In this document: positions 1-44,644 of the stretch, piece after piece | Position numbering within the stretch: the first letter of the stretch is position 1 | Layout of the letters: the number at the start of each line of letters is the position of its first letter | Notes under the pieces: generated by a model | What the model was told of the DNA's origin: nothing | Databases searched by the model: none | The model's input: the letters and a program-made list of their open reading frames with translations, nothing else | Virus record (IMG/VR): IMGVR_UViG_2568526230_000009 | Length of the DNA stretch: 44,644 nucleotides | From: a virus | Lineage: Duplodnaviria > Heunggongvirae > Uroviricota > Caudoviricetes | Strand: one strand, 5' to 3' | Made by a program: the position numbers and the translations under genes

Positions 1-324
1 TTACTCCAGAGACAGCCGAACCGAAAAACCGTTTTCAGCGAGCGTCAGACTCAGTGTGTTGATAGTCCAGTCCCGGTCCTCCTCGGTCCCGAAACCTTGA
101 GTTGTGACTTTGCATTCTGCTGTCAGCGACACTAAATCGAGCGTCGCTGGCGTCGTGTACGTCATAGAGAACTCTTTTTTAGCTGCACCGCCCTTGAGCC
201 CTGGTGCAGCTTCTTTCGCTGCGTCGAGCGACGGCTCAACTGCCGGCCATTCAATGACAGGATCGCCGCCACTACCTTGTCCGCAATTCTTTGATCTGCC
301 CAGTTGCTGTGTCGTGATATTTAA
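1..324 (-). CDS. Open frame (107 codons, stop at 1-3) likely encoding the C-terminal part of tail protein D, out of frame with the upstream D ORF
   Basis: Manual translation of the minus frame gives ...DWTINTLSLTLAENGFSVRLSLE*, plausible for a gpD C-terminus; overlaps the D ORF stop region (272-324) in a different frame. Confidence 0.3.
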   Translation of the reverse strand, partial: LNITTQQLGRSKNCGQGSGGDPVIEWPAVEPSLDAAKEAAPGLKGGAAKKEFSMTYTTPATLDLVSLTAECKVTTQGFGTEEDRDWTINTLSLTLAENGFSVRLSLE

Positions 325-1045
325 TCAGATACGTCGGTTCCGGATTTTCGCCACCGCTACCACTATCGCCACTTTGTCCATTTCTCGAATAGCCCCAGCT
401 GGAGTTATCACGACGAGTTAGCGTGTAGTGCTGGAGCGGAGCACCGCTAACAGATTCGCCCGCGCCGCGCGGCAGGAATATCCAGTACCCGCCCGCGGGT
501 TTACTCACCGCATCGAATCTCGTTGCGAGCCGCGACATCAGGTGCATATCTGACTCGCCGACCTGATCGAGTTGCGTGATAACATTGTCTGCAAACCGCT
601 TTGATACGCGTGGTTTTAGCCCATTATCGCTCGCTATTGTCGCAACGATATCGCTGACAGTGACGTCGCTCCAGGAACGAGTCTTTTTGCTCTGAACTGT
701 CGGAGATCCTTTTGCTGCGTTCATCGGAGCCGCTTTTGCTGTGAAATCAACTACCCGGGGTTCACCGCCACTGCTAGCACCGTCAACGATGTATATCCCT
801 TTATCAATTATCTGATTACCGAAACCGAGCCCAATACTGATTTTTACTCCGCGGGCCGGAATTTTCAGAGTTTCAGAAACTATTGCTACGCGGAGTTCGT
901 CTGTCTGTTTACTGGAGCCGCCGTAATCTGTCAGCGTGATATTGATCAAACCTTTTCTTATTTTATCCGTGATGTTTTTATTATCAGCAGATATATAAAA
1001 ATTAGGTTTCCACGCCTCCACGCCAGTATTTACGTAATCACTCAT
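272..1045 (-). CDS. Phage tail protein D (late control gene D family), N-terminal 257 aa; probably frameshifted relative to its C-terminus
   Basis: Position at the end of the P2-type tail operon (T-U-X-D); at 257 aa it is shorter than P2 gpD (~387 aa as recalled). Confidence 0.55.
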   Translation of the reverse strand: MSDYVNTGVEAWKPNFYISADNKNITDKIRKGLINITLTDYGGSSKQTDELRVAIVSETLKIPARGVKISIGLGFGNQIIDKGIYIVDGASSGGEPRVVDFTAKAAPMNAAKGSPTVQSKKTRSWSDVTVSDIVATIASDNGLKPRVSKRFADNVITQLDQVGESDMHLMSRLATRFDAVSKPAGGYWIFLPRGAGESVSGAPLQHYTLTRRDNSSWGYSRNGQSGDSGSGGENPEPTYLIKYHDTATGQIKELRTR

Positions 1046-1048
1046 TCA

Positions 1049-1273
1049 TCAATCCCATAATTGCGTTTCTTTTTTAACCGGCTCTGGTTCGATATCTGGT
1101 AAAACAATTTTTTCTCCAGCACGAAACACGGCACACATATCCGTTACGCCGTAATTCGAAACCTGATATAAAACAGTCTCTGTCGTTTTTGACGCTCTCC
1201 CGTAGACCGCAAGGCAGATCTGATCGAGACGGTCACCGTCCCGTGTAGTGTATGTAATCATTTGGGGCCCCAT
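1049..1273 (-). CDS. Phage tail protein X
   Basis: 74 aa; GDRLDQICLAVYGRASKTTETVL and C-terminal ETQLWD resemble P2 gpX as recalled. Confidence 0.6.
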   Translation of the reverse strand: MGPQMITYTTRDGDRLDQICLAVYGRASKTTETVLYQVSNYGVTDMCAVFRAGEKIVLPDIEPEPVKKETQLWD

Positions 1274-1434
1274 TAATTAAAAGGATTTCATAATGAGAAT
1301 TAATTTTAGTAGTCGGAGAGGTATTAGTATTTCGGCGTCAAAAAAAATACCATCAGGTTGTTTTACATTTATGTTCGTAGTTTTTTTTATTATTTTTATA
1401 CTTGTTAAGTGCTCTGGTAGCGCTTGATTTTGTA

Positions 1435-1863
1435 TTAATCTAGCGAAGCTCCATAATATTCGAGCGTGAGTGAAAAGTCCTGCGATTTAGGTGTTCCGCC
1501 CATCAAAAAGCTGTTTTGCGTTTCAGTTAGTTCTCGCAGCACCCAGTACCCTTTCACCTCCCCGGTCCCCAGCACTAGCTGCTGGGGTTCTCCCGTGTTC
1601 CCGAGCGCTCGCAAATCTGTCAACAGGCCGACGCCGCACCCGTCAAGAAATAAAGCGTTTATCTTTCCATCGATAGTAATTGTGGGGTTCGGTCGTCCGG
1701 TTATCTGCAACGCGTCGTTTTTCCCGAATCGTGTTTGCTGAGCCCAGCGCCAGGCGTCACTACGTTGCAGTTTGTTGTACGCTACTGTTGATATAGCAAA
1801 AATGAAATCACCCAGGCCGAGCATGATATCCTCAGCACCGTTTATTGCATCACTCATTGTCAC
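1435..1863 (-). CDS. Phage tail protein U
   Basis: 142 aa immediately downstream of the tape measure gene in P2 order; start may be an internal Met. Confidence 0.55.
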   Translation of the reverse strand: MTMSDAINGAEDIMLGLGDFIFAISTVAYNKLQRSDAWRWAQQTRFGKNDALQITGRPNPTITIDGKINALFLDGCGVGLLTDLRALGNTGEPQQLVLGTGEVKGYWVLRELTETQNSFLMGGTPKSQDFSLTLEYYGASLD

Positions 1864-3500
1864 CCCGCCGCAGCTGGTTTATCAAACATCGCGCCACGAT
1901 TGTACGAACTCGCAGCCTGTCTCAGTCCATCGAGCACCCCCGACGCTGCAGATTGTTGTATTGACTGCGGATCTGTCGCACCGACAATATTGATTTCGAT
2001 TTTATTGTTTTGCTCCGGCGCAGGTGTCGAGACTGCCTGCTTCAACGTATCAATATTTAACGTCGACGAATCCAGTGCTGCAGGCGCGGTATTTTTATTT
2101 ACCATCCCGGATAATGGATTAACAAACGCGAGCATTGATTCTGCCTGAGATTTTGCCTGTTCTTGCCGTTCTGGATGCCGCATATTTTCGACAGCCTCTT
2201 CGGCTTTTGCCTTCGCAATATTATCAGCAGTCAATCCAGCGTTCGGTGAATATTTACCTCCCGAATCCATAAACTCTTGATATGCCCGATTATATTCGTC
2301 ATTATAAGTTTTCTGTTCTTCATCTGATTTTTCATCCGGAATAAGCCACTCCAGTTTCTTTACGACAGCCCATATAATCTTCCCGAATTTGACGCAACCT
2401 TCTCCAAAATTGACGATGCCATCCCACATTTTTTTCATATTTTCTGGTTTTACCCACTCAGTAATTGTGCTGACAAAACCACCCTGATTATCCTTAAACC
2501 AGGATGTAAATGTTTCACGTACTGAGTCAAACGTCGGCGCGAGTTCCCCCCCGATTTTACCGAGTGTATCTGCAAGTCCCGACGTAATAGAGCCCCACAG
2601 ATTTGTCACTGATACATGCGCACGCGCCGCCCCTTCCGCACCCTCTTTTGTTAACAAATTCGACTTTTGCGCGTCAGACATTGTCTGTTCCCAGCTTTTA
2701 CCCGTCGCCTTCATATACGTCATGATCTTATTAGCCTCGCCCCCCATGAGCTGGTCAGCGAGGCTCGCCGCTTGCTTCTCATCTTTCATTTCAGAGATGC
2801 GACGCATAACCTCATTAAACTGTTTTTCCCGATCCCAGCCAGCCATTCGTTTTTTCGTCAGGCCAATTTGAAATAACATGGGATTCAGGCTTTTTTCGTT
2901 TCCGATTTCGCCGATTTTATTTGTAAGTTCTTCAGACAAATCCCCGATATTTTCGCCGTTCAGGCCCGCGGCTTTACCAATATTTTCCCACGCAGCGTAT
3001 TTTTCGACGCCAACGCCGTAGGACTTCGCCAGACCGAGTTTTTCTGACGTCTCTGCATTCATTGCCAGCGCACCAGCTGCAGCACCGCCAATGAGCCCTG
3101 CCGCGCCAAGTGTCCCCCATTTGATACCCCGCCCCGTAGCCCTCACCGCACCTGCGGCGGCTCGTCCGCCCCATTTTGCAGCTCCTTTTGCGCGACCCGT
3201 CCACTTCTCCAGCCGCTGTTTTTTAGCAAGTTGAGTATTCAGCGCCTCCTGGTCCTGCGTTGTCGCTTTTATTCGACGGTCCAGCTTTTGATACTGAGCA
3301 GATAAATCAGAAACGTCTTTACCTGCCAGTTTCATTGCTGCGATTTTGTCTTTTAATTTATCCTGACTTTTCGTTAATTTCCCGACAGTAGACGACGTCT
3401 GCCGAATCGCATCATTGAGTTCTGTTGTACCGCGACGAAACGACGGGTCTATTCGCCCACCGAATACAACCTGCGTTTTAAAGTTTTGAGAAATAGCCAT
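1860..3500 (-). CDS. Tail tape measure protein
   Basis: 546 aa, Ala/Gly-rich and coiled-coil-like, between tail chaperone and gpU. Confidence 0.7.
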   Translation of the reverse strand: MAISQNFKTQVVFGGRIDPSFRRGTTELNDAIRQTSSTVGKLTKSQDKLKDKIAAMKLAGKDVSDLSAQYQKLDRRIKATTQDQEALNTQLAKKQRLEKWTGRAKGAAKWGGRAAAGAVRATGRGIKWGTLGAAGLIGGAAAGALAMNAETSEKLGLAKSYGVGVEKYAAWENIGKAAGLNGENIGDLSEELTNKIGEIGNEKSLNPMLFQIGLTKKRMAGWDREKQFNEVMRRISEMKDEKQAASLADQLMGGEANKIMTYMKATGKSWEQTMSDAQKSNLLTKEGAEGAARAHVSVTNLWGSITSGLADTLGKIGGELAPTFDSVRETFTSWFKDNQGGFVSTITEWVKPENMKKMWDGIVNFGEGCVKFGKIIWAVVKKLEWLIPDEKSDEEQKTYNDEYNRAYQEFMDSGGKYSPNAGLTADNIAKAKAEEAVENMRHPERQEQAKSQAESMLAFVNPLSGMVNKNTAPAALDSSTLNIDTLKQAVSTPAPEQNNKIEINIVGATDPQSIQQSAASGVLDGLRQAASSYNRGAMFDKPAAAG

Positions 3501-3608
3501 CGATTTTCATGACCTCGTTTACATAGAAATTAAAAACCCGGTACGGCAGGTCCATTTGCGTATCGGGCGGGATGGCAAGTTTTTTCGCAATAAACGGAAT
3601 CAGAATAA

Positions 3609-3890
3609 CTATATCTGATGTCGGTCTTTCGGAGGCTTTACCAGTTCGTTAAATGCGGCCTCCATTTGATCGTAATCGCACGCAGGCAGTGCATATAAAT
3701 CCTCACGCTCCAGATTTGCCAGGCGCGCCAGCATTGTCGCTGTCCGCTCTTCAAGACCACTTTTATCGTTACTGAACATAATGCGGTCGCGTAATTTTGG
3801 TTCGCGAATAGTAATTGTATCGCGGCTCTCCCCCTTAATAATAAACGGGCGAGAGAGCGTAATAGTCATACTGTCTAATAATGATTCCAT
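3609..3890 (-). CDS. Tail assembly chaperone (gpE-like)
   Basis: 93 aa between tail tube and tape measure genes; a 108 bp gap follows before the tape measure start. Confidence 0.5.
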   Translation of the reverse strand: MESLLDSMTITLSRPFIIKGESRDTITIREPKLRDRIMFSNDKSGLEERTATMLARLANLEREDLYALPACDYDQMEAAFNELVKPPKDRHQI

Positions 3891-3902
3891 TTTATTTGCC
3901 TT

Positions 3903-4415
3903 TTAATATACATGGAGAATACGAGCAACGCCCGCAAGAACGTCAACACCATTAATTACTCGTTTCATTTTTGCAGGATGAATCTCGTAAATAATTTTTC
4001 CATTTTGAACTCGTTTATAATAGCTCGGCGCAATCGTTACTGATTGCCCAACTGCTGATTTTGAATCAGTCCCCTGCGCGTCATCAGTAATCGCCGTAAT
4101 AAGCCCCTCATATGTATCAATACGTTCAAAATTGACACCGTAATTGTCAGTATATGCACTTCGAATTTCGAACCTTGTTTTAGCACCTGGTATTAATCCC
4201 AAATACCCCATCACACCAGAATCGGAGCCAGAGACTTTAAAACTGGCTGACATTTTCTCCATTCCCCCGTCCAGAGTGATAGCTGTATCCATAGCGCCCG
4301 TCTTAAAATCATCTTCGATTATTTTCATATCGACGGGAGTGTATTCAGTGCAATTTAAAACTCGTTCTCCCTGGACGAACAACGCAAATGCACGATAGGT
4401 GTTACTATCTGCCAT
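3903..4415 (-). CDS. Tail tube protein (FII-like)
   Basis: 170 aa directly downstream of the sheath gene. Confidence 0.65.
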   Translation of the reverse strand: MADSNTYRAFALFVQGERVLNCTEYTPVDMKIIEDDFKTGAMDTAITLDGGMEKMSASFKVSGSDSGVMGYLGLIPGAKTRFEIRSAYTDNYGVNFERIDTYEGLITAITDDAQGTDSKSAVGQSVTIAPSYYKRVQNGKIIYEIHPAKMKRVINGVDVLAGVARILHVY

Positions 4416-4432
4416 ATCAATTCTCCAGATTA

Positions 4433-5935
4433 TTAGACTGTTTCTTTAAAAAGAGAGGCCAGAGCTTCAACTGTGTAATCATTATTAATGCGGTACATTA
4501 ACGTAATTGTTTGTGCCGGGGATTTCGGTCCAAAGTCAACATTAATATAAAGATTACCAGCGGCCAGACTTTCTTTTGTATTTAACTCTTCATCTAACCA
4601 CGCCCGTCCTCCGTTAATCGCGCCCTGCTCCTCTAATTTATGCAGATACGCGTTTATCGACTCTACAACGTCTGTTCCGAGGTGCAGGTCTATCGGGCGA
4701 TCAATAAAATCGGTCATCATTGCCCGGGCTATTGAATCCTCAATTACGTCAGCTGTCCGACGAACGCATTCAAAGGACCATTGGGGACTGAGGCTACACA
4801 GATAGTTACCCCAGTGTCTGAATCCATCATAGCGAATAATTGTGCTGACCTGGCTGGCGTTCAGCAGATTTGCTGTGCAGTTCGTTTCACCGATTATAAA
4901 ATCATCGACTTGTTCGAGTCCTGTAATTCCGTAGATATTTTGATTCGATTTGCTCCACCAAAACCCTTTTTCGTTATCAATTCTGGCTCGTAAACCAGCA
5001 GCGATAGCTGAATACGGACGAGATAAACCACTAACATCACTCGTAGAATAAACACGAGGGCGCAGAATTTCCATTCTGCCGCCGTACCTCTGACGACGAT
5101 TTACAACGTCAGCAGGCGTAGCGCCTCGCGGTGAATCGATATATCCAACGCCTCGTAATTTATTTGTCACCACTTCAAGTTGTTCTGCAATATAATCGTT
5201 AGCACTATAATCTGGAGCGATTAAAATTCTCGGCGTTACTTGATTTATTTGCGCAGACGTCAACAATGCGTTAATCCCGTTAACGACGTTCTGCCGCATT
5301 TTTGTTTCGTCGCTGTCCTCTTCGACGCGGACAACAACAATAATGGCATCCTCCTGATTTAGTATTTCAGATACAGCGGGAGGAAGGGTTCCAGACCCAC
5401 CGAGCAATCCAGCTTTTTTTTGACTGCCTGCAATTAACGTCGGAACATTATATTTGAACGATTCGTCTTTACCACCGGATAAATTTGTTGGGGGGAGCGC
5501 GAATACAGTCCCCGTTCCTGCGTGATCACCACCGAATGTGACGTTAATATATTCTCCAATCTGGAGTCCTTCTTTATACTGCTGGTTCTGATCGTACATT
5601 TTTGACGGGGTCATGGCACCGTCCGTGATCATTGTTAATTTTCTCGAACCGTCGGGCAGTGTGCTGTATCCTGGAGTTGCTACATTCCCGTTAATTCCCA
5701 AATCAACAATTTCAACAATCCAGTTGTTTCCGTCGGCCCCTGGCATGACAGTCGAAAACTCAACAAGATTGTCTGCGAGCTCTGATCCCCATAATAGTGA
5801 TGCACAAGTTGGGTAGCTGGAATCGGGAGCAGTACCAACAATCCCAATCACGGAAATATCTACTGTGTTGATCTCTTTTGTGCCGTCGTCGTATTCGAGC
5901 GTGCGAATACCGTGTAAAAAATTAGTTACGCTCAT
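4433..5935 (-). CDS. Contractile tail sheath protein (FI-like)
   Basis: 500 aa, sheath-sized, followed by tube gene. Confidence 0.75.
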   Translation of the reverse strand: MSVTNFLHGIRTLEYDDGTKEINTVDISVIGIVGTAPDSSYPTCASLLWGSELADNLVEFSTVMPGADGNNWIVEIVDLGINGNVATPGYSTLPDGSRKLTMITDGAMTPSKMYDQNQQYKEGLQIGEYINVTFGGDHAGTGTVFALPPTNLSGGKDESFKYNVPTLIAGSQKKAGLLGGSGTLPPAVSEILNQEDAIIVVVRVEEDSDETKMRQNVVNGINALLTSAQINQVTPRILIAPDYSANDYIAEQLEVVTNKLRGVGYIDSPRGATPADVVNRRQRYGGRMEILRPRVYSTSDVSGLSRPYSAIAAGLRARIDNEKGFWWSKSNQNIYGITGLEQVDDFIIGETNCTANLLNASQVSTIIRYDGFRHWGNYLCSLSPQWSFECVRRTADVIEDSIARAMMTDFIDRPIDLHLGTDVVESINAYLHKLEEQGAINGGRAWLDEELNTKESLAAGNLYINVDFGPKSPAQTITLMYRINNDYTVEALASLFKETV

Positions 5936-6321
5936 TTTATTCCTTCTCTATTTTCACCAATTCGCGTCGCTATTGCTTCTTTAAGCTCGGCCAAATTTTC
6001 GATTTGCGCGTCAGATGCGGTTCCGGCATCTACTGCACACTGAATTGAGAATGCCTCAATTGACAGATCGCCAACAGTCCGTAATGTAGTCTGGAGTTTT
6101 TGCGTCTGCTCTTTTTTTACAAATTTAGAAATGCTCCCATAATCCCCGCTCAGCGCTCTTTCATATAAAACCCTACCGTGTTCCTCGCAATCATTTTTCA
6201 TTGCGGTGAATGGAATGTCGTTTCCAATCCCGTCAATATCGCAAATAATATTTATAGATAACCCATGCTCGTCATTAAAAACAGGGTTTGTTATTTTTCT
6301 AAATGAATCAACGCTTATCAT
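5932..6321 (-). CDS. Tail fiber assembly chaperone (putative)
   Basis: 129 aa immediately downstream of the tail fiber gene, overlapping its stop. Confidence 0.4.
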   Translation of the reverse strand: MISVDSFRKITNPVFNDEHGLSINIICDIDGIGNDIPFTAMKNDCEEHGRVLYERALSGDYGSISKFVKKEQTQKLQTTLRTVGDLSIEAFSIQCAVDAGTASDAQIENLAELKEAIATRIGENREGIK

Positions 6322-7505
6322 TACGCAATCCTAATAGCTAAAAAACAGGCAGTCCCAATATCACCGACTCCACCGGGTGAATACGCCATGGCTCGCCATG
6401 AGCCAATAAGTGGTGTGTCATAAAATGGTTTTGTGGCAATATCCGTGTTATATGAACCGGTATTATTTATACTAGCGTAATATAAATCCCCTCCAGCCCA
6501 TATGGAGCCCGGGAGTATTTGTGGTGCATGATTAATAGCGACAAGCGCATAAGTACCAACCGCGCCAACAACACCTATTTCCGGTGATGGGTCCGGTGAA
6601 AGACTTATATCTATGTTGCCATTTTCATCCGGCGACTCCCCGTTAATCGTTTTAACCGGTTTAAGATTAGCCTCATTCCAGTATTTATACGTCTGCCCGC
6701 CGCACAGTAACACCAGGCCATCATAGTGAACTCCGCGTAATCTATAAAAAACCTTCTGATTGTTTTCTCCACGGGTCGAAAAATCTAAATAATCGCCCGA
6801 CACATCTGATAAACCAGCAAATGAAAACAACGTCAAATCAGTGCCCGGTTTGTTTATATTTATTTGTTTTTTAGAGGATAAAACGTCTTCAAAAATCACA
6901 TCATCTTTAAAAGTATTTGGATGAGTAAATGCATTACCCTTATCTCTATATGCAACGTCCCCATCTATACCAATATTTTTCCGCGCAGCCTGCTGAGCAG
7001 TTTCACCATTTGCGGGAATTTCAGATAAGTTTTTACTTATCTGCAAATATTTTTTGTCAGCTTCCTCGGGAGTTACGTAGTTGTCATATACTACAACATT
7101 AACCGTAGATGTGCTGGACACCGCGAGTGTGTATTTATACGTGATTGAAATCAGCGCACCGTTGCTGTCCGTAGGTTTTAAAATGTCCGGCGAGCGCGCC
7201 ACAGAGTACAGCTCGCCTTTATCTGTTAATATCCCCACCTCACGGATAGTATAGCCCCCAGTGTCTGGCGGTACGTAAAGTGTAAAGATAACCTGGTTAC
7301 CGCTATTTTCTGCGGATTTAATATCCCCACGATACGTCTCGTGAATTAATGCAGTTCGTGCCGGGTCCGGTGTTACGTCGTCGTTTCCGTTTGCGTCGCC
7401 AATAACGAATTTATTCAGCACCACGGGTACACCCGATGCCAGCGCAGCGGCTTCAAGTTGTGCGCCACGGTCTGTCAGTACTGCGTAAATTTTATTTTCA
7501 GCCAT
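6321..7505 (-). CDS. Tail fiber protein
   Basis: 394 aa; tail-collar-like N-terminus followed by variable C-terminus; position after baseplate gene I. Confidence 0.6.
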   Translation of the reverse strand: MAENKIYAVLTDRGAQLEAAALASGVPVVLNKFVIGDANGNDDVTPDPARTALIHETYRGDIKSAENSGNQVIFTLYVPPDTGGYTIREVGILTDKGELYSVARSPDILKPTDSNGALISITYKYTLAVSSTSTVNVVVYDNYVTPEEADKKYLQISKNLSEIPANGETAQQAARKNIGIDGDVAYRDKGNAFTHPNTFKDDVIFEDVLSSKKQININKPGTDLTLFSFAGLSDVSGDYLDFSTRGENNQKVFYRLRGVHYDGLVLLCGGQTYKYWNEANLKPVKTINGESPDENGNIDISLSPDPSPEIGVVGAVGTYALVAINHAPQILPGSIWAGGDLYYASINNTGSYNTDIATKPFYDTPLIGSWRAMAYSPGGVGDIGTACFLAIRIA

Positions 7506-8124
7506 TTGGCCCTATCTCCACATTTAAACTAACAATTGGTGAGCCCGATATATATAGCCCGCCGTTAATTTTTACACCGCCGTCGCCGTCTGCTGGGACG
7601 TTTACGCCTATTTTCGCGTAAGGTGTACCGGCTATAAAAAACTCACCATCGACACCCGTTTCGAAATTTATTTCTTTTAATAAGGAACGACAATTTTTTG
7701 CATCAAATATTTGTGCAATAAATGTATTCAATAGTTCTAAATCTAACCCCATGCTTTTTAGCAGATATATTTTAATTGCGAATGTATACGGGTCGTCCCT
7801 GGGCGTGGCTTCAAACCACTCTCTCATTTTGCTCTCAAAGCCAACAGTTAATAACGCTCGTTCAACAGCTCCACGCGTTCCGCGGTGCTTATTCTGCCAC
7901 GCAGCTGCTTTAATAATTTCGCGTTTTTGCTGCTCACTCCAGTCGGGGTTCCAGTAGGTGACCGCGTACTCCCACGCCAGCCACGGCAACAGATTTGCAG
8001 GGCACAAATCGGGATTTTTAATAATTCGAATATCGCCAGGCAGATCGCCGACGTGAGATAAAACAACCTCAAGCGCCCTCTCAGGGGTTATTGCGTTCGG
8101 AGGCAGTACGCTTTGACTTGTCAT
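7498..8124 (-). CDS. Baseplate/tail protein I
   Basis: 208 aa between J and the fiber gene in P2 order. Confidence 0.55.
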   Translation of the reverse strand: MTSQSVLPPNAITPERALEVVLSHVGDLPGDIRIIKNPDLCPANLLPWLAWEYAVTYWNPDWSEQQKREIIKAAAWQNKHRGTRGAVERALLTVGFESKMREWFEATPRDDPYTFAIKIYLLKSMGLDLELLNTFIAQIFDAKNCRSLLKEINFETGVDGEFFIAGTPYAKIGVNVPADGDGGVKINGGLYISGSPIVSLNVEIGPNG

Positions 8125-8126
8125 GG

Positions 8127-9047
8127 CTACCCCATTTGCACGCTGAGTTTGATTTCTGTGCAGTACGGAGCCTGCCCGACGCCAGCGATCACATCCTCTG
8201 TTGGCGATATCAGAATCACACGTTCAGTGCCGTCACGATGTATCGCGTCGTAAATTCCTGACAGAGCTGCCGTCGCTCCGATTTTATGTTGCGTATCCAC
8301 ATATATCGCCAAATCGCTCTGAGCACCGTTAAGCAAAACGTTCTGGTCGGGTCCGAGCCCGGCTACGATAACGGCCTCAACCCGGTAATTCAGGTTCGAC
8401 GCAGGTTTTACAGTCACGAAATCAGTCAGCGGTCGAGTATCGTCAGGAGACAGGGCCGCATTCACTGTATTCAGTAGTGATTGAGGCGGAGTGCCGTCGC
8501 CGGTTCGCGACAAGACATACATATCGACGTATCCAGGCTGGGTCACCGGCGGGCCGTACGCCTGAGCTGACAGAACGTCGGGATCACTCGACAGCGCGAA
8601 ATAGTTATAGGCGTTCGTACTGCCGGCAGTATTCCGCGCATACCATGATAGCTGTATTCGGTGTCGATACTCGTCGTCACTCTCGTAAACAGCCTCAGTC
8701 GGGGGAATTACATCGGGATTAGCTGGCGTTATCAACAGCCGCAGGCAGTCAAAATTAGCGCCAATCTGGTCGAGGTCACTCCCCTTTGCAAACGCGAGCA
8801 ATACAGCGAGCATCCCCTGATTTACCCGAGCTGTAATAATGATTTCTCTGTATGCAACTATTTCCAGCAGTTTAACGGCCGGGTCTGACTCCAGGAGTGC
8901 GTTAAATTGTGGATATAATATCTGCAGCTCTGACAGTAGATTAGATTTAACATCTGAAAATAACGGGGTTTTAACGAATGCTGGCGGCGGCAGCAGACTC
9001 ATATCAATAGTTTTCACTATCGAATTCTGAACTGTTGATGTTATCAA
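8127..9047 (-). CDS. Baseplate assembly protein J
   Basis: 306 aa; order V-W-J-I-H. Confidence 0.65.
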   Translation of the reverse strand: MITSTVQNSIVKTIDMSLLPPPAFVKTPLFSDVKSNLLSELQILYPQFNALLESDPAVKLLEIVAYREIIITARVNQGMLAVLLAFAKGSDLDQIGANFDCLRLLITPANPDVIPPTEAVYESDDEYRHRIQLSWYARNTAGSTNAYNYFALSSDPDVLSAQAYGPPVTQPGYVDMYVLSRTGDGTPPQSLLNTVNAALSPDDTRPLTDFVTVKPASNLNYRVEAVIVAGLGPDQNVLLNGAQSDLAIYVDTQHKIGATAALSGIYDAIHRDGTERVILISPTEDVIAGVGQAPYCTEIKLSVQMG

Positions 9048-9433
9048 AATATCAGCTCCATATTATTAAACTCTAATCGCTGTTGTGTTTCGATATCTGT
9101 TGCGATAATTAATATTGTTATTTTCCCGATATCCACTGCTAACACATTTATTCTGTCAATTCTGACGCGTGGTTCCCATCGTGCTATTGCGCCAGCGCTT
9201 TCCATGATTATTCGCATAGCAAGCGACGGATCTGTGGGATTATCAACAAGATCAAATAATTTGCTGCCATATTCCGGCAGCATTACACGCGTCCCCAGCG
9301 GGGTCGTTAAAATATCAACGATAGACTGACGAATGTGATCAGTCCCCGATAAAAGTTTACCGGTGTTACGGTCCATTCCAAGCATCTTTACGCCATTGGT
9401 TGGTTCGGTTGTTGAGTTTCCCCGTCCGGACAT
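9044..9433 (-). CDS. Baseplate assembly protein W (gp25-like)
   Basis: 129 aa between V and J. Confidence 0.6.
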   Translation of the reverse strand: MSGRGNSTTEPTNGVKMLGMDRNTGKLLSGTDHIRQSIVDILTTPLGTRVMLPEYGSKLFDLVDNPTDPSLAMRIIMESAGAIARWEPRVRIDRINVLAVDIGKITILIIATDIETQQRLEFNNMELIF

Positions 9434-10305
9434 ATATGAGTGTGTCCGTTATACGTTGTGCGGACTTCAGTTATTGTGCCTTGTCGGTCCTGCACCTCTT
9501 GCCCTGCTAACACACTACCGCGAGTTGTGATATTACCTGTTCCACCGTTATCTCCAGTGACAGAAATATCGTTACGGAATGTCGCTAATTTATCTACTAC
9601 TAATGTCTCGGTAATATGCGTTGGACCAGCTAGTGTTATACCACCCGGAGCCCACGCGCTGATTGTTTGAGCTGTCAGCGATATTCTGTTCGCAGCAGTA
9701 ACACTAACAGAACTCGTTGCTATAACGTTCACTAAATCAGCATGTGCGTTAATTGTATCTGTCGCTGTGACATTAATAATATCAGCGTCTGCGTTAATTA
9801 ATTTCCCACCATGGATATTAACTACATTTTCGCTATTAATAGTAACATCTGCGCGTCCAAATATTTCTATTTCAGACTCACCGAGTATTTTTACCACGCC
9901 GTCCGGTACGCCCTGCCATGTCAGAGTGTGATTTTTTGTGTTATACGTCATCGTAGCCCCGTCACAGTATGCAGTGACATGATCATGGGGGTCATTGCTT
10001 GGCGGAGCTTTGTCGTCAATGTGCAGCCCGAGCATAACTACACCGTTCCGCGTATCCCCACCCTCAGAAACAACAGTAACGGGATCGCCCACTGATGGTG
10101 CGCTCCAGTCGACGCGTTCTGAGGTGGCGTGAGTAAACCACTGCAGCCAGCCTGACTGGTGTTCGCCACCAAATGAGACTCGGCAGCGTGGAGGATTCAT
10201 TTTAACTGCAGCTATCGTGCCGCGTTTAACTGCGTCACGCAGCCTGCGCGCGTTCTCCGCTGCAGCATATTCATCGTCCGATTGGGCCATAATAGTCGCC
10301 CTCAT
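9388..10305 (-). CDS. Baseplate spike protein V
   Basis: 305 aa with repetitive beta-helix-like C-terminus (VTATDTINAHADLVNVIATSSVSVTAANRISLTA). Confidence 0.6.
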   Translation of the reverse strand: MRATIMAQSDDEYAAAENARRLRDAVKRGTIAAVKMNPPRCRVSFGGEHQSGWLQWFTHATSERVDWSAPSVGDPVTVVSEGGDTRNGVVMLGLHIDDKAPPSNDPHDHVTAYCDGATMTYNTKNHTLTWQGVPDGVVKILGESEIEIFGRADVTINSENVVNIHGGKLINADADIINVTATDTINAHADLVNVIATSSVSVTAANRISLTAQTISAWAPGGITLAGPTHITETLVVDKLATFRNDISVTGDNGGTGNITTRGSVLAGQEVQDRQGTITEVRTTYNGHTHICPDGETQQPNQPMA

Positions 10306-10807
10306 GTTCTGCGCCGATATCTGGTGCTATTCCGACGTATATATTTTTCAGGGTCCCCTGTGAGGGATAATCGAAAATATCTGGACCAACGCCTACAACC
10401 TGCGTGAACGACACGCACTGAACTGAATGCGAACCGACTGACTGCCCGTTTTTAATCCAGTCGCACGGTTCCGCGTCGCTGAATTTTGCCGGTTTAGTTC
10501 CGGGACCGAACATTCGCCCATTGATCCAGCTCGTCATATAGAGCGCTGCATTCTGCGATTTCAGTCCGTACTGATCAGCTGCAAATTCACGCAGCAAATA
10601 CAAATTACACGACAGCTCGACTGACTGAATTGAGCCTGGAACCGATTCGTCACTCTGTGACCAGTTGCTGATTTCCAGGAACAGAGCTGGCGTTTCAAAT
10701 CCAGCCGGAATTTCCGGATAAATTCCGAATGTTTTGATGAACGGTATTTGTAAAACCGCGCCTTTAACGCGATCAAGATATTCGTCAAATGCATCCAGTC
10801 CGCTCAT
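10271..10807 (-). CDS. Tail completion / virion protein (putative)
   Basis: 178 aa between head and baseplate genes; no specific motif recognised. Confidence 0.3.
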   Translation of the reverse strand: MSGLDAFDEYLDRVKGAVLQIPFIKTFGIYPEIPAGFETPALFLEISNWSQSDESVPGSIQSVELSCNLYLLREFAADQYGLKSQNAALYMTSWINGRMFGPGTKPAKFSDAEPCDWIKNGQSVGSHSVQCVSFTQVVGVGPDIFDYPSQGTLKNIYVGIAPDIGAEHEGDYYGPIGR

Positions 10808-11484
10808 AATCGTTTACCTGTTTTTGGGTCTACGTGGACATTACCTTTCACGCGACCGCGCAAATCTTTCTCAAAAAAGCCCATAAAAACAGGGCCAATG
10901 TTTTCAAAAATATAATCATCGATAGCATCCTCCAGCGCGTCGTGCACAGGTACGCGAGCCTCTTCGATTCCTCCGCGATCCAGTCGAATCCAGACACTTT
11001 TCGCACCGTAGCGTTTCGCTACGAATGAATCGGGCCAACTCATCATCGCCAGCCCTGCACTTTTGGGTGTAAAAGTTGCCCCTCTAGCGCCTTTTTTGGT
11101 TTTCAAAAACAGGCCGGTCTCAAGATCGCGAGGCTGTTTTTGCCTCCGTGGATTTTGTAATCGCCCCTTTAGCTCAGATACCCGGAAATCATTCAGACCG
11201 TACCAGAGCTTGGCGCTGCTCAGGTCTCCTGCCCCTTCTTTTGTAAAATTACGGCGCTTAATGAACGGCTTGATTCGTTTATCTACGGCCTTATGATTTT
11301 TAGCTGCCAGTGCAGTCAAAATCATTCCTGCTGAAATTCGGTGCATATGTTTTGCAGTTCGGTTCAGCGCCCTGTTGTATACCATTAACATTTGATGTTG
11401 CGTCGCGCTGATTTCGACTCTGAGCTGCTCCAGCGCCGAAACATCGATATCGAACATCTGCGCGTTACTACGTAAATCGGCCAC
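10804..11484 (-). CDS. Virion morphogenesis protein (putative)
   Basis: 226 aa, operon position only. Confidence 0.3.
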   Translation of the reverse strand: MADLRSNAQMFDIDVSALEQLRVEISATQHQMLMVYNRALNRTAKHMHRISAGMILTALAAKNHKAVDKRIKPFIKRRNFTKEGAGDLSSAKLWYGLNDFRVSELKGRLQNPRRQKQPRDLETGLFLKTKKGARGATFTPKSAGLAMMSWPDSFVAKRYGAKSVWIRLDRGGIEEARVPVHDALEDAIDDYIFENIGPVFMGFFEKDLRGRVKGNVHVDPKTGKRL

Positions 11485-11515
11485 GGTTCCCCCTTAAGTG
11501 GGACCGAGGTCCCAC

Positions 11516-11896
11516 TTAGTATTTTGAATACTCGCTGTTTTCGCTGGACGTGTGAGGCTCTAAAAAAATATTCGTGAGCCCTGTGCCATCAGGTTGAGGC
11601 TCTTTAACCACGTAATCGGTCCAGCCAGACCAGGTAACAGAGCCGTCAGGTTCGATGCTGCGCTGCTTTGGAACCTGGACGACGTCACGCGCAACAACGC
11701 CAGCGACGTCGTCCGAGAGCGCCGTCAGGCTCGTTACTGTACCGGTAATAAAACCAGCGTGAGGAACGTCAACGCGCGCGTAAGGCTCGTTGAAAATAGC
11801 GATAATGGGGTCGGTTTTACCGCGTAATTTAACGGGCCGTCCCCACTCACGGATCATCTCCTCGTCGCCGGCCCGGAGGTCATCGTAGTAGCTCAT
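11516..11896 (-). CDS. Head-tail joining protein (lambda FII-like, putative)
   Basis: 126 aa after the FI-like gene. Confidence 0.35.
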   Translation of the reverse strand: MSYYDDLRAGDEEMIREWGRPVKLRGKTDPIIAIFNEPYARVDVPHAGFITGTVTSLTALSDDVAGVVARDVVQVPKQRSIEPDGSVTWSGWTDYVVKEPQPDGTGLTNIFLEPHTSSENSEYSKY

Positions 11897-12312
11897 AGAG
11901 CGTAAACGTGATCAGCTGCGATAAGGTCTGCGACCTCCGGTGAATCAACAACAATTTCACGGCCTGCGGCAACAATCTCGCGAACGCGACGCCCGTTCAC
12001 GTAGTGATAAACGTCCAGCGTGTTACGCAACTTGACGCGGCGCGTAGCCGGTGCGAGCTCCTGCTCTTGTGACTGTGAAACGATAGCGCTCGCGATTGAT
12101 TGAGCGAGTTCATTATCGGTCCCGGACGCAGTATTCACTGTAATCTCGATGCCTCCCGCGTCACCGGATTGCTCGTTCAGAATATCGAGCTCTGACTCAG
12201 CGCCGGCAACGATTGATTCCAGTTCCGCAATAGTCCCGCTGCGCGGTAATTCGCGACCGAGCTGAGCGCTCAGATCGTCAATACGCGCCAGCAATTCTGT
12301 TTTTGTGCTCAT
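11893..12312 (-). CDS. DNA packaging protein (lambda FI-like)
   Basis: N-terminus MSTKTELLARIDDLSAQLGRELPRSGTIAELESIVAGAESELD resembles lambda FI as recalled. Confidence 0.45.
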   Translation of the reverse strand: MSTKTELLARIDDLSAQLGRELPRSGTIAELESIVAGAESELDILNEQSGDAGGIEITVNTASGTDNELAQSIASAIVSQSQEQELAPATRRVKLRNTLDVYHYVNGRRVREIVAAGREIVVDSPEVADLIAADHVYAL

Positions 12313-12346
12313 GTTGATTCCTTAACAAAAAAGAGCCTTTCGACTC

Positions 12347-13381
12347 TTACGCGATTTTTACGACAACGAACGCGTCGGCGTCCGTGAGGACCATTGCTGG
12401 CGCGGATTGCGTCATTGTTTGCGTCACTGCCGGATCACCGGTAGTGGTCCAGACTTTTGGATAGCGCGTCGCTTCGGAAATACCCTCTTTCAGCGCGTCT
12501 TCGTCCTGAATTGCGCCATAAGTGCGGAGCCCGCGGTTTTTTGTGTTGCCAAGGATCATCGTGTTATCCGGCATATAACGCGTTTCAGTGTCTGTTACCG
12601 GGTCGAGGTATTGCCCTTTGTAGACAAACAGCGCAGTGTCGCCGTAGTAGCCTTTAAAGCTGACAACGTCGCCCAGGTTTTTCAGCGCGACCTCGAGCTG
12701 GCTGTTTGAGCCACGGCGCGTATCCAGTGCCGTCCAGAATTTTTTAAAACGCTTCAACTGCTTCCAGGCTTTACCATCCATGATGATCACGTTAACCGCA
12801 CCGGAGGCGAGGTCCGCGTAGGATTCAATATCGTCGCTCGGGTCATACGTTTCCGCGTCCTGAGTCGACCAGGCTGTCGAACCGGACTGAGTGACGTTAT
12901 TCGTCGCGCTGCGGCTCATGTCGATCTCATAGGTCTCGATATTGCTGCCGGAAACAGTGTATTTACCGTACAGAACAGCCTGTACCGCCTGGAACTCTTA
13001 GAGCTGGCTGATGCTCAGTTCCTCATCAAGCAGGTTCTGCATGATGATTTTTGCACGACGTTCGACCGGCGTTTCCGGCTGGCCAATCTGCTCACCGGCT
13101 GCGCGCTTGATGCTCATATTCGGATTGATCGTGTGCTTGGGTTTCGTGTAACCCGGTTTGAAATGGTTCGTTGAATAGCCGCGAGTGCGGTCAACTTTGC
13201 CGGTGATCATCGGCGCGCAGTACACGGCCATGTTCACTTTTCCCGGGATTTTATCCAGAAAAACCTCTTCGCTCGTAAACGTGTAGGTCTCACGGAAAAA
13301 CAGCTTTAAAAACAACGGATTGAACTTAAATACCTGCTGTGTCGCGGTAATCAGTTCTGACGTAGTAAACGAATCGCTCAT
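12347..13381 (-). pseudogene. Major capsid protein (lambda gpE-like) interrupted by an in-frame TAA at 12998-13000
   Basis: Track ORFs 12998..13381 and 12347..12919 are in the same frame and together match the N- and C-terminal parts of lambda gpE as recalled; the stop sits where lambda has Glu. Confidence 0.7.
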
Positions 13382-13439
13382 TTATATATCCTGTTATAAA
13401 AAAACCGCCCGGAGGCGGCTTGTTTTGAGTTTTTTGCTA

Positions 13440-13769
13440 TCAGCCGACGCTGATCGGCGTACCCGCAAATGCTGATTTGCGTTTAGCTACGTCGGTAACC
13501 GTACCCCAGTTAATCGCCGTGTAACGGAACGAGCCTGATTTATAGTACGAGCAGTCTGCAGAACTGGAGCCAGTATTAACTGCGGTGGCAGTGAGGCCAA
13601 TAGCTTTACCGACTGAGCCGTCCCAAACCTTAAACGTCCCGACAGTAGCGTCGAGCATAATCGGTGTCAGCCGGGGTACGTTGATCCCGCCCTGAAAATG
13701 ACCGACGGTCGTGACAACAAGGTCAGGCCCAAGAATAAAATCGTCCGGGCTATACGTTTCTGTAGTCAT
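13440..13769 (-). CDS. Head decoration protein (lambda gpD-like)
   Basis: 109 aa; YKSGSFRY and KRKSAFAGTPISVG match lambda gpD motifs as recalled. Confidence 0.75.
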   Translation of the reverse strand: MTTETYSPDDFILGPDLVVTTVGHFQGGINVPRLTPIMLDATVGTFKVWDGSVGKAIGLTATAVNTGSSSADCSYYKSGSFRYTAINWGTVTDVAKRKSAFAGTPISVG

Positions 13770-15076
13770 TATTCATCCCCTAAAATTGAACGCCCTGCAG
13801 CAACCAGCATCGAGACGTTTGCGGTTGTTCCTGTTGCCGTAGTACTGCCAGCATCCTGAATAGTCGCTGGTGATTCAGTGCTCATTAGTGTATCGAGCGC
13901 CGTTTCTGTCCGCGCCTGCGCCGTTTTAGGTGCTGCAGCGAGGACTACCTGCGCCTGCCCGACCGTCATCCCGGGGACGCCAGCGAGCGCTTTTGCCTGC
14001 GCCTCGCGCCCAACAGCTTCGGGACAATTGATGATGGCCATCACACGCGCCAGTTCGCTTGATGCGGCGTCCGCGCGAATCTGCTCCGTGTTAAACTCAA
14101 CCTGCGCGACAGTAGTCGTGGTCGCGGTTTGTTCTGTGGTCGTGGTCTCCGCCGTGGTTTCTGTACCAGACATAAAGCGCTCCATTTTTGGTTTCAGTGC
14201 GTCGGCCATCACTGCGATAGCGTCCGCGTAATTAACGAGTTGATCAGCGAGACCAGATTTAATCGCGTCCGCGCCGATAAATACTGCAGCTTCCGTGGCC
14301 AGCACCCTGGATTTTTTCAGCCCGGTATAATCCGAGACTTTTTGCGCGAACTGCTCGCGCGTGCTGTTAATACTCAGCTGGAATTCGTCGCGAACGTCGC
14401 CTGGCAGCTGGGAATACGGGTTCCCGTCAACTTTGTGCGCGCCGGCGTAAATCAGCGTCACGTCGACGCCAGCAATCTCCAGCGCTTTTTCGACGCAGCG
14501 GTGAGCCATCAGGACACCGATTGAACCAACTGTGCCTGTCTGCGTTATCAGCCGGCGCGAACACGCTGACGCCAGCAAATAGGCAGCGCTGCAGGCCGTA
14601 TCGCTGGCCAGCGCCCACACAGGTTTTTGCTCTCGCGCCCGGGCGATTAAATCAGCAGTATCAAACGCGCCGGCGACTTCACCGCCAGGGGAGTCAATAT
14701 CAAGCAGGACCCCTCTTACATCGGGATCAGAAATCGCCTGCTGCAGGCGTTTTGCGATTCCGTTGTAACCGCTCATCCCGCTAACTGGGTTGATATAACC
14801 CAATTTATGAACCAGCGTCCCGGTAACCGGCAGAACGGCTATACCACGCTCCACGCGATACGATTTCTGGCGTGTTCGCTCGCTGCTGTCCCACCCCATC
14901 GCGAGCGCGTTCATTTCGTCGCTGTTCATTACCTCTCCAGACGCTGTATCAATCAGTCGCCCGGTACCGAACCGGTCGCTCAGCGCCGAAAAAAATACCC
15001 GCGCGTAGGTGGGCTCCAGCAAAAGCGGTTGATTGAACGCCCTGGCGGCGAGGTGCGGAAAATTGTTCCACGGCAT
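13769..15076 (-). CDS. Head maturation protease / scaffold (lambda gpC-like, S49 family)
   Basis: 435 aa with SppA-like core and a Thr-rich linker; sits between portal and decoration genes. Confidence 0.7.
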   Translation of the reverse strand: MPWNNFPHLAARAFNQPLLLEPTYARVFFSALSDRFGTGRLIDTASGEVMNSDEMNALAMGWDSSERTRQKSYRVERGIAVLPVTGTLVHKLGYINPVSGMSGYNGIAKRLQQAISDPDVRGVLLDIDSPGGEVAGAFDTADLIARAREQKPVWALASDTACSAAYLLASACSRRLITQTGTVGSIGVLMAHRCVEKALEIAGVDVTLIYAGAHKVDGNPYSQLPGDVRDEFQLSINSTREQFAQKVSDYTGLKKSRVLATEAAVFIGADAIKSGLADQLVNYADAIAVMADALKPKMERFMSGTETTAETTTTEQTATTTTVAQVEFNTEQIRADAASSELARVMAIINCPEAVGREAQAKALAGVPGMTVGQAQVVLAAAPKTAQARTETALDTLMSTESPATIQDAGSTTATGTTANVSMLVAAGRSILGDE

Positions 15077-16650
15077 CAGTTACCTCCCCAGCCGTTATCG
15101 TTGGTATTTGAGGGGTGAGATACAGACCATGACGGTTCGCTCAGCCCCATTTCACGCCGGCGCTGAATTTCGTATTCCTGCTGCTCCATAACCTCCTCGT
15201 AATCCTGTCCCTGCAGCGCCAGTTCGTTCTGATACGTGCTGAGGCCAGTTGTGATGCGCATGGCGCTCTCCTGAACCTCTTTCAGCCCATCAATCGCCAT
15301 GCGACCAGCGCCGATCCAGAGCGCGTTCGTCCAGGAGTTCCGCGCCTCATAAAACGACCGGACAGCTGAGCGTGGCAGGGTGATAATTCCGCGTGCCAGC
15401 GCCTCTTCAAACCAGCAGCAGAACATCAGCGACGCCTGTCGCGCGGCGATAAAACGTCGACGCCCCATGAAAAATCGCCAGCTGACGTTAGCACTGGCCC
15501 GGGCGCTGGAGTAACTGACCTGGCTGTAGTCCCGGCTAAGTTCTTCGTATGACGCGCCAACGCCAGCTGCAACGTAACGCAGGAGTGATTTTTCCAGTGA
15601 ACTAAAACCAGCATCAGCATTCTGAGCGGTCTGTAAACTGAGTTTGTCGCCGGGATGCAGGTGGGGAACTTTCACACCACCGAGCTTGATATTTGCGCCG
15701 TTGTAGTACGTCACGTAACTCTGAATAAACGAATTCAGCGGGTTCGAGTCGATATCAGTACCCGCGCCGGCGATATATTCAAACGCCTGCTGGCTGTCGA
15801 GCTCTGATTCGATTGTCGCGGCATACATCGCCTTCACAATGGCGCTCTGCAGTTGTGTTTGCTGCAGTGTGTCGAGCATTTTCAGGCGCTCCATGACGCT
15901 GTAAAAAATATTGTCCCCGCGGGTCTGTCCGTCCTCGAGCGGCTCGAATATGTGGATGAATGCGTGTCTGCCGCTGCTGAGCTGTGCTGGGATACGCCGG
16001 CATTTACCGACTCCGCCGAGAGGGTAAGTATCCTCGGCTATCCAGTACCCGACCGCGGCCCCGTTTTTATCGATATCAACACCGGCGCGGCGAAATTGAG
16101 TGTCAGCTGCGTAACCCGGATTTCGAATCCGTTTCGGTGAGACCATTTTGAATCGCGTCCGAAAAACGCTGCCGGCACTACTCTCCCAGACTGGTTGTAC
16201 GCAGGTTTCACCGTTGAAAGCGTGAGTAGCCACGCCCTCGCGGATCATCATTGTGAACGTCCGTTTCCGCTCGATATCAATCGTGCAGTGAGGGTCCTCG
16301 GCGTATTCAGTCCACGCTACCTCGACGTCACGCGCCAGCGCCCTGGCGTCCTCGCGAGATATGCCGAGGTAACGCCAGTTAGGGCGATAACTCAACTTAA
16401 ACAGATTGCCGACGATATGATCCTGGTGCAGCTGCACGGCGTTCGACGCGACGCCGTTATTGCGAACGAGATCGTCTGCTCGCGCGTTACCGCGATAAAA
16501 ATTCGGCAACAGTGCTGCGTCGGCGCTCTGCTGTGGTGCGTTCCAGTCAATCAGCTGGCCACCGAAACCGGGACCGCCGCCGTTATACCCCGCGTAACGG
16601 CGTAGTGGCGTTTTACCGTCAGGCCCGAGCAGCTGCTGCGGAGCAGTCAT
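15076..16650 (-). CDS. Portal protein (lambda gpB-like)
   Basis: 524 aa directly downstream of terminase/W. Confidence 0.75.
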   Translation of the reverse strand: MTAPQQLLGPDGKTPLRRYAGYNGGGPGFGGQLIDWNAPQQSADAALLPNFYRGNARADDLVRNNGVASNAVQLHQDHIVGNLFKLSYRPNWRYLGISREDARALARDVEVAWTEYAEDPHCTIDIERKRTFTMMIREGVATHAFNGETCVQPVWESSAGSVFRTRFKMVSPKRIRNPGYAADTQFRRAGVDIDKNGAAVGYWIAEDTYPLGGVGKCRRIPAQLSSGRHAFIHIFEPLEDGQTRGDNIFYSVMERLKMLDTLQQTQLQSAIVKAMYAATIESELDSQQAFEYIAGAGTDIDSNPLNSFIQSYVTYYNGANIKLGGVKVPHLHPGDKLSLQTAQNADAGFSSLEKSLLRYVAAGVGASYEELSRDYSQVSYSSARASANVSWRFFMGRRRFIAARQASLMFCCWFEEALARGIITLPRSAVRSFYEARNSWTNALWIGAGRMAIDGLKEVQESAMRITTGLSTYQNELALQGQDYEEVMEQQEYEIQRRREMGLSEPSWSVSHPSNTNDNGWGGN

Positions 16651-16880
16651 AATCGAACTCCCACGGGCCGACGGCGTCCCGTACTCAGACCGAGCTGTGA
16701 TTTCAGCTCGATAATGTACGTTCGGAGCTGCTCAATACTCGCCTGCGAGTATTGATAGCTCCGGTTATTTCCTGCTGAATCGCCGTGAGACAGCGACACG
16801 GTCGATTTACCCGTTAATAATTTGTGCAGAGCGATTTCCGCTTCCAGCAGTCGTTCTGTTAAAACCTCGCGCGACGTCAT
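16647..16880 (-). CDS. Head-tail joining protein W
   Basis: 77 aa; LHKLLTGK...YIIELKSQLG...RRRP resembles lambda gpW as recalled. Confidence 0.55.
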   Translation of the reverse strand: MTSREVLTERLLEAEIALHKLLTGKSTVSLSHGDSAGNNRSYQYSQASIEQLRTYIIELKSQLGLSTGRRRPVGVRL

Positions 16881-18841
16881 TAGCTCCCTCCGAGCATTCT
16901 GGCCATCTCCTCGAGAGACAGTTTGTTTTGTGATTTTTTCCGTTGCTCAGCGAGCGTCTCGAGATTGAGCTGGAAACGAATTTTACTGATACGCAGCGCT
17001 GCCAGTCCGTACACCCAGCAGTCGAGCGCCTCATTTCGCCGGCCCTGGTTGTCCCAACGATAAACGACGCGACCGTTAATGAGTTTCGGGATCAGAACCT
17101 CGGAGACGAGCTGTTTTGCCTCTGTCGTGCTGAATATTTCGTCGTCGTTGGGAAAATGAATCGCACCTGGTGTCGCCGATTTGGAGTCGGGTTCCAGCTG
17201 CAGGCGCATTGCGAGCAGGTCTTTCGCTGTATCTGTCCCAATCAACGACAAATACACTTTATTCGCGTTACGGGTACGAGGCATATTTACGACCGGCTGG
17301 CCGTATGAGCTCGCGCCCTTGATTGGAATGACCCACAGCGGACCGAGTTTCAGCGAGCGGTTATAAACGACCTGCGCATCTATACCACCGGTATCCCACG
17401 CCCAGCGACTGACGCCGATTGTGGTCCCGTCGCTGCGCCGGTATTGTTTGCGAATCACTCCGTCGACGCGCTGCAGCGTGTCCTCCTCGTCGTAGCGACC
17501 GAGGACGATTGTTTTATCAATCAGCCAGCACTCCTCCTCGGCTCCCCAGCCCCACACATAACACTCGTAGCGCCCGGACGTCTGAGAGTCGATGCCGCCG
17601 GTTATATAAACAACACCGTCAGGAACCTGGCTGGCGTATTTTTCCCGGCGATTAACCAGAATATCGTGCTCCAGCTGCTCGCTGGCCACGTCGCTCCAGA
17701 GTTCGCCGAGCGTCGTGTTATGAAACGTCTTTTCCTTGAGCGGGTCGCCTTTCGCTTTCAGCCACTCGCTGACAATCTCGCCCCATCCATCGAGGTTTAG
17801 TGAATACAGGGCGTTTATCACGATCGCAGCGTGTTTCGGCGCGCGAACGACGCCACCGTCATGATCAAAAAAATGAATGCCGTCTCGGGTCCAGGTGCAG
17901 TCCTCGGCTATCCAGCGCCCCCCGAACTCCATTTTTTCGAGATCGCGATAGTAAAAATGTTCCGGGCAGTGGCAGCACTGGTAATACGCGGACGACGATT
18001 TCGCCTCATTGGTCTGCAGGCTGTTATCCCATTTGAGGCCGTATTCGATACCGTCGAAACCAAATACCAGGACCTGCTCCTCGCCACAATGCGGACATGT
18101 CAGGTAAAAACGAAACGTCAGATCGGCAGCGTCTTCGAGCATTTCGATATGACTTTTGCCGGTAACGGTCGGCGTCGAACCAAAAATCGCCTTCGGGTAC
18201 GCTGCCCCTTTAATTCGAACGAGCGCCAGTTCGATGGGCGAGCCCTCGCCTTTGCCTTTTTTGGCAACTTCCAGCGGCCAGCCGTCAACTTCGTCACCCT
18301 CGACAACCTGTTTCGTTAGTCGCCGGAAATTTCCTGGTGCACTCGCGCCGCGAAAATCAAGAATCGCGCCGCTCATTTCTTTACGCTGGAGATTGTTACG
18401 CTCGTTGCTTTTATCCCAGTCGGGGAAAATTTTCTGAATCACTGGCATTTCGGCGATAGCGGGGTCAACCTCGTCGGCGACAAATCCATCCGATTCGTCA
18501 TCGATAGGCTGATAGACCACGGCACTACGTTTTTTGTGCTCAGCGAAATAGAGCAGCGCCGCGACGAGTATTTTTGTATAACCGAGACGAGCTGATTTGC
18601 GAACAGACACGATTTTTATCGCGTCGTTCGTCATCATATTGAGCATCACTACCTGGACCGGCTGAGTCGTCCAGTGCCCAGCGATGTGGCTGGAGCCCTC
18701 AGGGAGATAAAAATATTTATCAGCCCACTCAACACCCGTCATCGGTATCGTCACGCGCAAGGGATTCAACCCTGTCGAGATCGCGTTCGATATCGCTGAC
18801 ATCGTAATCGCTGAAGTCGATTCGTATGTCTGACAACTCAT
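16880..18841 (-). CDS. Terminase large subunit (lambda gpA-like)
   Basis: 653 aa, first large gene of the head operon. Confidence 0.8.
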   Translation of the reverse strand: MSCQTYESTSAITMSAISNAISTGLNPLRVTIPMTGVEWADKYFYLPEGSSHIAGHWTTQPVQVVMLNMMTNDAIKIVSVRKSARLGYTKILVAALLYFAEHKKRSAVVYQPIDDESDGFVADEVDPAIAEMPVIQKIFPDWDKSNERNNLQRKEMSGAILDFRGASAPGNFRRLTKQVVEGDEVDGWPLEVAKKGKGEGSPIELALVRIKGAAYPKAIFGSTPTVTGKSHIEMLEDAADLTFRFYLTCPHCGEEQVLVFGFDGIEYGLKWDNSLQTNEAKSSSAYYQCCHCPEHFYYRDLEKMEFGGRWIAEDCTWTRDGIHFFDHDGGVVRAPKHAAIVINALYSLNLDGWGEIVSEWLKAKGDPLKEKTFHNTTLGELWSDVASEQLEHDILVNRREKYASQVPDGVVYITGGIDSQTSGRYECYVWGWGAEEECWLIDKTIVLGRYDEEDTLQRVDGVIRKQYRRSDGTTIGVSRWAWDTGGIDAQVVYNRSLKLGPLWVIPIKGASSYGQPVVNMPRTRNANKVYLSLIGTDTAKDLLAMRLQLEPDSKSATPGAIHFPNDDEIFSTTEAKQLVSEVLIPKLINGRVVYRWDNQGRRNEALDCWVYGLAALRISKIRFQLNLETLAEQRKKSQNKLSLEEMARMLGGS

Positions 18842-19295
18842 TTAAGGCTATCGCCAGCTCCTCTCGTAATACACTGCTCGCCTCTTGCGGCATCTCCGGC
18901 CAGACCTTTTTCAGGCGTGGTGGCCACGACTCGACGCGGGTACGTAATTCAACGGCGACGCGAGATACAGCGACGCTAATTAATTCAATTGGCGCGTAGC
19001 GTTTAGCGAGAATGCGGCGTTTTACTCGTGCCATCAGGATTCGCTCCTGTCGTTCCTCATTTTTCAGCCACTGCTCGCGATTTTTTTCGGGAGAATTGTC
19101 CCCCGCTTCCGGTTCGTCATTACTAGTTGTGTCGCGTCTATTGCTCCGGAGATAACGAATATAAAAATGGCGCCATGCGTCTAGCTCCCAATCACCACGT
19201 CCTTGTGGGACTGGTGCTCCCGGAAGTTTTGCGAGATCGCGCAGACGACGATCAGATAGCAGTAAATGTGCTGCAACCTCAGCCTGACTTGCCAT
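18729..19295 (-). CDS. Terminase small subunit (Nu1-like)
   Basis: 188 aa upstream of and overlapping the large subunit. Confidence 0.55.
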   Translation of the reverse strand: MASQAEVAAHLLLSDRRLRDLAKLPGAPVPQGRGDWELDAWRHFYIRYLRSNRRDTTSNDEPEAGDNSPEKNREQWLKNEERQERILMARVKRRILAKRYAPIELISVAVSRVAVELRTRVESWPPRLKKVWPEMPQEASSVLREELAIALNELSDIRIDFSDYDVSDIERDLDRVESLARDDTDDGC

Positions 19296-19648
19296 TAAAA
19301 ATCCTCACCGGAACCGGAAATACCCAAAATGAAAAAATACTAAAAACGAGCGAGTTTTTGCGCGTCTACCGACCCTCGGTGTTTTGGATTTCGGAAAGGA
19401 CCCGCGACCAGGGGGCTATCTCCCTTTCAGGACAGGAATTAGGGGCTCGCATCAGGTTCATCAAACTCAACTGTAGCCTCGCGGCGTACTTGTTTGCATA
19501 CATCAGCTTTGTGTATCTGATTATCAGCGTAAGCTTTCACTTTGGCAGCGAGCCATCCTTTTGTGCTGTATCGATAGACTACCGAACAAGTTTTCCATAT
19601 ATGTATATATCTTGAACTTATTGATATCATTACAGAAAAACAACAACC

Positions 19649-19909
19649 ATGAGAACGCAAAAAATGAACAGAGAAAAAATTGAAGCCTTAATGAGCGTAA
19701 TATTAAAAGAAGCTGACCCAAAAAAGTTTCCTGAGAAGTTATCAGAGGACGCCATCGTATCTTTTTATCGTGCGAACTCCTCTTATCTAAATTGTTCAAC
19801 TTTAAGAGAATGGCTAAGCGGCGAAGCAGAGCCTTCAGATGAGATACTTCAGAAGATTATGGTTCAGAACAACTGGCGCGCAACAAAATGGTCAAATCAG
19901 TTACCTTAA
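19649..19909 (+). CDS. Hypothetical protein, opposite strand to flanking phage operons
   Basis: 86 aa ORF with ATG start, in AT-rich DNA between terminase and lysis genes. Confidence 0.35.
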   Translation: MRTQKMNREKIEALMSVILKEADPKKFPEKLSEDAIVSFYRANSSYLNCSTLREWLSGEAEPSDEILQKIMVQNNWRATKWSNQLP

Positions 19910-19968
19910 TCTGTTGAATGTGTGCCGCCTTAAAACAAAAAGGCGGCCTCTCGTTAAAGTAAATTACC

Positions 19969-20163
19969 CTATTTTCCACCAAGGCATGAAGCCTCTGCCC
20001 CGGTTGAATCAATACAACCACCGTTCGCAGTAGTAATCTTCGTACCCGGCGCGATCATCACGTGTTTAATACTGCTGCCGTCAGCGCGAGTCGCTTCGGT
20101 GTATGTCGAATGTGTGCAGCCTGCCAGCGTGAAGAACGCGACAGCTAAGAGAAGTTTTTTCAC
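19969..20163 (-). CDS. Small lipoprotein
   Basis: Signal peptide and lipobox (FTLAGC); 64 aa, no C-terminal TM segment. Confidence 0.5.
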   Translation of the reverse strand: MKKLLLAVAFFTLAGCTHSTYTEATRADGSSIKHVMIAPGTKITTANGGCIDSTGAEASCLGGK

Positions 20164-20170
20164 GTTTTAC

Positions 20171-20650
20171 CTACGCTTCTGAGATAGATTTCTCAGCATT
20201 CACCAATGGAAGTGATTGTGGAACATCCGTTTGACCTGCTGGCCAGCGGTAGCCTGTTACGCGGGAACGAGGAAAAGCTTTGATATTTACTTCATCTGCC
20301 TGGTTGCCCCCCAAAATCATTAAATCCCCGGCGGCATTTTTCCCGACAACAAAGCCGACGTGACCACCGCCAGACCGAGACAGAATAGCAATGCATCCAT
20401 AGGCGGGTTCCTTCAGTTCATTACCCCAATCGAGATAAGAATTCGCAGACTCAAAACGCGTTGAGCGAATACCCGCACGTTCCAGCATTGCCCCGGTGAA
20501 AGCAGCGCACCACGGTGTTTCGTCATCCTTAATGCCGCCGCGTTTGATATCTTTCCAGTACTGCACAATTTCTGCAGCATGTTGCTTCCCTTTCATTTCC
20601 CGAATGCCGAGGTTTTTTCGAGCCTCGATTAGCCATTTAGGATCCGTCAT
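20171..20650 (-). CDS. Endolysin-type cysteine peptidase (CHAP/TIGR02594-like)
   Basis: 159 aa with conserved Cys (ETPWCAAF) and His (GGGHVGFVVG); lies between holin-like and lipoprotein genes. Confidence 0.55.
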   Translation of the reverse strand: MTDPKWLIEARKNLGIREMKGKQHAAEIVQYWKDIKRGGIKDDETPWCAAFTGAMLERAGIRSTRFESANSYLDWGNELKEPAYGCIAILSRSGGGHVGFVVGKNAAGDLMILGGNQADEVNIKAFPRSRVTGYRWPAGQTDVPQSLPLVNAEKSISEA

Positions 20651-20922
20651 TACCTGTCTCCTGTTATTTTTGAAATATTCCCTCGTGCCCGCCAGACAGC
20701 AATACAGATGGTGAGGTTGAGAAAGAACTCTGCGGGATCAACCTGCGTATATTTCCCGTAAAAAATTCGTAGGGCTATCCACGCAGCAGACAGAATCGCG
20801 AGGTAAGCAGTTAGTGAGATGAAAAAACGATAGCGGCCTGTTTTTTGAAAAAACATCAACCGTAGTGCCAACATCAGACAAATAATTGCATTGGCATTGA
20901 TGAGGACAGAGTGCAGGGTCAT
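20650..20922 (-). CDS. Holin-like membrane protein
   Basis: 90 aa with hydrophobic helices; start ATG overlaps upstream stop (TAATG). Confidence 0.45.
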   Translation of the reverse strand: MTLHSVLINANAIICLMLALRLMFFQKTGRYRFFISLTAYLAILSAAWIALRIFYGKYTQVDPAEFFLNLTICIAVWRARGNISKITGDR

Positions 20923-30245: not shown

Positions 30246-31169
30246 ATGAGATTAAAATACTCAGTACTCTTACTCGCCATTGCCCTTACAGGCTGTGATA
30301 ACAAAAAAGATGAGATCGGTTGTTCTTCGGAAATAACCCAGTCAGCTCTCATGGATTTATTAAAAAAATCTGCTTATGAAGGACTCTCTGAACAGGTCGA
30401 TAAATACCCTGATGTCACTAATCAGACCAAACGAAGCACACTGGACAAGATCAAACTAGCCATCTCTGAGATCTCCACAACATCAAGTGACACGGGCAGC
30501 ACAATGAAAACTTGTGAAGGGACCGTGACGATGACTCTATCTGCGAACGAGTACGTCCAGCTTTCAGATGCTTACAGAAAGAATTTTAATCGTAATCTCG
30601 ATAAGCAAATGGAAAGCCTGTTTTTGGAGAACAACGCAAACGCCTTTTCAAAACGTATCACCTACACCGTGCAGGCGACCGACGATCAGAAAAACGTTTT
30701 TGTAAAAACCTCTACTGATAATCCGATATCAGTGGGCGCCGCTTTACTGACATCGCTTTCCATTATCACCCCGATCGTTGAGCAGCAGAAAATCCAGCAG
30801 GCTAAGGATGCCCAACAGAGTCAAATTGAAGCGGAACAACAGGTGCAACTCAGGGCGCAAGAACAGGCTAAGTATGAGGCGGAGAAGCAAATAGAGAGAC
30901 AGGCACAACTTCAGCCGCAAAAAGCTGACAACCTTGATCAGTCCCGAATGGCATTTGCGAATGCCGACTCTGATTTGAGTACCGTCTGGAGCAAGTTAAC
31001 CCCGGCGAAGAAAAAAGATTTGCTGCCTTCTCAGCGTCAGTGGATCAAAACTAAGGATGCTATGTGCGGTAAAGTTTCAATGCAGGGAACAGATGCTGAA
31101 GTCAAGAAAATGGTCGACTGCCAGACGCAAATGACCCTTTCAAGAATCGCTTTCCTCAGAAACCAATAA
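30246..31169 (+). CDS. Lipoprotein with Gln-rich coiled coil and LprI/DUF1311-like C-terminal domain
   Basis: Lipobox LTGC; C-terminus PSQRQWIKTKDAMCGK...VDCQTQMTLSRIAFL. Confidence 0.6.
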   Translation: MRLKYSVLLLAIALTGCDNKKDEIGCSSEITQSALMDLLKKSAYEGLSEQVDKYPDVTNQTKRSTLDKIKLAISEISTTSSDTGSTMKTCEGTVTMTLSANEYVQLSDAYRKNFNRNLDKQMESLFLENNANAFSKRITYTVQATDDQKNVFVKTSTDNPISVGAALLTSLSIITPIVEQQKIQQAKDAQQSQIEAEQQVQLRAQEQAKYEAEKQIERQAQLQPQKADNLDQSRMAFANADSDLSTVWSKLTPAKKKDLLPSQRQWIKTKDAMCGKVSMQGTDAEVKKMVDCQTQMTLSRIAFLRNQ

Positions 31170-31183
31170 CTGAAGTCTCCTTC

Positions 31184-31217
31184 AAGCTGGCGCCAGGTGT
31201 TAACCTGGTGCCAGCTT
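31184..31217 (+). terminator. 15-bp stem-loop downstream of lipoprotein gene
   Basis: AAGCTGGCGCCAGGT-GTTA-ACCTGGTGCCAGCTT; no U-tract, so possibly a stability element. Confidence 0.35.
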
Positions 31218-31232
31218 AGTCATCAAGTGCAT

Positions 31233-31318
31233 ATGTAACTGTTTTATATGGGCGGTACTTTGACAGAGGTATTCGGTCTCGTGCTGGTCGTGGTCAAATA
31301 CCTTTTTAAGCGCAAATA
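31233..31318 (+). repeat. Direct repeat copy 2 (orphan 3-prime gene end)
   Basis: Would encode MGGTLTEVFGLVLVVVKYLFKRK* but lacks a gene body or SD. Confidence 0.8.
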
Positions 31319-31343
31319 GAGTATTTCCGCCCCAAACAACCTG

Positions 31344-32180
31344 TCAAAATGCTGAATTAGCAACGGATATAGCCGACTTTTTCCCCATTACCATCAATTT
31401 ATCCAGTGTCATACTTCGCAGATTGTCGCTGTGGATCACCAGATACCCTGCCCGCTCAGCGATCTCTTTGAAAGCGTCAAAGGTCATCAGATGTTCGCCT
31501 TTGGCAACATGGCGCATCCCGGTCACTTTTCCATTTTTGATAGTGGTGATAAAAGAAAAATCTGGAATGGTTGGGTGATTTTCATCGAGTAGCAGGCAGT
31601 GGATGTATTCAATCGCCTCTAACATTTGCGTCTGTGACAGTTGTTCTATGTGAGAGACGGCGAAGCGTTGATGAATCATGGTGTAGGCATCGGGATACAT
31701 CATGCCTTTCTTGCCGACCAGTATATTAACGGCATCACGCAAGGGAGTACGGTCATCGGTAGTTGTACTCCGCCTCTCTGGACGCTGGCTAAAATAACAA
31801 TCTTCCAGCTTTTCGAAAACTTCCCAGGCCTGTTCTGTTTCCAGCATTTTGGCATGGCGAGCTGCGCCGCGTTCTGTCCAGAGAATGAGGGATCGGGTAT
31901 GTTTAGCAACTGACTGACTATCTGTCAGTCTGTTTTTGAAGTCGCGTAATTCATTACCTTCCAGCTTAAAAAAATGCTTTCCTACGACAAATCTGGCGAT
32001 GTTGCGCTTGAAGTTTTGCTGGATACCATTTACTTCCGTGCCATACAAACTGGCAAGCAATTCAGTAGTGATGACGGGAAGTTGGTTATGATGTAGCGGA
32101 GAAAGGGATTCCGCAGATATTTGGACTGTCATCGCAGTGGCCTCACTTAGTGTTTTTTTCATCACCACCAGCGACGCCAA
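31344..32180 (-). CDS. Antirepressor-like protein
   Basis: 278 aa; N-terminal ORF6N-like segment (ITTELLASLYGTEVNGIQQNFKRNIARF); true start may be internal. Confidence 0.5.
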   Translation of the reverse strand: MASLVVMKKTLSEATAMTVQISAESLSPLHHNQLPVITTELLASLYGTEVNGIQQNFKRNIARFVVGKHFFKLEGNELRDFKNRLTDSQSVAKHTRSLILWTERGAARHAKMLETEQAWEVFEKLEDCYFSQRPERRSTTTDDRTPLRDAVNILVGKKGMMYPDAYTMIHQRFAVSHIEQLSQTQMLEAIEYIHCLLLDENHPTIPDFSFITTIKNGKVTGMRHVAKGEHLMTFDAFKEIAERAGYLVIHSDNLRSMTLDKLMVMGKKSAISVANSAF

Positions 32181-32404
32181 TCATCTGGTGGTGAGCTGTG
32201 CAGGGTTGGCGTAACCGGCTAAGTGAACCCGGCGCTTCCACAGAAGCCCCCACACAGCCCACCATAATGCGAATGTGGCCGTGCCTAACACATAAAAAAA
32301 CCGCTAACGCGGCTATGCGTCACTTAGATATCCGGGACGCCAATCCCGGCAACCGATTTTGCGGCTGCGCGGAAACTATAGCCCCGGACTTTTTCTAAGT
32401 CAAT

Positions 32405-32626
32405 TCAATCAACTTCAAACCTCCGGTGTTCACATTCCATACACTCAACGGGAACATCATCGCGATGCAAGTCCACATATCCGACCCGCTTATACAACTC
32501 AATAATGTCCGGTAACGTGACCAGATGTTTTTCCGGTTCCAACACCTCAGCCCGGGTTACTTTGTAATCTGAAATATAGAGCACTATCCGCCCGTTCCGT
32601 GGTAACTCCAGTTTATCGCCAAACAT
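32405..32626 (-). CDS. Hypothetical protein
   Basis: 73 aa ORF in nin-like region. Confidence 0.3.
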   Translation of the reverse strand: MFGDKLELPRNGRIVLYISDYKVTRAEVLEPEKHLVTLPDIIELYKRVGYVDLHRDDVPVECMECEHRRFEVD

Positions 32627-32813
32627 GTCCTTTCCCTCCGGGAAACCAATGATATTGACGATATTACACCCACAACGATTCGTTTTACGTCACTCCGCAA
32701 TCACCATACATCCGTACCAATCCGTACATTCCCACCACAAAAACGATATTTGACAGGCACTGGTAATAGATTTTTAACGCGTGCTATTGCCTTGCGACGT
32801 ATTTTCAATTCAC

Positions 32814-33038
32814 TCATACAGCCTCCCTGCTCTCAAACGGACGAATATTGGTTGGTTCTCCACACGGGATAGCCCAACCCAGCCAGGTAAATATTTTCAG
32901 GTCACACATCGCGTCATACCGTTCGCCAGGATTCACATCCACCATGCTGCAGGCAATTTCATATTGTTCACCATTATCAGTCAGTGCGATCTGGTCATTA
33001 ATAAACCGGGGCACAAATGCAAGAAAAAGTTCTTTCAT
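32814..33038 (-). CDS. Hypothetical protein
   Basis: 74 aa ORF, overlaps next gene by 4 nt. Confidence 0.3.
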   Translation of the reverse strand: MKELFLAFVPRFINDQIALTDNGEQYEIACSMVDVNPGERYDAMCDLKIFTWLGWAIPCGEPTNIRPFESREAV

Positions 33039-33346
33039 GAAATTCTCCGCTCAAAATAAACAAACTGATTCACCGCTCCGATCGGCATTTCGAGTTTTTC
33101 TGCGATATCCTGGCGATTAATACCCGACTGATGTAATTCCCTTGCCAGCTCGATATCTTCCTGGAGGTATTTCACTGACTGGTGATAATTACCCCGCAGA
33201 TACATACAGATTTTCAGCTCGCGCGCTTTTGTGCGTACCGCTGCACCGGTTCTGCCAATAAGCTGCCCTATACGTTCAACTGTCATGCTGCCCGCACATT
33301 GTTTGATGATTACGACTTCCGCACGCACCCACCGTTTGTATTTCAT
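33035..33346 (-). CDS. Putative DNA-binding protein
   Basis: 103 aa with HTH-like segments. Confidence 0.35.
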   Translation of the reverse strand: MKYKRWVRAEVVIIKQCAGSMTVERIGQLIGRTGAAVRTKARELKICMYLRGNYHQSVKYLQEDIELARELHQSGINRQDIAEKLEMPIGAVNQFVYFERRIS

Positions 33347-33579
33347 TGTTCCATCACCCCTCTCCAGTAGTTCAGACGCTCTCTGAAAAATTCCCGGTAC
33401 GTATCTGGCGTCATTCCGATTTGCTCAATCACGCTTCCCCTCGGAATACGTTTCTCAAAGAGTTGGCGGATCAGCGCCGCCGCTCGCATGTCGTAGTGCT
33501 CTTTAAGCTGGTATTCCTGGGGCCATTTGGCGCGGTTGTGTGGTAAGCCGGGCGGCAGGTAATCTGATTGCCCGGCCAT
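33343..33579 (-). CDS. Hypothetical protein
   Basis: 78 aa ORF, coupled to neighbours. Confidence 0.3.
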   Translation of the reverse strand: MAGQSDYLPPGLPHNRAKWPQEYQLKEHYDMRAAALIRQLFEKRIPRGSVIEQIGMTPDTYREFFRERLNYWRGVMEQ

Positions 33580-33580
33580 A

Positions 33581-33991
33581 TCACGCCCCTTTCTTTGCTA
33601 TCGGAGTGATGGAACTCAGCAGCAGGCGGCAGCGACCAGGCGCGCCAATGCGCTGCCCGGTTATCTTGTCGTAAGTTTCATGCGGTGAGGCACACCAGGT
33701 TGTCGCTGTTTCGTGGAGTTTCACTTGCCGCTCACCATTTCTGCGAATCGCGATCCCGGTGTGCGTTTTGCCCTTACGTTTCACTGCTGGCGCTGCGGCT
33801 ACGGATGCCTGACGGGCAGGCTTAGCAGGGGTTGAAAAATTGCCTGCTTTAGGTCTTGGCACAAAAACCGCGCGAGTGCGCGCACGTGGCCCGACGTTCA
33901 TATTCCACAAAATGACGTCGAGATAGTTTTTACCGTCGTCTATGTGTCCTTTGTCCGACGGGTACTCTAATTTGCCTGGAGTGGTGGTCAT
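33581..33991 (-). CDS. Hypothetical protein
   Basis: 136 aa, basic central region. Confidence 0.3.
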   Translation of the reverse strand: MTTTPGKLEYPSDKGHIDDGKNYLDVILWNMNVGPRARTRAVFVPRPKAGNFSTPAKPARQASVAAAPAVKRKGKTHTGIAIRRNGERQVKLHETATTWCASPHETYDKITGQRIGAPGRCRLLLSSITPIAKKGA

Positions 33992-34029
33992 TGGTCTTTC
34001 CTCGGTTATTTCACGCTGGTCAGGCGTGG

Positions 34030-35472
34030 TTAAAATTCATTTGTGCGAGAATTATCGCTACGGGAATAACGTTTATTTTTTTCTGAGCGGTCGTTGGTAA
34101 GGCGATAAACCTCCTCATCGCTGATATCAATAACTGAGCCATTTTTCATCAGGGCATAGGCTGTTCCCGATGGTCCTTCGCGGTTCAGACGTAGCAACAT
34201 TTCCATGAGATTTGGGTCGGCATTTTCGTTATAAACAGCATCACGATAGAGGCCAATCCAGACATCGCAATCTTGTTCGATCTGCCCGGTATCTTTACTG
34301 TCGCTCGGGTTAGGCCGCTTATCGGCACGTTCTTCAAGCTTTCGGTTGAGTTGCGTCAGCAGGACCACAACACAATCCAGCTCTTTTGCCAGGTTCTTCA
34401 AACCGGTTGTGATATCGCCATACGCAATATCCCTACGCTCTGCCGATTCGGTCTTCATCAGCGTCAAATAGTCAATTGCCACCAGGCCAACCGAGCCACG
34501 CATCCGTTTAACTTTTCGACATTCAGCGACAATATGCGCAAGGGTTACACCTGCCGTGCTGTCAATCATCATGTTGGATTCGGCAATCTCCCCCGCCTTT
34601 GCTATTGCGAGACTCAATTCAGATTCATCGTTAGGGCCAAGATAAAAAATCTCCGAATTGACCTTTGCTTCCTGCGCAACCATGCGTTCAATGAGACTTC
34701 TGTCAGTCATTTCCAGGCTAAATACCAGCGTCGGCAAACGATGATTCAGAGCAAAATGCACCGCAATTTTATTAAACGCGGCTGTCTTGCCCATTTTTGG
34801 CCGGGCACCAATAACGACCAATGAACCTCTTAACGCCTGCTTTGGTGCCATTAAGCGATCAAGGCTTTCGATTCCGAGCGTTAGTCCGGCTGCATGTGCT
34901 GGATCATTGAAACGGCGCTCAAGGTCATCTATCCAGTCATCGACGACTTCACTTGCCGGACGCAAACCGCCCTTATGCCCGGTACGGGAATGTTCGGCCA
35001 CCTGCCCAATCACTTGCTGAACGGCGGTGATCCTGTCAGTAGCAGTCATATCTGCAGGCTGGATCATAATCTCCAGACAAGAATTCAACTTTTCCACGGC
35101 ATAACGAAGAATGGCTTTTTCACGTACAATTTTCGCGTAGTTGACCATTGAGGCCGGAATCGCCGCCTTACTCATTTCAGCCAGGTATGCGAATCCCCCC
35201 ACGCGCTCATACAGCCCCTTCGATTCCATCAGTTCGGTCAGTGTTATCAGGTCAGTTGGTTTATCAGCTTGAAATAATCCTTTGATCTCCCGGTAGATAA
35301 CCTGATGCGCATTGATATAAAACGTTTCCGGTTTCAGTAACGCAAATACCGCATTGGTTCTGTCGTGGTCGGTATTCAGCATCAGACAGCCCAGAACAGC
35401 CTGTTCTGCGTCAACGCTGTACAGTGCAATCGCGTTATTTATCATTTGCGCGTTCTTCCTTGACCGAAACAT
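34030..35472 (-). CDS. Replicative DNA helicase (DnaB family)
   Basis: Walker A GARPKMGKTA and DnaB-like architecture; start probably internal. Confidence 0.75.
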   Translation of the reverse strand: MFRSRKNAQMINNAIALYSVDAEQAVLGCLMLNTDHDRTNAVFALLKPETFYINAHQVIYREIKGLFQADKPTDLITLTELMESKGLYERVGGFAYLAEMSKAAIPASMVNYAKIVREKAILRYAVEKLNSCLEIMIQPADMTATDRITAVQQVIGQVAEHSRTGHKGGLRPASEVVDDWIDDLERRFNDPAHAAGLTLGIESLDRLMAPKQALRGSLVVIGARPKMGKTAAFNKIAVHFALNHRLPTLVFSLEMTDRSLIERMVAQEAKVNSEIFYLGPNDESELSLAIAKAGEIAESNMMIDSTAGVTLAHIVAECRKVKRMRGSVGLVAIDYLTLMKTESAERRDIAYGDITTGLKNLAKELDCVVVLLTQLNRKLEERADKRPNPSDSKDTGQIEQDCDVWIGLYRDAVYNENADPNLMEMLLRLNREGPSGTAYALMKNGSVIDISDEEVYRLTNDRSEKNKRYSRSDNSRTNEF

Positions 35473-36190
35473 AGCAGCGTTCGGTAATCAGATAATCAAG
35501 ATTTTTACGCCGCCAGAATCCTCCCCTGCCATTTGGCCTGTCCTCCAGCATCCAGCGACAATTGCCACCGATAAATTCCAGATAGGCCCGCCAACGGGAC
35601 TCATTGAAATTGAATTTTTTCCAGAAAGTGCGAAGGTGTTTTTTTCTGCCGTCAGTGAGGATTTTCACTGGTGGCATCTCTGGCAAAATCTCGTGATAGG
35701 TATCGAGTATCACCTGATAATTTATTCTCTGGTCGGCAGGTTGTTGGGTGTCGGCGTCAGCCGATTCACCATCAGTAATAATCTCTGTAGTATTCTCTGT
35801 AAGAATGTTTGTTGGTTTTCCACGTACAGGCCTGGTGGTTTTCCCCTCACCTGTATGTGGTTTTTCCGCATCCTTGTATGCGGACGTAAGTAGCTGGCAC
35901 AACACATCATTATCGATTTTGTAGTACAGCCTGGCAGGCAAGCCCTGTTTACGTTCCAGCAAGACGCCGAGACCACGTAGTTTTTTGCGCGCGCCCTCCT
36001 GCTCGTATCGTGAAAGCCCTGTTTCCTCTTCCCACTCATCCTGGGTTTTATATACCCAGCCGTCGTCAGTTGTTCTGTTTGTCCAGTACGTCAACTGCGA
36101 CAGAAACAATGCGGCAGTCACGCCCATTTCAAGACGGATAAAACTTCTCTGGAAGGCTATGGGTCTATCAAGTAACGGGAGGATGTTCAT
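35435..36190 (-). CDS. Replication initiation / replisome organiser protein
   Basis: 251 aa directly upstream of the helicase gene. Confidence 0.5.
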   Translation of the reverse strand: MNILPLLDRPIAFQRSFIRLEMGVTAALFLSQLTYWTNRTTDDGWVYKTQDEWEEETGLSRYEQEGARKKLRGLGVLLERKQGLPARLYYKIDNDVLCQLLTSAYKDAEKPHTGEGKTTRPVRGKPTNILTENTTEIITDGESADADTQQPADQRINYQVILDTYHEILPEMPPVKILTDGRKKHLRTFWKKFNFNESRWRAYLEFIGGNCRWMLEDRPNGRGGFWRRKNLDYLITERCYVSVKEERANDK

Positions 36191-36411
36191 ATGCCCAAAG
36201 CCTCTGAGAGAACGCGACAGCCAGCCTCATAGGCAGCGCCAGAGAGATTTTGCTCACGCAGTTTCGCTTTTTCTTCTTCGTACTTTTCCCATACAGAACG
36301 TGCAGCTGCGACGCGGCCATCGAATATGGGGCGGATCTCTGCAACATGTGCCGGGCGTCCATTCAGGTGCCAGCCGTTACGCCAGGTAATGCGGTCAATA
36401 TGTCTTAACAT
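36187..36411 (-). CDS. Hypothetical protein
   Basis: 74 aa ORF. Confidence 0.3.
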   Translation of the reverse strand: MLRHIDRITWRNGWHLNGRPAHVAEIRPIFDGRVAAARSVWEKYEEEKAKLREQNLSGAAYEAGCRVLSEALGI

Positions 36412-36450
36412 CGGTCTTTCCTCGGTATAAGTTAAACGCTGGTCAGGCGC

Positions 36451-36927
36451 TCATGCATGGTGGTCTTGCGCAGTGCGTATCACTGCTCCTCGCGTCGCTA
36501 CCAGCGCCGCTATTGCTTCGTCAATTTCCTGAATAGTTAACTCTGGCGCGAAGTGGAGATGTACAGCGTTAATCGCTTCCACCCCTTCTTTTGCCGCCAG
36601 CGTTGCCAGCAAAACGGGATCGCCCGGCGACTCCAGACGTGCCCGCCGTTCTGCGGGTAGCACGGCTTTCATCACACTGGCCAGCACCTGAGTTTTTCGG
36701 CGCGCCGCCGTTGTCTCGCCACGTAACCAGCGAAAGATTTTCTGCCGATTGTTGTTGATGGCTCTCCAGTCCACGTTGCCGTCCGCGTCCTCAAATTCAT
36801 GTAGTCTCAACTCATCATTGCGTCCCTGACTGAACCAGGCCCGGCAGATTTCAATCGTGACGAGTTCCTGCCCTGCCCTTGCCGCCCAGGTCAAAATCTC
36901 TTTTTGTAATTCCTCTTGGTTTTCCAT
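36451..36927 (-). CDS. CII-position regulatory protein (possibly YdaT-like)
   Basis: 158 aa directly downstream of the cro-like gene; family from memory. Confidence 0.35.
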   Translation of the reverse strand: MENQEELQKEILTWAARAGQELVTIEICRAWFSQGRNDELRLHEFEDADGNVDWRAINNNRQKIFRWLRGETTAARRKTQVLASVMKAVLPAERRARLESPGDPVLLATLAAKEGVEAINAVHLHFAPELTIQEIDEAIAALVATRGAVIRTAQDHHA

Positions 36928-36985
36928 AGCGTCTCCTGTCGCTAAAAATTGATTACGCTTAATCAGATTTGGGGCTCACCAACAG

Positions 36986-37252
36986 TTAAGCTGCTTCCGT
37001 TTTAGGCAAGCTGTCATCTGGGTTTGGGTAAAGATCCGGTCTAAGATCATGAGGGGTCACGCGCCATTCAAGAGCTTCAGATGTGCGCAAAACCTCTTCA
37101 CCGGGAACCCGTCCTTTGAACCAGAGGCTTACCGTTTGTGGTTTTTTCCCTAATCGCCGCCCTAACTCGGATTGACTCATTACGGAAAGAATTTTGTCTT
37201 GCAGTTGTTTATCCATATGGACTCCTTGTGTCCGCGTCATCATTACAAACAA
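36986..37252 (-). CDS. Cro-like HTH regulator (YdaS-like)
   Basis: 88 aa; SQSELGRRLGKKPQTVSLW helix-turn-helix; divergent from repressor gene. Confidence 0.55.
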   Translation of the reverse strand: MFVMMTRTQGVHMDKQLQDKILSVMSQSELGRRLGKKPQTVSLWFKGRVPGEEVLRTSEALEWRVTPHDLRPDLYPNPDDSLPKTEAA

Positions 37253-37299
37253 TAACTGTAATTACAAATTATATTTGCAATGCTCCCTACAATTAAACC
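37253..37299. promoter_or_regulatory. Rightward operator/promoter region
   Basis: 47 bp divergent intergenic region with repeated ATTACAAA and palindrome TGTAATTACA. Confidence 0.45.
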
Positions 37300-37728
37300 T
37301 TGTATCCTTACGGTATGAACACAAAAACGAAAAACATGGCTTTTGCTAGCCGACTACAACGGATTCTAAAAGACTTAGGCTGGTCTCAATCTGAGTTAGC
37401 TCGCCATATTGGGGTTACGGCTCAATCAGTTCAGGCATGGTGTAATGGGGTAACTCCAAGAAAAGATAAATTAGACAAGCTAGCAAAAGTGACCGGATAC
37501 CCTGTTCATTTTTTCTTCATGAATGAAGGGGAATATTTGGATGAATCCACACTACACCCGGGTAATTACAATCAAGAACTAACCCCGCAAGAACAGGCTC
37601 TACTGCAACTATTCAGAGGACTGCCTGAGAGCGAAAAAAATAAATTAATCAATGAGCTAAAAGAAAAAAGAGAGCACTTCGATCTACTGCTAAAAGAACT
37701 ACTTGAAGCCAAAAACCAGACAAAATAG
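37300..37728 (+). CDS. CI-like repressor (XRE-family HTH)
   Basis: 142 aa; WSQSELARHIGVTAQSVQAW helix-turn-helix; divergent from cro-like gene. Confidence 0.6.
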   Translation: MYPYGMNTKTKNMAFASRLQRILKDLGWSQSELARHIGVTAQSVQAWCNGVTPRKDKLDKLAKVTGYPVHFFFMNEGEYLDESTLHPGNYNQELTPQEQALLQLFRGLPESEKNKLINELKEKREHFDLLLKELLEAKNQTK

Positions 37729-37814
37729 TTCAGTTCAAATTTCCAGGCCAGCCGCTGCTGGCATGCAACTTTCCCCTAACACAAAAACACCTTTACACAG
37801 TGAATATTTTTTTG

Positions 37815-37895
37815 CCCCTCACTACAAATTATTTTTTAAAAACACATTGACCATTACAAATACAAATTGTAAAGTCACTTTCATCAACAACGCTT
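37815..37895 (+). promoter_or_regulatory. Leftward operator/promoter candidate
   Basis: ACTACAAATTAT and CCATTACAAATACAAATT motifs like the rightward operator; TTGACC-17 nt-TAAAGT. Confidence 0.4.
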
Positions 37896-38738
37896 ACCCA
37901 GCGGCAGTTGTTCAGAAACACGTTCTGACAGCCGGAAAGACGGCACCAAATTTTGCGCGTCGGCGCCAACACGGTGACAGAGGGAAAGACTTCACCGGCA
38001 TATGGCACATGTGTCGAAGCGGTCTGGATGGAAGCGGAGCCTTAACGCGTTGTCTCCATAGCAGGTAGCCGGAATGTGCAAGCCACAGCCAGGTATGAGC
38101 GATTGATTCACCATCAAGGCGATACGGTGTGACCACCAGGGAAGAGTCCTGGCTACAACACGAGAGCGCACTTCATCGACTCAACTTTGAGCTTTGTCGT
38201 TAAATTTTGAAATGGCGGAGTGCGCTCCCGGTTGTGGTGAACAGGTGTTTAACGGGAACTCCCTGCCCGTTACCCGGTTCGATTCCGGGCGCCCATCATC
38301 AATTTGCTGTGTTTAGTCTTTGCCCAGTCCGCACGATGGGCCATTTTTTCACACAGCCAGGTTTTATCGCTGTGCCTGAGTCCCCAACAGGAGAGGCCAA
38401 ACCCGCAGCGTGACACCAGGGAAAGACCGGAGGAAGTACCACGCCTGACCAGCGTTGACCATGAGCCTGACCAGCTCAAAACAGGAAAGACCAGCCCGGG
38501 CCTGACCAGCCCTGTACGGTCGTAATGGAAACATAACGACGCCGGAAACGTAACCGGCACCCTTTAGATAGCAAAAGACCCGCACAAGGCGGGCCAGTTA
38601 CCCCGAACGGCGACCAAACCATTCGGATTTATCACAAGTGACCAAACTTGTGATGAGGAAAGACCAACGACACTGACGCTATGGAAGCTGATCAATATTC
38701 GCTGATCGGCTCTGAGTATACATTACCAAGGAGTCGCT

Positions 38739-39059
38739 ATGGAAGCGCGCACCATCCCAGTAACACTCTTTATTCATTATGCAACTTCAACTTTCAGCCA
38801 CGAAAAGCTGCTTGTTGCGACTGTTGATATGTCAAAAAATTTTCCAGACAGGTACATCCTTCTGGAAAGCCGCGAAATTGAAATTACCGTTAACCAGCCC
38901 GAGCCAATCGACATCATCGGTTTACAGGTCGAGCAACTGCGTGAACAAAAACAGAAAACAGTCGCCGACGCCCAACAGCGTATTGCTGCTATCGATGACA
39001 AAATCCAGCAGTTACTTTGCATCGAATACACGCCAGATACCGATGAGCTCCCCTACTAA
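38739..39059 (+). CDS. Hypothetical early protein
   Basis: 106 aa; AAGGAG SD 7 nt upstream. Confidence 0.4.
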   Translation: MEARTIPVTLFIHYATSTFSHEKLLVATVDMSKNFPDRYILLESREIEITVNQPEPIDIIGLQVEQLREQKQKTVADAQQRIAAIDDKIQQLLCIEYTPDTDELPY

Positions 39060-39089
39060 AAACCACTGACCTGTAATGAGGAAAGACCA

Positions 39090-44644: not shown

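Follow-up and report, generated by a model that had tools for sequence, protein, structure and literature searches.

A one-base insertion splits tail gene D of a temperate myovirus prophage in a clonal lineage of Escherichia coli

We analysed a window of 44,644 nucleotides of viral DNA (the whole stretch, to which all positions below refer) and found that its tail gene D is one gpD gene split by a single-base indel, and hence a frameshift pseudogene rather than a functional member of its family. The explanation that we propose, and that we hold as a whole to be very probably correct, is that the hub gene was broken by one inserted A, that the broken allele is clonal, and that the prophage is tail-defective. 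More specifically, a single A inserted at 277-278 creates the codons ACA AGG TAG and ends translation at codon 258, such that the product is a 257-aa protein without its last 91 residues and the remaining codons are left in the +1 frame. The mutation would have a single origin, in the very recent ancestry of a clonal lineage to which named O25b:H4-ST131 strains belong, and would have been inherited vertically since. The truncated protein would be unable to complete the hub fold, so that no baseplate or tail would be made and the otherwise intact prophage would yield no infectious particles, although it may still be able to excise and replicate, form heads and lyse its host.

The element is a temperate myovirus prophage of the E. 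coli chromosome that joins lambda-type head genes to P2-type tail genes. By megablast, the first 1,300 bases of the window matched 467 of 5,426 complete E. coli genomes (441 at an identity of at least 99%). The window corresponds to 2044692-2089335 in NZ_CP023844.1, where the prophage (~42 kb) lies between yecA and the leuZ-cysT-glyW tRNA genes, with pgsA and uvrC following. Its modules comprise an integrase gene adjoining tRNA-Leu, a replication/immunity region, the antiterminator Q gene with the lysis genes, lambda-type packaging and head genes (large terminase, gpW, portal, S49 protease, decoration protein, major capsid protein and FI), and a P2-type contractile tail module (V, W, J, I, fibre, sheath, tube, chaperone, tape measure, U, X and D). 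Both the PGAP annotation of the identical locus and the ORFs of the window place D in a contractile-tail operon (sheath, tube, chaperone, tape measure, U, X, D), of which it is the last gene, its original stop codon being window 1-3. The tail genes upstream of it span 1049-3500 on the minus strand in the P2-type order T-U-X-D. They were annotated by PGAP in the identical region of NZ_CP023844.1 as gene X (1049-1261, minus strand), gene U (1435-1857, minus strand) and a putative tape-measure gene (1860-3500, minus strand), the last of which PGAP calls a 'hypothetical protein' and whose role is assigned from position only.

Between this tape-measure gene (1860-3500) and the tail assembly chaperone gene (3609-3890), an unannotated gap of 108 nt (3501-3608) could pass for a lesion. 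In P2-like phages, the gap between chaperone and tape-measure genes is the place where E+E' is made by programmed -1 frameshifting. As regards the naming of the prophage, neither the insertion sites of EC958 Phi1-Phi7 nor the clade of Ecol_244, a strain with a closely related prophage, were found in the literature examined, and the prophage is given here without a Phi number or an ST131 clade. A paper on phage mEpimmI that mentions Ecol_244 concerns a different, siphovirus prophage.

Gene D is spread over two reading frames of the minus strand. The initial annotation had the D ORF ending at 272 after 257 aa and a second minus frame open from 324 to a stop at 1-3, and both sets of coordinates proved exact. 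The D ORF (272-1045, minus strand) runs from an ATG at 1045 to a TAG at 274-272 and encodes hub residues 1-256, one wrong residue (R257) and the premature stop (272-274, minus strand), which falls two codons past the insertion (ACA AGG TAG). The +1 frame of the same strand holds 107 stop-free codons, from 324 to the TAA at 3-1, and the third minus frame is closed at this locus; by simple stop-codon frequency, the chance of a 107-codon open stretch in a wrong frame is ~0.006, i.e., (61/64)^107. The stranded 3' part of the gene (1-276, minus strand, +1 frame) encodes residues 257-347 (91 aa, GSGGDPV...SVRLSLE) followed by the original TAA (3-1), and in homologues as distant as 28% identity the C-termini line up with it column for column. 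The two frames had been said to overlap in a Gly/Ser-rich stretch. This did not hold, as the overlap (324-272) reads YLIKYHDTATGQIKELRTR in the D frame and is not Gly/Ser-rich; a Gly/Ser-rich stretch, GQSGDSGSGGENPEP (aa 222-236), lies just upstream of the overlap, and a GSGG motif directly follows the frameshift point. No start codon occurs in the first 53 codons of the open +1 frame. Since its first start codon is the ATG at 165-163, 37 codons past the break, residues 257-293 cannot be made from any ORF. This ATG opens a leftover ORF of 54 aa (1-165, minus strand).

Alignment with homologues upheld the proposal that D is split by an indel and located it as a single inserted A at 277-278. The closest comparison is with ON470604.1, a PHASTER-predicted prophage from an Illumina assembly that carries an intact D of 1,044 nt: one gap is the sole difference in 1,045 columns, where GGACAGG in that record stands against GGACAAGG in the window. 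The identical one-base gap in D was observed against Ecol_244 and against strain SK0832. The frameshift site (277-278, minus strand; gene positions 768-769) has AA (ACAAGG) in the window versus a single A (ACAGG) in intact alleles, and the frame accordingly reads CGG ACA AGG TAG (R255 T256 R257 stop) versus CGG ACA GGT AGT (R T G S). When the extra A is taken out, a 347-aa protein is restored, in which ...KELRT runs directly into GSGGDPV.... The in-frame ancestral allele thus differs from that of the window by an indel of one base, which is not a multiple of three, as is typical of a frameshift pseudogene.

It is very improbable that the break is either leaky, with ribosomes that pause at the rare AGG shifting +1 and giving rare infectious particles, or useful, with the 257-aa fragment retained in the pandemic lineage for blocking tail assembly of related incoming phages. 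For the first of these, a +1 shift at ACA-AGG-UAG would have to yield some full-length hub, leaving the prophage leaky rather than dead. The layout lends itself to this idea, in that the C-terminal part lies in the +1 frame, the rare AGG codon is followed directly by UAG, and a ribosome that passed over the extra A behind ACA would read the exact wild-type sequence; analogies are offered by the +1 frameshift of prfB at CUU-UGA and by frameshifting at hungry AGG codons. However, the intact in-frame allele is ancestral and the two-frame layout is found in no diverged homologue, and codon inspection indicates poor re-pairing in +1 for either P-site tRNA, that for Thr on ACA or that for Arg on AGG. 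Inspection revealed neither a slippery codon at the frameshift site nor a Shine-Dalgarno-like stimulator upstream of it, and no unusual RNA structure was detected near the site (fold z = -0.40). The site therefore lacks what marks a programmed frameshift, namely, a conserved two-frame layout and a slippery codon with a stimulatory element. The prfB shift likewise has a +1 C-terminal frame and an in-frame stop that closes the shift window, but it is a look-alike only, its conserved layout, slippery codon and Shine-Dalgarno stimulator having no counterpart here. Low-level +1 slippage at the rare AGG and the stop may occur, judging from the codons, but recoding that keeps the prophage leaky is highly improbable.

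We assessed the distribution of the frameshifted allele by comparing an 81-base probe centred on the frameshift site (window 239-319) with the 5,426 complete E. coli genomes. The probe matched at 100% identity in 364 genomes, which carry the frameshift allele and include named O25b:H4-ST131 strains. In the band of 95-99% identity (one difference) there were 69 genomes, and the nine of these shown each have a match of 80 bases, one base shorter, and a D annotated as full length. At 90-95% identity there were 2 genomes, and the one shown, YZMc3-1, carries an intact D (1,044 nt) elsewhere on the chromosome. The frameshift allele was also present in three Illumina/SPAdes-derived prophage records, and it is therefore reproducible in independent assemblies.

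Comparison of the tail module with that of the window (up to 7.7 kb per genome) separated the two alleles further. Among genomes with a frameshifted D, 2017_APHA (ST131) and DFS.1 showed 0 differences over 7.7 kb, and 4/1-1 showed 1 difference over the 5.3 kb compared. Among those with an intact D, SK0832 differed from the window by the indel and by SNPs at 3654 and 6821, and Ecol_244 differed by the same indel and SNPs and by one private intergenic indel; A42, GF131 and YZMc3-1 were 95%, 92% and 89% identical to the window, respectively. Because these relatives at 89-95% identity are all intact, the in-frame D is ancestral. In the sequences compared, the insertion is linked to two other derived SNPs (3654 and 6821), which fits a single origin. 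The nearest intact-D prophage, that of Ecol_244, occupies the same yecA/leuZ site and is 99.97% identical over the whole window (0.02-0.03% difference across 44.6 kb, plus one insertion element), and on the strength of this identity we judge the D lesion to be recent and clonal. As to the SNPs themselves, that at 6821 changes the tail-fibre protein (WP_000829621.1 versus WP_001531771.1) at a position where A42, a more distant relative, carries the 'intact-lineage' base; that at 3654 lies in the chaperone gene and leaves the protein accession unchanged.

These counts also bear on whether the truncation has been selected, as a form of domestication in which the broken hub benefits the host by blocking infectious release or by acting as a dominant-negative against superinfecting related phages. 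The allele is found in 364 complete genomes of a very successful lineage, in which the rest of the prophage is nearly untouched, as selection would allow; nevertheless, hitch-hiking in a young clone accounts equally well for its frequency. Moreover, frameshift genomes differ at only 0-1 positions in 5.3-7.7 kb, which makes them too young for a signal of selection, and the extra insertions, of IS1 in gene X and of ISEc53 in the early region, resemble neutral decay, leaving selected truncation a very doubtful account. A sequencing or assembly artefact, by which the extra A would be absent from the real DNA, has next to no probability: the difference is a single base and the related record ON470604.1 lacks it, but the site is AA versus A with no long homopolymer, the 364 complete genomes with the identical allele come from many laboratories, three Illumina HiSeq/SPAdes prophage records have it as well, and the extra A is linked to the two SNPs (3654 and 6821) that separate the window from its nearest intact copies. 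The homopolymer read error raised in the initial annotation is excluded by the short AA and by the recurrence of the allele in these genomes and records.

That both frames belong to one gene is apparent from their family membership. The PHROG 52 profile ('tail protein'), which represents the gpD/late control D hub family, matched the 257-aa ORF significantly (E=1.9e-74, profile positions 186-417), as well as the downstream frame alone (E=5.6e-14, positions 423-512, i.e., directly after the match of the upstream ORF), and the repaired protein matched it in one stretch (E=2.7e-94, positions 186-512). With both fragments and the restored protein as queries, the Pfam and NCBIfam matches stayed below their cut-offs, PF05954 (Phage_GPD) at 22-24 bits versus 30.1 and VgrG_rel at 19 bits versus 275; the precomputed Pfam column of the protein database lists PF05954 for nearly all homologues. 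Because the Pfam and NCBIfam scores are sub-threshold, we based the family assignment on PHROG 52, a sequence match among solved structures and the predicted fold.

Among 5.8 billion proteins searched, we found 102 homologues, 26-97% identical, from Escherichia, Salmonella, Enterobacter, Cronobacter, Citrobacter, Serratia, Pantoea, Vibrio and metagenomes. Each complete homologue is a single ORF of ~323-442 aa that covers most or all of the query; apart from these there are only the 257-aa allele itself and four entries of 209-328 aa, of which three bear the label partial. The sole 257-aa entry is a cluster (P0009) of 135 member sequences that is 100% identical to the window ORF, for which the RefSeq entry is WP_001296153.1. 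In a 15-sequence alignment (to 28% identity), the two fragments abut at ...GQIKELRT and GSGGDPVIEW..., and every homologue reads through this point. The single uninterrupted ORF of ~320-440 aa that characterizes the family is thus broken by the stop at codon 258 in the window and is present in the sibling alleles. With a PHROG 52 match collinear with that of the upstream ORF and with homologues that read through, the downstream frame is the gpD C-terminus, as had been suggested. A natural two-gene layout, in which 272 is the true end of D and a gene of its own occupies the downstream frame, can be dismissed almost entirely: gene callers do annotate the 54-aa ORF (1-165), and PHROG 7984 matches it end to end, but homologues from 97% to 26% identity span the junction as a single ORF (all full-length ones do so), both parts match adjacent positions of one profile, and, without a start in the first 53 downstream codons, 37 conserved residues would go unencoded.

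A sequence search of solved structures gave only one match, R2 pyocin chain 6u5h_C (E=2e-22, residues 13-222). We also used an AlphaFold2 model of a full-length homologue (P0001, 97% identical), computed from a 70-sequence alignment, with a mean pLDDT of 86 and a pTM of 0.80. In a Foldseek search of the PDB, the top matches of this predicted structure were all hubs or spike bases of contractile systems (350-385 aligned columns, E 2.5e-20 to 1e-12). They included those of the Photorhabdus PVC, the R2 pyocin hub 6u5h_A, the Anabaena, Algoriphagus and Streptomyces CIS, and phage P1, and further matches were MuSo2 3CDD, Mu gp44 (1WRU, 9KI1), T6SS VgrG and T4 gp27. The model of P0001 thus has a predicted hub fold of the gp27/gp44 type across the whole chain, and this fold, together with the 6u5h_C sequence match, identifies the gene D product as the baseplate hub of the contractile tail.

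The 91 lost residues are modelled with block-mean pLDDT values of 82-95 as one long and one short helix and five strands (among them a strand at 260-270, a helix at 273-289, and strands at 292-299, 312-316, 325-336 and 339-346), and they carry the invariant or near-invariant family positions A276, E310, G317, W326 and G339. Because these 91 conserved, confidently modelled C-terminal residues are missing, the 257-aa product would be expected not to fold or assemble into the trimeric hub, and the prophage should be tail-defective.

Among known systems, a close parallel is P2 gpD, which in a cryo-EM structure makes up the central hub as a trimer, with the gpV spike on one side and the gpU tube initiator on the other (bioRxiv 10.64898/2026.09.14.750843). 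The P2 gene (late control gene D protein) is likewise the last of its tail operon, after T, U and X, whereas the phage described here has lambda-type head and packaging genes and, in the window, a frameshifted D. Enterobacterial proteins that bear the P2-type name 'late control protein D' are ~40-43% identical to the intact protein in alignments that take in 97-100% of the length; compared with these homologues of ~390 aa, the intact protein has 347 aa and is without their N-terminal extension and lysine-rich C-terminal tail. The R2 pyocin hub (PDB 6U5H) is among the top full-length matches of the predicted fold (E=6e-20, TM 0.66/0.72), but R2 pyocin is a headless bacteriocin, whereas the present element has a full set of head, packaging, lysis, replication and integration genes. 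Similarly, Mu gp44 (1WRU/9KI1), T4 gp27 (1K28) and several VgrG proteins match the predicted fold (E ~1e-12 to 1e-16) at a sequence identity of only 10-13%. VgrG moreover has a fused spike domain, whereas the spike here is a separate gene of the gpV type; the intact allele goes under the PGAP name 'contractile injection system protein, VgrG/Pvc8 family'.

The initial annotation had further read the D break as a second lesion in an essential virion gene and hence as a sign of a decaying prophage. In this, the D lesion stands, and an ISEc53 insertion within the window adds to it, but the further virion-gene lesion could not be found: when the entire window was set against 4/1-1 and against Ecol_244, whose D is intact, no other broken virion gene came to light. 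Relative to Ecol_244, the head and tail genes are identical except for the missense SNP in the fibre gene (6821), the SNP in the chaperone region (3654) and the D indel. A small ORF upstream of the large terminase gene, annotated as 306 nt versus 567 nt, reflects a choice of start codon on identical DNA and is not a lesion. Given that no other virion lesion was found, that identity to the intact-D sibling is 99.97%, and that at least 80% of the 23.3-kb virion module survives in 442 genomes, decay of the prophage is at a very early stage. Frameshift pseudogenes of defective E. coli prophages likewise combine a one-base indel and a premature stop in an essential morphogenesis gene with fixation in a lineage and intact copies elsewhere; what differs here is the very early stage, the D indel being the sole coding lesion relative to a sibling of 99.97% identity.

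The element (ISL3 family, called ISEc53 by PGAP) occupies 23267-25151 (1,885 bp), has an 8-bp target duplication and imperfect terminal inverted repeats, and carries a transposase gene (23295-24515, minus strand, 406 aa) and a DUF1706 passenger gene (24534-25052, 172 aa). It lies in the early region of the prophage, upstream of antiterminator Q, and might be polar on late-gene expression. The insertion is absent from 4/1-1 and Ecol_244, and its junction is common to the 10 genomes listed, including Ecol_AZ162 and MNCRE44, with 11 genomes covering the probe. In TUM2367 (NZ_CP135697.1), a genome with the frameshift allele, an IS1 is also present in tail gene X, just upstream of D, and strain 23556 (NZ_CM190132.1) shows a like two-piece match with an IS1 annotation; the IS1 in gene X is sporadic further decay of the tail module. 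At window position 29621, one C that is present in Ecol_244 is missing in the window and in 4/1-1. The site falls inside ~1.2 kb (window about 29058-30246) without an annotated gene in either genome, a region that might be either a further pseudogene of greater age or just non-coding DNA.

The frameshift in D, now fixed across a large clonal group of E. coli genomes, is a genuine feature of a known kind, an ordinary dead phage gene that implies no new biology, and its practical value lies in prophage annotation and as a lineage marker. PGAP treats the 257-aa ORF as an ordinary CDS, under the name of 'hypothetical protein' in some genomes and of 'phage late control D family tail protein' in others, without ever flagging a pseudogene. 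The broken D is also contained in the 'complete phage genomes' that were deposited in GenBank from PHASTER predictions (~20-27 kb, with host yecA included). The prophage is scored 'intact' by PHASTER-type predictions, yet its hub gene is broken in most carriers, and claims on inducible or therapeutic phages from carrier strains should reckon with this. The one-base insertion also serves as a simple clonal marker that sets 364 complete genomes apart from close relatives with an intact copy. For database hygiene, the leftover 54-aa ORF (1-165) is of concern in its own right: some phage records give it as a separate 'hypothetical protein / Gene D protein' (CDS URC09426.1 in ON470596.1), and it matches the 54-position family PHROG 7984 end to end (E=7.8e-41), such that this family of unknown function appears to be a mere by-product of annotating the broken D allele.

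Elsewhere in the tail module, we noted that the type I-E CRISPR of E. coli CNREC_004-43 (NZ_CM195844.1) holds a 32-nt spacer that matches window 8126-8157 exactly. This protospacer lies at the 3' end of the baseplate J gene and is preceded by ATG, which we take to be an interference-proficient I-E PAM.

Follow-up and report, generated by a model that had tools for sequence, protein, structure and literature searches.

An in-frame ochre codon, probably a recent strain-private nonsense mutation, interrupts the lambda gpE-type major capsid gene of an Escherichia coli prophage

Introduction

In phage lambda, the genes for the portal, an S49-type protease, a gpD-like decoration protein, the major capsid protein gpE and the packaging protein FI form one neighborhood, and the same neighborhood is present in the E. 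coli prophage described here. The two differ in their tails, lambda having a siphovirus tail and this prophage a contractile (P2/Mu-like) one. Lambda E amber mutants, such as the Eam alleles of the lysogens used for in-vitro packaging, make no proheads and do not package DNA, with tails and lysis unaffected. With regard to the architecture of the capsid protein, the elements of the HK97 fold follow one another in the order N-arm, E-loop, spine helix, A-domain and remaining P-domain strands (PMC5701804).

The gpE-type gene of the prophage analyzed here carries an in-frame TAA. Below, we compare this gene with its relatives and weigh a real nonsense mutation against a sequence error, against selected loss of the head and against decoding of the stop.

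Results

Source and organization of the prophage

The window, by which we mean the whole stretch of 44,644 bases that was analyzed, is the exact reverse complement of positions 3982747-4027390 of NZ_CP019015.1, the chromosome of E. coli Ecol_AZ162, a human clinical isolate from Boston. At 100% identity, its capsid region matches NZ_CP019015.1 only, and about 420 further complete E. coli genomes, many of them labelled O25b:H4 or ST131, match at 99.9%. The GenBank 'phage' records that match the prophage (n=4) turned out to be in-silico PHASTER predictions from draft genomes, not isolated phages, and the EC958 genome paper held no usable information on this prophage.

The prophage extends over window positions 1-43640 (roughly 44 kb) and is a mosaic, in which a lambda-type head module is joined to a contractile tail of the P2/Mu type. 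The head module is arranged in the order terminase, gpW, portal, S49 protease, decoration protein, capsid and FI, and the contractile-tail module comprises baseplate V/W/J/I, sheath, tube and tail protein X. Annotated as intact are the genes for terminase, gpW, portal, S49 protease, decoration protein, FI, baseplate, sheath, tube, tail fibre, holins, a putative endolysin and Q. The genes that surround the capsid gene and those that mark the integration site are the following:

11893..12312, minus strand: DNA-packaging protein FI gene, intact, next downstream of the capsid gene (ORF list, annotation)
13440..13769, minus strand: head decoration protein gene (gpD-like), intact, directly upstream of the capsid gene (annotation; WP_000206292.1, identical in relatives)
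13769-15076, minus strand: S49 family peptidase gene, intact (ORF list, annotation)
15076-16650, minus strand: portal protein gene, intact (ORF list, annotation)
42496-43512: tyrosine integrase gene, adjoining the host tRNA-Leu gene
43643-43729: host tRNA-Leu gene, beside the integration site

The capsid gene is bracketed on the minus strand by two terminator-like, GC-rich hairpins with T-runs. One lies between the decoration and capsid genes (13402-13421; RNA fold -15.1 kcal/mol, z -2.15) and the other right at the capsid stop codon (12331-12348). Within a Q-antiterminated late operon, such bracketing hairpins may stabilise the transcript or set the stoichiometry of its products.

Between the early and the Q/late regions, we also found a unit of ~1.9 kb (window 23255-25163) that combines an ISEc53 (ISL3-like) transposase gene with a ClbS/DfsB gene. 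The unit is inverted relative to AR_0081 in Ecol_AZ162 and in about 10 other genomes (AVS0578, MNCRE44 and others) and, judging by the ends of their matches, it is inverted relative to most other relatives as well. Because the ClbS probe matches 253 plasmid places, ClbS may be a passenger gene that is carried along by the IS. Additionally, the secondary BLAST hits contained an imperfect 78-base direct repeat (89.7% identity) in the early/accessory region, with its two copies at 27816-27893 and 31238-31315.

The capsid gene and its internal stop

The capsid gene and the parts into which the stop divides it are as follows:

12347..13381, minus strand: major capsid protein gene of the lambda gpE / Phage_cap_E type (ORFs, translation, Pfam, 7VI9 alignment, RefSeq)
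12998..13000, minus strand: in-frame ochre codon TAA at codon 128, ancestral GAA (Glu) (sequence, alleles of relatives)
13001..13381, minus strand: 127 codons still translated (Pfam positions 1-112 of 329; aligned to lambda gpE 3-126)
12347..12997, minus strand: 216 codons and the terminal stop, downstream of the premature TAA (ORFs, translation, Pfam)

Translation of 12347-13381 (minus strand) in a single frame yields 345 codons, composed of 127 sense codons, TAA, 216 sense codons and a terminal TAA. The initial annotation had described two capsid ORFs that share one frame of 345 codons and a truncation at residue 127, and both statements are borne out by this translation. The upstream ORF (12998..13381, minus strand; 127 aa) is terminated by the TAA at 12998-13000, which reads 'tta' on the plus strand and stands in the context CUC UAA G. 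The ORF at 12347..12919 (190 aa) is no more than the C-terminal stretch read from its first internal ATG onward.

Both halves score above the curated cut-off of the PF03864 (Phage_cap_E) profile, which is 22.9 bits. The N-terminal match runs over residues 6-121 and profile positions 1-112 (E 7e-18, 65.2 bits), and the 216 aa of the C-terminal half align with positions 120-328 of 329 (E 1.7e-35, 123.1 bits), such that the two collinear matches together take in positions 1-328 of 329. The alignment with lambda gpE (PDB 7VI9) is likewise collinear over the full length, with residues 4-344 set against 3-341 (E 4.9e-127), and it places the stop in the column of Glu127 of gpE, in agreement with the Glu that had been claimed for lambda at this site. 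The profile match, the collinear homology and the position in the head module all assign the gene to the gpE family, and an uninterrupted frame is what it lacks; judged from its sequence, this copy is a pseudogene of the family and not a functional member. The stop as such is already known, since the public annotation (PGAP) flags a pseudogene: RefSeq locus BE965_RS21975 in NZ_CP019015.1 is entered as 'major capsid protein', pseudo, with the remark 'internal stop'.

The TAA allele among related prophages

Over the 7151 bases around the gene, the only difference between the window and SK1144 is at window 13000, where A is found here and C in SK1144; AVS0578 and MNCRE44 also have C at this position. 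The change from C to A on the plus strand is a G-to-T transversion on the coding strand and converts GAA (Glu128) to TAA. The intact allele of SK1144 and other relatives (WP_001283997.1, 344 aa) is identical over the 1035-nt gene except at window 13000. The origin of the stop from GAA, as had been proposed from the letters of the window, is upheld by this comparison, given that one base separates the gene from the intact allele of about 419 other complete genomes.

Among the 425 complete E. coli genomes that were matched by a 61-base probe with the codon at its center, the TAA allele was present in one, the source strain itself; 419 genomes had one mismatch to the probe and 5 were more distant. 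Viral and metagenome contigs were retrieved by means of a pattern with N at the variable base, and GAA (C at that base) was present in 7 of the 7 (3 viral and 4 metagenome). Three diverged alleles, with nucleotide identities of 95.5, 93.1 and 91.6%, have an intact frame of 344 codons in which codon 128 is GAA, and their dN/dS against the gene of the window is 0.031, 0.018 and 0.055, respectively. The comparison with related prophage alleles, which had been suggested as a check on the stop, found GAA in every other copy examined and TAA as a singleton.

The capsid gene family is evidently under strong purifying selection. Because the TAA occurs in the source strain only, because GAA is found in the contigs and in the diverged alleles, and because dN/dS is low, the stop is best understood as a recent, strain-private nonsense substitution and not as recoding. 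Several marks of a recently formed nonsense pseudogene are present, namely an orthologue that differs at the stop only, a sense codon as the ancestral state and purifying selection elsewhere.

Real mutation or consensus error

Taking this evidence together with the quality of the assembly, we hold it to be very probable that the C to A at window 13000 is a real mutation, which turned Glu128 (GAA) into an ochre TAA in Ecol_AZ162 only. The alternative that survives best, although it is unlikely, is that base calling or consensus building went wrong at this site of the deposited assembly, in which case the strain would truly have GAA and an intact capsid gene. A singleton allele (1/425 complete genomes and 0/7 viral/metagenome contigs) is what a random error would look like, and two more singleton substitutions lie within the same 44.6 kb. 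However, PacBio consensus errors are mostly homopolymer indels, and window 13000 is outside any homopolymer or repeat. When the window and two 50-kb flanks (144.6 kb) were compared with the two closest genomes, AVS0578 and MNCRE44, no private indel of Ecol_AZ162 was observed in the 144.6 kb; MNCRE44 shows indels in the same comparison.

The private substitutions of Ecol_AZ162 in the window number three (13000, nonsense; 24564, missense; 32868, synonymous), and the 100 kb of flanks contribute one private SNP, along with three clustered differences that lie in a copy of IS1397. Divergence of this order, a few private SNPs per 50 kb, is normal between isolates, which speaks against an error, and the singleton at 24564 is present in both ISEc53/ClbS copies of the genome, which fits a real variant better. 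As the same assembly has no private indels and few private substitutions in 144.6 kb, an error appears less likely than a real mutation. By these measures the assembly looks clean, with no sign of poor consensus quality.

The sequencing procedure points in the same direction. In the strain series, PacBio assemblies were produced with HGAP3, after which Illumina reads of the same DNA were mapped and mismatches were inspected by hand (PMC5517641). The main text of that paper does not name Ecol_AZ162, and that its method applies to this strain is our assumption; if the strain belongs to the project, the stated check of PacBio assemblies against Illumina reads argues against a consensus error.

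A generally error-prone assembly was considered separately and rejected, on the basis of 144.6 kb without private indels and with few private SNPs, a sample too small to address an enrichment of SNPs in the prophage.

The remaining private variants have characteristics of their own. At window 24564, C is replaced by A, which alters an amino acid of the ClbS/DfsB protein (WP_022645066.1 in this strain, WP_000115885.1 in relatives), and this variant was detected only in Ecol_AZ162 among 674 genomes. The second copy of the unit that carries it is at record positions 1062738-1062798, and the presence of the variant in both copies suggests gene conversion, or transposition after the mutation arose. 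The synonymous substitution at window 32868 (G here, A in 424 other genomes) lies in a small hypothetical early gene. In the flank NZ_CP019015.1 3932747-3982746, the clustered private differences are at reverse-complement positions 48914, 48926 and 48991, inside the IS1397 copy and about 1.0-1.1 kb from the low-coordinate end of the flank, with transposase WP_099156422.1 here and WP_099156434.1 in both relatives. Such clustering seems to fit gene conversion between copies of the element better than it fits point mutation.

Discussion

Predicted product and consequences

With the stop taken as a real nonsense mutation, translation would end after residue 127. The alignment with gpE, read against the canonical order of HK97 elements, indicates that residue 128 should lie in the spine-helix segment. 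By the same placement, the 127 translated codons should cover the N-arm, the E-loop and part of the spine helix, and the 216 codons downstream, which translation from the start codon of the gene would not reach, would encode what remains of the spine helix together with the A-domain and the strands of the P-domain. The predicted product would be devoid of the A-domain and of most of the P-domain, and for this reason the 127-residue fragment would be unable to build capsomers. Each T=7 head needs roughly 400 copies of the protein, presumably more than basal read-through of UAA could provide. Little polarity on the downstream genes is expected, since late transcription is under a Q-type antiterminator.

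Upon induction, the prophage would still be expected to excise, and, with Q and the genes for holin, endolysin and tail intact, replication, tail assembly and lysis of the cell would be expected as well. Proheads, packaged DNA and infectious particles would not be formed; by analogy with lambda E nonsense mutants, the prophage should make neither heads nor infectious particles. The capsid stop is probably an early and neutral step of prophage decay. As the ISEc53 element is located inside the prophage in all close relatives, the prophage may have been non-viable before the capsid mutation.

Selected loss of the head

A real mutation could also have been selected, if a headless prophage that keeps its contractile tail and lysis genes served as a tailocin-like killing device or brought some other benefit to the host. 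According to the annotation, the genes for tail sheath, tube, baseplate, tail fibre, holin and endolysin are intact without exception, and in lambda-like and P2-like phages the tails assemble independently of the heads, so that free tails would be the expected product. The allele, however, is found in a single isolate with no sign of spread, the head module shows no wider loss, and a single neutral hit explains the data without selection, all of which leaves a selected origin highly improbable. In particular, it is very unlikely that the nonsense mutation represents the first captured step from a contractile-tailed prophage to a headless, tailocin-like producer that benefits its ST131-type host, because the allele was seen only once and intact genes for the portal, protease, decoration protein and terminase are all retained.

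Read-through, recoding and re-initiation

Least credible of all is that the stop is decoded, by programmed read-through or recoding or by an ochre-suppressor tRNA, with full-length capsid protein still being made: the open frame does run on for 216 conserved codons past the TAA, as it would after any recent nonsense mutation, but the TAA is missing from 424 other genomes, 7 contigs and 3 diverged alleles whereas programmed recoding sites are conserved, no Rfam family was matched at or near the stop, and none of the tRNAs in the window is a suppressor, these being host tRNAs for Gly(GCC), Cys(GCA) and Leu (anticodon UAA, reads UUA/UUG) whose genes adjoin the integration site. In E. coli, termination at UAA is efficient when the next base is G. 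Recoding and read-through were rejected, the stop being unconserved and the window having neither a cis RNA signal at the site nor an element-borne suppressor tRNA.

Re-initiation further downstream is unlikely and was also rejected. The first internal ATG, at 12917-12919 (Met154), is preceded by no convincing Shine-Dalgarno sequence (GAGAUCGAC AUG), and the resulting 190-residue fragment would be without the N-arm, the E-loop and the spine helix and hence of no use.

Implications for annotation

A nonsense mutation private to Ecol_AZ162, which is the reading we prefer, implies that this copy of the prophage ought to be left out of counts of intact prophages and of sources of transducing or infectious particles, even though software for finding prophages would probably rate it complete. 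The locus would serve as an example of the earliest prophage decay, in which one private hit in an essential virion gene can be set against about 420 near-identical GAA copies. Beyond correct annotation its significance is small; this would be an ordinary gene-killing mutation, of a kind that prophage decay produces every day.

Comparison with known systems

Compared with lambda gpE (PDB 7VI9; PF03864), the capsid gene has the same collinear full length, and Glu is conserved at the mutated column; the difference is that the copy in this prophage is interrupted by TAA at codon 128. The lambda E amber mutants resemble it in carrying a nonsense codon within a lambda-type head module, in the gene for the major capsid protein. 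They are amber (TAG) laboratory alleles kept in suppressor hosts, whereas here a clinical isolate carries an ochre (TAA) codon of spontaneous origin, for which the phenotype is predicted. The intact allele belongs to the same prophage in ST131-type E. coli (for example SK1144, JJ1887, MNCRE44 and AVS0578), which occupies the same site beside tRNA-Leu with the same gene order and has GAA (Glu128) in the place of the TAA of Ecol_AZ162. With decaying enterobacterial prophages in general, this prophage shares a point mutation in an essential virion gene and an internal IS element, but it would stand at a very early stage of that process, having no deletions and with every other virion gene annotated as intact.

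Follow-up and report, generated by a model that had tools for sequence, protein, structure and literature searches.

The DNA analysed here (the window, 44,644 nucleotides) is a lambdoid prophage that lies beside tRNA-Leu/Cys/Gly and pgsA-uvrC of E. coli. A 307-residue open reading frame, running from ATG to stop, occupies exactly positions 30246 to 31169 of its plus strand, as an earlier note on this DNA had stated. It is preceded, 5 nt before the start codon (at about 30234-30241), by the ribosome-binding site AAAGGGAA, which is invariant in an alignment of 10 orthologous loci. The encoded protein carries the existing PGAP name "lysozyme inhibitor LprI family protein". The gene is present in about 440 of 5,426 complete E. 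coli genomes (~8%), in every case on the chromosome, and the carriers are mostly clinical isolates of ST131 type; hundreds of complete genomes, among them many of O25b:H4-ST131, carry the surrounding 3.5 kb at 100% identity.

Within the prophage, the gene belongs to an accessory stretch that is flanked by the replication genes on one side and by the DUF1367/Q region on the other. It had been described as lying on the strand opposite to the phage genes, and this is true of its immediate neighbours and of the late, replication and Q genes; the genes for the cI-like repressor and the integrase share its strand. Also in this accessory stretch are an ImmA/IrrE (capP-like) gene, paired with a second ORF, and the gene for a 232-aa membrane protein of low GC content, which is related to an ORF of the P2-EC58 Z-region. 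Two copies of an 81-nt direct repeat bracket a 3.4-kb cargo segment that holds the lipoprotein gene. As related prophages hold different content between the copies, this arrangement suggests that cassettes may be exchanged by recombination at the repeat. The features of the locus are collected in Table 1.

Table 1. Features of the lipoprotein gene and its surroundings (positions in the window).
Feature	Position	Strand	Remarks
81-nt direct repeat, copy 1	27816-27896		3' end of ORF 27292-27897
Co-transferred upstream region, ~230 bp	30015..30245	+	blastn; 10-locus alignment; includes the RBS AAAGGGAA
CDS of the 307-aa lipoprotein	30246..31169	+	Stop codon included; product identical to WP_001237642.1
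Signal peptide and lipobox L-T-G-C17	30246..30296	+	Followed by D18-N19, predicted inner-membrane retention signal
Protospacer A and PAM	30246..30280	-	Protospacer 30246-30277; plus-strand CAT at 30278-30280 is the 5'-ATG PAM
N-terminal alpha/beta domain, aa 18-178	30297..30779	+	Without Pfam model; C26/C90 conserved
Protospacer B and PAM	30719..30753	-	Protospacer 30719-30750; then CAT, an ATG PAM on the minus strand
Gln-rich helical spacer, aa 179-224	30780..30917	+	Extends the helix begun at aa 160; AlphaFold2
C-terminal DUF1311/LprI three-helix domain	30918..31166	+	Pfam match at aa 225-304; pair C274/C292
14-bp GC-rich stem-loop just past the stop codon, within the module	31185..31216	+	RNA fold
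81-nt direct repeat, copy 2	31238..31318	+	89% identity to copy 1

The N-terminus, MRLKYSVLLLAIALTG followed by C17, is a canonical lipoprotein signal peptide. It starts with M-R-L-K, continues with a hydrophobic core and ends in L-T-G-C17, a lipobox of the form [LVI][ASTVI][GAS]C, and the lipid-bearing cysteine is invariant in 19 orthologues, in agreement with the earlier proposal of a lipoprotein. Comparison with seven orthologues gave dN/dS values of 0.15-0.22 in all three regions of the protein, indicating that the gene is real and under purifying selection. This selection, together with the five invariant cysteines described below, rules out a chance ORF.

The residue at position +2 after the lipid-bearing cysteine is Asp (C17-D18-N19), and it is kept in all close orthologues with the exception of the Erwinia type, which has N-D. 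In Enterobacteriaceae, Asp at this position is a Lol-avoidance signal that retains lipoproteins in the inner membrane. Because of this residue, the protein is predicted to be anchored at the outer face of the inner membrane and not at the outer membrane, which speaks against the outer-envelope location assigned to it in the earlier note. Among 132 lipobox-bearing representatives of the wider family, the +2 residue varies (G in 38, D in 35, S in 21 and N in 14), and membrane location is therefore not a conserved trait of the family.

Regarding the remainder of the protein, a profile search matched Pfam PF07007 (LprI, formerly DUF1311) to residues 225-304 (E=4.1e-7, 30.8 bits against a gathering cut-off of 22), which confirms the LprI/DUF1311-type C-terminal domain suspected from the sequence. 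An AlphaFold2 model built from 19 orthologues (pLDDT 83) consists of a disordered signal, an alpha/beta domain (~29-155), one long helix (160-222) and a three-helix bundle (230-305), and the predicted fold of the C-terminal domain is a helical bundle resembling that of the DUF1311 crystal structure. At the sequence level, neither the full profile nor the C-terminal domain alone matched a PDB chain, and the NCBIfam search returned only noise. A Pfam scan at E<=1 yielded LprI and two unrelated sub-threshold matches, with MliC, Ivy and PliG domains absent.

The region joining the two domains had been interpreted as a Gln-rich coiled coil. Its richness in Gln was borne out (18 Q among the 57 residues from 179 to 235). 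In contrast, the coiled coil was not: regularly spaced hydrophobic residues are few, as judged by eye, and the length of the linker ranges from 52 to 86 residues among orthologues, for which reasons a helical spacer fits this region better. A straight helix of ~63 residues would span roughly 9 nm.

Close relatives of the protein (65-97% identity) are confined to Enterobacterales. The N-terminal domain is far more widespread: when a profile of residues 18-178 was searched against 1.84 billion representatives (E<=1e-3), at least 222 clusters at 50% identity were retrieved, in which the domain is nearly always N-terminal in proteins of ~300 aa. Among the best 146 of these 222 clusters, 132 have a lipobox, and the partner domains are LprI (70), SH3b (8), TPR (3), cytochrome c (2) and YARHG (2). 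C26, C90, T78, D82, S85 and Q143-P-T-D-D147 are conserved in at least 90% of the same 146 representatives; the window protein has A144 within Q143-x-T145-D146-D147, where most family members have Pro. We found neither a Pfam model for this domain nor a solved or viral structural relative. Judging from these profile searches, we regard residues 18-178 as an unnamed, widespread lipoprotein domain that is new here, and we flag it as a widespread lipoprotein domain that lacks both a Pfam model and a solved structure.

Another characteristic of the gene is that it travels as a compact unit. In blastn searches, similarity to other genomes was confined to positions 30015-31218, that is, ~230 bp of upstream sequence, the coding sequence and the hairpin. 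This module occurs at 82-91% nucleotide identity in Citrobacter chromosomes, in loci of Yersinia rohdei, Leclercia and Enterobacter, in Enterobacter prophages and on Klebsiella plasmids, each time with unrelated flanks; across loci, its edges fall at 30015-30091 and 31175-31218. In Citrobacter freundii it lies between a fec-type iron-uptake operon and the MFS/amn/ptsG region, and in the large majority of the contigs inspected no phage genes are present at this locus. Elsewhere, it is found at unrelated sites in Pantoea and other chromosomes, in a distinct lambdoid prophage lineage of Enterobacter between DinI/DUF1367 and replication genes, and on non-mobilizable IncFIB plasmids of ~110 kb in Klebsiella (85.6% protein identity). 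More distant homologues (42-47% identity) adjoin P2/Mu-like baseplate genes in Yersinia and in IMG/VR contigs. The Morganella homologue is located just downstream of the genes for alpha2-macroglobulin and PBP1C (pbpC). Among the contexts examined, this neighbourhood was not seen outside Morganella, and we give it little weight because it is confined to that genus. No neighbour gene is shared across Citrobacter, Pantoea, Proteus, Serratia, Kluyvera, Erwinia and Morganella.

As a discrete unit that keeps the same boundaries in unrelated backgrounds, the gene resembles a phage moron, and the view that it is cargo was upheld by the 1.2-kb stretch common to non-phage Citrobacter loci and to several unrelated temperate elements. 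The distribution of the module indicates that temperate phages and plasmids have acquired it repeatedly from enterobacterial chromosomes, and it illustrates clearly how an envelope gene of the chromosome can become cargo of phages. Since no homologue was found by DNA search or tblastn in 50,697 deposited phage genomes, the evidence for phage carriage comes from prophages, IMG/VR contigs and plasmids.

The co-transferred upstream region contains conserved blocks, TTAAAG...TGCCGATA, which in the 10-locus alignment are visible even in Pantoea. A promoter scan found no sigma-70 consensus site in the conserved 230 bp, and the only sites it reported, at 29111-29732, belong to an AT-rich phage spacer beyond the limits of the module that chromosomes also carry. 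By eye, no convincing sigma-E, sigma-54, CpxR, PhoP, CRP or Fur site was seen in the conserved blocks. There was no real Rfam match in 29000-31400, and the predicted fold of the upstream RNA is unremarkable (z -0.08). The stem-loop after the stop codon is stable (-32.8 kcal/mol, z -5.4). It is absent from the output of the terminator scan and, as it lacks a U-tract, it is not a canonical intrinsic terminator. Given the negative promoter scan, expression of the gene in the lysogen is assumed, on the basis of its orientation and its autonomy.

The gene is also targeted by CRISPR spacers of E. coli. Spacer A (32/32 identical) belongs to the iap-proximal type I-E array and is present in 119 complete E. 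coli genomes, and spacer B (also 32/32 identical) to the ygcE-queE type I-E array in 15 complete genomes. Both protospacers are accompanied by a 5'-ATG PAM when read in the orientation set by the CRISPR repeat. To these two exact type I-E matches to the lipoprotein gene, which are a new observation, can be added that a third spacer of the same array matches the capsid gene of this prophage (29/32), again with CAT. At most three genomes have two matches, and the gene and the spacer therefore coexist rarely if ever, a pattern that phylogroup structure could explain.

Among characterised proteins, the closest relative is ScwA (SL1344_0490) of Salmonella Typhimurium, which is periplasmic, has 275 aa and four conserved cysteines, and ends in an LprI domain (PMC7933661). 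Its sequence was reached through peptides decoded from the mutagenesis and tagging primers in that publication (PMC7933661), followed by an exact-match scan of metagenome contigs with the mutagenesis primer for C100; the scwA gene recovered in this way sits between copA and ybaP, as described (PMC7933661). ScwA was not among the matches of a word-indexed search seeded with the Kluyvera homologue. The peptide around C100 of ScwA (LRTCSATV) is identical in the Kluyvera and Erwinia members of the family. The window protein and ScwA could be aligned over both domains by BLASTP (E=3e-10, ~21% identity), and hhalign aligned residues 11-305 of the family profile to 15-272 of ScwA with a probability of 98.5% (E=3.9e-15). 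These alignments identify the window protein, as far as sequence comparison goes, as a lipid-anchored member of the two-domain periplasmic ScwA family.

Five cysteines are invariant in the 19 orthologues: the lipid-bearing C17, C26 and C90 in the N-terminal domain, and C274 and C292 in the DUF1311 domain. In the alignment with ScwA, C26, C90, C274 and C292 correspond to C30, C100, C237 and C259. The DUF1311 pair, with a spacing of about 18-23 residues, also occurs in most of the distant members that bear this domain, and family members without DUF1311 retain both cysteines of the N-terminal domain. For this last reason, the disulfides are probably formed within domains, one in each, as opposed to the inter-domain pairs predicted in the ScwA paper (PMC7933661).

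What is known of ScwA bears directly on function. Deletion of scwA left sensitivity to lysozyme/EDTA unchanged, the level of ScwA correlates positively with that of the lytic transglycosylase MltD, several other hydrolases shift, prolonged overproduction of ScwA leads to cell lysis, and its cysteines are required (PMC7933661). The same paper states that there is no experimental evidence for lysozyme inhibition by the PF07007/LprI domain itself (PMC7933661). In the part of it that deals with M. tuberculosis LprI, this protein is said to have also an MliC domain, which is sufficient for lysozyme resistance (PMC7933661). As DUF1311 proteins are used, or predicted to be used, for immunity against T6SS effectors of the muramidase type, it is reasonable to connect this domain with peptidoglycan glycosidases, and some envelope role tied to peptidoglycan hydrolases is plausible for the window protein.

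We tentatively favour the possibility that the protein is a lipid-tethered modulator or antagonist of the ScwA family, which would bind peptidoglycan-cleaving glycosidases and thereby alter the autolysin balance of the lysogen. How the protein is built, its homology, its cysteines, the mobility of its gene and the selection on it are shown by the present analysis; its localisation, disulfides, reach to the wall, binding partners and expression we infer as follows. The lipidated protein would stay in the inner membrane through its Asp at +2, and DsbA would form one disulfide inside each domain. The long helix would hold the DUF1311 domain up to about 9 nm off the membrane, near the peptidoglycan. 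There, the tethered protein would bind glycosidase-type peptidoglycan-cleaving enzymes and change their abundance or activity, as ScwA does for MltD. Expression in the lysogen from the repressor strand, independent of the lytic genes, would then shift the balance of cell-wall hydrolases, and the role would not be inhibition of host lysozyme.

A somewhat unlikely alternative is that the gene is an orphan immunity gene, whose DUF1311 domain neutralises periplasmic muramidase-type toxins (lysozyme- or pesticin-like T6SS effectors, or lysins of superinfecting phages) and so protects the lysogen. Precedents come from several systems. In Pantoea hcp islands, orphan genes with a DUF1311/LprI domain adjoin lysozyme-like T6SS effectors; Psi15, which has an LprI domain, is encoded beside the pesticin-domain effector Pse15, which acts through T6SS1, and the two genes together gave killing that depended on T6SS1, immunity by Psi15 being predicted from this pairing; and in EHEC, Etsi4 relieves the toxicity of Etse4 in the periplasm. 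That temperate or plasmid elements of at least four kinds hold the gene suggests that the cell carrying it profits, and the Morganella copy downstream of the alpha2-macroglobulin and PBP1C genes would also suit a defensive role. However, no effector-like gene lies near the window gene, either in the window or in the chromosomal, prophage and plasmid contexts examined, no PADLOC defence model matches the protein, and its low dN/dS (0.1-0.3) gives no sign of an arms race. The comparison with Etsi4 is also a distant one. This protein, which we located in the Sakai genome, has a single domain in 149 aa, against 307 aa and an equally conserved N-terminal domain here; in a pairwise comparison its similarity to the window protein was not significant, and with 18.7 bits it falls below the threshold of the LprI profile. 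YafT, a lipoprotein encoded beside the EHEC T6SS island, was considered as a relative and rejected as unrelated.

Phage lipoproteins that exclude other phages, such as Llp, Cor and Ltp, are well known, and they provide the precedent for another view, in which function resides in the N-terminal domain, apart from hydrolases, and DUF1311 is merely a generic helical module. The protein could then exclude superinfecting phages by shielding an entry component of the inner membrane, or bind a small ligand through its DPNS/QPTDD motifs. In line with this idea, which we consider unlikely, it is the N-terminal domain that defines the family, being fused to DUF1311 in 70 of the best 146 distant representatives and in others to SH3b, TPR, cytochrome c or YARHG; its polar motifs are near-invariant across the same representatives, and no solved or viral structural relative was found for it. 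Nevertheless, the SH3b partners again point toward the cell wall, and the function is not phage-specific, because the same protein is also encoded stably on chromosomes, away from phage genes.

It is also conceivable, although improbable in our estimation, that the gene is a mobile, effector-less 'wall-guard', captured repeatedly by phages and phage-like plasmids of Enterobacterales, which would disarm or retune peptidoglycan glycosidases through the N-terminal and DUF1311 domains together, its targets being either autolysins of the MltD type or muramidases used as weapons, such as T6SS effectors and the lysins of incoming phages. If this were true, the two E. coli CRISPR spacers would reflect a long association of the gene with invading phages.

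Lastly, the idea of a true inhibitor of host (vertebrate) lysozyme like MliC, PliC or Ivy, making the lysogen lysozyme-resistant, is very unlikely: it has on its side the Pfam and PGAP names, the report of M. tuberculosis LprI as a lysozyme inhibitor (as cited in the ScwA paper, PMC7933661) and an Ivy gene in a related Enterobacter prophage, by which prophages do carry such genes, but MliC, Ivy and PliG domains are absent from the window protein, the LprI domain itself is without experimental support in the part of that paper concerned with LprI, where MliC suffices (PMC7933661), deletion of scwA had no lysozyme/EDTA phenotype (PMC7933661), and the predicted inner-membrane anchor would place the protein behind the peptidoglycan and not in front of it. 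The step from the domain to lysozyme inhibition and to the envelope protection that the earlier note had derived from it is accordingly weak, given that the nearest characterised homologue, ScwA, shows no lysozyme phenotype. "Lysozyme inhibitor" is a borrowed and misleading name, carried in ~8% of complete E. coli genomes, and placing the protein in the ScwA family shifts the experimental focus away from lysozyme assays, toward the control of autolysins and interbacterial or phage antagonism. Overall, a specialist would not find these results highly surprising, the mechanism being a proposal; their interest would rise if the protein were a mobile guard against attack by muramidases, or if the N-terminal domain had a defined ligand.

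Compared with known systems, the window protein shares with single-domain PF07007 proteins (P. putida PP0307, PDB 3gi7; Etsi4; Psi15) a helical bundle, a cysteine pair and export to the periplasm. PP0307 and Etsi4 are single domains of about 100-150 aa, whereas the window protein is tethered and has a second domain in its 307 aa. DUF1311 immunity proteins are encoded next to an effector gene, a neighbour that the window gene lacks. LprI of M. tuberculosis (Rv1541c), the namesake of the domain, is likewise a lipoprotein with PF07007; in contrast to the window protein, it has an MliC domain, according to the lines of the ScwA paper devoted to it (PMC7933661).

At the level of the gene, the closest parallels are the phage morons. 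Lambda Bor, T5 Llp and phi80 Cor are such morons, or lysogenic-conversion lipoproteins. The window gene resembles them as a small autonomous unit between phage modules that runs against the transcription of its neighbours and encodes an envelope lipoprotein. They are unrelated to it in sequence and, compared with phage morons, no clear promoter or U-tract terminator was found for the window gene.

ScwA differs from the window protein in its ordinary signal peptide (...AVSYA|G), with no cysteine before C30, and in being soluble, whereas the window protein has a lipobox and Asp at +2. ScwA also lacks the Gln-rich spacer of roughly 50 residues, has LADNN in place of (A/P)TDD, a degenerate form of the (Q)PTDD motif, and is encoded on the chromosome (copA-ybaP), whereas the window copy is on a prophage. 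Transfer of function from ScwA is uncertain because of the ~21% identity and because ScwA is without the lipid anchor, the Gln-rich spacer and (Q)PTDD. On the other hand, the two proteins have the same order of parts, namely a signal, an N-terminal domain with a cysteine pair and DUF1311 with a cysteine pair, and both are encoded by horizontally acquired, stand-alone genes of similar composition (G+C 43.1% for scwA and about 43-48% here).

The lipoprotein gene lies in a 3.4-kb cargo segment flanked by the two copies of an 81-nt direct repeat, the first of which forms the 3′ end of the 201-aa ORF. Besides the lipoprotein module, this segment comprises the gene for a 232-aa protein and an AT-rich spacer. 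Since related prophages differ in the content between the repeat copies, sequence comparison suggests cassette exchange via recombination. The AT-rich spacer, which separates the 232-aa gene from the lipoprotein module, lies outside the module common to chromosomes, and every promoter-like match in our scan falls within it.

Coordinates of features in the window and in other loci compared (L-numbers)
Feature	Location	Strand	Remarks
Third spacer target and PAM, major capsid gene	window 15227-15261		spacer at L024 1379-1410, 29/32
ImmA/IrrE metallopeptidase gene	window 26794-27282	+	Peptidase_M78; PADLOC capP-like, E=2.4e-25
201-aa partner ORF	window 27292-27897	+	3′ of ImmA/IrrE gene
81-nt direct repeat, two copies	window 27816-27896 and 31238-31318		89% identical
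232-aa protein gene	window 28360-29058	-	31% GC island
AT-rich spacer, ~1 kb	window 29059-30014		31-35% GC, without annotated gene
Spacer A target and PAM	window 30246-30280		spacer at L024 1501-1532, 32/32
Spacer B target and PAM	window 30719-30753		spacer at L025 1501-1532, 32/32
Ivy gene (PF08816, inhibitor of vertebrate lysozyme)	L071 4178-4591		near antiterminator and terminase genes of Enterobacter prophage
ScwA gene	L081 8698-9525		
Klebsiella pneumoniae plasmid copy of lipoprotein gene	NZ_AP024574.1, L082 9001-9942		85.6% identical

The 232-aa protein has no Pfam match and, judged by eye, a hydrophobic N-terminus. Its gene shares 82% DNA identity with that of a "putative lysogenic protein" in the P2-EC58 Z-region, and the protein weakly matches the DRT-associated membrane protein RTasTM in PADLOC (E=1.8e-5); a possible role is that of an abortive-infection-type effector. 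The accessory stretch also holds the ImmA/IrrE gene and its partner ORF. The latter matched no family, and together the two may form a regulatory or defence module under protease control.

Spacers A and B, both from type I-E CRISPR arrays of E. coli, are identical to the lipoprotein gene at 32 of 32 positions, and both protospacers have an ATG PAM in the correct position. Spacer A belongs to the iap-side array (119 complete E. coli genomes) and spacer B to the ygcE-queE array (15 complete genomes). Carriers of the lipoprotein gene (~440 genomes) and of the spacers overlap minimally, with at most three genomes having two matches. Because spacer A is joined in the iap-side array by a capsid-gene spacer, whose target is likewise followed by CAT (ATG PAM), this array has evidently sampled the phage family more than once.

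Lipoprotein homologues were also found elsewhere. The 85.6% identical copy is shared by NZ_AP024574.1 and 13 other Klebsiella plasmids, which are IncFIB, non-mobilizable and ~110 kb long, with mostly hypothetical genes around it. IMG/VR classes similar contigs of 87-111 kb (L035, L036, L058) as viral, and the carrier plasmids may be phage-plasmids. A related Enterobacter lambdoid prophage with a homologue also carries an Ivy gene. The Morganella morganii homologue (within L068-L070 1-9002), 46% identical in the alignment, is on the same strand as the alpha2-macroglobulin (yfhM-like) and pbpC genes and 300 bp downstream of them, a neighbourhood not found in the other genera examined.

The lipoprotein signal is missed in many annotations of the family, since the PHROG profile phrog_5094 begins at residue 36, leaving out window 30246-30350, and a truncated 259-aa version (P0071; 166 member sequences) circulates as "hypothetical protein".

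For ScwA, inter-domain disulfides C30-C237 and C100-C259 have been predicted (PMC7933661). Family members without DUF1311 retain both N-domain cysteines, which argues instead for one disulfide within each domain.

Follow-up and report, generated by a model that had tools for sequence, protein, structure and literature searches.

A non-coding interval downstream of the prophage repressor

The window analysed here, 44,644 nucleotides from a virus of the Caudoviricetes (IMG/VR record IMGVR_UViG_2568526230_000009), contains a 1 kb stretch poor in open reading frames (37729-38738) downstream of the prophage repressor gene. A sequence-only reading of this interval had found no convincing coding frame, had listed short repeats and hairpins, and had suggested an antitermination site, a non-coding RNA or a decayed gene. 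The first point was borne out: nothing in Pfam or PHROG matches the longest ORFs of the interval, of 121, 96, 74, 73, 68, 59 and 48 aa, and no reading frame stays open throughout 107 homologues of its most conserved part, hereafter element A. RefSeq carries no annotation across 37729-38738 among the E. coli genomes listed with the region. Among 40 related leaders none holds an intact gene in the interval, and the repeats are conserved in relatives, the reverse on both counts of what the sequence-only reading had named as its refutation. With no protein-family match and no conserved frame, a decayed gene in the protein sense is false; the idea holds for a tRNA remnant alone, described below.

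This control region, annotated as empty, is kept in ~450-475 of 5426 complete E. coli genomes, mostly at ≥99% identity, and many of the carriers are ST131-type clinical isolates. The only isolated phages with the same leader are the 'Stenotrophomonas' phages BUCT708/709.

A covariance-model scan for tRNAs and non-coding RNAs, as proposed in the sequence-only reading, found nothing in the interval at gathering thresholds: across the whole window, only isrK, C4, c4-a1b1 and three tRNAs were returned, all of them outside it. Permissive scanning added sub-threshold matches within the interval to RprA (37.4 bits) and to tRNA-Sec (19.3 bits); neither element A nor the antisense sRNA predicted below drew a match when the region and three homologous loci were scanned permissively.

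The PL promoter and its 5' leader

A promoter scan of 37150-39150 returned a sole sigma-70-like site, the early-left promoter PL (plus strand, 37847-37875), with TTGACC at 37847-37852, a 17-nt spacer and TAAAGT at 37870-37875. It is overlapped by OL operators, ATTACAAAT-type repeats at 37821-37840 and 37853-37872, so that operators and promoter together occupy 37821-37875; the same operator repeat recurs in the cro/cI intergenic region, at 37242 and 37261. Transcription would start near 37882. In relatives with unrelated operators, the sequence CATCAAC(A/G)(A/G)CG...GTTGTTCAGAA is conserved from just past the -10 box.

The 5' leader of the predicted PL transcript (plus strand, 37882-37994) begins with a conserved stem-loop (37885-37910). 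Two hairpins whose GAAAGA hexaloop never varies come next: GCCG-GAAAGA-CGGC (37931-37944) and GAGG-GAAAGA-CTTC (37980-37993). Across loci these hairpins share the consensus YTGACA-stem-GAAAGA-stem-ACC, with 16 distinct stems and a closing pair that is always G-C, and BUCT708-type relatives keep them with compensatory stem changes. Beyond this pair, no other plus-strand GAAAGA hairpin was found in the window, and none on the strand of the PR operon.

A loop that stays invariant on 16 stems and has a conserved 5' flank is what one would expect of a protein-binding hairpin, and GAAAGA resembles GAAAA and GAAGA, the loops of lambda boxB. The leader might accordingly be an antitermination region, with the GAAAGA hairpins serving as boxB-like N-type sites, or with a put-like 5' leader passing the terminator of module D (see below). 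A terminator between PL and the first gene makes a read-through device plausible, and putL of phage HK022 also lies directly downstream of PL (PMC9378689). We nevertheless judge this explanation improbable. The candidate boxB of the sequence-only reading, CCCGC-ACAAG-GCGGG, is present (at 38579-38593, 1 nt from the 38580-38594 given there), but its role in antitermination is not supported: the stem covaries among relatives, the loop is not conserved in length or sequence (ACAAG, CGAA, CGCTAG, CGTTAG), and what stays constant is a 5'-flanking A-tract, i.e. a U-tract on the minus strand. A constant minus-strand U-tract with a variable loop indicates that this hairpin behaves as a minus-strand intrinsic terminator, and on these grounds its identification as boxB was rejected.

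The first two genes served by PL offer no evidence for antitermination. No arginine-rich, N-like protein was found by Pfam or PHROG among the first two PL gene products: the first gene encodes an acidic product of 106 aa, neither product has a Pfam match, and PHROG assigned one to unknown function and the other to an exonuclease. Lambda N works via nut sites in both operons, and HK022 has both putL and putR, the former consisting of two long stem-loops (~70 nt) from about +2. Here, the PR operon has no GAAAGA hairpin, and a search for a paralogous leader copy in the PR transcript gave a best local alignment score of 23, whereas shuffled sequences averaged 21.8 and reached 26 at most. Blastn of 37600-38900 against the phage collection also returned no HK022 record. 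By these sequence comparisons, with neither a second copy in the PR operon nor a match to HK022, an HK022 put-like element seems unlikely.

Element A is a conserved structured RNA domain

Downstream of the GAAAGA hairpins lies element A, a structured RNA domain of ~175 nt (plus strand, 37995-38168) defined by conservation and covariation. Its helices comprise P1, a 9-bp hairpin with a GCA loop; P2, a variable hairpin with a loop usually of the UUCCUUG type, followed by the invariant stretch GGUAGCCGGAAUGUGCAAGCC; P4a, whose UCACC loop can pair with a downstream GGUG to form a pseudoknot; and P5, a hairpin with a GAAGAGA/U loop. An exact 21-mer of element A was found in at least 120 IMG/VR contigs, with 107 distinct cores, and in 19 species-representative genomes, all from Enterobacteriaceae except one MAG.

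Across 35 sequences, the proposed pairing held in 94.6% of cells, against 85.2% in shuffles and at most 52% in slid controls. Twelve pairs changed on both sides, and the covariation score (0.302 vs 0.130) was reached by 0 of 500 shuffles. When 4227 Rfam covariance models were run on the window, SPN1S, D6 and the E2348/69 prophage, none matched element A (E ≤ 1-10). Element A is an undescribed, covarying structured RNA without an Rfam entry. By-eye likenesses to 4.5S RNA, to the 3' end of 16S rRNA and to CsrA-binding motifs were discarded as too weak. The tRNA genes that flank element A are all in the same orientation as the element; this association and its invariant junctions suggest that it may serve as a scaffold for binding protein or RNA, or in processing, and that it would travel with phage tRNA/sRNA cassettes.

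Element A is followed by hairpin B (plus strand, 38161-38230), an inverted repeat of 92% complementarity closed by a 12-nt stem (CGAGAGCGCACT / AGTGCGCTCCCG) and present in the MFE fold of the whole plus-strand RNA. Hairpin B is a movable module, lying downstream of A in this phage family (+95..+171 from the A anchor by nhmmer) and upstream of it in epsilon15-like phages; 24 other loci place it at -142..-70.

A tRNA remnant and a module homologous to the 3' end of RprA

The T-arm noted in the sequence-only reading is present (CCCGG-TTCGATT-CCGGG, 38273-38289) and is the intact part of a tRNA remnant (plus strand, 38231-38297), where it is preceded by a 6-bp hairpin, AACGGG/CCCGTT. The remnant has neither a paired acceptor stem nor an anticodon arm; it was not called by ARAGORN nor recognised as a cloverleaf by Rfam RF00005, and its best Rfam model was tRNA-Sec at E = 1.2. 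The segment is missing in BUCT708-type relatives, and other phages have at this position a real tRNA-Arg(UCU), or a tRNA-like gene annotated as 'pseudogenic tRNA-Gly'.

Directly beyond it, module D (plus strand, 38304-38349) consists of TTGCTGTGTTTAGTCTTTG at 38304-38322, a stem GCCCA/TGGGC (38322-38326/38337-38341) and a T-run at 38344-38349. A terminator scan also found this site (38327-38341), whose stem in the window has only 5 pairs. By blastn against 28 Gb of sequence, 38304-38352 is 83.7% identical to the last 49 nt of annotated rprA (E = 7e-5), with matches to annotated rprA in essentially all E. coli genomes. The Rfam RprA model (RF00034, 108 positions) matched 38241-38351 at E = 0.022, below its gathering score of 70, and only its 3' third aligned convincingly. 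These sequence comparisons make module D a homologue of the host sRNA RprA over its last ~49 nt, the part that corresponds to the processed form RprAproc. Its 31 distinct homologues keep GCTGTGTGTAGTCTT(T/G)G and differ in the terminator stem. Module D also occurs in related leaders that have no element A, and is missing from some relatives (L134, L175 and L177). Our literature search found no paper on RprA-like RNAs.

A predicted antisense sRNA on the minus strand

On the opposite strand, folding, a covariance model and covariation together delineate a predicted antisense sRNA of ~136 nt (minus strand, 38708->38573). From its 5' end it would contain a stem-loop, SL1 (38707->38662); a single-stranded UUUCCUC (38661->38655); SL2 (38654->38631), with the loop UUGGUC; SL3 (38627->38602), with UUUGGUC in its loop; and a terminator hairpin (38595->38577) with a U-tract at 38576->38573. 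SL2 is the 9-bp perfect inverted repeat that the sequence-only reading had correctly placed at 38631-38654 (ATCACAAGT at 38631-38639 and ACTTGTGAT at 38646-38654, plus-strand loop GACCAA), and the terminator hairpin is its 'boxB'; a terminator-like site was reported here by the terminator scan as well. The RNA has three UUGGUC motifs; in the predicted fold, hairpin loops leave two of them open, and base pairing within the 5' stem-loop occupies the other.

The predicted -10 box, TATACT (minus strand, 38715-38720), faces the region where ribosomes would bind for the 106-aa gene. TATAAT or TATACT occurs at this fixed offset (14-21 nt from the ATG reverse complement) in each of 40 distinct related leaders, in about half of them as an extended TGnTATAAT. 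The -35 region is poor in all 40, the window has no correctly spaced TGn, and the promoter is absent from the promoter-scan output.

Covariance-model searching found one full-length copy of the antisense sRNA (85-130 bits; 94.2 bits in the window) at this position in each locus with a leader of the 106-aa gene. In an alignment fitted to that covariance model, pairing held in 91.3% of cells (78.5% in shuffles), 25 of 35 pairs changed on both sides, and the covariation score was 0.442 against 0.212, with 0 of 500 shuffles reaching it.

These inverted repeats are bound to fold on the plus strand as well (MFE -40.1, z = -4.09), the minus-strand promoter is weak by consensus, and the leader is certainly transcribed from PL if the downstream genes are expressed. 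Hairpins and repeats could then act in cis only, within the plus-strand mRNA leader, on stability, processing or translational control of the 106-aa gene, with no minus-strand sRNA at all. Strand asymmetry makes this rather unlikely. In the window the minus strand reaches an MFE of -57.3 kcal/mol (z = -6.77), and it is the more stable strand in 25 of 25 distinct relatives, by ~16 kcal/mol on average (means -60.1 vs -43.9). Among the predicted minus-strand pairs, 176 of 1032 (17%) are G.U, which become A.C on the plus strand; several positions most often have U.G or G.U, where the plus strand would be mismatched. On the minus strand, every relative has a run of 4-7 T after the terminal hairpin; on the plus strand only some do. 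The fixed placement of the -10 hexamer in 40 of 40 relatives likewise argues against an exclusively cis-acting leader and for the predicted minus-strand sRNA.

Identity with the EPEC prophage sRNAs PasA-D was considered and rejected: the pas genes lie at other prophage positions and their probes had no match. E2348/69 has one locus of the A/D type.

Start-associated motifs match the predicted antisense sRNA

The repeats of the interval are real and far above chance, with some coordinates shifted by 1-3 nt from those first reported. The motif GGAAAGAC(C) occurs on the plus strand at the five positions already listed in the sequence-only reading (38420, 38484, 38657, 39080 and 42255), all of which are correct, and further at 37934, 37983 and 42746; on the minus strand it occurs at 29616, 33994 and 36414. 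These 11 matches in the window compare with 1.3 expected, and 0 of 100 shuffles gave as many. A second motif, GCCTGACCAGC, has five matches in the window (0.55 expected), at 38443, 38465 and 38500 on the plus strand and 34015 and 36438 on the minus strand; its three copies in the interval had been noticed, with a start 3 nt too far along (38446).

A longer motif, GAGGAAAGACC, has five exact copies (0.04 expected), all on the transcribed strand of the early operons. One lies in the interval, at 38655-38665 on the plus strand, antisense to the single-stranded region of the predicted sRNA. The identical 11-mers elsewhere lie in the translation-initiation regions of the genes starting at 39090, 42264, 36411 (minus) and 33991 (minus), so that in 4 of 5 copies the ATG of an annotated gene follows 1-2 nt downstream. 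The two minus-strand junctions (34025->33991 and 36448->36411) share one layout: a stop codon, CGCCTGACCAGCG, 10-12 nt, then GAGGAAAGACC(R)ATG.

UUUCCUC is an anti-Shine-Dalgarno sequence, and together with UUGGUC it is complementary to GAGGAAAGACCAA, the start motif of at least four early genes; UUGGUC is also complementary to the GACCAG of CGCCTGACCAGCG, the motif that follows two stop codons. Judged by sequence, UUGGUCUUUCCUC of the sRNA is complementary to GAGGAAAGACCAA over 11-15 contiguous bases at four gene starts. The longest stretch stems from a likeness within the early-left operon: 26 nt at 38646-38671 are 88% identical to 39069-39094, which gives 15 contiguous complementary bases between the sRNA and the start region of the exonuclease gene. 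In relatives with the variant seed UUUCCUA, no start-site copies were found in the sequence examined.

The plus strand at 38417-38561 resembles a series of orphan intergenic junctions, with GGAAAGACC at 38420 and 38484 alongside the GCCTGACCAGC copies; the same motifs form real junctions elsewhere in the window. Within this array, a hairpin GCCGG-AAACGTAA-CCGGC (38541-38558) occupies the site of a GAAAGA hairpin in relatives. A natural CRISPR protospacer also lies there, at 38428-38459.

Junction motifs of this kind, lacking a gene in between, resemble scars left by deletions, and in BUCT708 an ATG follows the last motif (ACG in the window), with a 37-aa ORF annotated there. The interval could on such grounds be the wreck of one or more protein genes, for example N-like or rex-like, with the repeats as functionless leftovers. 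This we regard as highly improbable. Besides the absence of protein-family homology and of a conserved frame, orphan arrays like 38417-38561 also occur in relatives, with indels that are not multiples of three; RNA helices are preserved by covariation in both element A and the antisense sRNA; and the region as a whole is retained, mostly with little change, in the E. coli genomes counted above. A recent loss of the start codon after the motif at 38655 (ATG->ACG, 38668) was rejected, as ATG is absent at this site in most relatives and ACG is the usual codon there.

A model of RNA-level control in the early-left operon

The suggestion of a non-coding RNA is thus strongly supported, and for more than one RNA: the covarying element A, the module resembling the 3' end of RprA and the covarying minus-strand sRNA. 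On balance, we take 37729-38738 to belong to the PL operon of a Rac/lambda-like prophage, for which it would supply the promoter and a long non-coding leader, probably with RNA-level roles on both strands.

In this model, PL would fire once repressor leaves OL, producing an RNA from near 37882 that carries, in order, the two GAAAGA hairpins, element A, hairpin B, the dead tRNA and module D. Most transcripts would be expected to stop at a moderate intrinsic terminator at ~38349, giving an RNA of ~470 nt that could in turn yield an RprA-like 3' fragment; taken over its full 471 nt, this plus-strand RNA shows only a modest stability excess over shuffles (z = -1.94). Transcripts that read through would continue into the 106-aa gene, the exonuclease gene and the xis/int genes. 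Opposite the ribosome-binding site of the 106-aa gene, the small minus-strand promoter would drive the ~136-nt sRNA, ending at the 'boxB' hairpin. The likeliest task of this sRNA would be to bind start regions and lower translation of early genes, such as those for the exonuclease and an excision-module protein, in cis on the leader and in trans on other start regions. The orphan motif copies in the leader could serve as decoys after PL fires.

A bolder version, which we offer as speculation of doubtful standing, has part of early control run by RNA alone: a constitutive sRNA clamps the start motif shared by genes of both early operons, the abundant terminated leader acts as an inducible sponge that lifts the clamp, and the RprA mimic enters the Hfq network. 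Element A would represent a new class of structured RNA, moving as a cassette among unrelated temperate phages (lambdoid, epsilon15-like and P1-like), with a function in tRNA-linked processing, catalysis or anti-defence.

Were the model to hold, the interval would contain three RNA families absent from Rfam 15 and undescribed in the literature that we found. Element A would be a widespread structured RNA moving with phage tRNA genes across phage types, and in module D a phage would have copied the active 3' domain from a stress sRNA of its host, possibly tapping into the Hfq/RprA network at induction. An antisense sRNA matched to a ribosome-binding motif would explain why that motif is repeated, and would provide a simple, testable account of how lysogens might silence recombination and excision genes post-transcriptionally.

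Comparison with known systems

The early part of the leader recalls lambda nut and HK022 put in having hairpins within the first ~100 nt past PL and purine-rich GAAAGA loops, and differs from them in having no N-like protein among the first two PL gene products, no PR-operon counterpart and no blastn match to HK022. Among the structured RNAs associated with phages, ROOL and GOLLD are large and have tRNA genes as neighbours; 3'ETS-leuZ is a tRNA-linked sRNA. Element A is like the former two in being a conserved structured RNA of diverse temperate phages, co-oriented with adjacent tRNA genes; it is, however, much smaller (~175 nt), confined to phages of Enterobacteriaceae and unmatched by any Rfam model, and its locus is modular, with a permuted hairpin B and an optional tRNA. 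Module D follows a tRNA in the manner of a 3' external transcribed spacer, as in 3'ETS-leuZ.

RprA and module D share UGCUGUGU(G/U)UAGUCUUUGCCC, after which both have a short GC stem and a U-run. Processing of RprA yields a form made up of its last 47 nt, which is a regulator in its own right (PMC9262595), and module D has the conserved GCUGUGUGUAGUCUUUGCCC and the terminator that characterise RprAproc. The 5' two-thirds of RprA are absent, including the central pairing region at nt ~30-70 that acts on narP (PMC9262595) and the hdeD seed stem-loop at nt ~31 (PMC5861431); the tRNA remnant lies upstream instead. Host rprA is a stand-alone gene next to ydiL, whereas module D lies away from that locus; here it would end the PL leader RNA of a phage, and in other phages a tRNA transcript. 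Lambda itself makes an Hfq-dependent sRNA, LPR1/PreS, at the terminator tL2a of its early-left operon (bioRxiv 10.1101/2024.10.31.621285). The predicted leader RNA likewise has an sRNA-like 3' end (GC stem and poly-U) at an early-left terminator and would be expressed only with PL active; it has no sequence similarity to LPR1/PreS, would terminate within the untranslated leader, ahead of the first gene, and with its structured 5' domain would be far longer.

The start motif is reminiscent of the SAS/ESAS elements of Cluster K mycobacteriophages, conserved 11-13-nt Shine-Dalgarno motifs just upstream of some start codons, accompanied by another conserved motif a little further upstream (PMC3203893). 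In the window, GAGGAAAGACC stands 1-2 nt before four ATGs, and at two of these CGCCTGACCAGCG precedes it by 10-12 nt. Neither the sequence nor the host is related to those of SAS, and orphan copies of the motif are concentrated in the PL leader with a complementary predicted sRNA adjacent; we know of no motif-complementary sRNA for SAS.

The nearest parallels to the antisense sRNA are P1/P7 c4 (RF01695, with a1/b1 targets in RF03163), P22 sar and lambda OOP, all short structured antisense RNAs from the control region of a temperate phage. A genuine C4 (75 bits) and isrK (80 bits) are found elsewhere in the window, at 32184-32368; in 37200-39200, the C4 model had no match at E ≤ 10 and isrK reached only 14 bits. 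As in c4-type RNAs, motifs that appear exposed are complementary to repeated sites overlapping ribosome-binding sites, and an intrinsic terminator is predicted at the end. The antisense sRNA differs from c4, sar and OOP in carrying three UUGGUC motifs and an anti-Shine-Dalgarno strand, opposite a PL leader. Whereas c4 RNA acts on an antirepressor gene, the putative targets here are the copies of a start motif found in both early operons.

Repeats and coding capacity of the gap

The sequence-only reading had described 37729-38738 as lacking a convincing coding frame and as dense in repeats and hairpins. Gap ORFs indeed returned zero matches in Pfam and PHROG scans, and RefSeq annotates no feature there in the E. 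coli genomes listed. Among 5426 complete E. coli genomes, 475 carry the region, most of them with ≥99% identity. All listed repeats and hairpins were present in the sequence, at slightly shifted coordinates. GGAAAGAC was recovered at all five positions claimed for it and occurs 11 times in the window (1.3 expected; 0/100 shuffles), whilst the GCCTGACCAGC triplet starts at 38443, 38465 and 38500 and is joined by two minus-strand copies, giving 5 in the window against 0.55 expected.

The gap is an early-left operon leader

The window is a lambdoid/Rac-like prophage adjoining the tRNA genes glyW-cysT-leuZ. Its integrase gene abuts this host operon (43643-43944, minus strand), whose 3' trailer is the known sRNA sponge 3'ETS-leuZ. 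To the left of the gap lie a minus-strand YdaS/Cro-like gene and a plus-strand cI-like HTH repressor gene; to the right, all on the plus strand, are genes for a 106-aa protein (phrog_2479), a 738-aa exonuclease (phrog_2489), Gp157, a DUF4224 protein and the integrase. This arrangement identifies the gap as the PL promoter and early-left operon leader. The sole sigma-70-like site found by promoter scan, TTGACC-17-TAAAGT (37847-37875, plus strand), is overlapped by two operator repeats, and the same repeat is found between cro and cI. In relatives with unrelated operators, conservation starts right after the -10 box, at CATCAAC..., as expected if the transcript is the conserved object.

A nut/put site is not supported, as there is no PR-side partner and no N-like gene among the first two PL genes (Pfam/PHROG), and blastn of 37600-38900 against the phage collection gave no HK022 record. 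Rfam scans rejected a c4 RNA identity for the gap element. Elsewhere in the prophage, full-score Rfam matches to C4 antisense RNA (75 bits), isrK (80 bits) and the c4 a1/b1 target element (53 bits) cluster at 32184-32381 (minus strand), adjoining an ORF6N-domain gene, and so the lambdoid prophage seems to contain an antirepressor immunity module of P1/P7 type.

A type I-E CRISPR spacer of E. coli strain 702/18 (1511-1542 of the locus, in an array adjoining iap/cas2/cas1) matches leader positions 38428-38459 at all 32 nt (100% identity), and the 43-nt BLAST match of this strain recurs in strain 23CRST013. On the minus strand, the protospacer is accompanied by an ATG PAM, which is of a functional type. 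Natural E. coli CRISPR immunity has thus sampled exactly this non-coding region.

The plus-strand leader is modular

Within the first ~110 nt of the leader are a stem-loop and a pair of hairpins whose GAAAGA loop is invariant; the hairpin unit reads YUGACA-stem-GAAAGA-stem-ACC across loci, with 16 different stems. Downstream lies element A (37995-38168, plus strand), initially found through 72-77% matches to intergenic stretches without annotation in the epsilon15-like SPN1S and Tyrion, in PAT1 and SopranoGao, and in the P1-like phages D6 and SJ46. At least 120 IMG/VR contigs (107 distinct cores) share its invariant 21-mer, as do 19 species-representative genomes, all of them Enterobacteriaceae bar one MAG. 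The only isolated phages with this leader, BUCT708 (OM816834) and BUCT709 (OM816835), are labelled Stenotrophomonas phages; they share synteny with the E. coli prophage across the immunity and early-left region (72% identity in the 68% of the leader query that aligned), and this host assignment looks doubtful, element A being otherwise confined to Enterobacteriaceae.

Element A homologues share no conserved reading frame and match no Rfam family. We derived a structure by hand, made up of P1, P5, the outer pairs of P2 (which is variable) and P4a, whose loop forms a pseudoknot with downstream sequence, and tested it on 35 sequences: 94.6% of cells pair, versus 85.2% when shuffled and ≤52% with slid partners, and 12 pairs are altered on both sides. 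Covariation strongly supports this structure. tRNA genes lie next to A in 38 of 125 loci, every time in its orientation. Hairpin B lies 3' of A in the window and 5' of A in epsilon15-like phages, showing that modules are shuffled as units. For the predicted whole RNA (37882-38352), the folding energy is -165.9 kcal/mol (z = -1.94).

At two related loci (L143 and L177), a ~110-nt long hairpin replaces element A ~400-560 nt upstream of the homologue of the 106-aa gene, and its 3' arm contains CGCTCTTTTTGA, similar to the consensus of the boxA antitermination motif. In phage D6, a sub-threshold STnc100 sRNA match (1457-1577 of the locus; 39.6 bits, E = 1e-5) is flanked by tRNA genes and precedes element A by ~850 nt, so that this locus clusters several small RNAs with tRNAs.

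Hairpin B is followed by a tRNA-like remnant, whose T-arm (38273-38289) is intact, as the earlier reading had noted, and whose acceptor pairing is missing. The remnant is missing from BUCT708 relatives, and its slot holds a genuine tRNA-Arg or an odd tRNA-like gene in other phages. The tRNA-like genes in this slot at loci L005 (3230-3342) and L177 (~2600-2745) have normal acceptor, D and T arms, with ~40-55 extra nt inserted around the anticodon; that of E2348/69 (113 nt) is labelled 'pseudogenic tRNA-Gly' by RefSeq. Such tRNAs may contain an intron or be deliberately altered.

The last module, D, consists of TTGCTGTGTTTAGTCTTTGCCC and a terminator, and is 83.7% identical to the last 49 nt of host rprA (E = 7e-5); full RprA identity was rejected, the Rfam RprA score of 37.4 bits being below threshold. 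RprA is naturally processed to a form comprising its last 47 nt, which is active in its own right (PMC9262595). GCUGUGUGUAGUCUU(U/G)G is retained in 31 distinct phage homologues of D, among which the terminator stem has been swapped several times, and D is also found in PL leaders of remoter relatives without element A.

A predicted antisense sRNA on the minus strand

The hairpin CCCGC-ACAAG-GCGGG, confirmed at 38579-38593, had been likened to a boxB. However, its stem covaries (CCCGC/GCGGG versus CCCAC/GTGGG), its loop varies in sequence and length, and an A-run is conserved on its 5' side, which is instead the signature of a minus-strand intrinsic terminator; a terminator scan also reports it on that strand. 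Upstream of this terminator, a minus-strand TATAAT/TATACT stands at a fixed offset in 40/40 distinct related leaders, opposite the ribosome-binding site of the 106-aa gene, with an extended TGn in about half and a poor -35 region.

The predicted sRNA (38708 to 38573) comprises SL1, a single-stranded UUUCCUC, SL2, SL3 and the terminator. SL2, with loop UUGGUC, is the confirmed 9-bp inverted repeat (38631-38639/38646-38654), and the SL3 loop contains UUUGGUC. The MFE is -57.3 (z = -6.77), versus a much weaker -40.1 for the complementary plus strand, and the minus strand is the more stable in 25/25 distinct relatives (means -60.1 versus -43.9), with G.U making up 17% of its pairs. RNAalifold recovered SL1 and SL2 with compensatory changes, and a covariance model found exactly one full-length copy, at the same position, per locus with the leader of the 106-aa gene. 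In an alignment fitted to that model, 25/35 pairs are altered on both sides and 91.3% of cells pair, versus 78.5% when shuffled (0/500 shuffles match the score).

CGCTATGGAAGC is present twice (38677-38688 and 38735-38746, spacing 58 nt). The upstream copy lies within a lineage-specific 22-nt insertion that extends SL1 and gives rise to a 48-aa ORF (38681-38827), which overlaps the 106-aa gene at its start and shares the frame of the 37-aa ORF annotated in BUCT708.

The predicted sRNA is complementary to a start-associated motif

GAGGAAAGACC occurs 5 times versus 0.04 expected, and every copy is on the strand that is transcribed in an early operon. In four cases the ATG of an annotated gene follows after 1-2 nt (exonuclease, DUF4224 gene and two PR-operon genes), and at two of these junctions CGCCTGACCAGCG just follows the preceding stop codon. 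The fifth, at 38655, is antisense to the single-stranded segment of the predicted sRNA, whose complementarity reaches 15 contiguous bases at the exonuclease start region and 11-13 at the other three starts. Its UUGGUC motifs match GACCAA/GACCAG within the same cassettes, and seven GACCAR motifs fall inside a 220-nt stretch of the leader. At 38420-38510, the orphan motifs represent junction cassettes without an intervening gene. A recently dead gene start at 38655 was rejected, since in most relatives no start codon follows this copy. Amongst the options originally raised for the gap, a non-coding RNA is supported, in the form of several predicted elements, and an antitermination site is not; a decayed gene holds for the tRNA remnant but not for a recently dead gene start.

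Proposed mechanism and comparison with known systems

From these features we infer the following roles for the predicted RNAs. Upon induction, PL would transcribe the leader; many transcripts would stop at D, yielding a ~470-nt RNA whose 5' body is structured and whose 3' end is RprA-like and probably binds Hfq, and the remainder would read through into the genes for recombination and excision. The antisense sRNA, with its promoter distant from the operators, would be expected to be expressed in the lysogen, where pairing with the shared start motif may damp leaky early-gene translation. Once PL is active, leader motif copies could titrate the sRNA. These predicted leader RNAs are directly testable.

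The specific RNA families of this leader are absent from Rfam 15, and a literature search found no description of them. Each element nevertheless belongs to a familiar kind, be it an sRNA derived from a phage leader terminator, an antisense RNA of the immunity type, start-associated motifs or a structured RNA linked to tRNAs. A precedent is known from lambda, whose LPR1/PreS sRNA arises at a pL-operon terminator (bioRxiv 10.1101/2024.10.31.621285), and the GAGGAAAGACC/CGCCTGACCAGCG junctions match the pattern described for start-associated sequences of Cluster K mycobacteriophages (PMC3203893). The proposed action of the sRNA would be similar in logic to P1 c4, P22 sar and lambda OOP, and a stereotyped start motif together with a dedicated predicted sRNA complementary to it is, as far as we could find, a new combination.
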